Below are positions 1-64,000 of a stretch of 64,000 nt of DNA, piece after piece. The DNA is from a virus. The stretch's first letter is position 1; every line of letters begins with the position of its first letter. Location of the stretch: positions 32,001-96,000 of IMG/VR virus record IMGVR_UViG_3300006737_000017; one strand, 5' to 3'. Under the pieces are notes generated by a model. It was not told the origin of the DNA and searched no databases. It saw only the letters and a program-made list of their open reading frames with translations. Position numbers and translations under genes: made by a program.

Positions 1-1
1 A

Positions 2-316
2 TCTAACTGTAAAAAGAATAATAAAAAAGTTATTAGTTATGGCGCAACCTCTAAGTCTACAACTGTATTTAATTATTGTGGAATAACGCCTTCTCTAATT
101 CCATATATAACAGATACAACGCCAGAAAAGCAAAATACTTTATCTCCAGGAGTTCATATTCCAGTTTATGAACCATCAAGTAAAATACCATCAGATGTAG
201 ATTACGTTTTCCTAGGAGCTTGGAATTTCCTAACTGAGATTGAAGAAAAAGAAACAGAGTTTAGAGAAAGAGGTGGTAAATTTATAACGCATATACCAAA
301 CGTTAGAGTAATATAA
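2..316 (+). CDS. NDP-hexose C-methyltransferase, C-terminal domain (partial, 5' end outside window)
   Basis: Frame 2 reads ...ISYGATSKSTTVFNYCG...YITDTTPEKQNTLSPGVHIPV...VFLGAWNF...RGGKFITHIP, the typical C-methyltransferase C-terminal pattern; stop TAA at 314-316. Confidence 0.8.
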   Translation, partial: SNCKKNNKKVISYGATSKSTTVFNYCGITPSLIPYITDTTPEKQNTLSPGVHIPVYEPSSKIPSDVDYVFLGAWNFLTEIEEKETEFRERGGKFITHIPNVRVI

Positions 317-348
317 TTTGGATATGTCAAAAAAAATGATTATATTAG
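317..348 (+). promoter_or_regulatory. Early-type promoter, TTTGGATATGTC-N-TATATTAG
   Basis: One of 14 near-identical copies; TTTG and TAnnTT(T/A/G) elements 20 nt apart, like the Bacteroidota -33/-7 promoter. Confidence 0.75.
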
Positions 349-352
349 TATT

Positions 353-763
353 ATGAATTACAAATTTCAAAACATACCATATCACGAAGATGATAGAGCT
401 CAAAGATATTTGGATGTCTTTGAAAATTTAGGACCAGGGCAAATAAATATATCAACTGTTAATTCTACGAATCATATAGTTGCATGGCACAAACACAATA
501 TACAGACTGATTATTGGGTTTGTATCAAAGGTTCTTTCAAAATAGGATTAGCAACTCATGAAGAAGGTGCTACATTCGAATACCTTTCAGACAGAAACCC
601 AAGAGTTTTAGAAATACCACCTGGTATATATCACGGGTATAAAGCATTGGAGCCTGGGTCTATATTAATGTATTTCATGACTGAAAAATATAATAATGGT
701 GCTGATGAGTTTAGAGCATTAGTTGGAGAATTTGGAGAAAAATGGAAAACAGAAAACAAATAA
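353..763 (+). CDS. RmlC-like cupin (dTDP-4-dehydrorhamnose 3,5-epimerase family)
   Basis: AWHKH..QTD, IPPGIYHGY cupin motifs in a sugar cluster. Confidence 0.75.
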   Translation: MNYKFQNIPYHEDDRAQRYLDVFENLGPGQINISTVNSTNHIVAWHKHNIQTDYWVCIKGSFKIGLATHEEGATFEYLSDRNPRVLEIPPGIYHGYKALEPGSILMYFMTEKYNNGADEFRALVGEFGEKWKTENK

Positions 764-1176
764 CAATAGAAGACGTTAAGTTCTTTAATGCAAGAACTAT
801 GGTTGAACCAGATGGAAATCTTGTACCGATTGAAGGTGGTACCGATGTACCATTTGATATCAAAAGAGTTTTCTATGTATATGGTGTAAAGAATCAAGAT
901 GACAGAGGTAAACATTCTCATTTTGAAACTAAACAAGTACTATATTGTTTACATGGAAAAGTAGAAGTATTAGTTCACGATGGTGTAAGAAAAAGAAAGT
1001 ATCTATTAGAATCACCTCAACAAGGATTATACATACCAGAGATGATATGGGATGAGCAAGTATATTTAACAGAAGATACAGTAATGTTAGTTTTAGCAAA
1101 TACGGAATACAATCCATCAGATTACATAAACGACTTTGAAGAATTCAAAAAAATAAAAGGAGTAACAAATGAGTAA
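742..1176 (+). CDS. FdtA/QdtA/WxcM-like dTDP-4-keto-6-deoxyhexose 3,4-ketoisomerase
   Basis: GNLVPIE..VPFDIKRVFYVY, RGKHSH, GLYIP..IW, Y...DYI. Confidence 0.85.
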   Translation: MENRKQITIEDVKFFNARTMVEPDGNLVPIEGGTDVPFDIKRVFYVYGVKNQDDRGKHSHFETKQVLYCLHGKVEVLVHDGVRKRKYLLESPQQGLYIPEMIWDEQVYLTEDTVMLVLANTEYNPSDYINDFEEFKKIKGVTNE

Positions 1177-1813
1177 GTGTAAAATAAAACATTTATCTAT
1201 AGAAAATTTTATACCTTCAGCAGCATTAGCAAGAGCAGCAGCTGAAAGTTTTAATGATAATATGGATTGGGTAAAATATGGAGCAGGCGATAATCAAATA
1301 CAATACTGTTCAAAGCTTGGTAGAGAAAAATTACCAACTGCTGCAAGATTATGTTTGAATTATATTGCAACAAACTTTGATCCCAACATAGCTTTCAATG
1401 GCTTAACAACAAACGCATTCCCAGACTTAGGTCATTATGGAGGAGGAATGATGTTAACACCCAATTCCAATGGTGAAGGGGGTTTTCTTGGAATGCATAT
1501 AGACGCAGAAGTTCACGGTTTACATCAAGATTGGAAAAGAGAATATAGTGCAATACTTTGTTTGTCTGAAGTACATGACACATCTTTTGATGTAAGATTG
1601 CATGATGGAGAAAATCATACCAGAATTCCATACAGATTTAATACATTAAACGTATTCAAATGTAGCGATTATTCATGGCACGGTTTTCCTGAAATTACTA
1701 AAGGCATGGATAGAAAAACAGTTGGAATGATGTTCTGGTCTAAAATGACTGAAGAAGATAAAAAGAAAGAAAAAGTTAAAGCAAGATTTAACGACAATTT
1801 GAAATTTGACTAA
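1169..1813 (+). CDS. 2OG-Fe(II) oxygenase
   Basis: GGFLGMHID (HxD), SWHG (distal His), downstream RK. Confidence 0.75.
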   Translation: MSKCKIKHLSIENFIPSAALARAAAESFNDNMDWVKYGAGDNQIQYCSKLGREKLPTAARLCLNYIATNFDPNIAFNGLTTNAFPDLGHYGGGMMLTPNSNGEGGFLGMHIDAEVHGLHQDWKREYSAILCLSEVHDTSFDVRLHDGENHTRIPYRFNTLNVFKCSDYSWHGFPEITKGMDRKTVGMMFWSKMTEEDKKKEKVKARFNDNLKFD

Positions 1814-2532
1814 TGAAGAAAATCTTAATATCTGGTGGTGAAAGTAAATTTGCAAAGTCTTTAATATCAGAAAATACTAAATTTGATATTAAAGCATTAA
1901 GCAGATCACAGATGAATGTGACAAACTTTTCAAGTATAAAGTCAAGCCTAGGAATTACTAGACCAGATTATTTTATTCACACTGCTGCACTATCTAGGCC
2001 AATGATATTACATAAAGAAAAACCTGATGTTAGTATAAAATCTAATATAATAGGTACTGCAAATTGCGTTCTAGCATGCATGGAAACTAATGTAAAATTC
2101 ATATACATTTCTACAGATTTTGTATATCCTGGAACAGATGGAAACTATTGCGAAGACTCTGCTCTGTTACCAATAAATGAATATGCTTGGTCAAAACTTG
2201 GTGGTGAATGCTCTGTAAAACTTTATGATAACTCGTTAATAATAAGAACAGCAATGGTTGAAAATCCTTATCCTCACAAAAAAGCTTTTGTTGATGTTAA
2301 GAAAAGTTTAATAGAATACAAAGAAGCAGCAAGATTAACTTTAGAATTACTTGATCAGAGTGGTATTGTAAACATTGGTAAGGAATCAGATACAATCTAC
2401 AATCATGTAAAAAAGATTGAAAAGAATATTGGTAAAATATCTAGAAAAGATATTACTAATTTGGATATTGCTACAGATAGCAGTATGAATATTGACAAAT
2501 TAAAAAGGATACTAAATGATAAATCTATTTAA
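1813..2532 (+). CDS. RmlD-like NDP-sugar reductase (SDR family)
   Basis: HTAA, YISTDFVY, YAWSK (YxxxK). Confidence 0.8.
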   Translation: MKKILISGGESKFAKSLISENTKFDIKALSRSQMNVTNFSSIKSSLGITRPDYFIHTAALSRPMILHKEKPDVSIKSNIIGTANCVLACMETNVKFIYISTDFVYPGTDGNYCEDSALLPINEYAWSKLGGECSVKLYDNSLIIRTAMVENPYPHKKAFVDVKKSLIEYKEAARLTLELLDQSGIVNIGKESDTIYNHVKKIEKNIGKISRKDITNLDIATDSSMNIDKLKRILNDKSI

Positions 2533-3427
2533 TATAGAAAATTACACTATAGACACTGGAAAGTTTAATCATATACTACACGACAATTTAGTAAATGAAT
2601 TTGAACAGAAGATAGCAGATTTTGTTGGTGCAAAATATGCATGCGGTGTTAGCAGTGCAACAAATGCAATATTCTTAGCATTATTAAATAAGAATACAGA
2701 AATAGAAATACCTTCTATGATTCCACCAGTTGTTGCTAATGCTATTATAACTTCTGGGAATAAAGTTAAATTTACAGACAACGTAGAATGGGTTGGCGAT
2801 TCTTATGTATTGCATAATTTTGAAGATTATAAAATAATAGATTCAGCTCAAAAATTAGAAAAAGACCAATTTAAGAAAGAAGCTAATGATGAAGATTTAA
2901 TGATGTTTTCATTTTATCCAACAAAACCAGTTGGAAGTATAGATGGTGGTATGATAGTAAGCAACGATAAAGAAAAGATTGATTGGTTTAGAGAAGCAAC
3001 ATTAAATGGAATGTCTTTTGCAAAAAACAATTGGGAAAGAAAAATAAATTTTCCAGGATATAAAATGTATTTGAATTCTGTTCAAGCTTTTGTTGCAAAT
3101 GAAAATTTCAAAAAATATGAAAACAAATTAAAAACTCTTAAAGAACTTAGAGACATATATAATTTTTGGTTTAAGTTAAATAACACAAGTAATCATTTAT
3201 ACAGAATTGAAGTAGAAGATAATATTAAAGCAATGGCTAAATTGAAAAAGAAAGGTTTAGTAACTGGTATTCATTATTCATGTCTACATAACCATGAAGT
3301 TTACGGTTCTAATATAAAATGCCCTGAGTCAGAGGAATTAGCTAAACATACTTTAAGTATACCGTTTCACGAAGCAATGACGGTTGCAGATGTAAATGAT
3401 GTAATAAGAATAATAAGTAAATTGTAA
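2516..3427 (+). CDS. DegT/DnrJ/EryC1/StrS PLP-dependent sugar aminotransferase
   Basis: VSSATNA, DSAQ, FSFYPTKPVGSIDGG, LSIP. Confidence 0.85.
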   Translation: MINLFNIENYTIDTGKFNHILHDNLVNEFEQKIADFVGAKYACGVSSATNAIFLALLNKNTEIEIPSMIPPVVANAIITSGNKVKFTDNVEWVGDSYVLHNFEDYKIIDSAQKLEKDQFKKEANDEDLMMFSFYPTKPVGSIDGGMIVSNDKEKIDWFREATLNGMSFAKNNWERKINFPGYKMYLNSVQAFVANENFKKYENKLKTLKELRDIYNFWFKLNNTSNHLYRIEVEDNIKAMAKLKKKGLVTGIHYSCLHNHEVYGSNIKCPESEELAKHTLSIPFHEAMTVADVNDVIRIISKL

Positions 3428-4311
3428 TGCCAGTATTTTTTAGATTAAATGAAAAAGGTTTTAGCTGGGCTGGAGAGGTAACAAACCTCGGCTTTTCAAG
3501 TAAAGATCCTAGATATATACCAAAGGAATATTTAGAAAAGGGAGATTTTCTTTTGTTTAGAATGTCTAATGGTTTTGGAGATTGGGGAATCTTATCTGCA
3601 ATGCCTAGATTGCTAAAAGAAAAATATCCTAATTGTAAAGTTTATTTACCAAGTGAAAAACTAATAAAAGAGTTTTATACGAAAGATATAGAACTTTGGA
3701 ATCACTGGCCAAACCCTGAAAAAAATGTTGAAAGGGTATACAAGAATAATCCTTATGTTGATGGTTTCATTGATAAGGTTGAAAATGAAGTATTCCATGA
3801 TCATTATAGGATATACAATGAAGACGATATAAATGAACCCTTGATAAACCAAGTTCTGAAGTTTTGGAAATTCTCAGAAAACGAATTGGAAGATAACCAA
3901 CCAGAATTCTATTGGACAGAAGAGGAAATGGAACAAGGAGATTCATTGATAAAGAAATACTTTGGAGAAAAAGAATTTTGCGGTTTAATTCTAAGTAATA
4001 CAGATATAGGATCAGACACTTACAAAGGGGAATCTGAAGAGGCTTTACAAAGCATTCTAAAAGAACATTCAAAATATAAATTTGTTTATTATGGAGATAA
4101 AACGCCTTATGACTTTATAAAAGTTGGATTAAATCTAAAAGACATAGAAGCTTCTATTAGAGTTCAATTATATATAAGATCTAAAGCAAAAATAAATTTA
4201 GGATATAGCAGTTCTATGTACGACGTTTTACCAAGATACGTAGATATAACATACATACCAGTTAGACAAGGTATGAAATCTAATACAGTTAAAGGGATAA
4301 AATACTTATGA
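3427..4311 (+). CDS. Putative glycosyltransferase (GT9/heptosyltransferase-like)
   Basis: GFGD..LSAMPRLLKEKYP and NNPYVD resemble the GT9 N-terminus; cluster context. Confidence 0.55.
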   Translation: MPVFFRLNEKGFSWAGEVTNLGFSSKDPRYIPKEYLEKGDFLLFRMSNGFGDWGILSAMPRLLKEKYPNCKVYLPSEKLIKEFYTKDIELWNHWPNPEKNVERVYKNNPYVDGFIDKVENEVFHDHYRIYNEDDINEPLINQVLKFWKFSENELEDNQPEFYWTEEEMEQGDSLIKKYFGEKEFCGLILSNTDIGSDTYKGESEEALQSILKEHSKYKFVYYGDKTPYDFIKVGLNLKDIEASIRVQLYIRSKAKINLGYSSSMYDVLPRYVDITYIPVRQGMKSNTVKGIKYL

Positions 4312-5768
4312 TACTATTAAAAGATTTGAAAGAAAAATATAAAAATGACGAAGTAATTGTAAACCAATTGAAATTACAATTTGGAGACTATTCAGAATTA
4401 GAAAAAGAGTTTGACAATTTCTGGGATAAAGGTTTCATGGAAGAAATTATTACTAAATCTTCAAATGGTAATGGTCATATAGCTGGAGCAGGTCCAGTAG
4501 ATTATAATGAAGGTAAAATTATATATCTATATATTAGAACTATAAAACCTAAATCTGTATTGGAAATAGGTCATGCAGCTGGATGCTCTTCTGTAGTAAT
4601 TGCAAAAGCTTTAGAAACTAATGGTTCTGGTACATTACACACTTGCGATAAGTTTTCCAATGCAAATGATCCAAACCTAATACCATCTTTTGTTAAGTAT
4701 ATAAAAAGCGGAATCATAAAAGAATATGGAGACATAGACGCACTTGATCTAATACCTAAACTAGAAGAATCATTCGATATAGTATTTACAGATGCAAGCC
4801 ATGAATCAGATTTTTGCTTTCCAGTAGCAAAACTTTTATATGAAAAGTATCCAGAAGCTTTACACTTATATCATGAATGGAGCTTTTCTCCATACTCTAG
4901 TAAAGAAGCTCAGAATTATATAAGCATAAAAGAAAATTTGAATCATCAAGAAATGGCAGAGAGAGAAGCTTTCGAAGAAACTTTTCCAATAAAAGATTAT
5001 GATCATTTTGGTTTTTATGGTAGCTGCGGACTTGGAGTTACTATGAAAAGAAATAAACCAAGACAGATTAAAGTTTATTACAGACTATCGAATCAACAAG
5101 CTGGTATAAATAAAAATAAAATTTCAAATGCTAGTAAAAAAACTTGTTTACAAAATTGCATAAATAAATTCGGAAAAGAAAATATAACCATAATCGGAGA
5201 CAATCTAAATATAGAGCATATAGAATTAGTAAGAAATTTAGGAGTAAGATTTATAGAAGTTTCAAATGGAAATGGTTCTGGTACTTTTAGAGATGCATTA
5301 AATTTAGCAATAAAAGAGAATTTAGAATCTGATTTTGTATATTTATTAGAGGATGACTTCTTACACAAAGAAGAATCTAAAGGGTTATTAATTGAAGCAT
5401 TAAATTCTTATGATAGTTATGTTACTTTATACGATCACCCTGACAAATATATAAATAAAGAAAACGGAGGTAATCCCTATATAGAAGAAAGGGGAGAAGT
5501 TACAAGATTAGTGAAAACAGAAAATGTACATTGGAAAATTACAAATTCTACAGTTATGTCATTTGCAGCTAGGGTTTCTAGATTAAAACACGACAAACCT
5601 TTATTAGAAAAATATTCTAGTAATAGTATAACTAATTCTTTTGGGTTCTTTACAGAATTATCAAAAGAGAAAGGAGTTGCAGCATTAAGCTCAGTTCCAG
5701 GTTTTAGTACTCACTGCGAAACTGCATGGCTTTCACCATTTACAAATTGGGAGGAAATAAATGATTAG
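4308..5768 (+). CDS. Class I SAM methyltransferase fused to a GT-A-like domain
   Basis: N-half VLEIGHAAGCS and FDIVFTDASH; C-half VYLLEDDFLH, YVTLYDHPD. Confidence 0.65.
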   Translation: MILLKDLKEKYKNDEVIVNQLKLQFGDYSELEKEFDNFWDKGFMEEIITKSSNGNGHIAGAGPVDYNEGKIIYLYIRTIKPKSVLEIGHAAGCSSVVIAKALETNGSGTLHTCDKFSNANDPNLIPSFVKYIKSGIIKEYGDIDALDLIPKLEESFDIVFTDASHESDFCFPVAKLLYEKYPEALHLYHEWSFSPYSSKEAQNYISIKENLNHQEMAEREAFEETFPIKDYDHFGFYGSCGLGVTMKRNKPRQIKVYYRLSNQQAGINKNKISNASKKTCLQNCINKFGKENITIIGDNLNIEHIELVRNLGVRFIEVSNGNGSGTFRDALNLAIKENLESDFVYLLEDDFLHKEESKGLLIEALNSYDSYVTLYDHPDKYINKENGGNPYIEERGEVTRLVKTENVHWKITNSTVMSFAARVSRLKHDKPLLEKYSSNSITNSFGFFTELSKEKGVAALSSVPGFSTHCETAWLSPFTNWEEIND

Positions 5769-6549
5769 TTTAATTATACCAAGTTATAGGAATCCAAAAT
5801 GTTTAGATATATGTTTAGAATCTGCTTTATTGGGTCAAAAATATAGAAATGAAATTATTTGCATAATAGATGGTTATGTAGAAGAATCTTCAGAAATAAT
5901 AAAAAAATATGAAAATGACGTTAGCTTTATAGAAAGCCCTGAAAATATGGGAATGCAATATTCTTTGAATCTAGGAGTTTGGAATGCTTCATCCGATAAA
6001 GTTCTCATAGTAAACGACGACAATGTTTTATGTGCTGATTGGGATGCAATACTAGAAAGCGATTATCATGAAGATATAATACTTACACCTAATCAAATTG
6101 AAAAATATCCTAGTATTTTTAACTTTGAAACAGAAGACTTTGGCACTCCAGAAGATTTTGATTTAGACAATTTTATTACTTCTGAACCGCAATTTAGAAA
6201 AGATCATCTTACAAGAGATGGAGGAATATTCCCACTATTAATATCAAAGAAAAAGTATATGATGGTAGGAGGTTTTGACGATTTATATCCATCACCATTC
6301 GTTTGCGATTGGGACTTCTTTTTGAAATGTGAATTAGCAGGTATGAAAACCTTAAGGTCTAGAAAATTAAATTTCTATCATTTTGGTTCTGTCGCTACTA
6401 AAAATGGTAAAGAGGGACAAAGATTTACAGAAAGCGAAAGTGAAGCAAACGAGTTATATAAATATAAATGGGGTTTTGGAATGATAAAGAACAAGGATAA
6501 CACCCATTCACCAAAGGGTAACAAAGTAAAAGGGATAAACTATGAATAA
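5761..6549 (+). CDS. Glycosyltransferase family 2
   Basis: ISLIIPSY, IIDG, VNDD, GGFDD, DWDF. Confidence 0.85.
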   Translation: MISLIIPSYRNPKCLDICLESALLGQKYRNEIICIIDGYVEESSEIIKKYENDVSFIESPENMGMQYSLNLGVWNASSDKVLIVNDDNVLCADWDAILESDYHEDIILTPNQIEKYPSIFNFETEDFGTPEDFDLDNFITSEPQFRKDHLTRDGGIFPLLISKKKYMMVGGFDDLYPSPFVCDWDFFLKCELAGMKTLRSRKLNFYHFGSVATKNGKEGQRFTESESEANELYKYKWGFGMIKNKDNTHSPKGNKVKGINYE

Positions 6550-7549
6550 AACTATTTTAGTAACAGGAGTAGCTGGACTTTTAGGTTCTAGGCTAGCAGA
6601 CTGGATTGTAAAAAATACAGATTACAAAGTAATAGGGATTGACGATTTATCTGGCGGTTATATTGAAAATTTACCAGAGGATGTTGAATTATATAAGTTC
6701 GATATAAAAGAGCTAGACAGAGTTAAAGATTTATTCAAAACACATAAACCTGAAATAGTATATCATTTTGCAGCTTATGCAGCAGAAGGTCTATCTCCAT
6801 TTATTAGAAAGTTTAATTACGAGAATAATTTAATATCTTCTACTAATTTAATTACTTGTAGTATTGAACACAGTGTAAAGAGATTTGTATTTGCAAGTTC
6901 AATGTCTGTATATGGTAATAAATATAAACCACCATTCCATGAAGATCTACAGCAATGTCCTATTGATCCTTATGGTATTGCTAAGTATGGTGTAGAGATG
7001 GATCTGAAAATAGCTTATGAACAACATGGTTTACCTTATACAATTGTAAGACCTCACAATTTCTACGGTCAGAATCAAAACATATGGGACAAGTATAGAA
7101 ATGTATTAGGAATTTGGATGTATCAAATAATCAATGGAATGCAGCCAACTATATTTGGAGATGGCGAACAAAAAAGAGCATTTAGTTATGTAGATGATTC
7201 TATAATTCCATTTTGGAATGCATCTCAAAGAGATGAATGTATTGGAGAAATTATTAATCTTGGTGGTATCAAAGAATATACTATCAATGAAGCTTGCGAT
7301 ATATTATTAAAAGTCACCGGCACCCCCCTTACAAAAAAATACTTGGAAGCGCGACATGAAGCTAAGCATGCTTGGTCAACATGGGAAAAATCCCAACAAC
7401 TATTAGATTTCAAACATGAAATAGATTTGGAAGAAGGATTAACTAAAATGTGGAAGTGGGCTCAAACGCAACCAAACAGAAAAAGATTCTTTTGGGGAGA
7501 TTACGAATTAAATAAAGGTATTTACGATTATTGGAAAACAGAAAAATGA
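6542..7549 (+). CDS. NAD-dependent nucleotide-sugar epimerase/dehydratase
   Basis: ILVTGVAGLLG, HFAA, ASSMSVYG, YGIAK, RAFSYVDD. Confidence 0.9.
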   Translation: MNKTILVTGVAGLLGSRLADWIVKNTDYKVIGIDDLSGGYIENLPEDVELYKFDIKELDRVKDLFKTHKPEIVYHFAAYAAEGLSPFIRKFNYENNLISSTNLITCSIEHSVKRFVFASSMSVYGNKYKPPFHEDLQQCPIDPYGIAKYGVEMDLKIAYEQHGLPYTIVRPHNFYGQNQNIWDKYRNVLGIWMYQIINGMQPTIFGDGEQKRAFSYVDDSIIPFWNASQRDECIGEIINLGGIKEYTINEACDILLKVTGTPLTKKYLEARHEAKHAWSTWEKSQQLLDFKHEIDLEEGLTKMWKWAQTQPNRKRFFWGDYELNKGIYDYWKTEK

Positions 7550-8370
7550 AAACATTAGGTATTATAGGTCAAGGGTTTGTAGGGACTGCAGTCTTTGAAG
7601 GGTTAAAAGAGCATTACAATATAGAAACATTTGATATCGCAAAAAATTCAACATGTAAATCATTAGGTGAATTATTCGAAAAATCTGAGGTTATATTTTT
7701 ATGCTTACCTACACCAATGGATAGCGAAGGTTCTTGTCACTTAGGAATTATAGAACCAGTTCTAGAAGAATTAAATTCTATAGGAAATAAAATAATTATT
7801 GTTAAATCTACAATCCCACCGGGAACAACTGAAAAGTGGAATGATAGATATGAAAATTTAAGTATTGTATTTAATCCAGAATTTTTAACAGAAGCAAATT
7901 CAATAGAAGATTTCAAAAATCAAAATAGAATCATTATTGGTGGACCAAGACCTGCATCAACAAAAGTAAGAAGAATATTCAAAAAAGCATTTCCAAGAGT
8001 AGCAATTATAAAAACAAGCTCAACGATTGCAGAAATGGTTAAGTATTTTACAAATTCTTTTCTAGCAACAAAAGTTTCTTTTGCAAATGAAATGTATCAG
8101 ATTTGTAATGGATTAGATATTGATTACGATAAAGTAATAGAGTATGCTCAATATGATAATAGAATAGGTAATTCTCATTTAGAAGTTCCAGGACCTGATG
8201 GAGATTTTGGTTATGGTGGGCATTGCTTTCCTAAAGATGTTAGAGCATTAATAAATGTTGCAGAGAAATTGGGTATAGATCCTAAGATGTTAACTGCAAC
8301 AGATACAAAGAACAACCAAGTCAGAACTAATTTTGATTGGAACAAACAAAAAGGAAGAGCAGTAATATAA
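7546..8370 (+). CDS. UDP-glucose/GDP-mannose dehydrogenase family, lacking the C-terminal domain
   Basis: GIIGQGFVG, CLPTP, KSTIPPG, NPEFL, GYGGHCFPKD; ATG at 7546 overlaps the upstream stop. Confidence 0.85.
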   Translation: MKTLGIIGQGFVGTAVFEGLKEHYNIETFDIAKNSTCKSLGELFEKSEVIFLCLPTPMDSEGSCHLGIIEPVLEELNSIGNKIIIVKSTIPPGTTEKWNDRYENLSIVFNPEFLTEANSIEDFKNQNRIIIGGPRPASTKVRRIFKKAFPRVAIIKTSSTIAEMVKYFTNSFLATKVSFANEMYQICNGLDIDYDKVIEYAQYDNRIGNSHLEVPGPDGDFGYGGHCFPKDVRALINVAEKLGIDPKMLTATDTKNNQVRTNFDWNKQKGRAVI

Positions 8371-8612
8371 TGCAATATTTTATTTTATTTCCAGATGATA
8401 AAGAAAATGAAGCTACTTTCGAAAGTAATCTATTGGGTGAAAGTTCATTCAAAACGTTTTGGGGAGGAGCAGGTTTGAAAAAGCTAATGTGGATGGTAGA
8501 CAAGACACCAGAGCTTTTACCATTAGTTAAAATAAAAAACGATAAAGGCAAACAATTAGAAGTATTAGACTTTCTAGAAGAAATTAAAAAATTAAAGATT
8601 AAGGTAGATTAA
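8370..8612 (+). CDS. Hypothetical protein
   Basis: ATG overlaps upstream TAA; normal codon usage. Confidence 0.6.
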   Translation: MQYFILFPDDKENEATFESNLLGESSFKTFWGGAGLKKLMWMVDKTPELLPLVKIKNDKGKQLEVLDFLEEIKKLKIKVD

Positions 8613-8735
8613 ATGAAAATTAATATTAACCATCTAGAGTTAGATGAGTTTGGTGAAATTAAATTACCAAAAAGAAAAAAGAAAAAGAAGCAACCTAAAC
8701 ATAAGGAACCTAAAAAGAACTCTAATAGTGAATAA
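8613..8735 (+). CDS. Small basic hypothetical protein (40 aa)
   Basis: ORF abutting the upstream stop. Confidence 0.4.
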   Translation: MKININHLELDEFGEIKLPKRKKKKKQPKHKEPKKNSNSE

Positions 8736-8780
8736 CTATATATTTATATAATAACCCTATAAATATGAAATGGAGATAAA

Positions 8781-9041
8781 ATGGCCAGTACACCAAAATC
8801 GATTAAACTAGGAAGCTACGTTAGAAAGGTAGGATATTTTGATATCAGACAAAAGATAACGCAGCCAAGAAAGAAGAGGAATCATAAAGGAGAAATCGAA
8901 ATAATTGGAGGATCAGTTGAAATAAATTTGTTCCATGGTAAAAATAAAGTTGGTGGCCCATACAAATCTCATATGGATGCTGAAACAGAAGCTAATGTAT
9001 TATTGGATAAGAAGTTTAAGTATACTAAGCCTAAAAAGTAG
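8781..9041 (+). CDS. Hypothetical basic protein
   Basis: GGAG SD; TATATTTAT motif upstream. Confidence 0.6.
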   Translation: MASTPKSIKLGSYVRKVGYFDIRQKITQPRKKRNHKGEIEIIGGSVEINLFHGKNKVGGPYKSHMDAETEANVLLDKKFKYTKPKK

Positions 9042-9060
9042 CAATTTAGTTTAGGAAATT

Positions 9061-9069
9061 GATATTTAT
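9061..9069 (+). promoter_or_regulatory. Putative late promoter GATATTTAT
   Basis: Same motif in intergenic positions at 17875, 28982, 40493, 46432, 48375, 57602 and before 39104, mostly ahead of structural or virion genes. Confidence 0.65.
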
Positions 9070-9110
9070 TAAAGAATAATTATTCATAAAAATACAAGAG
9101 GAAACCTTCA

Positions 9111-10937
9111 ATGGAAGAAGCAAAAAATGAATACAAAATAACCTTTGGTCCTTACGAAATTGAATTGGTTAAGTCTCAGGTTTATTTTAGAAAAAACGGT
9201 AGCTTGATGAAAGCTATGCCTGTAAAAAGTACTTTCGGTTTATATGATCTAAAGAAACTAGCAAACAAAATAGCTAAGTCGGTTAATATGACAAGCAAAT
9301 TACCAAAAGACGTATTAAATGCAGATCACGTTCCAGGACATGAAGGCTTATACGAAGCTTATTATGTTTGGTCTGGTACTTATGGTCAAGATAAACCAAA
9401 AAAGATGAAAGATCTAGTAAAAGTAAAAGATCTTGATGCATCAATAAAACAATCCAGAAAACATAAAGCAAAGCATGGTAATGCAAGAGCTATGTTAGAT
9501 AGAGAATTTGAAAAGCAATTTCCAAAAGCTTTCAAATCTTTAGATGAAAAAAGAATAAAGCTTATGGGTAGCGAGGATGAGATGTCACCAGGAGAAAAAG
9601 CTTTCGACACAGAATCTGTAAAAGAATCTACAGCACAATGGGAAAAAACGATAAAAGCTTTAGCTCATGCAGATGCATTAAAGAAATTAAAGAAAGGCGA
9701 CAAAGAAAAATTATTAAAGATTGCTCAACTGCTAAAGAAAGAAAAAGGTTTGAAAGAAAAAGTTACTGGGTATGAAGACCCTGGTACTGAAATATACCCT
9801 GTCAAAATAATTAATACAGAAGATTACGTAAAATCTGGTCACATGTACAAATCTTTAACATATAAAGTAAAAGATTCAAAAGCTGTAATGGCAGCATATA
9901 AAAAATTCAAAGCTGGAAATAGAACTATCAATATGGTTGTAAAAGATTCAGGTGATACAGTAACTATATCTGGTCACCCAACTAAAGGTATGTGGATAGC
10001 ACCAAGTATTGCTGATCAATTAGATGCTGCAATTCAAAAAACTGGAAAGGCAAAATTAGTTAAGTCTGACAGCAAGAAATTAAGCGAAGGTAAATTAAGA
10101 AATCAAAGAGGTTCAATTTTTGATAAAAATTTTAGAGATACTTGGACAAAAATGGCCGAAACTATTATTGATAATTGTCAGATATTGACTTCTGCAGAGG
10201 GTTTATCTAGGTCAACTATTAAGCTTAAACAAAGAGCTGAAGACCAATGTAAATCGGTCCGATACCTCCCAGAAACTTTAGCAGACGCTATAAGAAAAGA
10301 TGTTAAAGGTGATTTATCACAAGTAACGGAAGACAAAAAATTAGGAGAAGAAAAAATGAATGAATCAGAAATTAAATTTAGAAAAATGATTAGAGAAATG
10401 GCTGAACCAATGCTAAAAGCTTCTATGAATGAAATATCAGTTAAAGCGGGACTTACCGATGTAATAAAAGGAAGAACTACTTCTATTGAAGGTATTAAAT
10501 TTTCAAAAGAACTAGCAGACAATTTAATGTACTGGATACAAACTTCTCCTTATGGTAGAAAATATGGTAAGCATATATTAAAAGGTAGAATAGCTTCTTT
10601 AATTGGACCAGCAAATGTAATGGGTTTTGGAAATAGATTAAGCGGTAAATTAAAAAAAGAATGGAAAGCTATAATTAACAAGTTCAACGTTAAAAAAGAA
10701 GATGTTGTAGAGCAATTAAAAGAAATGCAATTAACTGAAATGTCTGATTCTCAAATGTTAAAAATGGCAATGAAAGGCGCTAAAGCAGCAAGAGTAGGTT
10801 CTGCAGCTACAAAAGCTTACATAGACTCATTAAAAAATTCTTGGAGATTAGATCCAAAAGGCAAAAAAGATTATAAAGACTTTTCAATCGATGATTGGGA
10901 AGAAGATGTATTATATTATATTCAAAACAAGGGATAA
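9111..10937 (+). CDS. Putative internal head polyprotein with many protease-type (L/V/M)-x-E sites
   Basis: Lys-rich modules separated by SLDE, SVKE, GLKE, KLSE, QVTE, KMNE, SMNE, QLTE. Confidence 0.5.
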   Translation: MEEAKNEYKITFGPYEIELVKSQVYFRKNGSLMKAMPVKSTFGLYDLKKLANKIAKSVNMTSKLPKDVLNADHVPGHEGLYEAYYVWSGTYGQDKPKKMKDLVKVKDLDASIKQSRKHKAKHGNARAMLDREFEKQFPKAFKSLDEKRIKLMGSEDEMSPGEKAFDTESVKESTAQWEKTIKALAHADALKKLKKGDKEKLLKIAQLLKKEKGLKEKVTGYEDPGTEIYPVKIINTEDYVKSGHMYKSLTYKVKDSKAVMAAYKKFKAGNRTINMVVKDSGDTVTISGHPTKGMWIAPSIADQLDAAIQKTGKAKLVKSDSKKLSEGKLRNQRGSIFDKNFRDTWTKMAETIIDNCQILTSAEGLSRSTIKLKQRAEDQCKSVRYLPETLADAIRKDVKGDLSQVTEDKKLGEEKMNESEIKFRKMIREMAEPMLKASMNEISVKAGLTDVIKGRTTSIEGIKFSKELADNLMYWIQTSPYGRKYGKHILKGRIASLIGPANVMGFGNRLSGKLKKEWKAIINKFNVKKEDVVEQLKEMQLTEMSDSQMLKMAMKGAKAARVGSAATKAYIDSLKNSWRLDPKGKKDYKDFSIDDWEEDVLYYIQNKG

Positions 10938-10940
10938 AAA

Positions 10941-11246
10941 ATGGCAAAGAAAAAAATAAAAAAGACAGCTAATAAAGTTGTCAAAAAAGTTTTAGATAAA
11001 ACTGAATTGGATGAGAAAATCATTGCTCATGTAAATGAAAATAGAAGCTTATACAATTTAATACTATGTTATGTTAAATGCTATGGTGGTTATTTATTAG
11101 CAGTTGGTGCAGGTTGCACTTTTGGAGCTAATATTTGGGTTGGACTAGGTTTACTAGCTTCAGCAGCTGGATGGGCTTATTGGCAAGTATGTAAATGTAA
11201 AGCTTGTAAAGCGAATATGCCTGGTGGCACTTGTTGCAATGGATAA
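10941..11246 (+). CDS. Small membrane protein with Cys-rich C-terminus
   Basis: Two hydrophobic segments, CKCKAC..CC. Confidence 0.6.
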   Translation: MAKKKIKKTANKVVKKVLDKTELDEKIIAHVNENRSLYNLILCYVKCYGGYLLAVGAGCTFGANIWVGLGLLASAAGWAYWQVCKCKACKANMPGGTCCNG

Positions 11247-11628
11247 GTATATTTACAGAGGAAAGTTAGAGAGAGTAGTTGATGGAGATACTATTGATGC
11301 TCTCATTGATGTAGGTTTTGACATTTGGCTTAAGAAAAGAGTTAGGTATTCAGAAATAGATACCTGGGAAAGCCGAACAAGAAATCTAGAAGAAAAGAAA
11401 TTAGGATTAGCTGCAAAAGCTAGAAATAAAGAATTACTAATGGAAGTAAGTTCAAAGCCAGGTTTCTTTAGAATTAAATCTCATGGTCTTGGGAAATATG
11501 GAAGACTCCTTGGAGAAATTTATATACAAGACAAAGATGGTAAAGAAATTTGTATTAATAAGCAATTAATAACTGAAGGACATGCTTATACATACGACGG
11601 AGGAAAGAAAAAAATCTTTTCTTCATAA
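11239..11628 (+). CDS. Staphylococcal nuclease (SNase)-like protein
   Basis: RVVDGDTID, RVR..IDTWE, KYGRLLG, N..LITEGHA. Confidence 0.85.
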   Translation: MDKYIYRGKLERVVDGDTIDALIDVGFDIWLKKRVRYSEIDTWESRTRNLEEKKLGLAAKARNKELLMEVSSKPGFFRIKSHGLGKYGRLLGEIYIQDKDGKEICINKQLITEGHAYTYDGGKKKIFSS

Positions 11629-11644
11629 ATAAAGGGAAAATGTT

Positions 11645-11794
11645 ATGATAAATTGGATAAACGGTTTTGATGCCGGAAATAAAAAGGAAAAGTACTATCT
11701 AGAATTTAGATTAGGAACTTTTACAGTATTAGAATTAAAATGGGAATCTAAGAAGTTTAGATTTATGATATTTAACTTGGGATTTGAAATATGA
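11645..11794 (+). CDS. Small hypothetical protein (49 aa, beta-strand rich)
   Basis: MINWINGFDAG...FNLGFEI; stop overlaps the ATG of the next gene (ATGA). Confidence 0.55.
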   Translation: MINWINGFDAGNKKEKYYLEFRLGTFTVLELKWESKKFRFMIFNLGFEI

Positions 11795-14700
11795 GAAAAT
11801 TTTTATTTTTATTATTAGTATTACCAACGGTTATGTTTGCTCAAACTGACAGTTGGGTTCAATTTGCAGTACAATACGATTATTGGGGAAATCAAGAATC
11901 AGCATTTACTTTTGTATCTGATGCAAATGGTGATACAGTTTTATATCACCAACCAACGCAACCTTGGGAATATTTAGATACAATAGTTAATTGCAATTCA
12001 GGACCATACATAATTACATTAAATGATGATTTTGGTGATGGTTGGGGATCATATCAACAAGGACAGTTAATGTCACCATTTCCAGAATTCAAAATGCAAA
12101 ATGATTGTCAAGGAATGATATTCTATGCTGATTCAACTTCACTATTAGGTTTTTCAGTATTAGATACATTAGTTAATATCAATCCATGTGCACCACCTGT
12201 ATCAGGTTGCTTAGATACAAATGCATTAAATTTCAACCCACTTGCTACCATTGATGACGGATCTTGTACTTATCCACCATGCAGTGGTTTTCTTACGTCT
12301 ACAGCATCACAAACATGTTTACCGAATGGACAAACGCTAGCTCAATTCTTTTGGACTTTAGATGGAAATGTTAGTTGTGAACCAGTATTATTTTGGTATT
12401 CAAATGAAGATGGAGTTGGACCTTTTCAATATGGATTAGGTTATGGAGCAACTGATTTTGCAGTTTATGCTGGTAATGGTCAGATGCCACCTAATTGGTC
12501 AGTAGAACATTATGGATGGGTAGAATTTGCAGATGGTACATTATCAGATACTATTGCAATTACACCAACACCCTGTATAGGCGGATGTACTGATCCTGCT
12601 CAAATATCATATAATCCATGGGCAACATTCGATGATGGATCTTGTTCAGGAACAACTTGTGATACAAATACTCAATATCAAATATCTCTTTCTTTAACTT
12701 TAGATAATTGGCCAGGAGAAACAAGCTGGCAATTCGTTGATGGATTAGGTAATACAGTTGATTATCCAACTGGAACATACGATTTCAATGATATAGGTCA
12801 AACTTACACTTATTCATTCTGTGTAGATCAAAACGCTGCATTTGAATTAATATTAAATGACGACTTCGGTGATGGGATGGCAGGTTCTACATCAGGAGGT
12901 TCTATTGATGGAGCAGCAGTAATATATGATTGTTCTGGTGATACTATTTGGTATATGGATAATCCCGGTTTTGGAAATGTATTATATTCAGGACCTCAAA
13001 CAGCAACACCTTGTCCTACTATTCCAGTAATAGATGGATGCACAGATGATGACTATGTAGAATTTAATCCAGCAGCAAATGTTGATGATGGTTCATGCTT
13101 AACATTACATACTTACGGATGTACTGATTCTAATGCATTTAATTATGACGCATCTGCAACAATGATGGACCTTATTCCAGATTGTAATTATGAATTATGG
13201 ATAGGAGATGCTGGAGGTGATGGTTGGGGTAACTCATTCATTGGTATATATCAAAATGGCATTGATCTTGGAACATATACATTAGGACCGGGAAGTTATC
13301 AAAATACTTGGAATATTATATTAGACCCAGGAGTTCCAGTAGAAGTTAGATACTTTGAAGTTGGTGGACCACAACAACCACCACAAGAAGTACAATTTCA
13401 AACGTGGCACAATTCATTCAAGCTAACTAATGCAGATGGGTTTGTATTATTACATGAAGGACAGAATCCTTTTGCAAATAATGGACAGGGAGCACTTCAA
13501 TCTTTCGAATCTCCTTTCTGGACAAAATACGTAGGTATTCCATTCTGTGGTAACACTTGTATTCCAAAGATATTTGGTTGTACTGATTCAACATCATTTA
13601 ACTATGACCCATTAGCTAATACAGATGATGGAAATTGTATTCCAATTATCTATGGCTGTACAAACGATTTAGCTTTCAATTACGATTCACTAGCTAATAC
13701 AGATGATGGTTCATGTATAGGATATATTTACGGATGTACAGATACAATCGCTGACAATTATAATTCAGTTGCAAATACTGATGATGGCTCATGCTATTAT
13801 ATCGGTTGCACGGATAGCACAGCATTGAACTACGATCCAACAGCTACAGTTAATAATGGATGTGTCTATCCAATATATGGATGCACTGATCCAACAGCAT
13901 TTAATTATGACCCATTAGCTAATGTAAATGATTCAACATGTATACCAGTAATAATTGGATGTATGGATCCTACTATGTACAATTACGATGCAGCAGCTAA
14001 TACACCATCAGGTATTTGTATTCCGTTTATCTATGGTTGTACAGATTCTACAGCATTTAATTATGATCCACTTGCTAATACAGATAACGGTACATGTCAA
14101 GTAGTTGTATATGGATGTACTAACCCAATAGCATTAAATTATGATCCTCAAGCAAATACAGACGACTTATCTTGTATCCTTCCAATTTACGGATGTACTG
14201 ATTCAACCATGTTTAATTACAATCCTCTGGCAAATACTGATAATGGAACTTGTATCCCTTACATATATGGATGTACTAATGCTAATGCATTAAATTACGA
14301 TGCAACAGCAAATACAGATGATGGAACTTGTATATTACCAATATACGGTTGTACAGATTCTACAATGTGGAATTATAACCCTCTAGCAAATGTAGACAAT
14401 GGCAATTGCATTCCATTTATTTATGGTTGTAATGACCCAACAGCATTAAATTATGATCCATTAGCAAATACATCAGATAACAGCTGTTGTTATATATCTG
14501 GATGTACTGATCCAACAGCATTGAACTATGATCCTAACGCTTGTTTTGATGATAATTCTTGTATAGAAATAATAACAGGATGTACTGATGTATCAGCTTA
14601 CAATTACAATCCACTAGCAAATGTTTCAGATTCTACAGCTTGTTTATATGATGCAGGATGTTACGGAGGACCAGGAATACCATATTGGTTAAACGATGGA

Positions 14701-15039
14701 TGTTATGCTTGGGTAATAGATGTAGACGATTATTGCTGCACTACTGATTGGGATGCTTCATGTCAATCAATGTATGATTACTGTCAACAAGGCTGGCCAG
14801 TATCAGTAGAAGAATTATCTGGTTCAGGTACTATTATAGTTTATCCTAACCCTTCTGAAGATATATTTAATATAGATACAAGATTAGACATTGAAGTAGA
14901 GATTTACGATTTATCAGGAAGAACAATCTTAAAATCAAAGGAAAAAAGAATTTCACTAGCAGGATATCCTTCTGGATTATATAATATGGTAATTATACAC
15001 GATGGAAGAAGATTCCAACAGAGATTAGTAAAACAATAA
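11791..15039 (+). CDS. Secreted Cys-repeat protein with a T9SS type A C-terminal sorting domain
   Basis: Sec signal peptide; 18 GCTD-type repeats; C-terminal IVYPNP..IYDLSGR..SGLY..RLVKQ. Confidence 0.9.
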   Translation: MRKFLFLLLVLPTVMFAQTDSWVQFAVQYDYWGNQESAFTFVSDANGDTVLYHQPTQPWEYLDTIVNCNSGPYIITLNDDFGDGWGSYQQGQLMSPFPEFKMQNDCQGMIFYADSTSLLGFSVLDTLVNINPCAPPVSGCLDTNALNFNPLATIDDGSCTYPPCSGFLTSTASQTCLPNGQTLAQFFWTLDGNVSCEPVLFWYSNEDGVGPFQYGLGYGATDFAVYAGNGQMPPNWSVEHYGWVEFADGTLSDTIAITPTPCIGGCTDPAQISYNPWATFDDGSCSGTTCDTNTQYQISLSLTLDNWPGETSWQFVDGLGNTVDYPTGTYDFNDIGQTYTYSFCVDQNAAFELILNDDFGDGMAGSTSGGSIDGAAVIYDCSGDTIWYMDNPGFGNVLYSGPQTATPCPTIPVIDGCTDDDYVEFNPAANVDDGSCLTLHTYGCTDSNAFNYDASATMMDLIPDCNYELWIGDAGGDGWGNSFIGIYQNGIDLGTYTLGPGSYQNTWNIILDPGVPVEVRYFEVGGPQQPPQEVQFQTWHNSFKLTNADGFVLLHEGQNPFANNGQGALQSFESPFWTKYVGIPFCGNTCIPKIFGCTDSTSFNYDPLANTDDGNCIPIIYGCTNDLAFNYDSLANTDDGSCIGYIYGCTDTIADNYNSVANTDDGSCYYIGCTDSTALNYDPTATVNNGCVYPIYGCTDPTAFNYDPLANVNDSTCIPVIIGCMDPTMYNYDAAANTPSGICIPFIYGCTDSTAFNYDPLANTDNGTCQVVVYGCTNPIALNYDPQANTDDLSCILPIYGCTDSTMFNYNPLANTDNGTCIPYIYGCTNANALNYDATANTDDGTCILPIYGCTDSTMWNYNPLANVDNGNCIPFIYGCNDPTALNYDPLANTSDNSCCYISGCTDPTALNYDPNACFDDNSCIEIITGCTDVSAYNYNPLANVSDSTACLYDAGCYGGPGIPYWLNDGCYAWVIDVDDYCCTTDWDASCQSMYDYCQQGWPVSVEELSGSGTIIVYPNPSEDIFNIDTRLDIEVEIYDLSGRTILKSKEKRISLAGYPSGLYNMVIIHDGRRFQQRLVKQ
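13576..14646 (+). repeat. 14 tandem ~26-codon GC(T/M/N)(D/N)xxAxNY(D/N)PxAxxD(D/N)GxC coding repeats
   Basis: Counted directly in the translation; degenerate at the DNA level. Confidence 0.9.
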
Positions 15040-15058
15040 AAGATTAGGAAAGATTAAT

Positions 15059-16144
15059 ATGAAAAAGTTTTTGTATATATTAGCAACTATTTTAATTGCA
15101 TCTTGTGCAGTACCAAAAAAATGCTGTGCTCAAGACGATAGCAAATTCAAAAAAGAACTTAAAAAGATATTTAAGTTTTCTACATTCTATGGAGCTGTAA
15201 ATGGTGGTAACTCAGTTTCTGATGTAGATGTATTCTCTATTACAAATGGGCTAGAAACTCAAACAGTATCTACACCCTTTGACTATTCTATAGCATTTGG
15301 AGTAAGAAAAATTGCTAGATTGGGATATGAAAATAGAGCTAATACTTTTTACAATGGTACAGAAAACTCTTTTTCAGATGCTGCAACTATTGGTAAAATA
15401 AAAGGTTTTGAATTTTTATTTGAAGCAGACCTAGCAAGACAACAAGGTATTGAATTCCTAAATCAACAACACTTCTTAAGATATATTGCTGATAACTGGA
15501 TTGTAAAAGCAGAATATTTACAAGATGGTTTTGCAGATATCCAATACTTCGAAGCTTCAGAAAGATATAGACTAAAGGTTGGTAAAAAATTATCCTTTAA
15601 TATAGGAGCTGTACAAAGATTATCCGAACCTTATGGGTTTGATCCATTAGAAGAATGGTTATTATCAAATGGTAATCTACACTATACTGACCTAGCTTTA
15701 CAAGAAGGATATTCAGTTCAATTCGATGGACAGGGAGGAGTAACATACTATAATCCATCTGGCAATTTAGTAGCAGAAAATACGCAAATTTGGGAGGGTG
15801 TTGTAATACCTCAAGCTTTATCTGATTACGTAGAAAAAGAAAGAAATAAGTTAGAACAAAATTTACAGCATTCTGTTGTAATTGGTTTTGACTATTATCA
15901 TTATACAAAAGACTTTTGGTTACACTCTTGGGGAAATATAATGCCATATCATTATGACGATGGTGGAGAATTTTCATATCATAAATTCCACGGTGGACAA
16001 TGGATAGATTACTCAGGAGGATTAATATTTGGGTATTACATCATACCAAAGAAATTAGGATTATTCGTAGAAGGAAAATATAATAAATATTGGAATAGAA
16101 ACTGGCATGACTTTAGTTTCGGTTTCAATTATGTAATTAGATAA
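15059..16144 (+). CDS. Putative outer-membrane beta-barrel protein
   Basis: Signal peptide with lipobox-like LIASC; alternating aromatic strands; C-terminal FSFGFNY. Confidence 0.65.
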   Translation: MKKFLYILATILIASCAVPKKCCAQDDSKFKKELKKIFKFSTFYGAVNGGNSVSDVDVFSITNGLETQTVSTPFDYSIAFGVRKIARLGYENRANTFYNGTENSFSDAATIGKIKGFEFLFEADLARQQGIEFLNQQHFLRYIADNWIVKAEYLQDGFADIQYFEASERYRLKVGKKLSFNIGAVQRLSEPYGFDPLEEWLLSNGNLHYTDLALQEGYSVQFDGQGGVTYYNPSGNLVAENTQIWEGVVIPQALSDYVEKERNKLEQNLQHSVVIGFDYYHYTKDFWLHSWGNIMPYHYDDGGEFSYHKFHGGQWIDYSGGLIFGYYIIPKKLGLFVEGKYNKYWNRNWHDFSFGFNYVIR

Positions 16145-16155
16145 GGAAGAGAAAA

Positions 16156-16410
16156 ATGGCAAGACCCACTAATGAACATTTGTACAGTGAAATCAAACTT
16201 GTAAAACAAGATGTAGAATATCTTAAAGATGGACAGACTAAAATGCAAGAAGATTTAACAATGATAAAAAAACAATTATTGGGACCAGATGATGGTGCTA
16301 TTGCTAGAATAAATAAAAACACAGAGTATAGAAAAAAGACTCAAAAGGTTCTATGGTCTATTTGGGTAGCTCTGTTAGGTATTGTAGGTAAAATGATATT
16401 TTGGGATTAA
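16156..16410 (+). CDS. Coiled-coil protein with C-terminal TM helix
   Basis: Hydrophobic C-terminus. Confidence 0.6.
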   Translation: MARPTNEHLYSEIKLVKQDVEYLKDGQTKMQEDLTMIKKQLLGPDDGAIARINKNTEYRKKTQKVLWSIWVALLGIVGKMIFWD

Positions 16411-16413
16411 ACT

Positions 16414-16704
16414 ATGGCAAAAGAAATAAACGAAGACTCAGGTTTTAAGGTAAGTATAAAAACGTTAATAGCTATTGGTTTTGCAATGGCAACAATTATT
16501 GGTATGTGGTTTGCACTTCAAGCGGATATTCAGGAAGCAAAAGAACTTCCGGTTCCACCACCACCAGATGTCACCAGAATGGAATTTGACATGAAAGATA
16601 AAAATATACGTCTAACTATCGAAAATACTGCAGATGATGTAGAAGAACTGAAAGAGGATCTAGATAGAATCGAAGAAAAAATAGACAACTTACAAAGGAG
16701 ATAG
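16414..16704 (+). CDS. Membrane-anchored coiled-coil protein
   Basis: TM, then Pro stretch, then acidic coiled coil. Confidence 0.6.
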   Translation: MAKEINEDSGFKVSIKTLIAIGFAMATIIGMWFALQADIQEAKELPVPPPPDVTRMEFDMKDKNIRLTIENTADDVEELKEDLDRIEEKIDNLQRR

Positions 16705-16707
16705 GTT

Positions 16708-17055
16708 ATGAAATTATTTAAGTTATTATTACTATTGTTATTACCATTTATAGGATTAGGGCAAACACTAAAGGTAAATGGAGAATTAACAATAGTTCAC
16801 TTTAATGCAGGTTGGAATTCAGCAAATGATGTTGAATGGATTGGAGATTTAGAAAATTGTAAGATTAAAAGATGTGATATAGCAACTGATACTAAGGCTC
16901 AAAACAAATGGGAAATAGTAGTTGTACCTACAATAATAATATTCAATGAAGGTGAAGAGGTAAAAAGATATCAAGCTGATATTTCTTTTTCTATGAAAGC
17001 AACCTTAGAAGAGGTTCAGGAAAAAATTAATGAAATATATGGAGATGACTTCTAA
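16708..17055 (+). CDS. Secreted thioredoxin-fold protein without CxxC
   Basis: Signal peptide; VHFNAGWN at the WCxxC position; VVPTIIIF..GEEVKR. Confidence 0.7.
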   Translation: MKLFKLLLLLLLPFIGLGQTLKVNGELTIVHFNAGWNSANDVEWIGDLENCKIKRCDIATDTKAQNKWEIVVVPTIIIFNEGEEVKRYQADISFSMKATLEEVQEKINEIYGDDF

Positions 17056-17270
17056 TGTGGAAATTATTCAAAGATCAAAACGATATAAATGAAAAAGCAA
17101 TTGTGGGCTTTGCCTCTTTTGTTTTAATGGTGATATTCGCAATCTGCGATTTAATTACTGGTTGGTGCGGAATGGAACTAGTAATAAATGAAGTAATATA
17201 TAACTCCTTCGTTATTGTAACGCTAGGATCATTCGGCATAAGCTCAATAGAGAAAATAAAAGGAAAATAA
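17055..17270 (+). CDS. Putative holin
   Basis: 71 aa, two TMs, basic tail, directly upstream of a peptidoglycan hydrolase. Confidence 0.55.
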   Translation: MWKLFKDQNDINEKAIVGFASFVLMVIFAICDLITGWCGMELVINEVIYNSFVIVTLGSFGISSIEKIKGK

Positions 17271-17273
17271 TAA

Positions 17274-17876
17274 ATGTACACAAGAGAACAGGTAGAAGCT
17301 GCCGTAAAAGCTAAAGGGTATAAATGGTTTGAAAATGGTGATTTGAACGTAAACATCGTTGGTATTAGAAATATGGAAGCAGGAGAAAGAGTAACTAACA
17401 AATTCGATGATCACTTAACAATATCTTATAAGATAGATGGGGAATGGTGCTATGAAATATTTAATTGCACAACAGATCCTGGTGATGATTGGATGGATAA
17501 ACCTATGAATGATAAAGGCTGTGCTATTTTAGTACCAGGTCAATACAGAGGTTCACACAAATTAAGATTACACCAAGGAAGATACTTAGCTTTAGGACAA
17601 CAAAGATCTGTTAAAGTTTACAGAGATAGAGATAAAGATGGAAAATACGATTTTGATCCATCAACAATAGACGAAGGTTTATTTGGAATTAATATTCACA
17701 GAGCAACAAAGCATGCTGGTAAAACTTCTACTTATGTAGATAAATGGTCAGCTGGTTGTCAAGTAATTGCTAGTAATGATGATTGGCATTGTTTCTTAGA
17801 TATTTGTCAAGCTGCTAGAGATGCTTGGAATAATAATTTTACATACACTTTACTTGAATCTACTGATCTAGCTTGA
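17274..17876 (+). CDS. Putative endolysin, YkuD/L,D-peptidase-like
   Basis: GINIH...WSAGCQV His/Cys motif. Confidence 0.65.
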   Translation: MYTREQVEAAVKAKGYKWFENGDLNVNIVGIRNMEAGERVTNKFDDHLTISYKIDGEWCYEIFNCTTDPGDDWMDKPMNDKGCAILVPGQYRGSHKLRLHQGRYLALGQQRSVKVYRDRDKDGKYDFDPSTIDEGLFGINIHRATKHAGKTSTYVDKWSAGCQVIASNDDWHCFLDICQAARDAWNNNFTYTLLESTDLA

Positions 17877-17901
17877 TATTTATAACAAAGAGGAAATAAT
17901 C

Positions 17902-18273
17902 ATGACAAAATTTGACGATATGAAATGGAGAAGAGAAAACTACGAAGGTAAGTTTTTAGTTAAAGAAGGAATTGAATTTCAAGCCATTTTAGTAAAAGAT
18001 GCAATGGTAAAATTTAATGTAAAACCAACTGGAGGTTCAGTCGGTGCATTACAATTCGCTGGTCAAAGTTATGCTAAAGTTCCTAAAGGCACATTCCTTA
18101 TTGGTTTACCAGGAGGTTTATTTGCTGTTAATATAAAAAAGAAATTTGCAATGGCATTAACAACTGGTAGAAGAAATTGGTTAGATGCTCAAGACAAATT
18201 AAAAGACAGTGATGTCGGGGGAACAAATATGGCACCACAATTTTCACAATGGAGAGACTTACTAAAACGTTAG
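17902..18273 (+). CDS. Putative virion internal protein
   Basis: Follows GATATTTAT; N-terminal leader ending LVKE. Confidence 0.45.
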   Translation: MTKFDDMKWRRENYEGKFLVKEGIEFQAILVKDAMVKFNVKPTGGSVGALQFAGQSYAKVPKGTFLIGLPGGLFAVNIKKKFAMALTTGRRNWLDAQDKLKDSDVGGTNMAPQFSQWRDLLKR

Positions 18274-18282
18274 GAGAGAATA

Positions 18283-18591
18283 ATGAAATTAAAGAAAATA
18301 ATCAAAGAACACGCTTTAGGAGAGTTACCATCTTCTAAATTAAAGAAAATGAAATGGAATCCTGTTACTGATCCAAAACCAGTTAATGAAGAAACTGTTA
18401 ACGAGGGCGGGATGTCAAATATCAAAAGACCAAGAGATTTAAGTAGAATGGAAGGATTACATAATCTAAAGCACATGAAAGAAATGATTAAATATGCTTC
18501 TTTACTATATCAAGATATGGAAGAAGAAGGATTTGATGGCCCAGATATTTACGATTTCTTATTTTATAAAATCAATAAGACTAATCTCTAA
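18283..18591 (+). CDS. Putative virion internal protein
   Basis: MKLKKIIKE leader; internal PVNE and TVNE sites. Confidence 0.5.
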   Translation: MKLKKIIKEHALGELPSSKLKKMKWNPVTDPKPVNEETVNEGGMSNIKRPRDLSRMEGLHNLKHMKEMIKYASLLYQDMEEEGFDGPDIYDFLFYKINKTNL

Positions 18592-20135
18592 TGAAATTTT
18601 CAAAGATCATAGAAAACATATTATCAGAAAAAAACAAGTCTCTTGCTAAAAAGGCAGAAAAAACTGGTATTTCTTATAGTATTCTAAAGAAAGTATACGA
18701 TAGAGGAATGGCAGCATGGAATTCTGGTCACAATCCTGGAACTCCTCAAGCTGCTTGGGCAATGGGAAGAGTAAATTCTTTTATTACTGGTAAAGGTGGA
18801 GCAAGAAAAGCTGATGCTGATTTATGGAAAGGTAGAAAGAAAGAATCTATAGAAGAAATCAGAAAAGGCGATTACGTTGATTCAATGGGAGAAATTGGTT
18901 TAGTTAATAAAGTAAAAGGTCAAGTAGCTTATGTTAAGTTTGATTCTAACCCAAAAAGCTTTCATCCAATGATGGCATCATCATTAAAGAAATCTGGTAA
19001 ACACAAGGGAAAAGATTTATACACAGAAGGCAAATTAACTGAAAGTATGATTGGTATACAAACCAAAGCAAACTTCAAACCTAATACATTGAAAGGCGAA
19101 TTAGAAAGAGCTGGAATCAAGGGTTTTCAGATGAATAGATTATCTGTAACAATGACTGCATTGAAATTGGATAAGAAAGATTTCGAAAAAGCTAAAAAGA
19201 TTATAGATAAAATACCTACAGCTAAAATTCAAATGGCTAAGGAAGGTAAAGTAGATAAAGAATATACAAAAGGTTTATCTAACAAGAAAAAGAAGTACGG
19301 CTCTAAAGATGCAATGGAAAAAGAAATAGAAAAGTACAAAGGAAAAGATAAATACAAAGCAGATTGGGATGCCGACTATAAAAAAGACAAAGACGGCAAG
19401 AAAGTAAAGATTAAAACTAAAAAAGGTGCAGCATCTAAAGCTTATGCAAAGATGTATGGAGAATATTTTGGAATAGGAGACATTCAAGATGTAGTTCCAG
19501 AATGGACAACTTTTGCTAAAGATAATCCCAAGTGGACTCCTGATCAAGGTTTAGGAGATGGAGTTGAATTAGAAGAAGCACCATTTGGTTTTACAGGAGT
19601 ACCATTTCCTCAAGAAACTCCTAATGAATTTGCATACTTAGATTTCAAAAAATACGTTTACAAAAACCAAAAAAGCATAAAAAATAAATTGGGATTAGTT
19701 AGACCCGATAAGATGTTCAAAGCAATAGAATTACTTTGGATCATGTGGGCAAAGAGATTTGCAAAAGAATGGTCAAACGTCAAAGGAAATAAATTTGGTA
19801 GAGAATTAACAAAGATGCTTTGGAAAGATAATTTATTATTTGATAAATCTGGTAACAAGATAACTAAATTACAAGAAGCTTCATCAGTTTGGAAAGTACT
19901 AGATGCAAAATGGAAATTGCAGGATGAGATAATGGACTTAGAAATGGACATGAAAGAAATAACTAAAGACTTATCTCAACTCCATAAAGACATGGAACAA
20001 GAAGCTGAACCAGGTGGAGGTAGAATTGCTGATAGATATGGTCGAGAAATAGAAAAGAAAGAAAAAGAATATAAAAAGAAAAAAGCCGAATTCAAAAGGC
20101 TTATGGCTAAACTCGACAGATTAGAATCATATTAG
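18591..20135 (+). CDS. Putative internal head polyprotein with a DUF5824-like first module
   Basis: MKFSKIIENILSE leader; KKAEKTGI..LKKVYDRG.AAW..GH.PG...WAMGRVNSF; internal SIEE, LYTE, KLTE, ELEE, KLQE. Confidence 0.55.
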   Translation: MKFSKIIENILSEKNKSLAKKAEKTGISYSILKKVYDRGMAAWNSGHNPGTPQAAWAMGRVNSFITGKGGARKADADLWKGRKKESIEEIRKGDYVDSMGEIGLVNKVKGQVAYVKFDSNPKSFHPMMASSLKKSGKHKGKDLYTEGKLTESMIGIQTKANFKPNTLKGELERAGIKGFQMNRLSVTMTALKLDKKDFEKAKKIIDKIPTAKIQMAKEGKVDKEYTKGLSNKKKKYGSKDAMEKEIEKYKGKDKYKADWDADYKKDKDGKKVKIKTKKGAASKAYAKMYGEYFGIGDIQDVVPEWTTFAKDNPKWTPDQGLGDGVELEEAPFGFTGVPFPQETPNEFAYLDFKKYVYKNQKSIKNKLGLVRPDKMFKAIELLWIMWAKRFAKEWSNVKGNKFGRELTKMLWKDNLLFDKSGNKITKLQEASSVWKVLDAKWKLQDEIMDLEMDMKEITKDLSQLHKDMEQEAEPGGGRIADRYGREIEKKEKEYKKKKAEFKRLMAKLDRLESY

Positions 20136-20144
20136 GAGACAATC

Positions 20145-20882
20145 TTGATACGCTACACGATGGTAAACGGTACTCAGACTATACAAGAAGTATGCGAATG
20201 TTGTGGCGAAATAACATCTGATCTACATATTTCAGAAATAACTGTAAAGGCTCCAGATGATCCAAGAGATATTATCATCAAAGACAAAGATAATAATAAT
20301 CTAACATTAAAAACCAAAGAAAGATTCATAGCAGATAGGACGGCTTCTTTTATTAAAGAAGGTTTAATGGATGAAGATGATGCAGTTGAATTTAGAACCA
20401 AAAAGGAATTGAAATATGGTATGAGACCAGATGCAATGTGCAGTATGTCTATAGATATAGTAAATGGAGTAACTCAATCTTTCTGCTACAAAACAGACAA
20501 TAACGAATTCCTTAAAAAATATAGTTCAAGCTTTCATGCATCAACAGAAAAAGAATCAACTGAGTTAGGCGTAAAAGTTGGTGTAGATAGAAAAGGAAAC
20601 ATCATCAGAATGAAATCTGAAAAACGTGTAGACTTAGTTACTAGAAGAGTTAAATTAAAAGCTAATGGAGATGAAGAGGAAGTAAAATATAAAGGACAAT
20701 TCGAAACTCCTTGGTTCAGAGAGTTAGAAGATAGAACTAGAACTTTATATCACAAGACAATGCTTGATTGTAAAACTGCTATAAAAGAATTTGGTGAAAA
20801 AGAAGTAGAATCAGGTAAAGCAATGGCAAGATTCAAAACAGTAGATGAATTCAAAAAATATATAGACAAGAATTGCAGATAA
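20145..20882 (+). CDS. Hypothetical protein
   Basis: AGGAG SD before TTG start. Confidence 0.6.
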   Translation: MIRYTMVNGTQTIQEVCECCGEITSDLHISEITVKAPDDPRDIIIKDKDNNNLTLKTKERFIADRTASFIKEGLMDEDDAVEFRTKKELKYGMRPDAMCSMSIDIVNGVTQSFCYKTDNNEFLKKYSSSFHASTEKESTELGVKVGVDRKGNIIRMKSEKRVDLVTRRVKLKANGDEEEVKYKGQFETPWFRELEDRTRTLYHKTMLDCKTAIKEFGEKEVESGKAMARFKTVDEFKKYIDKNCR

Positions 20883-22201
20883 TGAAATTTAAGAAAATCA
20901 TATCAAACTTACAAGAAGAGTATAAATTACCAATTTCTGTTGGTGATACTATCATGATGGGTAGATTCAAAAATAAACCTGTAAAGGTAAAATCTATTTC
21001 TATGAGTGACAAAGGTGATTTATTAATAAATGGTAAATCAGCTGCAAGATTTAGAATTAAAAAATTAGATGAAACTGGAAAAGGTATTTGGCATAACATC
21101 AGAGCTAAAAGAAAAAGAGGAGAAGCTCCCGCAAAGAAGGGGTCATCGGCATATAAAAAAGCTGCAAAGGCAATGAAATCTTTAGAAGAGAAAGCACCAC
21201 CAGGAATGGAAGATGTAGTTTTAGCTCTAAAGAAAAAGAAAGATATTGATAATCCTTATGCAATTGCTTGGTCAATGTATAATAAGAAGAAAAAGAAAGA
21301 GAGCCTTGATGAATGTGTAATTGCACACAAGGTAATAGATGGGAACGTAATACTTGCGAAAAACCGAGATAGAGCTTACGACGTAAAATTAACAGTTGTT
21401 AGAGAATTAATTAATAATATTGAAGTTGTTTATATACACGATGACGATACAGATTGGTCTGAAGGTATGAATGAGTTTGGAATAGGAATTATTAATTCAA
21501 CACTCCAAGGTGAATACGATGAAAAAGAAAAAAAGATTGTAAAGAAAAGTGGAAAACCTTCTAAGGATGGTTTCAAAATGAGAACCGCTTTAGGTTACAA
21601 GAAACTTTCTCGGGTAATAAAATCTATTATAGAATTTACAGGATTCTCCACAGGTGATAATGCTAAATCAGGAGAAGCAACAGGATTGAATGGTCATACA
21701 TTCGTAGCTAACCAGAATAATTCATACGCAATAGAAACTACTTCAATCAATCCTCCAGCTATTAGAAAACTTAGTCATGATAAAGCTCATACTAGAACTA
21801 ATCACGGTAGAGTTTATAAAGACGCAGGATATCAAGATGGTAAAAATGCTAAATCTTCTAAACTTAGACAAAATATATCTTTATCAATAGTATCAAAAGC
21901 AAAAACAAAATATGATATATTAAAAGGTTTACAAGGATATTATGCAAAAGATTATAGAGATAATCCTTATAGAAATAAAGACAAAGTTAACAATCCAACC
22001 GGAGCTGATGTACTTTCTACTACAGGACAATTAATGCTAGATCTAACTGACAAAATATTAACTGTTACAATGGATAAAACTAAGTCAGAATTTTTAGGAA
22101 TAGACGATAGAACGCCTGAATCTTATAAACCAAAAATAAAAGTTAATGTACAATATACAATTCCATTCGAATCAGATGGTGGAGATAGCGATGAGTCATA
22201 A
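20882..22201 (+). CDS. Polyprotein ending in an Ntn-hydrolase domain (Cys nucleophile)
   Basis: MKFKKIISNLQEE leader; SLDE/CVIA...AKNRDR...EGMNEFGIGI...RTNH. Confidence 0.7.
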   Translation: MKFKKIISNLQEEYKLPISVGDTIMMGRFKNKPVKVKSISMSDKGDLLINGKSAARFRIKKLDETGKGIWHNIRAKRKRGEAPAKKGSSAYKKAAKAMKSLEEKAPPGMEDVVLALKKKKDIDNPYAIAWSMYNKKKKKESLDECVIAHKVIDGNVILAKNRDRAYDVKLTVVRELINNIEVVYIHDDDTDWSEGMNEFGIGIINSTLQGEYDEKEKKIVKKSGKPSKDGFKMRTALGYKKLSRVIKSIIEFTGFSTGDNAKSGEATGLNGHTFVANQNNSYAIETTSINPPAIRKLSHDKAHTRTNHGRVYKDAGYQDGKNAKSSKLRQNISLSIVSKAKTKYDILKGLQGYYAKDYRDNPYRNKDKVNNPTGADVLSTTGQLMLDLTDKILTVTMDKTKSEFLGIDDRTPESYKPKIKVNVQYTIPFESDGGDSDES

Positions 22202-22379
22202 GGTTTTTATTCGTCACACTTATATTTATAAATGTTCAGATAAAGAATGTCATGGAGAATGGAAAATCAATGAAGCAATTAATTTAGAAAGATTAAGCTG
22301 CCCTCATTGTGGTAAAGTTGACACTGTACATTATGTACAAGTAGATCAAAGAGAAAAGTATCAAAGAAGATGGGAATAA
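22191..22379 (+). CDS. Small zinc-ribbon protein
   Basis: C..C and CPHC. Confidence 0.6.
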   Translation: MSHKVFIRHTYIYKCSDKECHGEWKINEAINLERLSCPHCGKVDTVHYVQVDQREKYQRRWE

Positions 22380-22990
22380 AATTAAAAAACGTAATTCTAC
22401 TAGATAAACTAGTTTACTCTGATAAATTAGAGGAAAAAGAGATTGGAAAATCTTTTCAAGGATTCCCGTTAGAACAATTCAAGGGTTCTCCACCTCCAAA
22501 AAATAGTAGCTTAGTTTCATTTAATGAAATGAGAAACTTGGAAAATATAACTGCTGACATAGACATCCAAGCTGCAGACAATGTTGAAAAATACTTCGAA
22601 GATAATTGCAAAGGTATTGGGATAGAATATCCAAAAGAATATATTGGAAAGATATTAGACGATTCAGTTGGAGTAATTTTACACTTGAAAAATTATTACA
22701 ATAGACCTAGGCCTGCTCAACTTGCAAAAACTTTAGGTCTGAAATTTCATGAAGAACCCCTAGCTTCTTCAAAGACTCCTTCATTTCCATCTGGGCATTC
22801 TATACAAGGAAGATTAGTTTCAATAATACTTTCTGAAATATATCCAGAACACAAAGAATCTTTAATGCTTATAGGTAATGCAATTTCAACAAGTAGATTA
22901 CTTGCTAAAGTTCATTACGAGTCAGATTCAATATTTGGATTGCACGTTGGTGAAAAAATGGCTAAATATTATTTGGATAAGTCAAAATAA
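22370..22990 (+). CDS. PAP2/haloperoxidase-superfamily phosphatase
   Basis: KNYYNRPRP, PSFPSGH, SR....VHY. Confidence 0.85.
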   Translation: MGIKLKNVILLDKLVYSDKLEEKEIGKSFQGFPLEQFKGSPPPKNSSLVSFNEMRNLENITADIDIQAADNVEKYFEDNCKGIGIEYPKEYIGKILDDSVGVILHLKNYYNRPRPAQLAKTLGLKFHEEPLASSKTPSFPSGHSIQGRLVSIILSEIYPEHKESLMLIGNAISTSRLLAKVHYESDSIFGLHVGEKMAKYYLDKSK

Positions 22991-23003
22991 TTTATTATAT
23001 TGT
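22972..23003 (+). promoter_or_regulatory. Early-type promoter
   Basis: TTTGGATAAGTC-N-TATATTGT, with ATG a few nt downstream. Confidence 0.75.
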
Positions 23004-23008
23004 ATATT

Positions 23009-23536
23009 ATGATTAAACTAAAAGATATATTAAATGAAGCAAGAAGCTTAAGTGTATTTGATTTCGATGATACCCTTGCTTTCACAGATTCTTGGGTTTA
23101 TGTAAAAAAGAACGGCGGTGAATACAAATTAGATTCAGCTGAATTCGCAGTTCACAAATTAAAACCTGGTGAAAGTTATGATTTCAGAGATTTTGATAGA
23201 ATGTTAAGAAAACCTCAGATCATAAAGAAAAATGTAGAAATACTTAAAAAACAATTGAAAAAAGTTGGTAGAAGAGTTACAATTTTAACAGCAAGAGCAG
23301 TTGGTTTTCCTGTAAAACATTTTTTCAAAACTTTAGGAATAGACGTTTATGTTGTAGCAGTCGGTTCTGCAGATCCCAAAGTTAAATCTGATTGGATAGA
23401 AGATCATATAAAGAAAGGTTATAACCCTGTATATTTCATAGACGATTCTAGTAAAAATATAGCAGCTGTTGATAAGCTAAAAAGAAAATATCCAAAGACT
23501 AAGATTAAAACGTATTTATTCAAAGGTCACAAATGA
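23009..23536 (+). CDS. HAD-superfamily phosphatase
   Basis: VFDFDDT, ILTAR, K, FIDD; MIKLKDILNE leader. Confidence 0.8.
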   Translation: MIKLKDILNEARSLSVFDFDDTLAFTDSWVYVKKNGGEYKLDSAEFAVHKLKPGESYDFRDFDRMLRKPQIIKKNVEILKKQLKKVGRRVTILTARAVGFPVKHFFKTLGIDVYVVAVGSADPKVKSDWIEDHIKKGYNPVYFIDDSSKNIAAVDKLKRKYPKTKIKTYLFKGHK

Positions 23537-23958
23537 TTAAGCTAAAAAGTATATTAACAGAAGTTTCTAAAAAAGACATAATGGATATAGTTAAAAAAGT
23601 TTATCCATACATCGCTAAAGATTTAGGTGGAAGGGCTGTTAAAGTAGAAGTTCATAATAATATATACAAAAGAATTGGTGCTGTTGGCATTGAAGATATG
23701 ATGAAAGATAATAATCCTTTTGCAGAATACGATTGGGATAGAAATAGAATTTATTTATATGCATCAGCCATATCTAATGTTGAACAGGTAATAAGATCAT
23801 TGTTACATGAACATACTCACACAAAACAAGATAGAAAAAAATTCAAAGCTGGTTATGAATCTGGAAAATATAATTATTCAACACACCCATATGAAAAAGC
23901 AGCAGTTAATTCAGAAAAAAAATGGAAGAAGTATCTAAAATATTTGGATAAGTCATAA
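23533..23958 (+). CDS. Zincin-like metallopeptidase
   Basis: LLHEHTH..Q and downstream PYE; MIKLKSILTE leader. Confidence 0.7.
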   Translation: MIKLKSILTEVSKKDIMDIVKKVYPYIAKDLGGRAVKVEVHNNIYKRIGAVGIEDMMKDNNPFAEYDWDRNRIYLYASAISNVEQVIRSLLHEHTHTKQDRKKFKAGYESGKYNYSTHPYEKAAVNSEKKWKKYLKYLDKS

Positions 23959-23974
23959 AAATTTGTTATATTAG
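23943..23974 (+). promoter_or_regulatory. Early-type promoter
   Basis: TTTGGATAAGTC-N-TATATTAG. Confidence 0.75.
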
Positions 23975-23978
23975 TAAT

Positions 23979-24491
23979 ATGTTAAAATTATCAGACGTAC
24001 TTATGGAAGCTTTACCTGGAGAAAAATCAGCTGGAGCTATTATCTTTAGAAGAGATTCCAAGGGCATACAATATTTACTGCTATTTGGTGATAAAATTGG
24101 ATGGGGATTCCCAAAGGGCCATATAGATAGTGGAGAAGAACCTAAGGAGACTGCTATTAGAGAGATAGAAGAAGAGACTGGTATTATCATAGACGAGTTT
24201 ATTCCGAATTTCGAAGCTTATACTCAATATGATATGAAGCTAGATTATTCTAAAACTCCTCCTGAACCGCTTGAAAAACCCTACATAAAGACTTGTGTAT
24301 ATTATTTAGCTGAAGTCCCCAAAGGACAGAAGGTTAAAATATCGCATGAACACGAAAAATATATTTGGGCAACTTATTCAGCAGCTCAAGAAAAAATAGA
24401 ATTTAATAAAGATATACTTAAAAAAGCAGACAGGATAATTTCAAATGGCACCAGAAGTAAAAGCATACATAAAAGGAAGAGAAATAATTAG
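23979..24491 (+). CDS. Nudix hydrolase (Ap4A-hydrolase-like)
   Basis: SAGAIIFR, WGFPKGHIDSGE...AIREIEEETG, ISHEH..Y.W; MLKLSDVLME leader. Confidence 0.9.
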   Translation: MLKLSDVLMEALPGEKSAGAIIFRRDSKGIQYLLLFGDKIGWGFPKGHIDSGEEPKETAIREIEEETGIIIDEFIPNFEAYTQYDMKLDYSKTPPEPLEKPYIKTCVYYLAEVPKGQKVKISHEHEKYIWATYSAAQEKIEFNKDILKKADRIISNGTRSKSIHKRKRNN

Positions 24492-24621
24492 AAGTTGTAA
24501 GACTCATACTCAATTGATAAATGCATACAATTGGATATGGTTATACAAAAATATGTATGGTAAAACTGAATACTGGAAAAAATTAATTAACTATTGCACA
24601 CAAAGGAGAAATAGAATATGA
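24445..24621 (+). CDS. Small hypothetical protein (58 aa)
   Basis: Open frame MAPEVKAYIKG... Confidence 0.45.
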   Translation: MAPEVKAYIKGREIIRSCKTHTQLINAYNWIWLYKNMYGKTEYWKKLINYCTQRRNRI

Positions 24622-24687
24622 ACTATTGGACAACAACAACAACTTGGGGTGATATACCTGTAAATTATATTATGGTAGAGAAATAAT

Positions 24688-24921
24688 ATGGGATTTCATA
24701 AAAGATACATATCAGAGGACCAAGTTTGTTATAGATATACACATTACGGTATGGAGGAAGTTTTGAAATGGATAAGATCTGCAGATGCAATTATTTGCAC
24801 TGACCCTTTTACTATGGAATTAACGGATGTGCTTGATTCAGAGGGAGATAAGACTAAAATATGGAACAAAGCTTCAGAGATGATTGCTATGAAATCTCTA
24901 GAAATGGGGAAAAATTCCTAG
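24688..24921 (+). CDS. Hypothetical protein
   Basis: ORF track. Confidence 0.6.
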   Translation: MGFHKRYISEDQVCYRYTHYGMEEVLKWIRSADAIICTDPFTMELTDVLDSEGDKTKIWNKASEMIAMKSLEMGKNS

Positions 24922-24928
24922 GAACCTA

Positions 24929-25014
24929 TGACAAATTGTCACTAAAAAACTTTGAAAAGTGGACAAATTGTCACCTAAAAAATTTGGATAAGTCGATTTT
25001 TTTTCTTATATTTA
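24929..25014 (+). promoter_or_regulatory. Two (T/G)GACAAATTGTCA palindromes followed by an early-type promoter
   Basis: Palindromes at 24929 and 24961; TTTG at 24983, TATATTTA at 25007. Confidence 0.8.
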
Positions 25015-25049
25015 TATATAAATAATTAACTAACACAAAAAACACTACT

Positions 25050-25340
25050 ATGAGTAAAAAAGAATTAGGTAACACTGGAAAAATTAAAAAAGAAAGTAAC
25101 TACAAAAAAGCTGATTACATTTATAGCTATAAGCTAGGTAAGGATTATCAGATAGAATTAGTAAATAATATGATTTACTATAAAAAGAAAGATGCCTTTG
25201 GTGCTTTCAATCTAGTTAAAGCTGAGGAAACTCCGACTAAGATGTACGGACATTCGGAATTAAAAGAATTAGCTTTAGATATCTCAAAGAAAATGGGACT
25301 TAAATTAACAGCTGCTATCACAGGTTCAGTAATATCTTAA
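25050..25340 (+). CDS. Early hypothetical protein, paralog of the N-terminal domain of 9111..10937
   Basis: YQIELV..IYYKK..LVKA..G..ELKELA..I.K. Confidence 0.65.
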   Translation: MSKKELGNTGKIKKESNYKKADYIYSYKLGKDYQIELVNNMIYYKKKDAFGAFNLVKAEETPTKMYGHSELKELALDISKKMGLKLTAAITGSVIS

Positions 25341-25341
25341 T

Positions 25342-25418
25342 TGTTAATAACTTACTCGAAATTGTTAATAACTTCGAGTCAAAATATTTGGATAAGTCAT
25401 AATTTATTCTTATATTTA
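25342..25418 (+). promoter_or_regulatory. Twin TGTTAATAAC boxes plus an early-type promoter
   Basis: Boxes at 25342 and 25363; TTTG at 25387. Confidence 0.8.
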
Positions 25419-25453
25419 TATATAAATAATAACAATCACTAACACTACACTAT

Positions 25454-27478
25454 ATGGCAAAAGCTTTCAATAATTATTCTTCATTCTGGTTAGATGACTA
25501 CACTTCTAATGTCGATGTTCTAACAGGAGAAAAGATTTCAAATGGTAAAGATTACATCAAGATGGCTTCAAGATTAAAAGCTATCGGTAACTTTGTTAAA
25601 ATCGTTTCTGGTAACGATGTCAAGGTTCAATATAATAATAGAGATGAATCTTTCACCGATGGTAAAACAGTTACTATCTCATCAAAAATTAACGGTAAAT
25701 CATTCGATTCTACCGTCGGTCTTGCTTTACACGAGGGATCTCACGTTAAATTATCAGACTTCACATTACTTAAAAACTTAATGGGTTACAACGGTAATGA
25801 TTATCTAAAAACCAGATTCGATTTCGAAATCACTAATGAAATGGAATCAAAAGGTTTATCAATGATGACTCTTAAAGATATTATCAATGTTATCGAGGAT
25901 AGAAGAATTGATTACGATATATTTACTAATGCTCCTGGATATCAAGGTTACTACAATGCTTTATACGAAAGATATTTTCATGCTAAAGTAATTGATAAAG
26001 CTTTAATTTCTGGTGAACACAGAGAAGAATCTGTTCAATCTTACATGTTTAGAATTATCAATTTAACTAATTCAAACAGAGATTTATCTGCTCTTAAAGG
26101 CTTAAGAGAAATTTATTCTATTATCAATCTTGCTAATATTTCCAGATTAAAAACAACTGGTGAAGTAGTTGAAACAGCTATAGAGGTATTAAAAGTAATA
26201 GATAAACACATTCCATTACCAGAATCTGAAGATGATTCTAATTGCAATGGCAATGATGATAATAAAGATGAAAATCAAGAGGAATCAAATTGCTCAAACG
26301 GTAGTTCTTCTGGAGACTGTAAAACACCAGAAGGAAATTCTGATGATGATGGTTCTACTACATCAGGTGAAGATGTTAATCTTAAAGATGATGAATCTTT
26401 ATTACCTGAATTATCACCTAATGATAAATCTAAATTAAACAAAGCTATTCAAAAGCAAAAAGATTTTATCAGAAGTAATATTAAAAAATCTTCAATTCGT
26501 AAAGCTGAAAAACAAAAAATTGATGCTATCAATAATTCAAACGCTTCATACGAAACAGTTGGTACTGGAATTGGAAATGCCTGGTACAAAACTTCAAATG
26601 GAGTTGATTGCTTAGTCGTTAGAAACATTAATAAATCAGTAATTGATTCTCAAGCATTTGAAACATTAACCGCTAGAAAATGGTCTTTAGAAAATAACCA
26701 AGAATCTATTGATTTAGGTATTAAACTCGGTACTCAATTAGGAAGAAAACTTCAAGTTAGAAACGATTCTAAAGAATTAAAATACAACAGATTAAATGCT
26801 GGTAAGATTGATAAAAGATTAATCGCTTCAGCTGGTTTTGGTAATGAAAACATCTTTCAACAAGTTTTCATAGATAATCACAAAGATGCTAATGTTCATA
26901 TTTCAATTGATGCTTCTGGTTCTATGGGAGGTAAAAAATGGGACAAATCAATAACATCAGCAGTTGCTATTGCTAAAGCTGCTTCAATGGTTGGTAATCT
27001 TAACGTTACTATTTCATTCCGTTCAACTGAATCACAAGGAAAGAAATACATGCCAGCTATCTTTATAGCTTATGATTCAAAGGTTGATAAAATCAAAAAG
27101 ATTCAAACTTTATTCAAGCACGTCACTTGCCCTGGTACTACACCAGAAGGTTTATGTTTTGAAGCTATTCAAAAGGAAATACTATCTTCTTCAAACAATT
27201 TAGATAGTTACTTTATCAATTTCTCAGATGGTGAACCTTACTTTGAATCAAAAGATATTTCTTACTATGGCGATGAAGCTACAAAACATACTGCTCAACA
27301 AGTTAAAACATTTAGAGACAAAGGTATCAAGGTTTTATCATACTTCATAACTGGTTCAGCTGATACTGAAACTTCAAAATCTTTCAAGACAATGTACGGA
27401 CCAGATGCTTCAAATGTTAACGTCAACAACTTAGCTCAACTAGCTAAGACATTAAATAATATGTTTATAGAGAAATAA
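25454..27478 (+). CDS. VWA-domain protein with an N-terminal HExxH domain (CobT/MoxR-partner type)
   Basis: ALHEGSH, NVIEDRRI, acidic linker, IDASGSM (MIDAS), T, FSDGEP. Confidence 0.85.
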   Translation: MAKAFNNYSSFWLDDYTSNVDVLTGEKISNGKDYIKMASRLKAIGNFVKIVSGNDVKVQYNNRDESFTDGKTVTISSKINGKSFDSTVGLALHEGSHVKLSDFTLLKNLMGYNGNDYLKTRFDFEITNEMESKGLSMMTLKDIINVIEDRRIDYDIFTNAPGYQGYYNALYERYFHAKVIDKALISGEHREESVQSYMFRIINLTNSNRDLSALKGLREIYSIINLANISRLKTTGEVVETAIEVLKVIDKHIPLPESEDDSNCNGNDDNKDENQEESNCSNGSSSGDCKTPEGNSDDDGSTTSGEDVNLKDDESLLPELSPNDKSKLNKAIQKQKDFIRSNIKKSSIRKAEKQKIDAINNSNASYETVGTGIGNAWYKTSNGVDCLVVRNINKSVIDSQAFETLTARKWSLENNQESIDLGIKLGTQLGRKLQVRNDSKELKYNRLNAGKIDKRLIASAGFGNENIFQQVFIDNHKDANVHISIDASGSMGGKKWDKSITSAVAIAKAASMVGNLNVTISFRSTESQGKKYMPAIFIAYDSKVDKIKKIQTLFKHVTCPGTTPEGLCFEAIQKEILSSSNNLDSYFINFSDGEPYFESKDISYYGDEATKHTAQQVKTFRDKGIKVLSYFITGSADTETSKSFKTMYGPDASNVNVNNLAQLAKTLNNMFIEK

Positions 27479-27480
27479 TT

Positions 27481-27765
27481 ATGAAAATAACAATTTGGGT
27501 ACATAAATCAGAAGCGATTTCTGGTAAAATTACTAATTATGCTTACACTAGACCATATCACGATAGGAATGAAGAATGGGTACAAATTCAAATCACACAA
27601 GATGAATTTGCAAATTTGGAAGACAAAGATAAAAATGACAATGTTCGTAGCGATGAATGGTTAGTAGAACAATACAATAGGAACAGAGCTCCTGAGGATC
27701 ATATAACATCAATTGATGAAATGAGCCCTAAGTTACAAGCTCTATTAATGAATACAAAATTTTAG
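27481..27765 (+). CDS. Hypothetical protein
   Basis: ORF track, operon spacing. Confidence 0.6.
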   Translation: MKITIWVHKSEAISGKITNYAYTRPYHDRNEEWVQIQITQDEFANLEDKDKNDNVRSDEWLVEQYNRNRAPEDHITSIDEMSPKLQALLMNTKF

Positions 27766-27768
27766 AAT

Positions 27769-28131
27769 ATGGCAATAAATGAAAGAAAAAGACAACAGTT
27801 TTGGGAAATGCAATCCTTTATCAAAAAGAAAATAAAGGGTGCTCATACCAAAGTCAATTCAGATGGGTCAGTATATGTTGCTGATGCAAATGGAAAGAAT
27901 ACTATAGGAACAAAATATCCATCTCTAGCTCTAGCACCAGATGTTTTTACAGCTTGGAAAAATGCTTATGTAGTTGAACATTGGAATCGACAAGAAGCTA
28001 GAAGTATTAGAGGTATCCAATGTGATATTAGAAACAATACTGTTCAAGGTGGAGAGGAATTGTCAAAAGCTATACACGAATATTTCGAAGAAGATATTGA
28101 AATGTATGACGAAGAAAACGTAAATGAGTAG
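27769..28131 (+). CDS. Hypothetical protein
   Basis: ORF track, operon spacing. Confidence 0.6.
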   Translation: MAINERKRQQFWEMQSFIKKKIKGAHTKVNSDGSVYVADANGKNTIGTKYPSLALAPDVFTAWKNAYVVEHWNRQEARSIRGIQCDIRNNTVQGGEELSKAIHEYFEEDIEMYDEENVNE

Positions 28132-28741
28132 TATACAAGGACCAAAAGGAAAAGTAACCAAGCATCATCAGAGAGGTAGACCGCTAAGGTATCTACTTCA
28201 ATCTGAGATAGAAGAAGCTATGGAGAATACTAAATCTAATTTAGCTGCTTCTAAATGGTGCAAGGTTTCCTTTACTACTTATAAAAAATATGCCTCAAGC
28301 TATTACGATTCAGATGGTAAATCTTTATATGAAAAACATAAGAATCAAACTGGTAGAGGTATTTCTCAGTTTAGAGAAGGTCACCATGGGAATCAGTACC
28401 CATTAGAAGATATCTGTGAAGGTAAACATCCAGAATATCCAACGTGGAAATTGCTAAAGAGGTTGATCAAGCACAAAGTAAAAGATGAATGCTGCGAGAT
28501 TTGTGGTTTTGCTGAAAAACGGAAAGGAGATGGTAAAGTTCCATTGATACTTGGTTTTGACGATAGAAACAAATTAAACAGGAAACTAAAGAATTTAATA
28601 GTAATGTGCTATAATTGTTTCTTCATTCATCAGGGTAAATTAGCTGGAGGGAAGGATGCTCCATACCCACGTAAAAATAGCACTTTACTTAAAAAAGATA
28701 ATCTTGACGAACAAGATTACGAAATGTTACGAAATTTATAA
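28124..28741 (+). CDS. HTH plus degenerate HNH-like zinc-binding protein
   Basis: HTH-like SNLAASKWCKVSFTTYKKY; CEICG...N....NL..MCYNC. Confidence 0.55.
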   Translation: MSSIQGPKGKVTKHHQRGRPLRYLLQSEIEEAMENTKSNLAASKWCKVSFTTYKKYASSYYDSDGKSLYEKHKNQTGRGISQFREGHHGNQYPLEDICEGKHPEYPTWKLLKRLIKHKVKDECCEICGFAEKRKGDGKVPLILGFDDRNKLNRKLKNLIVMCYNCFFIHQGKLAGGKDAPYPRKNSTLLKKDNLDEQDYEMLRNL

Positions 28742-28755
28742 AAAAGGAAAAAGTT

Positions 28756-28974
28756 ATGTATTATTTAGGAAGAGTAGAATTTACAACAGTAGTCGACACA
28801 AAAGGTGGTGGCACTAAAGAAAAGAAAAACAGAGTACAATATTTAGTTGATGCAATGTCTTGCACAGAAGCTGAATCAAGAATAGTTGAAAATCTAAAAG
28901 ATTCAGTTGATGACTATGAAATAAAGGGTGTACAACAATCAAAAATAATTGAAGTATTTGAGCATAAAGCTTAA
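28756..28974 (+). CDS. DUF4494-like protein
   Basis: YLVDAMSCTEAE..I, then SKIIEVF; the family is typical of Bacteroidota. Confidence 0.7.
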   Translation: MYYLGRVEFTTVVDTKGGGTKEKKNRVQYLVDAMSCTEAESRIVENLKDSVDDYEIKGVQQSKIIEVFEHKA

Positions 28975-29085
28975 CTTAACTGATATTTATCTACGAGGAT
29001 CCGGGGAAAAGATAATACTTACGCGACCTTAAATTAAGTATACTGGATGGGTATTTAATTTTAACAAACATTTTAGGAGTTTATT

Positions 29086-29502
29086 ATGACAAGATTACAT
29101 TTTCACGAGCGGTTGTTTCCAACCGACCTTCTGTTCAAAAATTTCTTTGAAACAGATTCAAATTTTCAATCTCACGTAGACAACAAACCTAACTATCCTT
29201 GTGATTTATTCACAACTGATGAAGGCTTGGGTATTGAGATTGCAGCTGTTGGTTTAGATAAAAAAGATATCAAAATCGAAACAGCAGAAAATCAAATTAA
29301 AATTAGTTACGAAAGGACTGACGATGAACAATCAGTTGATTATATTCATAGAGGCATTGCTAGAAGATCTTTTAACTTAGGGTGGAAGATTTCTCCAAAG
29401 TTCAACTTAAATAGAGTTGATGCCAAAATGGATAAAGGGTTACTTACAATCTTCATTCCAATTGCTGATGAAGCTAAACCAAAAGCAATTACAATAGGAT
29501 AA
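29086..29502 (+). CDS. Small heat-shock protein (Hsp20/IbpA-like)
   Basis: YP..L, EIAAVG, YIHRGIARRSF, AKMDKGLLTI.IP. Confidence 0.92.
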   Translation: MTRLHFHERLFPTDLLFKNFFETDSNFQSHVDNKPNYPCDLFTTDEGLGIEIAAVGLDKKDIKIETAENQIKISYERTDDEQSVDYIHRGIARRSFNLGWKISPKFNLNRVDAKMDKGLLTIFIPIADEAKPKAITIG

Positions 29503-29550
29503 TTTTATCCGAATACCCATCCGGTATTAGTTATATAAAATAAAAAGCAT

Positions 29551-29904
29551 ATGAAAAACTTATTGAATACAATTGTCTGGGGAATACTAAAAATATCGCT
29601 AATAGTAGTTAGTGCATTCATTTTAGTAATAATCATCAATTCTTTAATCAGAGGAGATAAACTAGATCCCAATGACCCAAGACCACCTGGACCCTTATAC
29701 AATTACTGGCATCCAAGTTGGGATGAAAACAATCCAAGAACTATAATCCCAAATGGAGAAGGCACAATAGAATACGAAGATGGAACAATAGATTCTGTTA
29801 GATGGAGTGAAGATGAGGTTACAAGAGGAGTATCACCAGACCCGATTCAAACTGATGAATGGCAAATGTGGATAACAGGAGATGGAGATACGATATGGGA
29901 ATAG
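29551..29904 (+). CDS. Membrane-anchored hypothetical protein
   Basis: N-terminal TM. Confidence 0.6.
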   Translation: MKNLLNTIVWGILKISLIVVSAFILVIIINSLIRGDKLDPNDPRPPGPLYNYWHPSWDENNPRTIIPNGEGTIEYEDGTIDSVRWSEDEVTRGVSPDPIQTDEWQMWITGDGDTIWE

Positions 29905-29982
29905 AAGCAAAAGTTATAGCATTAACAATTATTGTTATCTTAGCTATGATAGTTTACGAATTAATAAAAGCAAAAATAACAA

Positions 29983-30432
29983 ATGATCAATAGTACTAAA
30001 GAGTGGGATTGGATGGATAACAATAAGCAGAAGAGATTAGATAATACTTATCTGAAAATGGCAGAATGCTGGGCTGAATTATCTCATAGTAAAAGGTCTA
30101 AGGTTGGAGCATTAATAGTAAAAGATCAGATGATTATATCAGATGGATATAATGGAACACCTACTGGCTTTGAAAATAGTTGCGAAATAGATGGTGTTAC
30201 AAAATGGGAAGTTCTTCACGCTGAAGCTAATGCCATATTGAAATGTGCAAAGCATGGTACATCATTAAAAGGTGGTACTTTATACTTAACAATGTCTCCA
30301 TGTAAAGATTGTGCTAAATTAATTTTTCAATCGGGGATAATTAGAGTAGTTTACAGAACTGAATATAGAGATAAAGAGGGTATAACATTCTTAAAAAGAT
30401 CTGGTGTAGATATATCAAAGTTTTCTGCATAA
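29983..30432 (+). CDS. dCMP deaminase
   Basis: GYNG, HAEANA, SPCKDC. Confidence 0.92.
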   Translation: MINSTKEWDWMDNNKQKRLDNTYLKMAECWAELSHSKRSKVGALIVKDQMIISDGYNGTPTGFENSCEIDGVTKWEVLHAEANAILKCAKHGTSLKGGTLYLTMSPCKDCAKLIFQSGIIRVVYRTEYRDKEGITFLKRSGVDISKFSA

Positions 30433-30434
30433 AA

Positions 30435-30466
30435 TTTGGATAAGTCGTAAATTTTTGTTATATTTA
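30435..30466 (+). promoter_or_regulatory. Early-type promoter
   Basis: TTTGGATAAGTC-N-TATATTTA. Confidence 0.75.
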
Positions 30467-30764
30467 TACATAAAGAAAAACAAATTATGCTAGAATATTT
30501 TTTCATAGGGATAATGACAATGTGGTTAATAGAATGGGGTTCACCATATCCATGGACAATGTTTGAAAGAGCATTGATAATTACCTTATGGCCAGTTGCA
30601 TTTATGATTATGTTGCATGCATTATATAAAAGATTCGAAGATAACAATGAGGGAAATTGATAAAGTAAGATTTGCAATATTGAAAGCTAAGATAGAAAAA
30701 AAGCCACCAATAATAATCCAAAAATTACAACAGAGATTAGATAAACTATCAAGGGATAAAAAAG

Positions 30765-31004
30765 ATGGGAATGTATGAAGATCTATTCTATGAGATTACA
30801 GAATCTATAGAATCAAAAGGTTTAAGAAAAGAGTTTGATGCTCAACTCAACAAAATGAGCGAACAAGCAAAACACCGTTACAAAGAAACCAGAGATAGAT
30901 GGGATTATGCCTATCAAAAAGTTATAAAAAAATATGAAAACGAAAGAAATCAAAAAATTCAAAAGACGCAGAGCACTAATCTGCAAGATGGTAAGAAAAA
31001 GTAA
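30765..31004 (+). CDS. Hypothetical protein
   Basis: ORF track. Confidence 0.55.
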   Translation: MGMYEDLFYEITESIESKGLRKEFDAQLNKMSEQAKHRYKETRDRWDYAYQKVIKKYENERNQKIQKTQSTNLQDGKKK

Positions 31005-31326
31005 TTCAAACCCTGAATACTTCAGATACGAAGTAACCGTTGGGGAAACAGATGGTACAATTACTGTTCACCCAGTCTATGGGAAAGATATGCAAGATGC
31101 AATTACCAGATTATTACATCAGGAAAGAACTATCAAAATAGAAAAGAAAATGGAAAGGAATCCTTTGATATTCTTTCTAGTATGGATGGCTGTTATGGCA
31201 ATTCCAGTTTTAATTCATCAAGACTTGACTTATACACCATGGTTCATATTATATATGTTTGGTACTTTCACTGCAATATTTCTATTTGCAGGGTATTGGC
31301 AAAGTTATTTAGAAAGAGGACAATAA
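30934..31326 (+). CDS. Membrane protein
   Basis: Two C-terminal TMs. Confidence 0.6.
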   Translation: MKTKEIKKFKRRRALICKMVRKSNSNPEYFRYEVTVGETDGTITVHPVYGKDMQDAITRLLHQERTIKIEKKMERNPLIFFLVWMAVMAIPVLIHQDLTYTPWFILYMFGTFTAIFLFAGYWQSYLERGQ

Positions 31327-31560
31327 ATGCAAACATCAACAATATTAGCAGTAATAGGGCTAGCAGTATTCTTCATACTAATCTTAGTATTAGAAGTAAT
31401 GTCTACACCTACAATGAAAGAAAGAAAAGATGGAACAGAATACCTTCCACCTTTAAGCAAAAGACAAGAACAATATCAATTTTCAGCAAAGCTATGTTTC
31501 TATGGAATGCTAGGAATGATATTCACAATACTAATATCTGTATTGGAATCTTGCAATTAA
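31327..31560 (+). CDS. Small membrane protein
   Basis: Two TMs. Confidence 0.55.
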   Translation: MQTSTILAVIGLAVFFILILVLEVMSTPTMKERKDGTEYLPPLSKRQEQYQFSAKLCFYGMLGMIFTILISVLESCN

Positions 31561-31599
31561 CCCCCCGCGTATATAATATTACTTGGTACGCGATTATGG
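31559..31599. repeat. Inverted repeat, copy 1 (partner at 35122-35162)
   Basis: AACCCCCCGCG-AT spacer-ACTTGGTACGCGATTATGG matches the reverse complement of 35122-35162. Confidence 0.8.
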
Positions 31600-31634
31600 T
31601 GCAAGCACCGTTATAAACAATTAGGAAGTAAGAT

Positions 31635-31880
31635 ATGATTATAAATCACAAAGAAAAACGATTTTCAGCAGGACAAAGAATACAATGGATGCAAAAAAAT
31701 CAAATGGTTCCTCATCCGCAAGGCAAGACAGATAGAAAAGGAGATATTTTACCAGTAATGCGCACAAAGCAATTAACCGGTACTATAATTCATACAAACA
31801 TTGGAGGATATGAAGTAAAACCAGACGACAGAGCATATCACATGAACGTTTCAGAAGAATTAGCAGTTTTAATAAAATAA
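31635..31880 (+). CDS. Hypothetical protein
   Basis: ORF track. Confidence 0.55.
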   Translation: MIINHKEKRFSAGQRIQWMQKNQMVPHPQGKTDRKGDILPVMRTKQLTGTIIHTNIGGYEVKPDDRAYHMNVSEELAVLIK

Positions 31881-31888
31881 TTGCAACC

Positions 31889-32203
31889 ATGAAATTTTGT
31901 ATAGGAAATTCAAGCATTGAAGGAAAAGGAATAATAGCAACAGAAGCAATTGCTAAAGGATCCATAATAGGTAAAGCATATGATATAATAGGCAAGACTC
32001 CGCAAGGTTATATAATCGGTAACTCGCATACATTAGGAACATATCATAATCATTCCATACAACCAACTGCAAAGCCTATTATTAAAAGAAATGAAATACA
32101 TTTTACAGCGATACACGATATACAACCTGGACAAGAAATTACATGCAATTACAATGCATACAGAATATTAAATATAACAAACTTAGAGAAACCAACATGG
32201 TAA
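31889..32203 (+). CDS. Minimal SET-domain protein
   Basis: SSIEGKGIIA...I.KG; YHNHS..P; AIHDI.PGQEITCNY. Confidence 0.8.
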   Translation: MKFCIGNSSIEGKGIIATEAIAKGSIIGKAYDIIGKTPQGYIIGNSHTLGTYHNHSIQPTAKPIIKRNEIHFTAIHDIQPGQEITCNYNAYRILNITNLEKPTW

Positions 32204-32391
32204 ACTGGAAATCAACAGACAATACATACACGTCTATAAAGAAACAAAACACTATACACAAAGCTAGAATGGCAAATGAATTACGTGCTAATGGCATATC
32301 CGTATCAGGTATTGCCACAATGCTGAATTTAAGCAAATCACGTATCTATGAGTATCTACGCAAGGACTTTATCGCACCGAATAACGGGTAA
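32197..32391 (+). CDS. Small HTH protein
   Basis: GISVSGIATMLNLSKSRIYEYL. Confidence 0.7.
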   Translation: MVNWKSTDNTYTSIKKQNTIHKARMANELRANGISVSGIATMLNLSKSRIYEYLRKDFIAPNNG

Positions 32392-32621
32392 TTAGTAATA
32401 CACACAGGCTGCATGAATACATCCACACTATATAACAGTATACCTATATATGAATATTCAAATAGCTAAAATAATTTGCTAAATAATAAAATAATGCTGG
32501 CCCGTGTGTCCCGAGGATGTACTTTTTTTGCCGGCTAATGAACTTTTACACTGGGCCCTTAGGTACGTCTCACCTACCCTATTACTGCAATAGCACAGGC
32601 TTAAACGGGCTTAAAACCGCA

Positions 32622-32696
32622 TGACAAATTGTCTCTTTATTTTGCCAAATTGTCACCTAAAAAATTTGGATATGTCAATTTTTTTTCTTATATTTA
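32622..32696 (+). promoter_or_regulatory. Two TG(A/C)CAAATTGTC palindromes plus an early-type promoter
   Basis: Palindromes at 32622 and 32643; TTTG at 32665. Confidence 0.8.
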
Positions 32697-32723
32697 TATA
32701 TAACAAATTCAAACTCAAGATCT

Positions 32724-32900
32724 ATGAACAATCTTAAATTTTATCTCGGTGCTATTGTCTCTTATTACCTAGCTTATATAACAGGTACAGGAGAGATACT
32801 TAACTATGTTCCCTTTGCTGATCCATTAAATGAAATGGCTTTCTTTGTACTTATGATTACAACAGGCTCAGGATTCTTAATGTGCACTAGAAAATGTTAA
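32724..32900 (+). CDS. Small membrane protein (58 aa)
   Basis: Open frame MNNLKFYLGA..., two hydrophobic segments, downstream of a promoter. Confidence 0.6.
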   Translation: MNNLKFYLGAIVSYYLAYITGTGEILNYVPFADPLNEMAFFVLMITTGSGFLMCTRKC

Positions 32901-32971
32901 TAACTTTACTGATATTGTTAATAACTAACCGCTAAATAATTTGGATAAGTCGCAAAAATGTCTTATATTTA
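32895..32971 (+). promoter_or_regulatory. Twin TGTTAATAAC boxes plus an early-type promoter
   Basis: Boxes at 32895 and 32916; TTTG at 32940. Confidence 0.8.
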
Positions 32972-33000
32972 TATATAATTAATAACTAACACTACACTAC

Positions 33001-34197
33001 ATGAAGTACATTCTAAAAATTTCAACTGTTACTAAAACAGAAATCAAACTGGAATCAGGTAAAAATACCTTTACATTACCTGCTAGTCCAGAAGCTTTGA
33101 AAAAAGCTAAAGCTGCTATGAGGAAAGGAACCAACATTGCTCTTACTATAGATGGTGAGATGCTAAGCTTTGGTACCTCATCTGCTAAGACTAACGTTAC
33201 TAATGTTCCATCAGGACTAGAGAAATATTGGGACCAATACACTCCTCCTGTTAACAAGGAACATGCAGAGATGATGTCATTCATACACAATGACTCTGTT
33301 AAACTAAGACCTGAAATGCTAATGCTACCAGATCTACAATGGAAGTATCTCGTACGTTCTGTTATTAGAGGTAAAAACATTATGATGACCGGACCAGCTG
33401 GTTCAGGTAAAACAATGGCTGCTAAGGCTGTCGCTAATGCACTAGATAGACCAGAGTTCTATTTCAATCTAGGAGCTACTCAAGATCCAAGATCTACATT
33501 AGTTGGTAATACTCACTTCTCTAAAGATTCAGGGACTTTCTTCTCAGAGAGCTCTTTCGTTAAAGCAATCCAAACAGAGGATTCAATCATTCTATTAGAC
33601 GAACTATCAAGAGCTCACCCTGAAGCTTGGAATATCCTAATGACAGTATTAGACCCAGGTCAAAGATACTTAAGACTGGATGAAGCAGATAACTCACCAA
33701 CCATAAAGGTTGCCAAGGGAGTTACATTTATAGCTACTGCTAATATAGGTAATGAATATACATCTACAAGAGTAATGGACAGAGCATTACTAGATAGATT
33801 CACTATTATTGAAATGGGACTTCTCTCACAAGAAAAAGAGGAAGCATTACTTTGTATGCTATACCCAGAAGCAGATGTTACACTAATGAAAAATATTTCA
33901 GCAATAGTTTCTGCTACCAGAGATGAAATGAAAACAGAAGTACCAAGGATTTCAACATCAGTCTCTACAAGAACCTCAATAGAGTTCGCCTCTCTTGCTC
34001 ACGATGGCTTTTCACTCGAAGAAGCTGCTGAGGTTACAGTATATCCCTTATACGATGAAGCTGGAGGCTTAGATTCTGAAAGAACGTTTATAAAACAGCT
34101 AGTTCAGAAGTTTATACCAGCTAACACTGATGAAAACCTATTTAACACTGAAAAAGACGAATTATTCACTGAAGAAGATGTTAACAGTGCTTCATAA
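33001..34197 (+). CDS. MoxR-family AAA+ ATPase (CbbQ/NirQ/CobS-like)
   Basis: GPAGSGKT, ILLDELSR, FIATAN, DRALLDRF, STR. Confidence 0.9.
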   Translation: MKYILKISTVTKTEIKLESGKNTFTLPASPEALKKAKAAMRKGTNIALTIDGEMLSFGTSSAKTNVTNVPSGLEKYWDQYTPPVNKEHAEMMSFIHNDSVKLRPEMLMLPDLQWKYLVRSVIRGKNIMMTGPAGSGKTMAAKAVANALDRPEFYFNLGATQDPRSTLVGNTHFSKDSGTFFSESSFVKAIQTEDSIILLDELSRAHPEAWNILMTVLDPGQRYLRLDEADNSPTIKVAKGVTFIATANIGNEYTSTRVMDRALLDRFTIIEMGLLSQEKEEALLCMLYPEADVTLMKNISAIVSATRDEMKTEVPRISTSVSTRTSIEFASLAHDGFSLEEAAEVTVYPLYDEAGGLDSERTFIKQLVQKFIPANTDENLFNTEKDELFTEEDVNSAS

Positions 34198-34220
34198 CAA
34201 CAAAATCATGTAGTGGTGAT

Positions 34221-34287
34221 TAAGGTCCAAACTCGCTTAAAAATGCCCACCAATAGTTTATTGTAAGCAGCGAGTTTGGACTCCTTA
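34221..34287 (+). other. Strong hairpin downstream of the MoxR gene
   Basis: GTCCAAACTCGCT (34225-37) pairs with AGCGAGTTTGGAC (34269-81), 13 bp perfect. Confidence 0.7.
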
Positions 34288-34392
34288 GGGAGGGGGGTTA
34301 GGCCGTTTATATGCCGAGCTCAATTTTTTTACCCGGGGTTTTTCTTTTACCCTACTATAAATTAAATTTAATTAAATAATATACTAAATACT

Positions 34393-34653
34393 ATGCACAT
34401 GCTAAATACTAAATTACACGAGAAAAGAACCTACAGAATAGAAGGAATATTTTGGGTTCCATCTTACAAAGACTTTGATTACGACGACTTTCAAGTGCAA
34501 GCTTACAACAAGCGTCAAGCAAAGCAAAAAGCTATGGCACATCCAATGTGGAACCTAGCTAAAAAGCCTCCTGCGATTAGCAGGGTCTATGACGAACACA
34601 GTATACTAGAAAGCATGGTAGATGATTATTGCAATTCAGATATAAACAGATAA
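34393..34653 (+). CDS. Hypothetical protein
   Basis: ORF track. Confidence 0.55.
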   Translation: MHMLNTKLHEKRTYRIEGIFWVPSYKDFDYDDFQVQAYNKRQAKQKAMAHPMWNLAKKPPAISRVYDEHSILESMVDDYCNSDINR

Positions 34654-34663
34654 TAAAATTAAT

Positions 34664-34927
34664 ATGAAAAAAACACAAGCAGAAATCCTATTAGGTAAAT
34701 TTAAGAAATTAGTAACAGCCTTAAAAACGCAGGAAGAACCTAACCCTCAATGGTTAAACAATGTAATTGCTGTACTAGAAAGGCATAGTTTATTAGATAC
34801 TATGACACAAATATGTGATGCATGGCATTCAGAGTTTGATTCAGCCTCACACGGTAATTTAGGTGATCAAATGATTAAAGCTAATGATCTATGGAAAACT
34901 GCTAAGGTACACCCTATGTTTATCTAA
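34664..34927 (+). CDS. Hypothetical protein
   Basis: ORF track. Confidence 0.55.
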   Translation: MKKTQAEILLGKFKKLVTALKTQEEPNPQWLNNVIAVLERHSLLDTMTQICDAWHSEFDSASHGNLGDQMIKANDLWKTAKVHPMFI

Positions 34928-35127
34928 TGATGCATTACAAGGTTATTGCTATACACGACAAGCTATACAAGGTAAAGAGAATATTGCCTGAAACTAGAAT
35001 AAAGATGATTGATGGTTGGGCCGATGTTCTGCGAACCCTTTACAAGGCTGATATTATATTTAAGCGAGATGGCCAGCTTTACATTTGCGAAAGTATTGAT
35101 GACATAGACCATGACCCTATACCTTAA
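34927..35127 (+). CDS. Hypothetical protein
   Basis: ORF track, overlapping stop/start. Confidence 0.55.
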   Translation: MMHYKVIAIHDKLYKVKRILPETRIKMIDGWADVLRTLYKADIIFKRDGQLYICESIDDIDHDPIP

Positions 35128-35162
35128 CCGCGTACCAAGTTTTATAATAATGCGCGGGGGTT
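35122..35162. repeat. Inverted repeat, copy 2 (terminator-like on + strand)
   Basis: CCTTAACCGCGTACCAAGT-AT spacer-GCGCGGGGGTT followed by a T run. Confidence 0.8.
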
Positions 35163-35234
35163 TTTTGATATACATTTAACACAAGATTAATATTAAGATA
35201 ACATACCGATATGAAAGATAATATATTTATTAAT

Positions 35235-35315
35235 ATGAAACAAGAACCAATAGACGTTACACCTGTTCTATACATAGCTATTATGGCTATTGTATTTGCA
35301 TTAGGTATTTTATAG
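35235..35315 (+). CDS. 26-aa hydrophobic peptide
   Basis: MKQEPIDVTPVLYIAIMAIVFALGIL after TATATTTAT. Confidence 0.4.
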   Translation: MKQEPIDVTPVLYIAIMAIVFALGIL

Positions 35316-35316
35316 T

Positions 35317-35413
35317 AGACAAATTGTCATATGCAATTGTTAATAACTTTTGCAAAAGTGGACAAATTGTCACCTGTTTTATTTGGATAAGTCGTATTTT
35401 TTGATTATATTTA
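35317..35413 (+). promoter_or_regulatory. GACAAATTGTCA x2, a TGTTAATAAC box and an early-type promoter
   Basis: Palindromes at 35317 and 35360; box at 35338; TTTG at 35382. Confidence 0.8.
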
Positions 35414-35455
35414 TATATAAATAATTAACTAATCAAAACTTAAAAACTACTACGT

Positions 35456-35803
35456 ATGACTTATTTACAAAATTTACCTACTCTTACTGTTAAAGATCAA
35501 GCTTCTAAAATTACAGAATTAATTATTGAATTCATGGAATCAAATGGTTGGACTGAAATCGACGATGAAGGTAGAGGTCTTTTATTCGAAAGTGAAAAAG
35601 TTGGTTCAGAAGCTGAGGAGGAAGGACTCTTAGCTAATGATCAATATATTCAATTCTACAAAGGTTACTTCGGAGCTAACTCTGATCCTTCTGTTTTAGG
35701 TACTTGGATGTCAGACTCAGATGCTCACATCGATGCTATAGAAATGGAAGCACAAGCAGATGCTTATCTTACTCAAATTAAAAATTCAATCTTAAATAAA
35801 TAA
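35456..35803 (+). CDS. Early acidic hypothetical protein
   Basis: ORF after a promoter. Confidence 0.65.
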   Translation: MTYLQNLPTLTVKDQASKITELIIEFMESNGWTEIDDEGRGLLFESEKVGSEAEEEGLLANDQYIQFYKGYFGANSDPSVLGTWMSDSDAHIDAIEMEAQADAYLTQIKNSILNK

Positions 35804-35806
35804 AAT

Positions 35807-36217
35807 ATGATATTCGAAATTAAAGACGATTTAATCTATTCCAATGAACTCGATGGTTGGGTATTCATTGAAGACTATCTACTAATGATAGTAAATGATG
35901 CTGCTGAAACAATGAAGTCTTCAGCTACATTAAAATTTGTTTCCGCTTCTGATTCAGAAGGTAATCGTTGGAAATATCCTACAATCAAAACTAGTAATGA
36001 AGGTAAAGCTGAAGATGTTTGTCAATCTCTTATTGACCAAGGCATTCCAGCTCAGGTTGATCTTTACGAAGACGACGATGGTTACCCAGGGCAATTAAGA
36101 CAGATCTGGTCTGTTACCATTCCTGATATGGTTTTCACAGATATCGATTTACCTCATCACATTGATGACACAGTTTACAAATGGGATTCTCAGACAATGT
36201 CCTATGTTACCTGTTAA
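35807..36217 (+). CDS. Early acidic hypothetical protein
   Basis: ORF track. Confidence 0.65.
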   Translation: MIFEIKDDLIYSNELDGWVFIEDYLLMIVNDAAETMKSSATLKFVSASDSEGNRWKYPTIKTSNEGKAEDVCQSLIDQGIPAQVDLYEDDDGYPGQLRQIWSVTIPDMVFTDIDLPHHIDDTVYKWDSQTMSYVTC

Positions 36218-36278
36218 TAACTTATTAATAAGTTTCTCTCTTTTTATTTGGATATGTCAAATAAATTTCTTATATTTA
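36212..36278 (+). promoter_or_regulatory. TGTTAATAAC box plus an early-type promoter
   Basis: Box at 36212; TTTG at 36247. Confidence 0.75.
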
Positions 36279-36301
36279 ACTATAATTAAAAAATCACTAC
36301 T

Positions 36302-36526
36302 ATGGCACAATGCTTAAAATGTTTAGGACCAGTACCCCAGGGTCGATTAGACTTGGGTTACAAGGTTTGCATCAATTGCTCTACTACACAATCATACAGT
36401 TGTATTGCAATCACCAATCACAAGACTGGTAATAATATACAAATAGTTGACCAAGAAACGGCAGCTGCTTTTCGTAAAGCAACTCAACGTAAAGGTTACG
36501 GAATTATGGCTGGCTTAAAAGGATAA
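36302..36526 (+). CDS. Small C4 zinc-finger protein
   Basis: CLKC...P..RL..G...CINC. Confidence 0.7.
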   Translation: MAQCLKCLGPVPQGRLDLGYKVCINCSTTQSYSCIAITNHKTGNNIQIVDQETAAAFRKATQRKGYGIMAGLKG

Positions 36527-36638
36527 TATGAAAGGTTGCTTAACTATATTACTATTCGGTTTACTTATTGGTACTGGCCAATGGCTTTTGTTTCTTATAT
36601 GCCTTTGGTTGTACTCAATTTGCGATTGTGATTAATCT

Positions 36639-36712
36639 GGACCAGTAGCTCAGCTGGATAGAGCATTAGCCTTCTAAGCTAACGGTCGAAGGTTCGAATC
36701 CTTCCTGGTTCA
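36639..36712 (+). tRNA. tRNA-Arg (anticodon UCU)
   Basis: Acceptor GGACCAG/CTGGTTC-A; D arm GCTC..GAGC; anticodon arm TTAGC-CTTCTAA-GCTAA; T loop TTCGAAT; CCA not encoded. Confidence 0.95.
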
Positions 36713-36738
36713 CTAACAATAAAATTAAAATTACTACT

Positions 36739-38049
36739 ATGAATAAATTTAATGAAGACGGTAAAATGATTTACCACCACCCATGGAGGTTTCTCCAACA
36801 CTTTGTAGAAGATATGAAAGGTACAACTTCTACGTTAAAGAAAAAAGAAATAATCGAAAGGTACTCTGAAAATGAGTTTGTACTTAAATGTCTTAGATAT
36901 ACCCTCGACCCTTTCAAGATGTATTATGTTACTAGTAAAAATTGCAAGAAGCTTTCTAGTTACAAATCGCACGATGGCTATGAAGATGTATTTCAAATGC
37001 TTGATGATTTAGATAATAGAGTTATAACTGGTCACGAAGCAATATCTCAAGTAAATGGTTTCTGCGAAGGAACAGAAGACTTTGTTAAAGAATTAGTTTA
37101 TTCTATCATAGACAAGAATCTTCAAATCAGAGCTAATGCTAAATTGATAAACAAAGTAATTCCCGGATTGATTCCTACATTCGAGTTAGCTCTTGCTAAT
37201 TCCTATGATCCTAAACATGTAAACTTAGAAGAAGATACTTGGTTAACCTCTAGAAAATTAGATGGTGTTAGATGTATTGCTATCTGCGATTCTAATGGCG
37301 AAGTTAAATTACACTCTAGGGCCGGTAAGGAATTTGACACTTTAGCTAAAGTTAAAAGAGATTTGAAATTTGCAATGAGACCTAATACTGTATGGGACGG
37401 TGAGATTTGTATTTTAGATAAAGATGGTAACGAATCCTTCCAAGGTATTATGAAAGAGATACGTAGAAAAGATCACACAATACCCAATCCAACGTTCTTA
37501 GTTTTCGATTACTTAACTCTTAACGAATTTAATACCGGGACAAGCACTAGAACGTTATCAGAAAGAAATGATGTAGTTTTAGATATGGATCACGTACATT
37601 CTTTACAAATGGAAAAAGTTACTAGTATCGAACAGATTCAATCGCTAGCTGATGAAGCTGACGCTTTAGGTCACGAAGGTATTATGATTCGTAAAGATTG
37701 CGAATACAAAGGTAAGCGTTCTAATGATATTCTTAAAGTAAAGAAAATGCACGATGAAGAATACGAGATAGTCGGTTATGATTTTGCTGAACACAGAGTT
37801 ATCGATAATGGTAAAGAAGTAAAAGAAAGAATGCTATCTCAAATATACATTGAGCACAAAGGAAACAGAGTTGGAGTTGGATCTGGCTTCTCTAAAGAAC
37901 AAAGAAGATACTATACTAAAAACTTCGATGAGCTTACAGGAAAGACTGCTACTATACAGTACTTTGAAGAAACCTTAAACGAGGATGGACTATACTCTTT
38001 AAGATTCCCAGTTGTAAAGCACATATACAACAACGGTAGAAATTGTTAA
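36739..38049 (+). CDS. ATP-dependent DNA ligase
   Basis: KLDGVR, SR.GK, WDGEI, VFD, EGIMIR, LKVK, VGSGF, LRFP. Confidence 0.95.
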   Translation: MNKFNEDGKMIYHHPWRFLQHFVEDMKGTTSTLKKKEIIERYSENEFVLKCLRYTLDPFKMYYVTSKNCKKLSSYKSHDGYEDVFQMLDDLDNRVITGHEAISQVNGFCEGTEDFVKELVYSIIDKNLQIRANAKLINKVIPGLIPTFELALANSYDPKHVNLEEDTWLTSRKLDGVRCIAICDSNGEVKLHSRAGKEFDTLAKVKRDLKFAMRPNTVWDGEICILDKDGNESFQGIMKEIRRKDHTIPNPTFLVFDYLTLNEFNTGTSTRTLSERNDVVLDMDHVHSLQMEKVTSIEQIQSLADEADALGHEGIMIRKDCEYKGKRSNDILKVKKMHDEEYEIVGYDFAEHRVIDNGKEVKERMLSQIYIEHKGNRVGVGSGFSKEQRRYYTKNFDELTGKTATIQYFEETLNEDGLYSLRFPVVKHIYNNGRNC

Positions 38050-38109
38050 TAACTTTTTCAAAATAGTTCCCAAAAAATTTCGATAAGTCGATTTTTTTGA
38101 TTATATTTA
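38044..38109 (+). promoter_or_regulatory. TGTTAATAAC box plus an early-type promoter (TTTCGATAAGTC variant)
   Basis: Box at 38044; promoter at 38078. Confidence 0.7.
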
Positions 38110-38134
38110 TATATAAATACTTAACTAATAATAA

Positions 38135-38614
38135 ATGACAAATAAGAAAATTTTATACATTGATATGGACGGAGTCCTTTGTGACTTCGATAGCAAGGCG
38201 GCTATGACCCCTAAACATGTCAAAGACAAATATGGTGATAATCTTCACCGAGTTCCTGGGTTCTATAGAGACCTCAACCCTCTGCCAGGAGCAATTAAAG
38301 CTTACAAAGAATTATGCAAACATTACGATGTTTACATTGCTTCAACACCAAGTTGGAGTAATCCTTCATGCTGGATAGATAAGAGACTTTGGGTTCAACA
38401 ATATCTTGGACAAGATGCTTATAAGAAACTTATCCTAACAAGTAACAAGGGTTTACTTAAAGGATGTGACGATGACGGGTTTCCTTATATTCTAATCGAT
38501 GACAATGTTTGGAACGGGGTTGAAGATTTCACAGGAAATCACATACACTTCGGAACTGATGTTAATGCTATGAACTGGGACGATGTCCTTAAATTACTTT
38601 TACCAAATGTTTAG
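38135..38614 (+). CDS. 5'(3')-deoxyribonucleotidase (NT5C, HAD)
   Basis: IDMDGVLCDF, P.PGA, K..WV, LIDD. Confidence 0.9.
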   Translation: MTNKKILYIDMDGVLCDFDSKAAMTPKHVKDKYGDNLHRVPGFYRDLNPLPGAIKAYKELCKHYDVYIASTPSWSNPSCWIDKRLWVQQYLGQDAYKKLILTSNKGLLKGCDDDGFPYILIDDNVWNGVEDFTGNHIHFGTDVNAMNWDDVLKLLLPNV

Positions 38615-39122
38615 ATCCTGGACTACAGAAGAAATATTATTATTAGACCAAGCTGTTAAGAATCACTTAACTACTGAAGATATTTATGAGCTTGCTAAAT
38701 TGATTGACAGATCTTATCAAGCAACTAGAAAGAAGATTCTAGAGATTGCTAACATCATTCCATCTAGTCGATTGGTTACTGTATTAAGAAGAAATGAGCA
38801 ATTAACTTATAATGAAACCTCAGACTTTCCCAAAGATATAGACCATAGTTATATACCACCGGTTATCTTTAATGACGTTCTTAAAATGCGTAAGAAGAAG
38901 CTCAAGCCTGGTGACAAAGTATTGCTAAGAACTATAGAGCATATCAAAGGAATGACCGAGTTTGAAACAGATGGTGCATTTGATTATGCTGACAAGATTC
39001 TTACAGTTGGCTTAGTTTCTGGTAAATCTTTTTATGCTATAGAAGATGAAAAGGATTATCCAATAAGGTTCCATTTGGACTTGGTAAAAGATATTTATTA
39101 TAAATGCACAGAGACAATATAG
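38607..39122 (+). CDS. Hypothetical protein with an N-terminal Myb/HTH-like segment
   Basis: WTTEE..LL....IDRS..A. Confidence 0.5.
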   Translation: MFRSWTTEEILLLDQAVKNHLTTEDIYELAKLIDRSYQATRKKILEIANIIPSSRLVTVLRRNEQLTYNETSDFPKDIDHSYIPPVIFNDVLKMRKKKLKPGDKVLLRTIEHIKGMTEFETDGAFDYADKILTVGLVSGKSFYAIEDEKDYPIRFHLDLVKDIYYKCTETI

Positions 39123-39364
39123 ACATATCACGTATGATTGAAATTTTCAATAAGATAGCACTTGATGAAGGGTTCAAAATGATTGTGAATGAAATTGATC
39201 CTTTACAGTTTTTTAGCTCAAAGGAAAAGTTTTTTAAGATGATAGATCATTTGATAGAGCATTATATAGAAACAGAAGAATATGAGAAATGCTCTATACT
39301 ACTACAAGTTAAAAAGGATCATGGCTATATAGACCCAGAGGTAGAAAAGGTTTTTTCAAAATAG
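39104..39364 (+). CDS. UVR-motif-like protein
   Basis: YIETEEYEKCSILL. Confidence 0.55.
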   Translation: MHRDNIDISRMIEIFNKIALDEGFKMIVNEIDPLQFFSSKEKFFKMIDHLIEHYIETEEYEKCSILLQVKKDHGYIDPEVEKVFSK

Positions 39365-39375
39365 TTCTCTAAAAA

Positions 39376-39407
39376 TTTGGATATGTCGAAAATTTTAATT
39401 ATATTAG
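39376..39407 (+). promoter_or_regulatory. Early-type promoter
   Basis: TTTGGATATGTC-N-TATATTAG. Confidence 0.7.
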
Positions 39408-39569
39408 CATATAATTTATTATTTAATAATAACTCATACACTAACATAATTAAATAAAAACAATTTATTTATTATTATATAATTCAAAGAATTACACACC
39501 CACAAGGTGTATTAAAAAAGGGATAAGCCGAAACCCTAAATAGTAGGCAATATTAAATATTTTTACAAC

Positions 39570-39932
39570 ATGCAAAAGCATAATAGAAAATTTCGTAGAG
39601 GAGGTCCTGGTAATCAACTTCCAATTAAACACAATCAAAAGAAACCATTCGAGCCAGGTAGATATGGTAAAAATTGGGGATCAATTAAAGTGGAACTAGC
39701 TAAGGGCAATAAAGCAATTAACCCTATAGCTCCTGCAACTCAACCTATTATAGGTACACTATGTATAGGAAATATGCAAGTAGACATTACTTTCTCTGAA
39801 GCTAATAGAATTATTGAAGAGCTTCACGATGCAAAGAATAGATACAACGTTGCAAATAGATTAGGTATGTTAGATGCTAAGTCTGGTACACCTGATTCAA
39901 TTAGATTAACCCAAAGCTCTAGAAGCTATTAA
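39570..39932 (+). CDS. Hypothetical protein
   Basis: ORF with a long structured leader. Confidence 0.6.
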   Translation: MQKHNRKFRRGGPGNQLPIKHNQKKPFEPGRYGKNWGSIKVELAKGNKAINPIAPATQPIIGTLCIGNMQVDITFSEANRIIEELHDAKNRYNVANRLGMLDAKSGTPDSIRLTQSSRSY

Positions 39933-39950
39933 AAGAAAGGAGTTACAAAA

Positions 39951-40190
39951 ATGACAGTAGAATTATTAACATTTGCATTAGGTTTATTATTAGGTGGTAT
40001 ATTAATGTTCATCTATCTTTGGAGACAAGGTAAAGGTTTGAAAGAATTATTAGCTGATAAAATGATTGCTAATAAATTATTGAAAGATCAAATTACTGGT
40101 AGCGGTAGACCTAATAAATCTTGGAACAATAAGTCTAAGAAAAGATATTACAATGGCAAAAAGAAAAAAACAACAAGTACAAACTCTTAA
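39951..40190 (+). CDS. Small membrane-anchored basic protein
   Basis: N-terminal TM; AGGAG SD. Confidence 0.6.
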   Translation: MTVELLTFALGLLLGGILMFIYLWRQGKGLKELLADKMIANKLLKDQITGSGRPNKSWNNKSKKRYYNGKKKKTTSTNS

Positions 40191-40494
40191 TACTGATATT
40201 CAGAAAACTGTTTTAGATATATTAAATTCTGTTGACAATGTAGATCCTAAAGATATTTCTAAAGTAACTGTTGAAAAGTTTGATAAGATACTTTCCTTAA
40301 TTTCAGCAAACATTAAAATGTCCGCTGGTAATAGAAACTTTGATCAGAATGAATTTAGAATAGATAAGTCTACAGTTTTTAATTATAAGATGAAATATTC
40401 AACAACTGGAAATATTAGTAAAGAGGATATACAATCGTTAAATTTGTTTTATCAGAAACATAAAAATTTAACAAAAATCTTACTTGCTATTTGA
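40153..40494 (+). CDS. Hypothetical protein
   Basis: ORF track. Confidence 0.55.
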   Translation: MAKRKKQQVQTLNTDIQKTVLDILNSVDNVDPKDISKVTVEKFDKILSLISANIKMSAGNRNFDQNEFRIDKSTVFNYKMKYSTTGNISKEDIQSLNLFYQKHKNLTKILLAI

Positions 40495-40504
40495 TATTTA
40501 TAAT

Positions 40505-40730
40505 TGAATCGCTATTACTTATATTAGCTGCATTTATGGACCCGGGTTCGATTCCCGGCATCTCCACTAAAAGATTTACACGATATGGGGATGACTGGCT
40601 TTGACAGAATGATAAGGGTATAAGGAAGATTCACTGCAACAACTGGCACACAAGTTGAAATGGCGATGGCTGCCTAATTAGGCCCCCTGACCCAACGGTT
40701 GAAGAAGCATACCGTCTAAGCTTCGGAGGT
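40505..40730 (+). ncRNA. ssrA: Circularly permuted (two-piece) tmRNA; tag (A)GTQVEMAMAA
   Basis: Acceptor piece with T arm CCGGG-TTCGATT-CCCGG and CATCTCC-A (to 40566) precedes the 5' piece GGGGATGACTGGCTTTGAC (from 40587); G3-U70 pair; tag ORF 40645-40677. Confidence 0.9.
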
Positions 40731-40761
40731 AAGAGGATAATTAAATAAAAGGAGTAACAAT

Positions 40762-41145
40762 ATGACACCAGAAGAATACGGCAAAGTAGAAGAATTCATG
40801 GAAGGTTATATGTTAGATTTAACTTACGATATAGTAACTAAGAAGATTGCTTTATCTGAATTAGTTAATACTGACGAAGAAGTTATATTGAGTTACGACC
40901 CATTTGCAATAGGAGAAATAGATCAGGCTTGGTTATTACAAGACTTAATAGACTATTTTGTTACCACAGAAGAATATGAAAAATGTGCAAAACTATTGAA
41001 GATGAAAATACAAGTCGAAAAAGGTACGCTAGATTTATCTGATAGGATATATTTAACAGATGAAGATTTCTTGAATGAAGAACAAGATATGATTATTCAA
41101 TCCTTAATCGATGAATTATTAAAAAATAATTTTAACAAAAATTAG
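40762..41145 (+). CDS. UVR-motif-like acidic protein
   Basis: YFVTTEEYEKCAKLL. Confidence 0.55.
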   Translation: MTPEEYGKVEEFMEGYMLDLTYDIVTKKIALSELVNTDEEVILSYDPFAIGEIDQAWLLQDLIDYFVTTEEYEKCAKLLKMKIQVEKGTLDLSDRIYLTDEDFLNEEQDMIIQSLIDELLKNNFNKN

Positions 41146-41155
41146 GAGTTATATT

Positions 41156-41332
41156 ATGAATCAACTACTGAAAGAAAAAATTGAAACAAAGCTTGAAAGA
41201 GTAATTGCAATGGCAAAGAAACAAGATGATGTTATTCTAAAAAGAGGCGACGTTATCAATGATGTAAGAAGTACTTTACGTACAATTGAAAAAGAAATAG
41301 AAGAAGTAAAAAGTCTAATACAAATAGTATAA
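41156..41332 (+). CDS. Small coiled-coil protein (58 aa)
   Basis: AGGAG SD; stop overlaps the next ATG. Confidence 0.55.
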   Translation: MNQLLKEKIETKLERVIAMAKKQDDVILKRGDVINDVRSTLRTIEKEIEEVKSLIQIV

Positions 41333-42411
41333 TGAAGAAAAGACTCTTTCCTTTCTTAATAGGTTTATCAGCTCTATCAGTTTCTGGTAGTGCTGCATTC
41401 TATTCTGTGTTTGGATTGAGTAAACTATTTGCTGGAGCAAGTTTACAAGTTATAATAATGGCGGGTTCATTAGAATTTGCCAAACTAGTTACAGCATCAT
41501 TACTATATCAATATTGGGATACTATAAACAAATGGATGAGATTTTATTTATCTATTGCCGTATTCGTTCTTATGGTAATTACATCTGGTGGTATATACGG
41601 CTTCTTATCTGGAGCTTATCAAGAAACTGCAACAAAGTCGGAATTCTTAGACAAGTCCCTATTAGTATTACAAACAAAGCAAAGTCGATTCGAAGAACAA
41701 AAGGTAGATTTAGTTTTAGAAAAAGATCAATTGAATAAAACTATATCTGACTTAAGAACCTCATTATCTAATCCAGCATCAGTATCTTATTACTCTGAAG
41801 AAGCTGGACAAGTTATTACGACAACGTCTAGTTCTACAAGAAGAGCATTACAATCAGAACTAGCAACTACTATAGAAGATAGGAATGCTATAAACTTGAA
41901 AGTAGAAGCTGTGCAAGATTCTATAATGAGATTAGACACAGAACTATTAGAATTAGAAATAGGCAATGAAGAACAAAGAGAATTGGGGCCACTAAAATAT
42001 CTATCTGAACAAACTGGTAAAGATATGGGGCAAGTGGTTAATTGGTTCTTGTTACTAATTATATTTGTATTTGATCCATTAGCAATTGCATTAGTAATAG
42101 CTGCTAACTTTGCTTTTGCTCAAATTAAATCTAATAAAGTTACTAGTGAAGTAATAGAGGTTGAACCAACAATGTTTACAGGTGAAGTCACATGCTCAGT
42201 ACCACCTGGTCTAGAATATGACACGCCTTATACTCTAGATGAAATAAAAGAAAAATGGCAAGATGAACCAACTTTATACAAAGTCTATGGTGAAGATATA
42301 TTAGAAGACTTTGCAAAACTAAAAGCACAGTATAGAAAACAAGCAACTATACCCAATGCTGAATTTGAAAAACTAATTAATAAATACTATAAACATGGCA
42401 AAAAGAAATAA
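41332..42411 (+). CDS. Multi-TM membrane protein with a coiled coil
   Basis: Three N-terminal TMs, coiled coil, then TM with IFVFDPLA. Confidence 0.7.
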   Translation: MKKRLFPFLIGLSALSVSGSAAFYSVFGLSKLFAGASLQVIIMAGSLEFAKLVTASLLYQYWDTINKWMRFYLSIAVFVLMVITSGGIYGFLSGAYQETATKSEFLDKSLLVLQTKQSRFEEQKVDLVLEKDQLNKTISDLRTSLSNPASVSYYSEEAGQVITTTSSSTRRALQSELATTIEDRNAINLKVEAVQDSIMRLDTELLELEIGNEEQRELGPLKYLSEQTGKDMGQVVNWFLLLIIFVFDPLAIALVIAANFAFAQIKSNKVTSEVIEVEPTMFTGEVTCSVPPGLEYDTPYTLDEIKEKWQDEPTLYKVYGEDILEDFAKLKAQYRKQATIPNAEFEKLINKYYKHGKKK

Positions 42412-42934
42412 AAAAATAAAGGTTGTAAATAGAGAACAAGAATATATTGTTGAATATAGAAAGGGTACAAAATGGAACGAAAGACCTGATTGCACCTACA
42501 GATATATGTCTTGTAAATTATGCGGTCACATGACAGTAGTAGGAGAAGACGCTACAGCAGTTACTTGTCACCATTGTGTTAATGAAATGGTAGAAGGCCC
42601 ACAATTTTCAGCAAGAAGAATAAGCTCTGGTCGCCCAGCTGGTTGGCATTTTATGGCTGAGTACGTTGATAAAGATGGTAACGTATTTCACAAAGGTAAA
42701 GAGCAACCTAAATTAAAAGGTACAATAGAAGCTACTGTCATTGTAAAAAAACAAAAAATTTCAAAGACAGAAAAGAATACTATGATCAGAGAAGCTAACA
42801 CTAGAATTCACAAATTAAAGAAAGACCTTAAGAATGCAAAGCTCAAGAAAGAAATCAAAAGTCTTACAAGAGAAATAACTAGATTATCTAAAATTGCAAG
42901 AGGTAAAATACCAAGGTCAAAAAGATTTAAGTAA
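42395..42934 (+). CDS. Basic zinc-finger protein
   Basis: CKLC...CHHC. Confidence 0.6.
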   Translation: MAKRNKKIKVVNREQEYIVEYRKGTKWNERPDCTYRYMSCKLCGHMTVVGEDATAVTCHHCVNEMVEGPQFSARRISSGRPAGWHFMAEYVDKDGNVFHKGKEQPKLKGTIEATVIVKKQKISKTEKNTMIREANTRIHKLKKDLKNAKLKKEIKSLTREITRLSKIARGKIPRSKRFK

Positions 42935-42938
42935 ATTA

Positions 42939-42970
42939 TTTGGATAAGTCGAAAAAATTTATTATATTGT
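42939..42970 (+). promoter_or_regulatory. Early-type promoter
   Basis: TTTGGATAAGTC-N-TATATTGT. Confidence 0.75.
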
Positions 42971-43006
42971 ATACTAATAGAAAACAAAACTTATTAGGAG
43001 ATTACA

Positions 43007-43228
43007 ATGGCAACGCACGACAAACTTATTTACTATAGAAGCGAATTTAGTAGAGAAGCAAAAAAGATAGAAATGGAAATTCCTCCGAATTTAACAATAG
43101 CAGAGTTTAAGATTGTATGTAGAAGATTAGCTTCTTCTTTGGGTTATGCACCTGAATCAGTAGCTAATGAATTTGGAAGAGATAAAGAAGTTGGAAATAA
43201 AAAACAATTAAAATTATTATTTGACTAA
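43007..43228 (+). CDS. Hypothetical protein
   Basis: AGGAG SD. Confidence 0.6.
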   Translation: MATHDKLIYYRSEFSREAKKIEMEIPPNLTIAEFKIVCRRLASSLGYAPESVANEFGRDKEVGNKKQLKLLFD

Positions 43229-43230
43229 AT

Positions 43231-43815
43231 ATGAAAAATTCAATTAAATTTTTTCTATGGATAGCTGTTATATTTTTATCGAGTATATTCGTTATTATTA
43301 CAATGGTATCTTATGAAAAGCAAATAGAAGATTTGCAAAATGAAAACGGCTCTTTAGATTATGCATTAAAATTTCAAAAAGAACAGTGTCAATATCACGT
43401 TCAAGAATTAATGCTTAAAATAGATTCTTTAGAAAAAGAGCTTATTTTTTATGAACCAAAAACTATTGGTGAAACTATAGATGAAATCTTAAATGCCATA
43501 ATTAGAGTAGAGTCTAGCAACAACGATTCAGCATACAATGTAAAAGAAGATGCAGTTGGATGTTTACAAATTAGACAAACTATGGTAGACGACGTTAACC
43601 GAATCTTAAGAAGAAATGGTTATGATAAAAGATATTCATACAATGATAGATGGGATAGAAAAAAATCTATAGAGATGTTTGATATCTTTTGTAATTACTA
43701 TGGTTTAACTACTGCAGAAGAAATGGCAAGGTGCTGGAACGGTGGACCAAGAGGAATTGATAATCCAGCAACATTAGGTTACTGGGATAAAGTACAAATG
43801 GAGATGAACTCATGA
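43231..43815 (+). CDS. Membrane-anchored lysozyme-like protein (i-type/destabilase-like or lytic transglycosylase)
   Basis: TM, coiled coil, AIIRVES, GCLQI, ARCWNGGP. Confidence 0.75.
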   Translation: MKNSIKFFLWIAVIFLSSIFVIITMVSYEKQIEDLQNENGSLDYALKFQKEQCQYHVQELMLKIDSLEKELIFYEPKTIGETIDEILNAIIRVESSNNDSAYNVKEDAVGCLQIRQTMVDDVNRILRRNGYDKRYSYNDRWDRKKSIEMFDIFCNYYGLTTAEEMARCWNGGPRGIDNPATLGYWDKVQMEMNS

Positions 43816-44558
43816 ATTTAGATGAAAGTAAAATATTAGAAAATTGGAATGATTTATTAAAAGTCATTAATGATAATTTTGATGGTGAAAGAAAAAAGAA
43901 TCTTAAAGCAATGTACAATAAGTTAGCTGAAAGAATGATGTTAGCTCCTGCTTCTGGTATTATACACTATCACAATTGTTTTGCTGGTGGATACGTTGAT
44001 CATGTTCTAAGAGTTATAGAGTGTGCAAAAAGACTGTCTAATCAATGGGATGAAATGGGAGCAGACAAAAATTATACAGACGAAGAATTAATTTTTTCTG
44101 CATTGAACCACGACTTAGGTAAAGTTGGAGATATGGAAAAAGACTATTATATTCCTAACCCAAGTGAATGGCATAGAAAGAATCAAGGCAAGCTTTACAA
44201 ATTTAACCCTGACTTAGATTACATGTCAGTACCAGATAGATCTTTATTTTTATTAGCACAGAATGGAATTTCATACACATACAATGAAGCAATGGGTATT
44301 AGATTGCACGATGGTTTATATGACGATTCTAATGTTCAATATCTAAAAACTTTTAATACAGACAAAGAAATTAAAAGTAATCTACCTACAATACTTCACC
44401 ATGCAGATCATATGGCTTCTAGGATTGAACATGATAATTATGTAAAGTCTGCTGGTAATAATCTTAAGCCTCAACCAAAGAGAAGAAAAGCTTCTCCTAA
44501 ACTAAATGGTGCATCAGATTCAGCAAACGACTTATTCAAAGATTTTTTTAAGGAGTAA
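43812..44558 (+). CDS. HD-domain phosphohydrolase
   Basis: APAS...H..F.GG..DH, NHDLGK, LHDG, HHAD. Confidence 0.85.
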   Translation: MNLDESKILENWNDLLKVINDNFDGERKKNLKAMYNKLAERMMLAPASGIIHYHNCFAGGYVDHVLRVIECAKRLSNQWDEMGADKNYTDEELIFSALNHDLGKVGDMEKDYYIPNPSEWHRKNQGKLYKFNPDLDYMSVPDRSLFLLAQNGISYTYNEAMGIRLHDGLYDDSNVQYLKTFNTDKEIKSNLPTILHHADHMASRIEHDNYVKSAGNNLKPQPKRRKASPKLNGASDSANDLFKDFFKE

Positions 44559-44561
44559 TAA

Positions 44562-44828
44562 ATGATATTAGAAATTATATTAATTAGTTTATTAATGTTG
44601 TCTATCTTTATAATTTATAGACAAGACCAAACTATAAAAAAGCAAATAGACTATATAGATTCTATAGAGACAAAGTTAATTAATAACTTTGAAATTATTA
44701 AAAGTTCTTTTATACGTATGAAAGAAATAGATCAAAAGGGCGGCTTTGAAAGTGACGACGAAGTAGGCCAAGTATTTACTAACATTAAAGAAGTCATAGA
44801 AGATTTAGAGAAAGAAGTAAATGGATAA
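44562..44828 (+). CDS. Membrane-anchored coiled-coil protein
   Basis: N-terminal TM. Confidence 0.6.
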   Translation: MILEIILISLLMLSIFIIYRQDQTIKKQIDYIDSIETKLINNFEIIKSSFIRMKEIDQKGGFESDDEVGQVFTNIKEVIEDLEKEVNG

Positions 44829-45567
44829 TTTAAGCCCAGTAGATTTATTCTACAAAGAACTAGAAAAACCTAAAGAAGTTAAATTAACTAGAAGAGGTAG
44901 ACCTAGAAAAACTAAGATGTATTTTACACAAGTAACAGAAGATGCTATTATAGCATACAACCAAGAGTCTGATGTAAGAAAAAGAAACAAGGTTTGGAAT
45001 GATCATATTAATGGTGCAATATTCAAATTAGCAGAAAACATAATTAACAGGTTTAAGTTTATGTACATGGATGGTGGTATTGTAGAAGTTAAATCTGAAG
45101 TTGTTTCTTTCCTATTAACAAAGCTGCCTAAATATACTTCTGATAAAGGTAAAGCTTTTTCTTACTTTTCAATAGTAGCAAAAAATTATTTAATACAAAA
45201 TAACAATAAAAATTATAAAAGATTGATAAATAAAGCTGGTGTTAATCATATAGATTGGCAAAGAAATATAGGTAATGAAATGCATTTGTCTAAAACGCAT
45301 GATGGTATATTAGACTTTATGACTCAATTTATAGAATGGTATGAAGAAAAAATAGATCAAAAGTTTAGATTAGATAGGGACAAAGCTATTGCTTATGCAG
45401 TAATGGAATTATTTAAGAAAAGAGACAACATAGAAACTTATAATAAAAAAGCTCTTTATATTCTCATAAGAGAGATGACTGGAGCTAAAACACAGTATAT
45501 AACCAAAGTAGTAAAGCAGATAAAAAAAGAGTATGAAACTCTCTACTTAAAATACCAAACCAGATAG
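44821..45567 (+). CDS. Phage sigma-like factor (T4 gp55-like late sigma)
   Basis: KLAENIINRF, then K...KGKAFSYFSIVAKN (sigma region 2-like); lies upstream of the structural block. Confidence 0.65.
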   Translation: MDNLSPVDLFYKELEKPKEVKLTRRGRPRKTKMYFTQVTEDAIIAYNQESDVRKRNKVWNDHINGAIFKLAENIINRFKFMYMDGGIVEVKSEVVSFLLTKLPKYTSDKGKAFSYFSIVAKNYLIQNNNKNYKRLINKAGVNHIDWQRNIGNEMHLSKTHDGILDFMTQFIEWYEEKIDQKFRLDRDKAIAYAVMELFKKRDNIETYNKKALYILIREMTGAKTQYITKVVKQIKKEYETLYLKYQTR

Positions 45568-45670
45568 TTATAATAAAGAAAAAGGTTATATAAAAGGTTT
45601 CTAAAAAAGGTTATGGTATTGAACTCCGAAAGCATGTTAATTTTATTAAGAAAATAACAAGGAGAATTAT

Positions 45671-46078
45671 ATGAAAAATTTGATTTTAACAATGATGCTA
45701 GTATGCGGCATGTTCGCAGCAAATGCACAAACAAGTGGTGACTGGTACGTAGGTACTGGAGATGTAGCAAATACAGCATGGACTGATTGGTCTGTGTCAC
45801 CTACAATTGGATATGGTGTTATGGACAACCTAATGGTTGGTTGCTCAGTATCTCAAGCAGATTCAACTGTTGATATGGATATTGATTTTCACGCAAGATA
45901 TTTTGTAAAAGGATATTTTGCTTATTTAGCAACAGACGGGCTATCTACGGATGGTATGTCTATTGGGGCAGGTAAGATGTTTACCTTACGTAATAATATT
46001 TACGTTGACCCTAAAGTGGTTTACAACACAGGAGAAAAAACTACAAACCTTACATTAGGGTTTGGGTTTAGATTCTAA
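45671..46078 (+). CDS. Small outer-membrane beta-barrel protein
   Basis: Signal peptide (AANA/Q); amphipathic strands; C-terminal LGFGFRF beta signal. Confidence 0.8.
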   Translation: MKNLILTMMLVCGMFAANAQTSGDWYVGTGDVANTAWTDWSVSPTIGYGVMDNLMVGCSVSQADSTVDMDIDFHARYFVKGYFAYLATDGLSTDGMSIGAGKMFTLRNNIYVDPKVVYNTGEKTTNLTLGFGFRF

Positions 46079-46153
46079 TTAACCCATAATGGGTCAACAT
46101 GCTTTCGATGCAATTTTGCAACAGAATACTTATTAAAACAATAGGAGAAAACA

Positions 46154-46378
46154 ATGGATTCAGTAATTAAATACGTAAATGGTTTCTTTGGTGGTTTAGG
46201 TACTATTATGTTAGCTATCTTACCAGTAACGATTCTATGGCAAGTACTTACGGGTACTACTGTATTTGGAATGGATGTAATTGCAAATTTATCAGCTCTT
46301 GTAACTTCACTAGGTAATGGTGGTTTTGTAGGATTGGTAGTATTAGTAATTGTTGCTTCATTCTTTATGAAGAAATAG
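46154..46378 (+). CDS. Small hydrophobic membrane protein
   Basis: Two TMs; AGGAG SD. Confidence 0.7.
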   Translation: MDSVIKYVNGFFGGLGTIMLAILPVTILWQVLTGTTVFGMDVIANLSALVTSLGNGGFVGLVVLVIVASFFMKK

Positions 46379-46395
46379 TTATATAAATAAAAAGG

Positions 46396-46421
46396 GCCCT
46401 CGTTAATTCGGGGGCTTTTTT
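46396..46421 (+). terminator. Rho-independent terminator
   Basis: GCCCTCG-loop-CGGGGGC followed by TTTTTT, with an A run upstream. Confidence 0.8.
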
Positions 46422-46457
46422 GTGTGTTTAAGATATTTATAATAAAGGGAATGATAT

Positions 46458-46796
46458 ATGGATAAAGAAATATTTAAGGGAAAAACGTTTTCTGATTTGT
46501 GTGAGGATATATATACAAATTCTGTAAAGAAAGAAAAACAAATTTCAGCTTTGATAAAAGATTTACAACCAATGATCAAGTCAATTGGGGATGCAACTGT
46601 TATTGTACCGATAATAAAAGAATATTTAGAAGTTGGTGTAAAGAACGATGAGCATTTAATAAAGATGGCAGCTATAGTACAAAGGGCTCAATCTAGAGGC
46701 GATTCAACTGAGTCTGGTGGAATGCTTTTAACTGAAGAAGAAAAACGCCATCTATTAGAAACTGTTGAAGAACTAAACTCGGAAGATAAAAAATAA
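46458..46796 (+). CDS. Helical phage protein of unknown function
   Basis: First gene after the late motif at 46432. Confidence 0.6.
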   Translation: MDKEIFKGKTFSDLCEDIYTNSVKKEKQISALIKDLQPMIKSIGDATVIVPIIKEYLEVGVKNDEHLIKMAAIVQRAQSRGDSTESGGMLLTEEEKRHLLETVEELNSEDKK

Positions 46797-47830
46797 TGCA
46801 AGACGAAATAATACAATCATCATTTTCTTCAGCAGATGGAAACAAAAATGAAGGAAATAAAATACCTCTTTATATGGGAAGAGTTATTAATGTTCTATTA
46901 AACCCTGAAACAAAAGAGTCGGTTGGTAGAGTAGAATTAAGAGTAGCAGAAAGAGAAGATGAAGAGGACAATCAGTTTGAAGAAGTATTTGCATTTCCAA
47001 TAAATTTGTATAACTATACAATGCCGCTTATTAACGAGTCTGTATTGGTTCATAGAACTGAAGCTGGTAGATACTTTTACTTTTCAATACCTCCTCACAA
47101 TTTTTATGATCAAATAACAATTGATAATGAGGATGACACTGAGCTAGAAGGTGAGGAAGAAGATGTAAAAATAAACTTGCAATCTTTTGATTTAATATCT
47201 GCAAATGATGAATCAGATAAAGAAATATATGGAGAGACCTTTACAGAAGAAGTTAAAACTGCTACTGATGCTATATTAAGTAGAAACGTTCATGAAGGTG
47301 ATACACTAATACAAGGTAGATTTGGAAACTCTATAAAGCTTACTTCAAAGAATGAACTAAATGAAACTCCTTGGAGTATAGATGGAGAGGACGGTCAACC
47401 TGTAATAGCAATTAGAAATGGTTTAGAAAGATACGAAGATCCTACAACAGATAATTCATTTATATACCTATTATCAGATCAATCTTTTGATTTTGGCGAT
47501 ATAGCTTTCTCTCCTGAGAGTGGAAATCTTGGTGATACTATGGATGCTTATGTTGGAGGCCAAGTTATAATCGGAGCAGATAGATTAACATTGATGTCTA
47601 AAGCAGACGATATTTCTATATCATCTGCAGGATTAGTTAGTATAGCAACTGCAAAGTGGGCAGTAGATGTAGACGTCTTAATGGATCAAGTTAAAGCATT
47701 AGCAGAACAAGTTGAGGCTTTAACAGCTGGGTCAGCAACATTCACAACTGGAGTTGGTCCAACTGGTCCTGCTACTAATGCTGGTGACTGTGCAGCCATC
47801 ACTGTTGAAATATCTGGGATGGAGCAATAA
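46796..47830 (+). CDS. Baseplate hub/spike protein (gp5/gpV-like)
   Basis: OB-fold-like N-terminus (GRV, P...E.V), EGDTLIQGRFGNSI, C-terminal TGVGPTGP. Confidence 0.6.
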   Translation: MQDEIIQSSFSSADGNKNEGNKIPLYMGRVINVLLNPETKESVGRVELRVAEREDEEDNQFEEVFAFPINLYNYTMPLINESVLVHRTEAGRYFYFSIPPHNFYDQITIDNEDDTELEGEEEDVKINLQSFDLISANDESDKEIYGETFTEEVKTATDAILSRNVHEGDTLIQGRFGNSIKLTSKNELNETPWSIDGEDGQPVIAIRNGLERYEDPTTDNSFIYLLSDQSFDFGDIAFSPESGNLGDTMDAYVGGQVIIGADRLTLMSKADDISISSAGLVSIATAKWAVDVDVLMDQVKALAEQVEALTAGSATFTTGVGPTGPATNAGDCAAITVEISGMEQ

Positions 47831-48366
47831 TGGCAATTAATTGGTCAGGTTTAGAATCGGATATTAAAGCTTGGTTCGAAGATGTAGGAGAAAAGACAGA
47901 AGATGATACTGCAAAATTTTTAGCAGACTCATATGGTCAAACTGTATCAACAGCTGCTGATCCAAATGGTAATCCTGTAATACCTCCTGGTAAAGAATCT
48001 GGAATAGAAAAAGCTTGGTCTTCTGCCTTTGCAGCACAGAAAGCAGTAGACAATAAATTAGGCCCTCCTGGGTGGGTATCTGTCGAAGGCGCTATACTTT
48101 TATTTTGGACTGCTTGTCCCTTTTCACCAGCACCCCCGCATCCTGGTACAGTAACGCCAATTTCAAATATTACAACTATGCCTGGATCTCCCGGTATAGC
48201 AGCAGCTATAGATAAAGCTTTTAATCAAGAAGATCCTGCTAAAGTTGCAAAGGAATTAGTTACTGGGTATAAAGCGCATGCTGCAACAATAGCTGGTTTG
48301 TACATAGGTCTTATACCACCTACAGCATCTACTCCATTAAACGTACCATGGGCAGGAATAAAATAA
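47830..48366 (+). CDS. Putative baseplate-associated protein
   Basis: Context. Confidence 0.45.
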   Translation: MAINWSGLESDIKAWFEDVGEKTEDDTAKFLADSYGQTVSTAADPNGNPVIPPGKESGIEKAWSSAFAAQKAVDNKLGPPGWVSVEGAILLFWTACPFSPAPPHPGTVTPISNITTMPGSPGIAAAIDKAFNQEDPAKVAKELVTGYKAHAATIAGLYIGLIPPTASTPLNVPWAGIK

Positions 48367-48417
48367 CCTTTAGTGATATTTATATATAGAAAAAGGTTTA
48401 TATAATAGGAGAATAAA

Positions 48418-48756
48418 ATGACAAAGAAAGACTTAGTACGTTTGATTAGAGAAGTAGTAAAACGAGAAGTAAAGACGCAAGTTAACAATGTATTAACTGA
48501 GATGGAAAATACCTCATCTAAAAAAATGAGTATTAATGAAGCAATAGAGCAAACAGCTGCAACAGACGTTCCAACTCTGAAAACATTTACAGCTGCTGAT
48601 GCAAGAGCAGGTTTTGCTGCAATGCAAACTGGCTTCAACCAACCACCACAGCAAACAGATTTACACGGTAAACCAGTTGACGTTAGTCAATTGCAAGGTG
48701 GACTAGATAAAGTATTAACAAGAGATTATTCAGAATTAGTAAAAAAGTTTAAGTAA
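48418..48756 (+). CDS. Putative virion protein
   Basis: MTKKDLVRLIRE leader; VLTE and SINE sites; late motif upstream. Confidence 0.5.
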   Translation: MTKKDLVRLIREVVKREVKTQVNNVLTEMENTSSKKMSINEAIEQTAATDVPTLKTFTAADARAGFAAMQTGFNQPPQQTDLHGKPVDVSQLQGGLDKVLTRDYSELVKKFK

Positions 48757-48762
48757 TAACAT

Positions 48763-49182
48763 ATGCCAGAAAATAACCCGATATTAATAAACCCAATTGA
48801 TCTTGAACCAGATGTTGCCATCGGTATTAGTTTACCTATGGATGCTTCAAATGGCGCAGCACTTCAAAGTACATTTTATACTAAAGATCAAATAAAGGCA
48901 AATATTACAAGTTTATTTTCAACTATGATTGGAGAAAGAGTTATGCAACCAACGTTTGGTACATATCTTTTCAATCTATTATTTGAACAAGTTAATACTG
49001 ATTTGAAAGAAAAACAAATAAGAAATGAAGTAGATAGAGCTATACAACAATGGGTACCAGAAGTAATTGTAAATGAAGTATCATTTCCTGAAGTTATAGA
49101 TGAAAGAAAAATATTAATTAAATTGAAATATAGTATACCACAGTATAACTTAGAAGACGAATTAACTTTAGAGGCACAATAA
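48763..49182 (+). CDS. Baseplate wedge subunit, gp25/GPW-like
   Basis: QIKANI..L..T..GERVMQPTFG...LLFE, I..WVPEV. Confidence 0.88.
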   Translation: MPENNPILINPIDLEPDVAIGISLPMDASNGAALQSTFYTKDQIKANITSLFSTMIGERVMQPTFGTYLFNLLFEQVNTDLKEKQIRNEVDRAIQQWVPEVIVNEVSFPEVIDERKILIKLKYSIPQYNLEDELTLEAQ

Positions 49183-49184
49183 TT

Positions 49185-51068
49185 ATGGCAAGTAAAGATA
49201 TTAAATATGTAGGTAGAGATTTTGATGGTTTTAAGTCTAACTTGATAGAGTTTGCTAAAAACTATTTTCCTAATACCTATAATGACTTTGATACTGCATC
49301 ACCTGGTACAATGTTTATTGAGATGGCGTCTTATGTAGGAGATGTACTTTCATATTACACAGATTATGCATTAAAAGAAAGTATGTTGCACAGAGCAACA
49401 GAGAGAAAGAATTTATACGACCTAGCACAAGGTTTTGGATATAAACCAAAAATTTCTGTAGCATCTACATGTAAATTAGATGTATATATAAAAATACCCG
49501 CATTACAAGTAGCGACAGAAGATAATGCATTCGGAGGAGCAGCATCAGCACCAGATTGGGACTATGCTCCAGTTATAGAACAAGGAATGGTAGTATCAAC
49601 AGATGGTGGTACAAAATTTTATACGATGAACTCAATCAATTTCCAAGCTTCATCATCCTCTGATACTACTGATGTAACTGTTCACACGATTAATGCAACT
49701 ACATCTAATCCGGAATATTATTTATTAAAGAAGACTGTATTAGTATCAAGTGGTGATATAAGAACTACTTCATATGGTGGAACTGGTACAAAATCTCAAA
49801 AGTTTACTATAAACGATGATAATGTAATAGGTATAAATGAAGTAACAGACGGCGACAGCAATAGATGGTATGAAGTTCCTTACCTAGCTCAAGACACTAT
49901 CTTTGGAGAAAATGTTAATAGCGCAGCTTTTGATCCAACAACAAGTGGAGAATCTTCTAAGACTCCATATATTTTAACGTTAAAGAAAACGCCAAGAAGA
50001 TTTGTAACAAGAATCAATGGTGATAATAAATTAGTTTTACAATTCGGTTCTGGTATTTCAACAATAGCAGATTCTTTAATATTACCAAACCCAAATAATG
50101 TAGGTACAAATTTACCAGGTTCATCTGATAATTTGAACAAAGCTTTTGACCCTTCTAATTTTATGAAAACCAAAACTTATGGTCAAGCTCCAACTGAAGC
50201 TCTTACAATAAAATATACAGTTGGATATGGCTTAGCTGGTAATGTATCAACTGGAACTATAACAAGTGTCAATTCGAAAACTATTACACAAAATTCAGAT
50301 GACGTATCAGATGCTCTAAAGAATATAGTAGAAACTTCTATAGCAGTAAACAATCCTGAACCAGCAAGTGGAGGAAAATCACAAGAAACAATAGAAGACG
50401 TTAGAGAAAATGCTCTTGCTCATTTTGCTACACAACAAAGAGCTGTAACTAAGGAAGATTATATAATAAGAGCATATTCAATGCCGCCTAAGTTTGGATC
50501 TGTTCCAAAAGTATTTATAACTCAAGACACGCAAATAGATATGAAAACAAGAGAAGAAGTGAATAATCCTCTTGCTTTGAATATGTACGTTTTGGGATAT
50601 GATCAAAATAAAAACTTAGCTAATTGCAACGAAGCTTCAAAAAAGAATTTGAAAAATTATTTATCACAATACAGAATGATGACTGATTCTATAAATATTA
50701 AAAATGGGTACATAATAAATCTAGGAGTAGACTTTGAAATTGTAGTACTAGCAGGCTTTAACTCTAGAACAGTCGTCTTAACTTGTATAGATAAATTAAA
50801 AGAATTAATGCATATAGATAATATGCAATTTATGCAACCAATTATTATAAAAGATTTACAATTAGAACTTTCAAAAATAGACGGTGTTCAGTCTGTTATG
50901 AAATTTGATATAAGAAATAAGTGGAGAACAAGCTTAGGTTATTCTGGGGTTAAATACAACTTAGAAGATGCTAATAAAGGTGGAATAATATATCCTTCAA
51001 AGGATCCGTCTATATTTGAAATAAAATATCCAAACATAGACATCCAAGGAAGAGCAACTACATATTAG
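49185..51068 (+). CDS. Baseplate wedge protein, T4 gp6/baseplate J-like
   Basis: RDFD..K..L, ME.ASYVGDVLSYY, LA...GY, QFGSG, GG...ET, QQRAVT.EDY. Confidence 0.88.
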   Translation: MASKDIKYVGRDFDGFKSNLIEFAKNYFPNTYNDFDTASPGTMFIEMASYVGDVLSYYTDYALKESMLHRATERKNLYDLAQGFGYKPKISVASTCKLDVYIKIPALQVATEDNAFGGAASAPDWDYAPVIEQGMVVSTDGGTKFYTMNSINFQASSSSDTTDVTVHTINATTSNPEYYLLKKTVLVSSGDIRTTSYGGTGTKSQKFTINDDNVIGINEVTDGDSNRWYEVPYLAQDTIFGENVNSAAFDPTTSGESSKTPYILTLKKTPRRFVTRINGDNKLVLQFGSGISTIADSLILPNPNNVGTNLPGSSDNLNKAFDPSNFMKTKTYGQAPTEALTIKYTVGYGLAGNVSTGTITSVNSKTITQNSDDVSDALKNIVETSIAVNNPEPASGGKSQETIEDVRENALAHFATQQRAVTKEDYIIRAYSMPPKFGSVPKVFITQDTQIDMKTREEVNNPLALNMYVLGYDQNKNLANCNEASKKNLKNYLSQYRMMTDSINIKNGYIINLGVDFEIVVLAGFNSRTVVLTCIDKLKELMHIDNMQFMQPIIIKDLQLELSKIDGVQSVMKFDIRNKWRTSLGYSGVKYNLEDANKGGIIYPSKDPSIFEIKYPNIDIQGRATTY

Positions 51069-51079
51069 AGGAATAACTT

Positions 51080-52156
51080 ATGATTTATAATATATACCCA
51101 ACAAAAGATACGACTGTTTATAATTACTCTGCGAGTATGAATACTGGTCTTGATCCAATATTGGAAATACAAAAAACTACGCCAATACAAGGTTCAAAAA
51201 GTATAGCAAGATCATTTTTACAAGTAGATTGGGAAAAGGGATACGCAGAACTTCAAGCTTTACCTGGCGATTTTACTACGGCTTTTGCTGCATCAAACTT
51301 TTCAAGTAATTTAATCTTACATTCTACAGAAGCAGAAAATATACCTTACTCTTATAAGATAGAAGCAATACCATTAAATCAATCTTGGGAAATGGGTATA
51401 GGTAAAAGAACGCATACTCCTATAACTGATAAAGGTTGTTCTTGGGGGTTTACCGATCTTTCCGGTTCAACTGAATGGGGTAATGAAGGCGGTTCTCCTA
51501 GTGCAACTATAACTCAAGCAAACATAATGACTCAATCTTTTGAGTTTGAATCGACAGATATAAAAATAGATGTATCCGAATCTTTAGCTGGCTGGCATTT
51601 GAATGCTAGTAATAATAATGGTATAATGCTAAGAATTACTTCTAGCCAAGAATCAGATTCATTAGAATATGGTACATTAAAATTCTTTTCAAAAGATACT
51701 AATACAATCTATACTCCAAAGTTGCAAATAGGGTGGGACGATTCTATATACTATACTGGTTCAATGGAGAAAGCTGAAACAGATGAAATATTAGTTTATA
51801 TAAAAAATAATAAATATGAATACAAAGAAAAAGAAGTAATAAGAGTAGAAGTTAGAGCTAGAGATATTTATCCTACACAAACATATGGAACTTCTTCAGC
51901 AGCATTAAAAGATTATTATTTACCAACTGGTTCTTTTTATTCTATAAAAGATGCAGAAACTGAAGAAGCTGTTATTGACTTCGATAGTTCATATACAAAA
52001 TTAAGTTGTTCTGGTTCTGGGCATTATTTCAATTTAGCAATGAATGCTCTACCTTCAGAAAGGCTATATAAAATAATATTAAAAGTAGACAATAGAAATT
52101 ATAATGGTCAAGTAGAATACTTCGACTCTAATCATGTATTCAAAGTAGTTAGGTAA
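51080..52156 (+). CDS. Virion structural protein (baseplate region)
   Basis: KDTT, W..G.G, NNGIML, FFS...P.L pattern; context. Confidence 0.55.
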   Translation: MIYNIYPTKDTTVYNYSASMNTGLDPILEIQKTTPIQGSKSIARSFLQVDWEKGYAELQALPGDFTTAFAASNFSSNLILHSTEAENIPYSYKIEAIPLNQSWEMGIGKRTHTPITDKGCSWGFTDLSGSTEWGNEGGSPSATITQANIMTQSFEFESTDIKIDVSESLAGWHLNASNNNGIMLRITSSQESDSLEYGTLKFFSKDTNTIYTPKLQIGWDDSIYYTGSMEKAETDEILVYIKNNKYEYKEKEVIRVEVRARDIYPTQTYGTSSAALKDYYLPTGSFYSIKDAETEEAVIDFDSSYTKLSCSGSGHYFNLAMNALPSERLYKIILKVDNRNYNGQVEYFDSNHVFKVVR

Positions 52157-52161
52157 AAGAT

Positions 52162-53808
52162 ATGCCAAGAAAAATATTTTCAATAGAAGACATACAGGAG
52201 ATATACAATAAAGAGCGCGTTAATAAAAAACGCCAACAGTCCGAGTATGAAAAAAGTAGAAATCAAGAAAATACAACTGGGCCAACTGCTAATTCTAACA
52301 ATGTAGTTTTAATAAGCAACAGAGAAGAAATTGTAACAGATTTTAATGTATCTGCCGATAGAGAATACTATGATAGAAAATCTTTTGAAAGCACATTTGA
52401 TACAGAGATTGCACAATTAAAAACTGGAGCTCCACCAGTGGAACAAGATCCAGATCCAAGCCCACCACCTGCTCCAACAGTCGTTCAAGTTAGATGTACA
52501 AATCATCATTGGACATTAGATGGAGGGAAGGGGAGAACTGAAAAAGACAAACCATCTTGGCATCATAATCATCACCCATTAGGTAACAACCCCGATGGTG
52601 GTGCATTAGTAATACCAAATGATCACCCTCTTTTCTTTTTAAGAAGATGTGAACCTGCTGATGCAAGGAGGACTTTTAATTTTGAATGGAAAGTAGATGG
52701 CAAAGTAGTTTCAGAAGCTCCATATTTTCACATGTTTAATGCAAGCGATCAAAAACCCGAAGGCAATTCTTGGAGAAAGGCTCCGGATATTATAGTAGAA
52801 GTAAGAGTTTGGAATGAATCTGGCGAAAAGACTGCAAAGATGAAAATGAGATGTGCAAGCAGCATAGGCGATGATAATCATTTAGAAGATGATGGAAAAC
52901 CAAAACCAAGATGGAAGTGGAAAGGTACAAGATACTTTAGAGAAGAAGAATTTTGGAAAGGTGGTTGGAGAGTTTACACTGATTATCAACTTGACACAAG
53001 GTATAAACCTAGAAAAGTTTATCTTAGCAAAATAACTTTAGAAGATTTTGATAAATTGTCTTACACTAAACCTTCAAAGTTTGCAGCTAAACCTTGGAAT
53101 AATAGTAAAGGTATATCTAAGCAATTATTACCAGAGATGAAAAAGCCAGAAAGAAACGATTCGGACTATGCTCATCATTCTAAGAATTGGTCTAAGTGGA
53201 GAAGAGAACACTCTTCAATATTCCATTCAAGTAGATACAATCCTTGGAACCGTAATAAATTTTCCTTTATAGGTGAAGTATATATAAATGGTGATTGGGT
53301 TACTTTTCCAAAAATTTGGTCTGGGTATGAAAGCGAATCTGCATTAAAGGATAAGTATGACGCAAAAAACTTTATGAGATTAGATGAAGATGGAAATCCT
53401 GCTAAAGTACGCTCTAATACAAAGGACGGGGAAAAAGTTGGAACTACATTAATGCAAAAAATAAATAAGCCTATATTTGTAACAGCACCACTTGGAGAAG
53501 TAGTTAAATTTGGTTTTAAGTATGGATTCAAAAAATCTTCTACAAACAAGGGAGAATTAGAATATGTAATTTTTACAGGCCATAAAGCTCACACAGTAAA
53601 AGAATCAGATGGCGAAAAAGTTTGGTTAAATATAAAATTAAGACCGCATATTATAAAATACGACAAAGACGTTTATGAATACGAAATGCCTGATGGAGAG
53701 GAAAAAACTGACGGAGAATTTACTAAGTCAACAGCAACAAGTAGAAGTGAAAAAGGAACAACTACTAGTAATCGTAGAGATATGAATCGTGGAGGGGGAG
53801 GATACTAA
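52162..53808 (+). CDS. Putative structural protein with an Ig-like segment
   Basis: FEWKVDG...VEVRVWNESG; context. Confidence 0.45.
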   Translation: MPRKIFSIEDIQEIYNKERVNKKRQQSEYEKSRNQENTTGPTANSNNVVLISNREEIVTDFNVSADREYYDRKSFESTFDTEIAQLKTGAPPVEQDPDPSPPPAPTVVQVRCTNHHWTLDGGKGRTEKDKPSWHHNHHPLGNNPDGGALVIPNDHPLFFLRRCEPADARRTFNFEWKVDGKVVSEAPYFHMFNASDQKPEGNSWRKAPDIIVEVRVWNESGEKTAKMKMRCASSIGDDNHLEDDGKPKPRWKWKGTRYFREEEFWKGGWRVYTDYQLDTRYKPRKVYLSKITLEDFDKLSYTKPSKFAAKPWNNSKGISKQLLPEMKKPERNDSDYAHHSKNWSKWRREHSSIFHSSRYNPWNRNKFSFIGEVYINGDWVTFPKIWSGYESESALKDKYDAKNFMRLDEDGNPAKVRSNTKDGEKVGTTLMQKINKPIFVTAPLGEVVKFGFKYGFKKSSTNKGELEYVIFTGHKAHTVKESDGEKVWLNIKLRPHIIKYDKDVYEYEMPDGEEKTDGEFTKSTATSRSEKGTTTSNRRDMNRGGGGY

Positions 53809-56800
53809 TGGCACAGAAAGATAAAACTTCTATGAATCAAATAGCACCATTGATGAAAGAATTTGATGGTGATAGACATGACAAGTTAAAATCTGTTGAA
53901 AAGGTATTAGATAAGCGTAGCCCAAGAGATGGAGATTTTTTATACTTAAAAGTTTTTAATGGTGAAACTTTATTAAATACTCATTGGCTTAAAATAGCTG
54001 AATACGATTGTATAACTATTCCTAACGAAAGAGAATTATCTGTAGATTGGTATGACCTTTTATTAGATGAACTAAGATATAGCCCTGGTAATTATTCTAT
54101 CGACTATTGCGTAAAAAGGATGGCTTGTTGGCCAAACGAATTTGTTAGAGTAAATGAAATTTCCAAGAATAAAATGGAAATTAGAGTAGATGCAATACAC
54201 GAAGATGCTCTTACTAATATAAGAAAACCTTTAATACAAGGTAAATATTATGCACCACTAGATATATTTCACGAAAGAGAGGGTTTAGTAAAAGCTGTTT
54301 CTTGGGTATACGATGAACACTTTGAAGATGAAACTTTAATCGTAAAGCTAGGCGATAAAATTCCTAGGAAAATTAAAGTTGGAGATGAAATAGAATTATG
54401 GGATGAAATTTCAAGTGTAAGAAAACTAGATATAATTTTAGAAGTATCACTACCAACAGGTCTAGAACCATACACAGAACTTAGAGGACCGCAAGTAACA
54501 TTAGATGTTAATACAGAAGTTGGAAAGCCAACTGAATTGGAATCTTGGGAATCTATATTAACAGGATCAGCTGAAGTAAATCAAAACTTGTCAACGAAGA
54601 TATTATCTGGTTCTGGATATGAATTAAATATAGACTACAGAAAATTCGATAATTTTATACATTTCAGTTCTGCAAAGGAAAGGTTGGTAAACTTTGAATA
54701 CAAGGTTAGATTAGTAGAATACTATGAGTCTAAATCTTTAGGTCACTCAACAAGTTTAACTGGTCAAGCTTCATCCTCAGTTACTGCTTCAGCAATATAC
54801 ATTTCTGAATCAGCAAATTACAGTACAGAAAAACAACATATAATAGGAAGCTTTGATCACTTTGAAAAATATCTTTATGAGCAATCTGGTAGTGGGCATA
54901 CAGAAGATAGTATAGTTTATTATTCTACAACTTGGCCAAAATACGATAACCCAGTTGCAAACGGCTATCCAAAATATATTAACCACTCTTACTCTTCTTC
55001 TGAAGCTCAAACTTGGTTAACTGGTTCTTTCTTATCTGCTTCAAATTACGACGAAAGTAATATGAATATATTAAGAAAAACGATACCAGCAGTTCAAAGA
55101 GCAGATCAAAATAATTCTGGTTTTGTTTTATTTGTAGATATGATTGCTCAACACTTTGATATCTTGTACAATTATATAGACAACTTGAAACACCAAAGAA
55201 CAAGAGATGAAGATCTTAATACTGGTATATCTAAAGATTTACTATTTGAAACATTAAAATCTTTTGGTTGGAAGCCAAAGTCTGGTTTAGATTTAGAAAA
55301 GATTTGGGAATATTGGTTAGGAACAAGTAGAACTGGTGGTTACGCTGGACCAGGAACCACGGCTTGGGATGCTGATAATTCAGCTACATATGCATCAACT
55401 GCTACTACATCAAGTGCTTGGTCTACAGAACCAACTCCAAAAAGAGATTTAGAATTAGAACCTATTTCAAGAGTTATTAACAACTTACCTTATTTATTAA
55501 AAACTAAAGGTAGTAAGAGAGGTCTTAAAGCATTATTAGCTTGTTATGGTATACCAAGTTCTTTCTTCAAGATTCAGGAATTCGGAGGACCAGATCCACA
55601 AAGACACACAGCAACAACTTCTTCTCATACAAGAGAGATAGACGTTTCCAATCATGCATTACAATTTCAAGGTGGACTATATAATCAAGATGCAAAAGTT
55701 TGTTTCTTAAGTGGTTCATGGGATAATGCTGATGCAATACAATCTGTAGAATTTAGAATCAAAACCAATTATCAAAATTCTCAATCTTTGTTTGCAACTA
55801 ACATAGCTGGTAATGCTCCATCAAGGCAGCAAGTATTTTTATTGCCATCTAAATCAGCAGATGACCCAGATACTAAATATGCCTTTGTTAAGTATATGTT
55901 TGCAGACGTAGATTCAGCAACGTATAAATCGGGATCTCTTGGTAAACTTCCAATATTAGATAATGATTGGTGGAACCTAGCGCTTATCAATGATGACGAA
56001 GGTAAAAAGATAAAATTAGTTTGTCAAAAAGCTCCTGATCATGCAAATGGTAATATAACTCATAAGGATTCTATAGAAATAGATTATTTAGATACAGATC
56101 AAGGTTATGGATGGGGTCACTCATCGGTAAATGAATGGAGATTTGGAAAGAAATTCCAAGTTACAAATACCCATTTTAATAGTTCTGCATCAAATTGCGA
56201 TTTCTTTTCTGGAAGCTTACAAGAATTAAGATTTTGGTCAAACGAATTAGATGATTATTCTATAGACTTACATACTAGAGCAGCAACATCTATATATGGA
56301 AATTCTTATTCTGGTTCTTTTGACAATCTTGTACTTAGACTTCCATTGGGAACGGATAATAACATAGATCACAATACAGCATCGATAAATACATTTACTT
56401 CAACACACCCAGATCAAACGAAAACTGGTATATCAACTCAAACAGTTTATATGTCTGGGTCATTTGAATGGGAGGATGAAAATGAAACTTATTATGTTAC
56501 TACTCCAAACTCTTTTGGCCTAAGACCAGTATCTAATAAGATTAGAATAGAAGCTAATACTGTAAATGGAACACTAGATCCATTTGAATCTCAAGAGTCA
56601 AGTTCGTCAGATACAAATCCTATAGACTTAGCTGATCTATATGTATCAGTATCTCCACAAGACGATTTAGATTTAGACATAGGTTTACAATATGGCGATA
56701 TAAATATGGATAACTATGTAGGAGATCCAAGAGAAAAGTATGCAACAGATTATTCTCAACTGAGAAAATTAAGAGCAGATTACTTTAAGAAGTTTACATC

Positions 56801-57587
56801 AGTTCAAAAGATACAAGCTTATGTAAAAACGCTATCTTATATAAACAATGCATTATTCCAACAAATAGATGCTATGCTTCCAGCAAGAGGAACTAACGTA
56901 GTTGGTTTAATGGTAAAACCCACTTTATTAGAAAGATCAAAAGTTTCACTTGAACCGTCTTTCTCTTTCCAAGAAAATCATTACTTAGGTAAAACCGCAA
57001 GGTCTGATCAAAATCTAGAACACTATACCCAAAGTATAGATGTAATGCCAGATAGGTATATGGAAGAAAGCGATGATTATGATGCAATGTATTATGAATT
57101 CGAAGATGGGTCTGGTGCTGCACAATGGTTTTCTACTTTAACTGATACTGTAAAAACTGAAGCTGGTCATGAACCAAACCATTATACATTTAACATAGCA
57201 ACGATAAATCAAGATGGTACTGGTAGAGATAAAAACTTAGACGGATCACAATTAACAATGTCAGTTGCAGGAGTAATGCCACAAGCATATGATCAACCAA
57301 CTGATAATAAGTATTATCAAATCAGATATTACTACAGCTCTTCTCTTAGCTCTTCATTAAAAAAATGGTATTCATCTTCTTATGAACCAACTCAAATAGT
57401 TCAACAAGACGTATTTTTAGGTTTTAACAATTCGTTTGTAGCAGGTTGTAAGATGACATCACCAGACTTTAATGCCGCAAGCGAGGATACAATAGATGGT
57501 GGTCCAGTAGTAGAATACATAGAAGGAAACCCGAATACACTAATTAGTAAAAATCCAGGCTTATCTGGTGACCTATTAGTTAGATAA
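53808..57587 (+). CDS. Large baseplate protein with a LamG-like domain (gp7-like)
   Basis: NNLPYLLKTKGSKRGL..L...YGIP; FSGSLQELRFWS. Confidence 0.65.
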   Translation: MAQKDKTSMNQIAPLMKEFDGDRHDKLKSVEKVLDKRSPRDGDFLYLKVFNGETLLNTHWLKIAEYDCITIPNERELSVDWYDLLLDELRYSPGNYSIDYCVKRMACWPNEFVRVNEISKNKMEIRVDAIHEDALTNIRKPLIQGKYYAPLDIFHEREGLVKAVSWVYDEHFEDETLIVKLGDKIPRKIKVGDEIELWDEISSVRKLDIILEVSLPTGLEPYTELRGPQVTLDVNTEVGKPTELESWESILTGSAEVNQNLSTKILSGSGYELNIDYRKFDNFIHFSSAKERLVNFEYKVRLVEYYESKSLGHSTSLTGQASSSVTASAIYISESANYSTEKQHIIGSFDHFEKYLYEQSGSGHTEDSIVYYSTTWPKYDNPVANGYPKYINHSYSSSEAQTWLTGSFLSASNYDESNMNILRKTIPAVQRADQNNSGFVLFVDMIAQHFDILYNYIDNLKHQRTRDEDLNTGISKDLLFETLKSFGWKPKSGLDLEKIWEYWLGTSRTGGYAGPGTTAWDADNSATYASTATTSSAWSTEPTPKRDLELEPISRVINNLPYLLKTKGSKRGLKALLACYGIPSSFFKIQEFGGPDPQRHTATTSSHTREIDVSNHALQFQGGLYNQDAKVCFLSGSWDNADAIQSVEFRIKTNYQNSQSLFATNIAGNAPSRQQVFLLPSKSADDPDTKYAFVKYMFADVDSATYKSGSLGKLPILDNDWWNLALINDDEGKKIKLVCQKAPDHANGNITHKDSIEIDYLDTDQGYGWGHSSVNEWRFGKKFQVTNTHFNSSASNCDFFSGSLQELRFWSNELDDYSIDLHTRAATSIYGNSYSGSFDNLVLRLPLGTDNNIDHNTASINTFTSTHPDQTKTGISTQTVYMSGSFEWEDENETYYVTTPNSFGLRPVSNKIRIEANTVNGTLDPFESQESSSSDTNPIDLADLYVSVSPQDDLDLDIGLQYGDINMDNYVGDPREKYATDYSQLRKLRADYFKKFTSVQKIQAYVKTLSYINNALFQQIDAMLPARGTNVVGLMVKPTLLERSKVSLEPSFSFQENHYLGKTARSDQNLEHYTQSIDVMPDRYMEESDDYDAMYYEFEDGSGAAQWFSTLTDTVKTEAGHEPNHYTFNIATINQDGTGRDKNLDGSQLTMSVAGVMPQAYDQPTDNKYYQIRYYYSSSLSSSLKKWYSSSYEPTQIVQQDVFLGFNNSFVAGCKMTSPDFNAASEDTIDGGPVVEYIEGNPNTLISKNPGLSGDLLVR

Positions 57588-57637
57588 AATTAAAGAACAT
57601 GGATATTTATTAGTATAAAAAGAATAGAGGAAATACA

Positions 57638-58285
57638 ATGGGATACTTAGACAATACAAGTTTAACAGTTGATGCAATCCTTACCAAAAAAGGAAGACAG
57701 CTGTTATCAGAGGGCGCATTAGAAATTACAAAATTTGCCCTAGCTGATGATGAAATAGATTATAGATTATGGGATTCTGCTCATTCATTGGGTACGAATT
57801 ACTATGGACAAGCAATAGAAAATATGCCGTTATTAGAAGCATTTGCAAATGAAAATCAAATGATGAGGTATAAGTTAATTAGTTTACCAAAAAACACTAC
57901 TAAACTACCATTAGTACAAGCTGGTCAAACGTCTATATCTCATGTAAGACCTGGTGTACAAACAACAATTATTCCAACAACTGCCAACATAGCAAACGGA
58001 AACAGAACAGCAGGATATACATGTATATTATCAAATTCTGCAATTGCAACACTTACAGTTGCTCCAGGTGGAAACGTAGAACAAGAATCTACATTCTCTG
58101 CAATTGGCGATGATGCTGCAACATCTGTATCTGTAGTTGGAACAAGATTTTTAATTACATCTAAAGTAGTTACTGTAGATACTGCAACTACTATCACAAT
58201 TGTAGGAAATGAAACAGGGGGTTCTTTAACGATACCTTACACTGTTAAGAAAGATCCTGAGTTGGATATAGTAACTAGCGTATAA
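57638..58285 (+). CDS. Baseplate/tail structural protein
   Basis: DAILTKKGRQLL...ITKFALADDEIDY. Confidence 0.6.
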   Translation: MGYLDNTSLTVDAILTKKGRQLLSEGALEITKFALADDEIDYRLWDSAHSLGTNYYGQAIENMPLLEAFANENQMMRYKLISLPKNTTKLPLVQAGQTSISHVRPGVQTTIIPTTANIANGNRTAGYTCILSNSAIATLTVAPGGNVEQESTFSAIGDDAATSVSVVGTRFLITSKVVTVDTATTITIVGNETGGSLTIPYTVKKDPELDIVTSV

Positions 58286-58297
58286 GAGGAATAGAAA

Positions 58298-59407
58298 ATG
58301 GCACAAAGAAGATCAAGACTAAATAAAAGAGCTTTACTAGAAGCAAGAAGTCGTAGAAGATTTAGAGGTATTACTACAAAAACCTATAATAGATTCGATG
58401 ATGAAGATATTATAGAATCAGATGTAGCTAAATCGATTACTTCGGCTTTATGGTCTGACAACGTTAGTACACTTACTACGTTCCATACGTCGTCGACTCA
58501 GTCACCGCATCCATCAACATCTCAATCGTATCAAGCAGAGATATACTCTGTAGATCCTGCAACAAATACTTCATCATCTGTACAATTTAACATTGCTTGG
58601 GGACATTATGCTGGCTCTGGGTCTATTACTTCTTCAGGAGCTTCTGATCAAGGTAATACTCCTTCAAAAGCGGTTTATACTTCTTTTGCAAATCAATTAC
58701 TTGCAGCAGGAGATGATAAATTTACAATAGATACTACAGATAACGATTATATGTATTTTATTACAGTAGCTAGAAATCGTTTCAAAGAAAAGATGAACCC
58801 TAATGGATGGGAATTAAAATTAGACGTTGGTTCTGCAACTTGCCATTTAATAGATGACAGTAGATACAATGCTAATTCTTCTACAAATGGAAACAGGGTA
58901 TACAATATAATTTCGGGTACATTAGCTGCAGGACAATCTGCAACTACAACTAATATGGGGTTATTTTATCCTGATCTTGGTATCTTAGCTATATCTCATC
59001 AAAATATTAATGCTGTATCTGGTTTTGATATTGCTTCTACAATTACACAAAGTAATTACTCAGTAGCACCAGTAGAACCTTTTGTTGATCCAGTAAAAGC
59101 TATGTTTACAGCAATTTCTGGTTCAGATGGTGCTTATTTCCAAGGAAGAGCAGAAGAAGATATTTCATCAACGCATTATTTTGTAAGAGTTAAAAATTCA
59201 GAATATAATTTTTCAAACAATCCAACCTTCGCAACTACTGTTGGAACATTGCAAAATGCAAGTATGGTTGGTGATCCTTCTGTTTATATTACAACAGTTG
59301 GTTTATATAATGACGAAAATGAATTAGTTGCAACTGCAAAACTTAGCAAACCGCTAAAGAAAACTTTTGCAAGAGAAGCAACAATTAGGGTTAAACTTGA
59401 TTATTAA
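58298..59407 (+). CDS. Tail/baseplate structural protein
   Basis: C-terminal YITTVGLYND.NELVATAKLSKP. Confidence 0.6.
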   Translation: MAQRRSRLNKRALLEARSRRRFRGITTKTYNRFDDEDIIESDVAKSITSALWSDNVSTLTTFHTSSTQSPHPSTSQSYQAEIYSVDPATNTSSSVQFNIAWGHYAGSGSITSSGASDQGNTPSKAVYTSFANQLLAAGDDKFTIDTTDNDYMYFITVARNRFKEKMNPNGWELKLDVGSATCHLIDDSRYNANSSTNGNRVYNIISGTLAAGQSATTTNMGLFYPDLGILAISHQNINAVSGFDIASTITQSNYSVAPVEPFVDPVKAMFTAISGSDGAYFQGRAEEDISSTHYFVRVKNSEYNFSNNPTFATTVGTLQNASMVGDPSVYITTVGLYNDENELVATAKLSKPLKKTFAREATIRVKLDY

Positions 59408-59424
59408 TAAGTACAAGCTATGAT

Positions 59425-61251
59425 ATGTCAGAAATTTTCAAAACATTCAAAGGTGGTGAAAAAAAGATTACGCCAACCGTTACCCATAAAGAATGGGAAG
59501 TAGATAAAGAAAACTCTGCAAGCTTAGGTGTTGAATATTTTCAAGGGTTAGCTTATGATCACAAAGCAGCACAAACTGGAAGTTACCAATTCAATACGTC
59601 AGACCCTCATTTCGGCGGCACAGTCAGTAATGCAATAACTACACATAGAGGTAGAGAATATTATTCATACGGAATTCATAAAAGTATAGACCATTTGTAC
59701 TATGGTTTGAATGACAATCCCTATGACTCTTTTTGTAACGATGAACCTCATAAAATGGCAAAGGAATTAGATGGAATAGTTTTTGTTTTATCTATACCGT
59801 CTTCTATATATGGAGAAGAAATAAAACCTGGTAGTTTAATAATAAGCAGATCGTCTTACGTTTTAACAGATGATGGCAAAGGTAATTTAAGAGATTTATT
59901 AGATACTACTGGTTCAACTGCATCAACTACTTTATCTTCATCTTTGTTATACGCACCCTTTACTGATTACTGGAGACACACTGGAGAATGGTTTAGCCCT
60001 GGCGGTCCAAGATTCGTAGCAACAAGTTCTACTTTTATTGAAGCAGCTGGAGACTATGAAGCTTGTGCATATAATGTAAAATGGTACGGAGATCCAGCTC
60101 ATATTAATGGAGCAACAAGAGGACATGTAACTTTTCATGGTTCTCATAGTTTACAAGAAAGCAATTCTATAGATAACCCTTCTGATAGTTCTTTTGTTAG
60201 AATAAAAGGAACGAAAGATTTAGATTTAGAATCTGACTTTGCAATTTCATTATGGGTCAAATGTCCAGAATCTCAATCTGTTTCCGAAAGTTATTCTGGC
60301 CCTTGGGATTATGAAAATGGAACCAATTCTAGAATTACAAGAACGCTAAGAACTGGTAGGCAAAGAAATACCATATTAACAACTAGAGAATGGTGGGGAA
60401 ATAATTGTCCTATATCTTTAGAAATAATAAACAGTCTATCTGCAGACAAGGGTAAATTAAGAGTTACATATAAATCTAAAACCGAAGGTTGGATTAACAA
60501 TCTTACTTCAACTAATACCTTTAATGATTCAGAATGGCACCACATCTTACTAACCGTTGGAGGTGGAACTTGTTATTTAATTGTAGATGGTAATACAGAA
60601 GCAAGTGGCGATTACATACCTTCTCACCTTAATACAAGATGGCCAGTAGATATGCATCTGGGAGCAAGACCTTATAATTACAAACAAAGATATAGAAATC
60701 AACAATATCAAAAGTGGTTTAATCAAAAAGATCAAAAAAATTACATAGATCCTTTTTCTGGGTCAATATCTTCAGTAAGATTATACGATGAATTTATAAA
60801 CCCTAGTAATACTAACTTGATTAATTGTATTAGTGCTAGCGTTAACCAAGACAATTACGTTGGAAATGTTTTCTATGAACATGGTATAGCAACCATAACT
60901 ACGCCAAACAATACAGATGGCGTAAGTTATCAAGTTAACTGGGGTAATGATGCAACAGAAAAGATAACTTTCAAAGGTACACATAAAATAAAAGAACATC
61001 TTTATATTTGCAATATATTAGATGGAGAATTTAATGCAACGTATAATCCAACTGCAAGAGAAAAGTTTGATGCAAGAAATGATAACTTACAAGCATATAC
61101 TACTCATTCAGAATTTAACCCTTATATCACAACTATAGGTTTGTATAATGATAGTCACGAATTAGTAGCAGTTGGAAAATTAGCTCAACCTATAAAAAAT
61201 CAAGATGATTATGATAACACTTTTCAAATAAGATTTGATACAACAATATAA
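59425..61251 (+). CDS. Tail/baseplate protein with a LamG (ConA-like) domain
   Basis: FAISLWVK, WHHILL, FSGSISSVRLY; same C-terminal YITTIGLYN motif as the previous gene. Confidence 0.7.
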   Translation: MSEIFKTFKGGEKKITPTVTHKEWEVDKENSASLGVEYFQGLAYDHKAAQTGSYQFNTSDPHFGGTVSNAITTHRGREYYSYGIHKSIDHLYYGLNDNPYDSFCNDEPHKMAKELDGIVFVLSIPSSIYGEEIKPGSLIISRSSYVLTDDGKGNLRDLLDTTGSTASTTLSSSLLYAPFTDYWRHTGEWFSPGGPRFVATSSTFIEAAGDYEACAYNVKWYGDPAHINGATRGHVTFHGSHSLQESNSIDNPSDSSFVRIKGTKDLDLESDFAISLWVKCPESQSVSESYSGPWDYENGTNSRITRTLRTGRQRNTILTTREWWGNNCPISLEIINSLSADKGKLRVTYKSKTEGWINNLTSTNTFNDSEWHHILLTVGGGTCYLIVDGNTEASGDYIPSHLNTRWPVDMHLGARPYNYKQRYRNQQYQKWFNQKDQKNYIDPFSGSISSVRLYDEFINPSNTNLINCISASVNQDNYVGNVFYEHGIATITTPNNTDGVSYQVNWGNDATEKITFKGTHKIKEHLYICNILDGEFNATYNPTAREKFDARNDNLQAYTTHSEFNPYITTIGLYNDSHELVAVGKLAQPIKNQDDYDNTFQIRFDTTI

Positions 61252-61252
61252 A

Positions 61253-61690
61253 ATGAGTCATTGGTTATATAAAAATAAAATTCTAGAAGAAGCGCCTGAA
61301 GGCGTATTTGGTTTTGTTTATTTAATTACAAACGATAAAACTGGTAAAATGTATATTGGTAGAAAATACTTTGGCAAAACTAGAAGAGTTAAAAAGAAAG
61401 GAAGTAAAAGAAGAAAAGTCATAAGAAAGGATTCAGATTGGAGAACTTATATAGGCAGTTCCAAAACTTTACAAGAAAGCATTCAAAAAAATAAAAAACA
61501 ATTTAATTTCAAGATATTAGCTTTTGGTAAAACGAAAGGTCAAGTTAATTATATAGAAGAAAATTTACATCATAAATTTCATGTAGCAAACTCAAGCAAG
61601 TTCTATAATGATTGCATAGGACCAAGAAGATTTGCAAGAGTAAATCTAGACAAAGAAACTATAAACGTTATAAATAAAATTGCGTTATAA
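61253..61690 (+). CDS. GIY-YIG endonuclease (T4 endonuclease II-like)
   Basis: GFVYLITN...MYIGRK, W..Y.GSS, E, YN.CI. Confidence 0.8.
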   Translation: MSHWLYKNKILEEAPEGVFGFVYLITNDKTGKMYIGRKYFGKTRRVKKKGSKRRKVIRKDSDWRTYIGSSKTLQESIQKNKKQFNFKILAFGKTKGQVNYIEENLHHKFHVANSSKFYNDCIGPRRFARVNLDKETINVINKIAL

Positions 61691-61722
61691 TTTGGATAAG
61701 TCCAAAAAATTTATTATATTGT
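61691..61722 (+). promoter_or_regulatory. Early-type promoter
   Basis: TTTGGATAAGTC-N-TATATTGT. Confidence 0.75.
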
Positions 61723-61727
61723 AGTAA

Positions 61728-62648
61728 ATGAAAAAATCAAGATTAAAGAGGTTACTAGCAGCTCTACTAGGTAGAGGCTCTGAAAAGAATAAAGGCGATG
61801 TTTGGCACAAATGCCCTTTTTGTAAACACCCAAAAAATAAACTTAGCGTAAACTTAATAAGTGAAAAATGGCACTGCTGGCATTGTAATGCTAAAGGTAG
61901 AAAATTATTTGTACTGCTTAAAAAGCTAAATGCTAATTCAAAACAAATAGAAGAATTAAACGATATACTTGGTGAAAGATCTTTTGCAATTGTAAATAAA
62001 AAAAGAGACGATTATGTTTCCTTGCCATTAGAATTTATTCCTCTATTAAATGGTAATATAAATTCTCCTCATTATAAAAATGCAATACATTATTTGAAAG
62101 GTAGAGGATTAAATAAAATAGACATACTTAGACATAATATAGGCTACGCAGAAAATGGTGAATATAATGGTATGATAATAATACCAAGCTATGACGCAGA
62201 CGGCGTAGTTAATTACTTTGTAAGTAGAGCTTTTTATGAAACAAATTATAAACACAAAAACCCTAATGTTTCAAAAGACGTAGTAGGTTTTGATATGTTA
62301 ATAGATTGGAAAAAAGATATAAATTTAGTTGAAGGAGCTTTTGATGCAATAGCAACTGGTGATAATACAATACCTCTATTCGGTAAAATATTACCAGATA
62401 ATCTAAGTAAAAAGATAATAGAAAATAAAGTTAAAAGGATTAATATAATACTAGATTCTGATGCAAAGAAAGCAGCAATAAAACATTCAGAATATTTTAT
62501 GGGTAATGGTATAGATGTACATCTAATAGATTTACCAGGAAAAGATCCAAGTGAATTAGGAAAAGACGTAGTTAATAGATTGATCAGTGAATCAAAGAAA
62601 TTAACTTTCGGTAAGATAATGGAGTATAAAATTAATGCAGCATGTTAA
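61728..62648 (+). CDS. DNA primase (zinc finger plus TOPRIM)
   Basis: CPFC..WHCWHC, YLKGRG, IIIP, VEGAFDA, LDSDA, KDP. Confidence 0.9.
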   Translation: MKKSRLKRLLAALLGRGSEKNKGDVWHKCPFCKHPKNKLSVNLISEKWHCWHCNAKGRKLFVLLKKLNANSKQIEELNDILGERSFAIVNKKRDDYVSLPLEFIPLLNGNINSPHYKNAIHYLKGRGLNKIDILRHNIGYAENGEYNGMIIIPSYDADGVVNYFVSRAFYETNYKHKNPNVSKDVVGFDMLIDWKKDINLVEGAFDAIATGDNTIPLFGKILPDNLSKKIIENKVKRINIILDSDAKKAAIKHSEYFMGNGIDVHLIDLPGKDPSELGKDVVNRLISESKKLTFGKIMEYKINAAC

Positions 62649-64000
62649 AGTCGATTTTGAAAATGTAAATAAAATTTTACACATTGCAGACGTTCATATA
62701 AGAAATTACCAACGTCACAAAGAATATAGGTCAATATTCAAAGAATTGTATAAAGCTGCAAAGGCTTTACCTAACAATTCTTTGATTTATATTGCGGGAG
62801 ATATAGTACATAACAAAACAGATATATCACCAGAGCTAATAGAGATAACCTCAGAATTTCTAAAGAAACTAGCAGACATAAAACCTACTATACTTATCAA
62901 AGGTAACCATGACACCAATCTAAACAACGATACGAGACTAGATACACTGTCTCCTATAGTTAAGAACTTAAATCATAAAAATTTATTTTACTTAGATAAG
63001 ACCGATGTATACAGAATTGCAGATTGCAACTTTTCTGTATTTGAAATTGCAGATGAGGTAAGCAATTATATTAAAGCAAAAGATATAGATGGAAAAAATA
63101 AAATAGCCTTGTTTCACGGAGCTATAGACTCATCAGCAACTGACGCTGGCTTTAAGGTAGCAAATGAAGAACATAAAATAGATTTATTTGAAGATTACGA
63201 TTTAGTCTTGCTTGGTGATATACACAAAAGACAATTTCTAAATAAAGAAAAAACCATTTGTTATGCTGGTAGTTTGATACAACAAAATTTTGGTGAAGCT
63301 TATGAAAATCATGGCTATATAGTTTGGGATGTTAAAACTAAAAGTTACGAAGAATTTAGTATAAAAAATGAATATGGATATTACACAATCCATATAAAAG
63401 ATGGTATTATAAATCAAGACCTAAGTGATATACCAAAATATCCTAGATTAAGGTTTAAGATTGTAAATACAACTCAAGCACAAATAAAAGAAGTTGTAAA
63501 AGAAATAAGAAAAAAATGCAAAGTTCAAGATGTAATAATAATTAGAGAAGATAAAATAAAAGGTTCATCGGAAAATAAATCTTCTAGAAGAATAACCAAA
63601 GACGTTCGTAATGTAGAGTATCAAAACGAAATGATAGAAGAATACTTGAATAAAAACCACGAAATAGAACCAAGCATATTATCTGAGATAAAGTCTATAA
63701 ATAGAAACTTGAATAATAATTTGTCAGATATAGAAATAGGTAGGGGTATAGATTGGAAACCTGTAAAATTTGAATTTTCAAATATGTTTTCATATGGACC
63801 GGGTAACGTTGTAAACTTTGAAAAGTTAAATGGTTTAATTGGAATATTTGCACAAAATCATATAGGTAAATCTGCTTTATTAGATTCTTTGTCTTTTTGT
63901 TTATTTGATAGATGCAGTAGAGGAAAAAAAGCTGATGACATAATGAATACTCAAAAATCAACTTTTTCTTGTAAGTTGCATTTTAAGATAGAAGAGGTAG
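62635..64000 (+). CDS. Fused Mre11/SbcD nuclease and Rad50/SbcC ATPase (partial, runs off the window)
   Basis: ADVH, AGD, GNHD, LGDIH, then in the same frame FSNMFSYG and AQNHIGKS (Walker A). Confidence 0.88.
   Translation, partial: MQHVKVDFENVNKILHIADVHIRNYQRHKEYRSIFKELYKAAKALPNNSLIYIAGDIVHNKTDISPELIEITSEFLKKLADIKPTILIKGNHDTNLNNDTRLDTLSPIVKNLNHKNLFYLDKTDVYRIADCNFSVFEIADEVSNYIKAKDIDGKNKIALFHGAIDSSATDAGFKVANEEHKIDLFEDYDLVLLGDIHKRQFLNKEKTICYAGSLIQQNFGEAYENHGYIVWDVKTKSYEEFSIKNEYGYYTIHIKDGIINQDLSDIPKYPRLRFKIVNTTQAQIKEVVKEIRKKCKVQDVIIIREDKIKGSSENKSSRRITKDVRNVEYQNEMIEEYLNKNHEIEPSILSEIKSINRNLNNNLSDIEIGRGIDWKPVKFEFSNMFSYGPGNVVNFEKLNGLIGIFAQNHIGKSALLDSLSFCLFDRCSRGKKADDIMNTQKSTFSCKLHFKIEEV

Follow-up and report, generated by a model that had tools for sequence, protein, structure and literature searches.

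The sequences that flank 16S and 23S rRNA pair with each other over hundreds of nucleotides, forming processing stems that loop out the RNA between them and whose cleavage by RNase III has been shown. In the ROSE and fourU thermometers of small heat shock genes, local hairpins in the leader hide the Shine-Dalgarno sequence and melt with heat. The locus described here, a phage hsp20 gene whose message is predicted to be closed by a helix between its leader and the stretch past its stop codon, differs from both. The rRNA stems flank noncoding RNAs in cellular operons, whereas the hsp20 message is protein coding and of phage origin, and its cleavage is hypothetical; unlike the thermometers, the hsp20 helix joins distant sequences, leaves the Shine-Dalgarno sequence free, and by prediction remains stable to 65°C.

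The hsp20 helix would work like the closures of the hbs, icaR, and hok messages but belongs to none of them and is unrelated to them in sequence, and its evolutionary support far exceeds the experimental. A 2021 review, in the part drawn on, names only hld/RNAIII, icaR, and hbs as intramolecular pairings between the untranslated regions (UTRs) at the 5' and 3' ends of bacterial messages (PMC7821165). In Bacillus subtilis, a 14-bp 5'/3'-UTR pairing shields the mRNA of hbs against RNase Y (Braun, Durand and Condon 2017, PMC5737220). Like hsp20, hbs is a small gene with a short long-range UTR pairing; hbs is highly expressed, and its pairing modulates ribonuclease cleavage of the leader. The hbs 3' UTR is reported not to be conserved even in close relatives (PMC7821165), whereas the hsp20 helix has been kept by compensatory change in dozens of diverged phages. 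In Staphylococcus aureus icaR, as predicted for hsp20, UTR pairing produces a double-stranded region, which in icaR is cut by RNase III (PMC7821165), and the targets of RNase III in B. subtilis are likewise long-range intramolecular helices (PMC11780869). icaR also has an anti-Shine-Dalgarno sequence, UCCCC, in the 3' UTR that blocks initiation; at hsp20, the 3' arm pairs with 29040-29056 and not with AGGAG, leaving the ribosome-binding site (RBS) untouched.

In hok/Sok of plasmid R1, pairing of the tac and fbi ends stabilizes the full-length message, and the long-range stem has a competitor in a 5' structure (PMC9841398). Closure of the full-length RNA through its own 5' and 3' ends and a competing 5' structure both have putative counterparts at hsp20. 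The closed form of hok also conceals the mok Shine-Dalgarno sequence until 3' trimming opens it, which allows translation and antisense binding. At hsp20, by contrast, the Shine-Dalgarno sequence is not part of the helix, the protein made is a chaperone and not a toxin, there is no known antisense RNA, and the sequence is unrelated. No paper on a closing helix or flanking repeats of phage hsp20 was found in a full-text search of the literature.

The hsp20 locus and its genomic setting

The window, that is, the whole stretch of 64,000 nucleotides that was analyzed, corresponds to bases 32001 to 96000 of a 138,299-base IMG/VR virus record representing an uncultured marine phage, with an estimated completeness of 80%. 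Its G+C content is approximately 31%, and nearly all ORFs in it lie on the + strand. As a baseplate-wedge gene is encoded in the window, the phage can be taken to be a myovirus, and a type IX secretion sorting domain identified with Pfam at the end of one ORF suggests a Bacteroidota host. The features of hsp20, and those of a second gene with a similar arrangement, are listed in Table 1. The next ORF starts 49 nt past the hsp20 stop codon with no evident terminator, and the hsp20 message may therefore be polycistronic.

Table 1. Positions in the window of features at hsp20 and at the OMP-like gene
Feature	Position	Strand	Remarks
Promoter-like region of hsp20, putative	28957..28990	+	TTTG at 28957-28960; box GATATTTAT at 28982-28990; spacing of 22 nt
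Transcription start, probable	28993..28995	+	Placed from the position of the box
5'-terminal leader hairpin GAGG..CCTT, window clade	28995..29030	+	In MFE fold and in consensus fold of five leaders
Local AU-rich hairpin with 5' arm at apex	29031..29061	+	Inverted repeat I14; in consensus fold of isolated leaders
5' arm of closing helix	29040..29056	+	ATACTGGATGGGTATT at 29040-29055; paired in MFE and centroid folds; mean pair probability 0.97 at 37°C
Shine-Dalgarno sequence AGGAG of hsp20	29075..29079	+	Outside the helix, 19 nt past the 5' arm
hsp20 ORF (138 amino acids)	29086..29502	+	Pfam HSP20, 3.1e-12; PHROG 432 Hsp20, 2.9e-17
Stop-codon hairpin GGATA..TATCC	29497..29510	+	Abuts the 3' arm; in MFE fold
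3' arm of closing helix	29511..29527	+	AATACCCATCCGGTAT at 29512-29527; just past the stop codon; paired in MFE and centroid folds
5' arm at OMP-like gene (ORF 45671-46078)	45627..45638	+	CGAAAGCATGTT, perfect 12-mer
3' arm at OMP-like gene	46096..46107	+	Complement of CGAAAGCATGTT

Two genes upstream of hsp20 is an HNH endonuclease gene (28124-28741; PHROG, 9.1e-9). The 72-amino-acid ORF directly after it, in the region 27769-28974, matches only the C-terminal half of DUF4494 (positions 74 to 139 of 139), and the ORF upstream of the HNH gene gave no Pfam match; the DUF4494-type gene upstream of hsp20 may have been split by a homing endonuclease.

Several noncoding features were also identified elsewhere in the window. 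A permuted tmRNA gene lies on the + strand at 40517-40677 (Rfam tmRNA_permuted, 66.9 bits against a gathering score of 47); ARAGORN places it at 40474-40768 with the tag peptide GTQVEMAMAA, and the gene lies in a 267-nt gap free of ORFs. A tRNA-Arg gene with anticodon TCT is present at 36639-36713 (+). Two ORF-free stretches, at 32204-32723 (520 nt) and 34198-34392 (195 nt), are locally G+C rich and hairpin prone and adjoin an AAA+ (MoxR-like) gene (33001-34197).

Complementary arms and local structures in the window

Read on the + strand, ATACTGGATGGGTATT and AATACCCATCCGGTAT form 15 Watson-Crick pairs and one U-G pair. The initial annotation, made from this DNA alone, had described complementary arms enclosing the RBS and the whole hsp20 ORF; the sequence is as described there, and comparison with relatives supports the pairing. 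The arm pair ranks first (I1) among the inverted repeats of the window, and when up to three mismatches are allowed the 16-mer occurs at four places in the window, where 0.81 would be expected; two of the four are close copies, namely the hsp20 arms. Folding of the predicted 557-nt message (28994-29550) gave the closing helix in both the MFE and centroid structures (z = -3.98). The helix is 17 to 21 bp long in the window phage, and its extended duplex is 21 bp.

The hairpin over the hsp20 stop codon, also claimed earlier, is present and was found in all five window-clade loci looked at, but it is missing from other clades, whose Hsp20 C termini differ. The letters of a proposed leader hairpin, ATACTTA/TAAGTAT, do exist, but this hairpin is found neither in the MFE and centroid folds of the message nor in the consensus fold of five leaders. 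In the GAGG..CCTT hairpin one pair changes from G-U to G-C and one is changed on both sides, a thin record from five leaders only. The pairs of the AU-rich hairpin at 29031-29061 are invariant in the five window-clade leaders and so are without covariation; among relatives, at least six local pairs spanning the center of the arm were found in 34 of 48 distinct loci, with a mean of 9.1 against 7.3 in shuffles, a modest excess. An Rfam search of 28700-29800 with E values of up to 10 returned five chance-level matches only, all far under the gathering scores.

The match between the arms was compared with chance expectation in the same genome by means of a flank score, which takes 100 nt upstream of a gene and 90 nt downstream of it, rates the best helix without gaps that the two can form, and was calculated for 158 + strand genes. 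With a score of 38, hsp20 is at the top of these 158 genes; 7 of 24,649 mismatched flank pairs reached this value, equivalent to 0.045 expected per genome, and the observed score was reached by none of 200 shuffles of the hsp20 3' flank. On the window genome alone, the hsp20 arm match is borderline and no more than suggestive. The idea that every gene is clamped in this way was rejected, as the mean score of the 158 genes with their own flanks was 18.61, compared with 18.58 for mismatched flanks.

Flanking complementarity in related phages

Using an Hsp20 profile, 413 relatives were identified in IMG/VR, the best 80 of which were used. Together with the window and three further loci (L014, L016, and L018), these made up 84 rows, 13 of which were dropped for a short flank or the lack of a start codon, leaving 71 loci. 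For each locus, the 150 nt upstream were tested for a helix with the 110 nt past the stop codon, with 200 shuffles as reference. In this set, derived from the best 80 of the 413 relatives, a flank helix was found at a shuffle P value of ≤0.05 in 66 of 71 loci and at the 1% limit in 54 of 71. The 5' arm starts between 43 and 95 nt ahead of the ATG (median, 68) and the 3' arm between -1 and 32 nt past the stop codon (median, 9). When neighboring pairs were allowed, the extended duplex reached a median of approximately 26 bp and at least 20 bp in 43 of 48 distinct loci, lengths that include some pairs added by the program by chance.

A total of 51 distinct arm pairs were identified, many of unrelated sequence; their cores include ACTGCGGGT, AAGTGTACTGAGTA, AATACAGGCAGGTT, GACCCTAGGGC, ACGGGCACCCC, and ATAATTTGAATGTAACTTAGG, and every one of them is matched by its own complement in the downstream flank. 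The mean score of a leader with its own 3' flank was 33.8, compared with 20.2 with the flanks of other loci, and a control in which the 3' flank was reversed without complementing gave a mean of 21.6 against 33.2. In the nearest diverged relative (L007/L022, with 71% protein identity), the U-G pair of the window is replaced by C-G. Covariation across related phages, which the initial annotation had named as a check, is therefore present, with compensatory change in many relatives and over the 51 arm pairs.

Four of the five loci that lack an adjacent helix (L014, L071, L085, and L091) have their 3' arm 227 to 248 nt further downstream, behind an inserted ORF for a DUF2061 membrane protein (3.5e-23; at 3398-3604 in L014), so that their helix encloses two genes. 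As the 3' arm sits behind DUF2061 in these phages, the arms follow the end of the transcription unit and not that of the gene.

Outside IMG/VR, no relative of the Hsp20 clade was found among 185,579 prokaryote species represented by one genome each (51 pattern matches, none confirmed) or, by tblastn with Hsp20 at 1e-8, in GenBank phage records. A blastn search of the same phage records with 28000-31000 returned a single weak match, which lies outside hsp20.

Covariation and probable pairing on the sense strand

A multiple-sequence alignment of 19 diverged loci (A2) was made using MAFFT. From this alignment RNAalifold predicts the closing helix unaided, pairing columns 44 to 56 with columns 592 to 605. 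Of the cells in this helix, 87.9% are paired, compared with 78.4% in shuffles, and the covariation score is 0.406, compared with 0.234; neither value was reached in any of 500 shuffles. Changes on both sides were found in 7 of the 12 pairs, although counts of this kind from related sequences are not independent events. Sliding the partner by one to three columns lowered the paired cells to between 24 and 55%, a control that is somewhat flattering because the structure was derived from the same 19 sequences. A further alignment (A3), of the window clade with the CTGCGGG clade, was excluded from the pair counts, as the window arm is out of register with the others.

The same alignment contains a second local leader hairpin, GCTGAT..ACAGC, in columns 101 to 118 (L052-L095), approximately 20 nt ahead of the start codon. 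Compensatory changes to GAGTAG..CACTC and GGGTAG..CACCC were seen in three to four of the 19 loci, and the window clade is without this hairpin and has a plain AGGAG site in its place.

Departures from Watson-Crick pairing were counted in 41 distinct helices scoring at least 26, out of 46 distinct pairs, with G-U and A-C penalized alike. These helices contain 556 Watson-Crick pairs, 20 G-U pairs, 2 A-C pairs, and 7 other mismatches. If both kinds were equally likely, at least 20 G-U among 22 would arise by chance with a probability of approximately 6e-5, the events being not fully independent. The excess of G-U over A-C indicates pairing on the sense-strand RNA, as do the 3' arms placed behind DUF2061 and the orientation of hsp20, which in the 71 loci is never inverted relative to both neighbors. 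The earlier reading of the single G-U difference in the window as a sign of selection at the RNA level generalizes to the relatives at a ratio of 20:2. It is therefore very probable, judging from these sequence comparisons, that the arms pair in the sense-strand hsp20 transcript, where leader and post-stop stretch would form a helix enclosing the RBS and the ORF.

A second gene with complementary flanks

To the claim that the same design flanks the OMP-like gene, the window genome alone lends nothing beyond chance: the flanks of this gene score 30, a level seen twice against 1.07 expected. The claim holds through comparison with relatives only. In 77 OMP-like loci, arms of 8 to 14 bp occupy a constant place, approximately 40 to 60 nt ahead of the ATG and 11 to 20 nt past the stop codon, and these arms comprise at least nine different sequences, with complementarity kept in orthologues.

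The window genome was also compared with four related phage records; 105 of its 162 genes had at least two orthologues. Across these 162 genes and five genomes, complementary flanks were kept in two genes only, hsp20 (Fisher P = 3.3e-9, with four different arm sequences in the five genomes) and the OMP-like gene (Fisher P = 9.3e-7 over four genomes). A genome-wide scan for ORF-bracketing repeats, which had been suggested earlier, thus retained these two genes but gave no sign of a general habit. A third comparative match, at 25050-25340, was rejected because the palindromic promoter box TATTTATATATAAATA occurs in both flanks and no gene-specific helix is involved.

Promoter-like box and transcript ends

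The words ATATTTAT and TATATTTAT are among the most intergenic-enriched of the genome and form part of a recurrent TTTGGATAAGTCG..TTATATTTATATATAA motif, which looks like a promoter of the TTTG/TAnnTTT type and which we take to resemble Bacteroidota promoters. Of 48 distinct relatives, 36 have a box with the pattern ATAT[T/G]TAT upstream of the 5' arm, at a median distance of 15 nt from the ungapped arm (range, 1 to 54). Given this box just ahead of the arm and the extended duplex, the helix would in most relatives begin only a few bases from the likely 5' end. In the window clade the 5' arm is approximately 45 nt from the proposed start and not at the very end, the separate hairpin at 28995-29030 coming first.

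Of the 2.5 kb compared with contigs from marine metatranscriptomes (four runs from three studies), only 28943-29400 is covered, which takes in the leader and the first two-thirds of the hsp20 ORF, and a divergent contig piece also matches 30103-30178. One contig (run X3) starts at 28995, and another, from a relative in a different study (run X4), starts approximately 32 nt ahead of 29024 with ACGAGG, while a third (run X1) extends upstream through the proposed start to 28943. These contigs stop short of the 3' arm, to which no weight can be given, as contigs can neither rank genes nor show transcript ends, and their starts are a weak hint of a transcription start near 28993-28995. From their position between the promoter-like box and the next ORF, both arms would be carried on the same transcript.

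A related intergenic module recurs in the window. It consists of TTTGGATA(A/T)GTC followed after approximately 9 nt by TTATATTTATATATAA, and ahead of it there is often the palindrome GACAAATTGTC, or else TTGTTAATAAC, in one or two copies. Sites were identified at 24922-25049, 25341-25453, 32600-32723, 32901-33000, 35300-35455, 36218-36301, 38050-38130, 39365-39420, and 42935-43006, and the module looks like one promoter class with an operator.

Proposed function and alternative explanations

The helix would tie together both ends of a short, self-contained hsp20 message, leaving neither free for the end-dependent ribonucleases of the host. RNase III could in addition release the hsp20 unit from read-through transcripts while its two ends remain paired; the duplex is approximately two helical turns long, enough for RNase III in most relatives (21 bp in the window and, some chance pairs included, at least 20 bp in most distinct loci). 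As the Shine-Dalgarno sequence is not part of the helix, the helix would in either case determine how long the message lasts rather than the start of translation. The local AU-rich hairpin, whose apex holds the G-rich 5' arm, probably arises first, during transcription, and would be displaced once the 3' arm has been made; it would compete with the 3' arm or present the 5' arm to it. That the helix functions by tying and shielding the ends, possibly with a site for RNase III, is a proposal to which we give an even chance of being correct. The whole, an RNA helix with an end-shielding or end-defining function, is the best explanation at hand and, on balance, a probable one. Among the functions listed in the initial annotation, stability or processing appears the most plausible.

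The same RNA helix could instead be a negative element, an RNase III substrate through which the message is destroyed or silenced, with Hsp20 made only when the helix is opened. The length of the extended duplex in 43 of 48 loci would suit such a role, and there is precedent in icaR, where 5'/3' pairing results in cleavage by RNase III and in decay (PMC7821165), and in the long-range helices targeted by RNase III in B. subtilis (PMC11780869). Unlike in icaR, the Shine-Dalgarno sequence is left uncovered by the helix, and high expression is the better fit for a gene that has its own promoter-like box and has been kept in over 400 phage contigs. We consider silencing unlikely.

Small heat shock genes are classic targets of RNA thermometers, and a conformational switch would have the local 5' hairpin and the long-range helix alternate to control translation, in response to temperature, with hok-like timing, or through the terminating ribosome. 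Isolated leaders are predicted to form a local hairpin containing the 5' arm, hairpins with the arm at the apex recur (34 of 48 loci, with the excess over shuffles given above), and the 3' arm, at a median of 9 nt past the stop codon, would be within reach of a terminating ribosome. The excess is small, and the local hairpin is without covariation in the five window-clade leaders. Neither structure takes in the Shine-Dalgarno sequence, whose modeled accessibility (-80 to +40) is ordinary, ranking 19 to 27 among 56 genes; the rise in accessibility between 10 and 37°C ranks 11 of 56 in the same model. Thermosensing by the helix itself, another function suggested earlier, is unsupported, as the modeled pair probability is 0.97 at 10°C and still 0.91 at 65°C, and the closing helix, so modeled, is not itself a thermometer. 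A switch of any of these kinds seems to us decidedly unlikely.

A DNA-level origin of the arms, which would then bound an invertible or mobile hsp20 cassette as its inverted repeats or be two copies of a protein-binding site, is highly improbable. Inverted repeats around a small accessory gene whose neighbors differ between phages are what such a cassette would display, and an HNH endonuclease gene is found two genes upstream. The strand bias of 20 G-U against 2 A-C is not expected of double-stranded DNA, and the arms, in contrast to sites that one protein reads, are free to vary in sequence yet remain complementary. There is no locus among the 71 in which hsp20 is inverted relative to both neighbors: both are on the same strand in 65, the upstream neighbor is on the opposite strand in 3, and the upstream call is absent in 3. 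No recombinase was seen adjoining hsp20. Least probable of all is a split intrinsic terminator, in which the helix and a U-run would act together with the upstream half at the 5' end of the message: at least four T's directly follow the 3' arm in 15 of 48 distinct loci and a promoter-like box for the next gene follows in many relatives, but 33 of 48 have no T-run, the window included (none after 29527), and termination by a hairpin with a 450-nt loop is not known.

Implications

Closure of a whole gene in a loop is a rarely documented arrangement. The case also matters for annotation, as RNA structure, and not the scar of a mobile element, can be what a short inverted repeat on either side of a small phage gene represents. 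Dozens of arm sequences, in a clade with more than 400 IMG/VR matches and with a second gene arranged alike, amount to natural compensatory "mutants" and provide a test bed for the effect of message closure on decay, processing, and translation in bacteria and phages.

As two unrelated genes share the design and the helix is stretched over DUF2061 in some relatives, it can also be imagined, quite unlikely as we hold this to be, that "panhandle" messages are a general way in which this lineage insulates chosen accessory genes, the helix being a portable RNA module. If this were true, a single helix would shield the 5' end and also form and protect the 3' end, and a gene so equipped could be inserted anywhere in a genome read through on one strand and still yield a message that is discrete and long-lived, which RNase III might excise or which might even be joined end to end.
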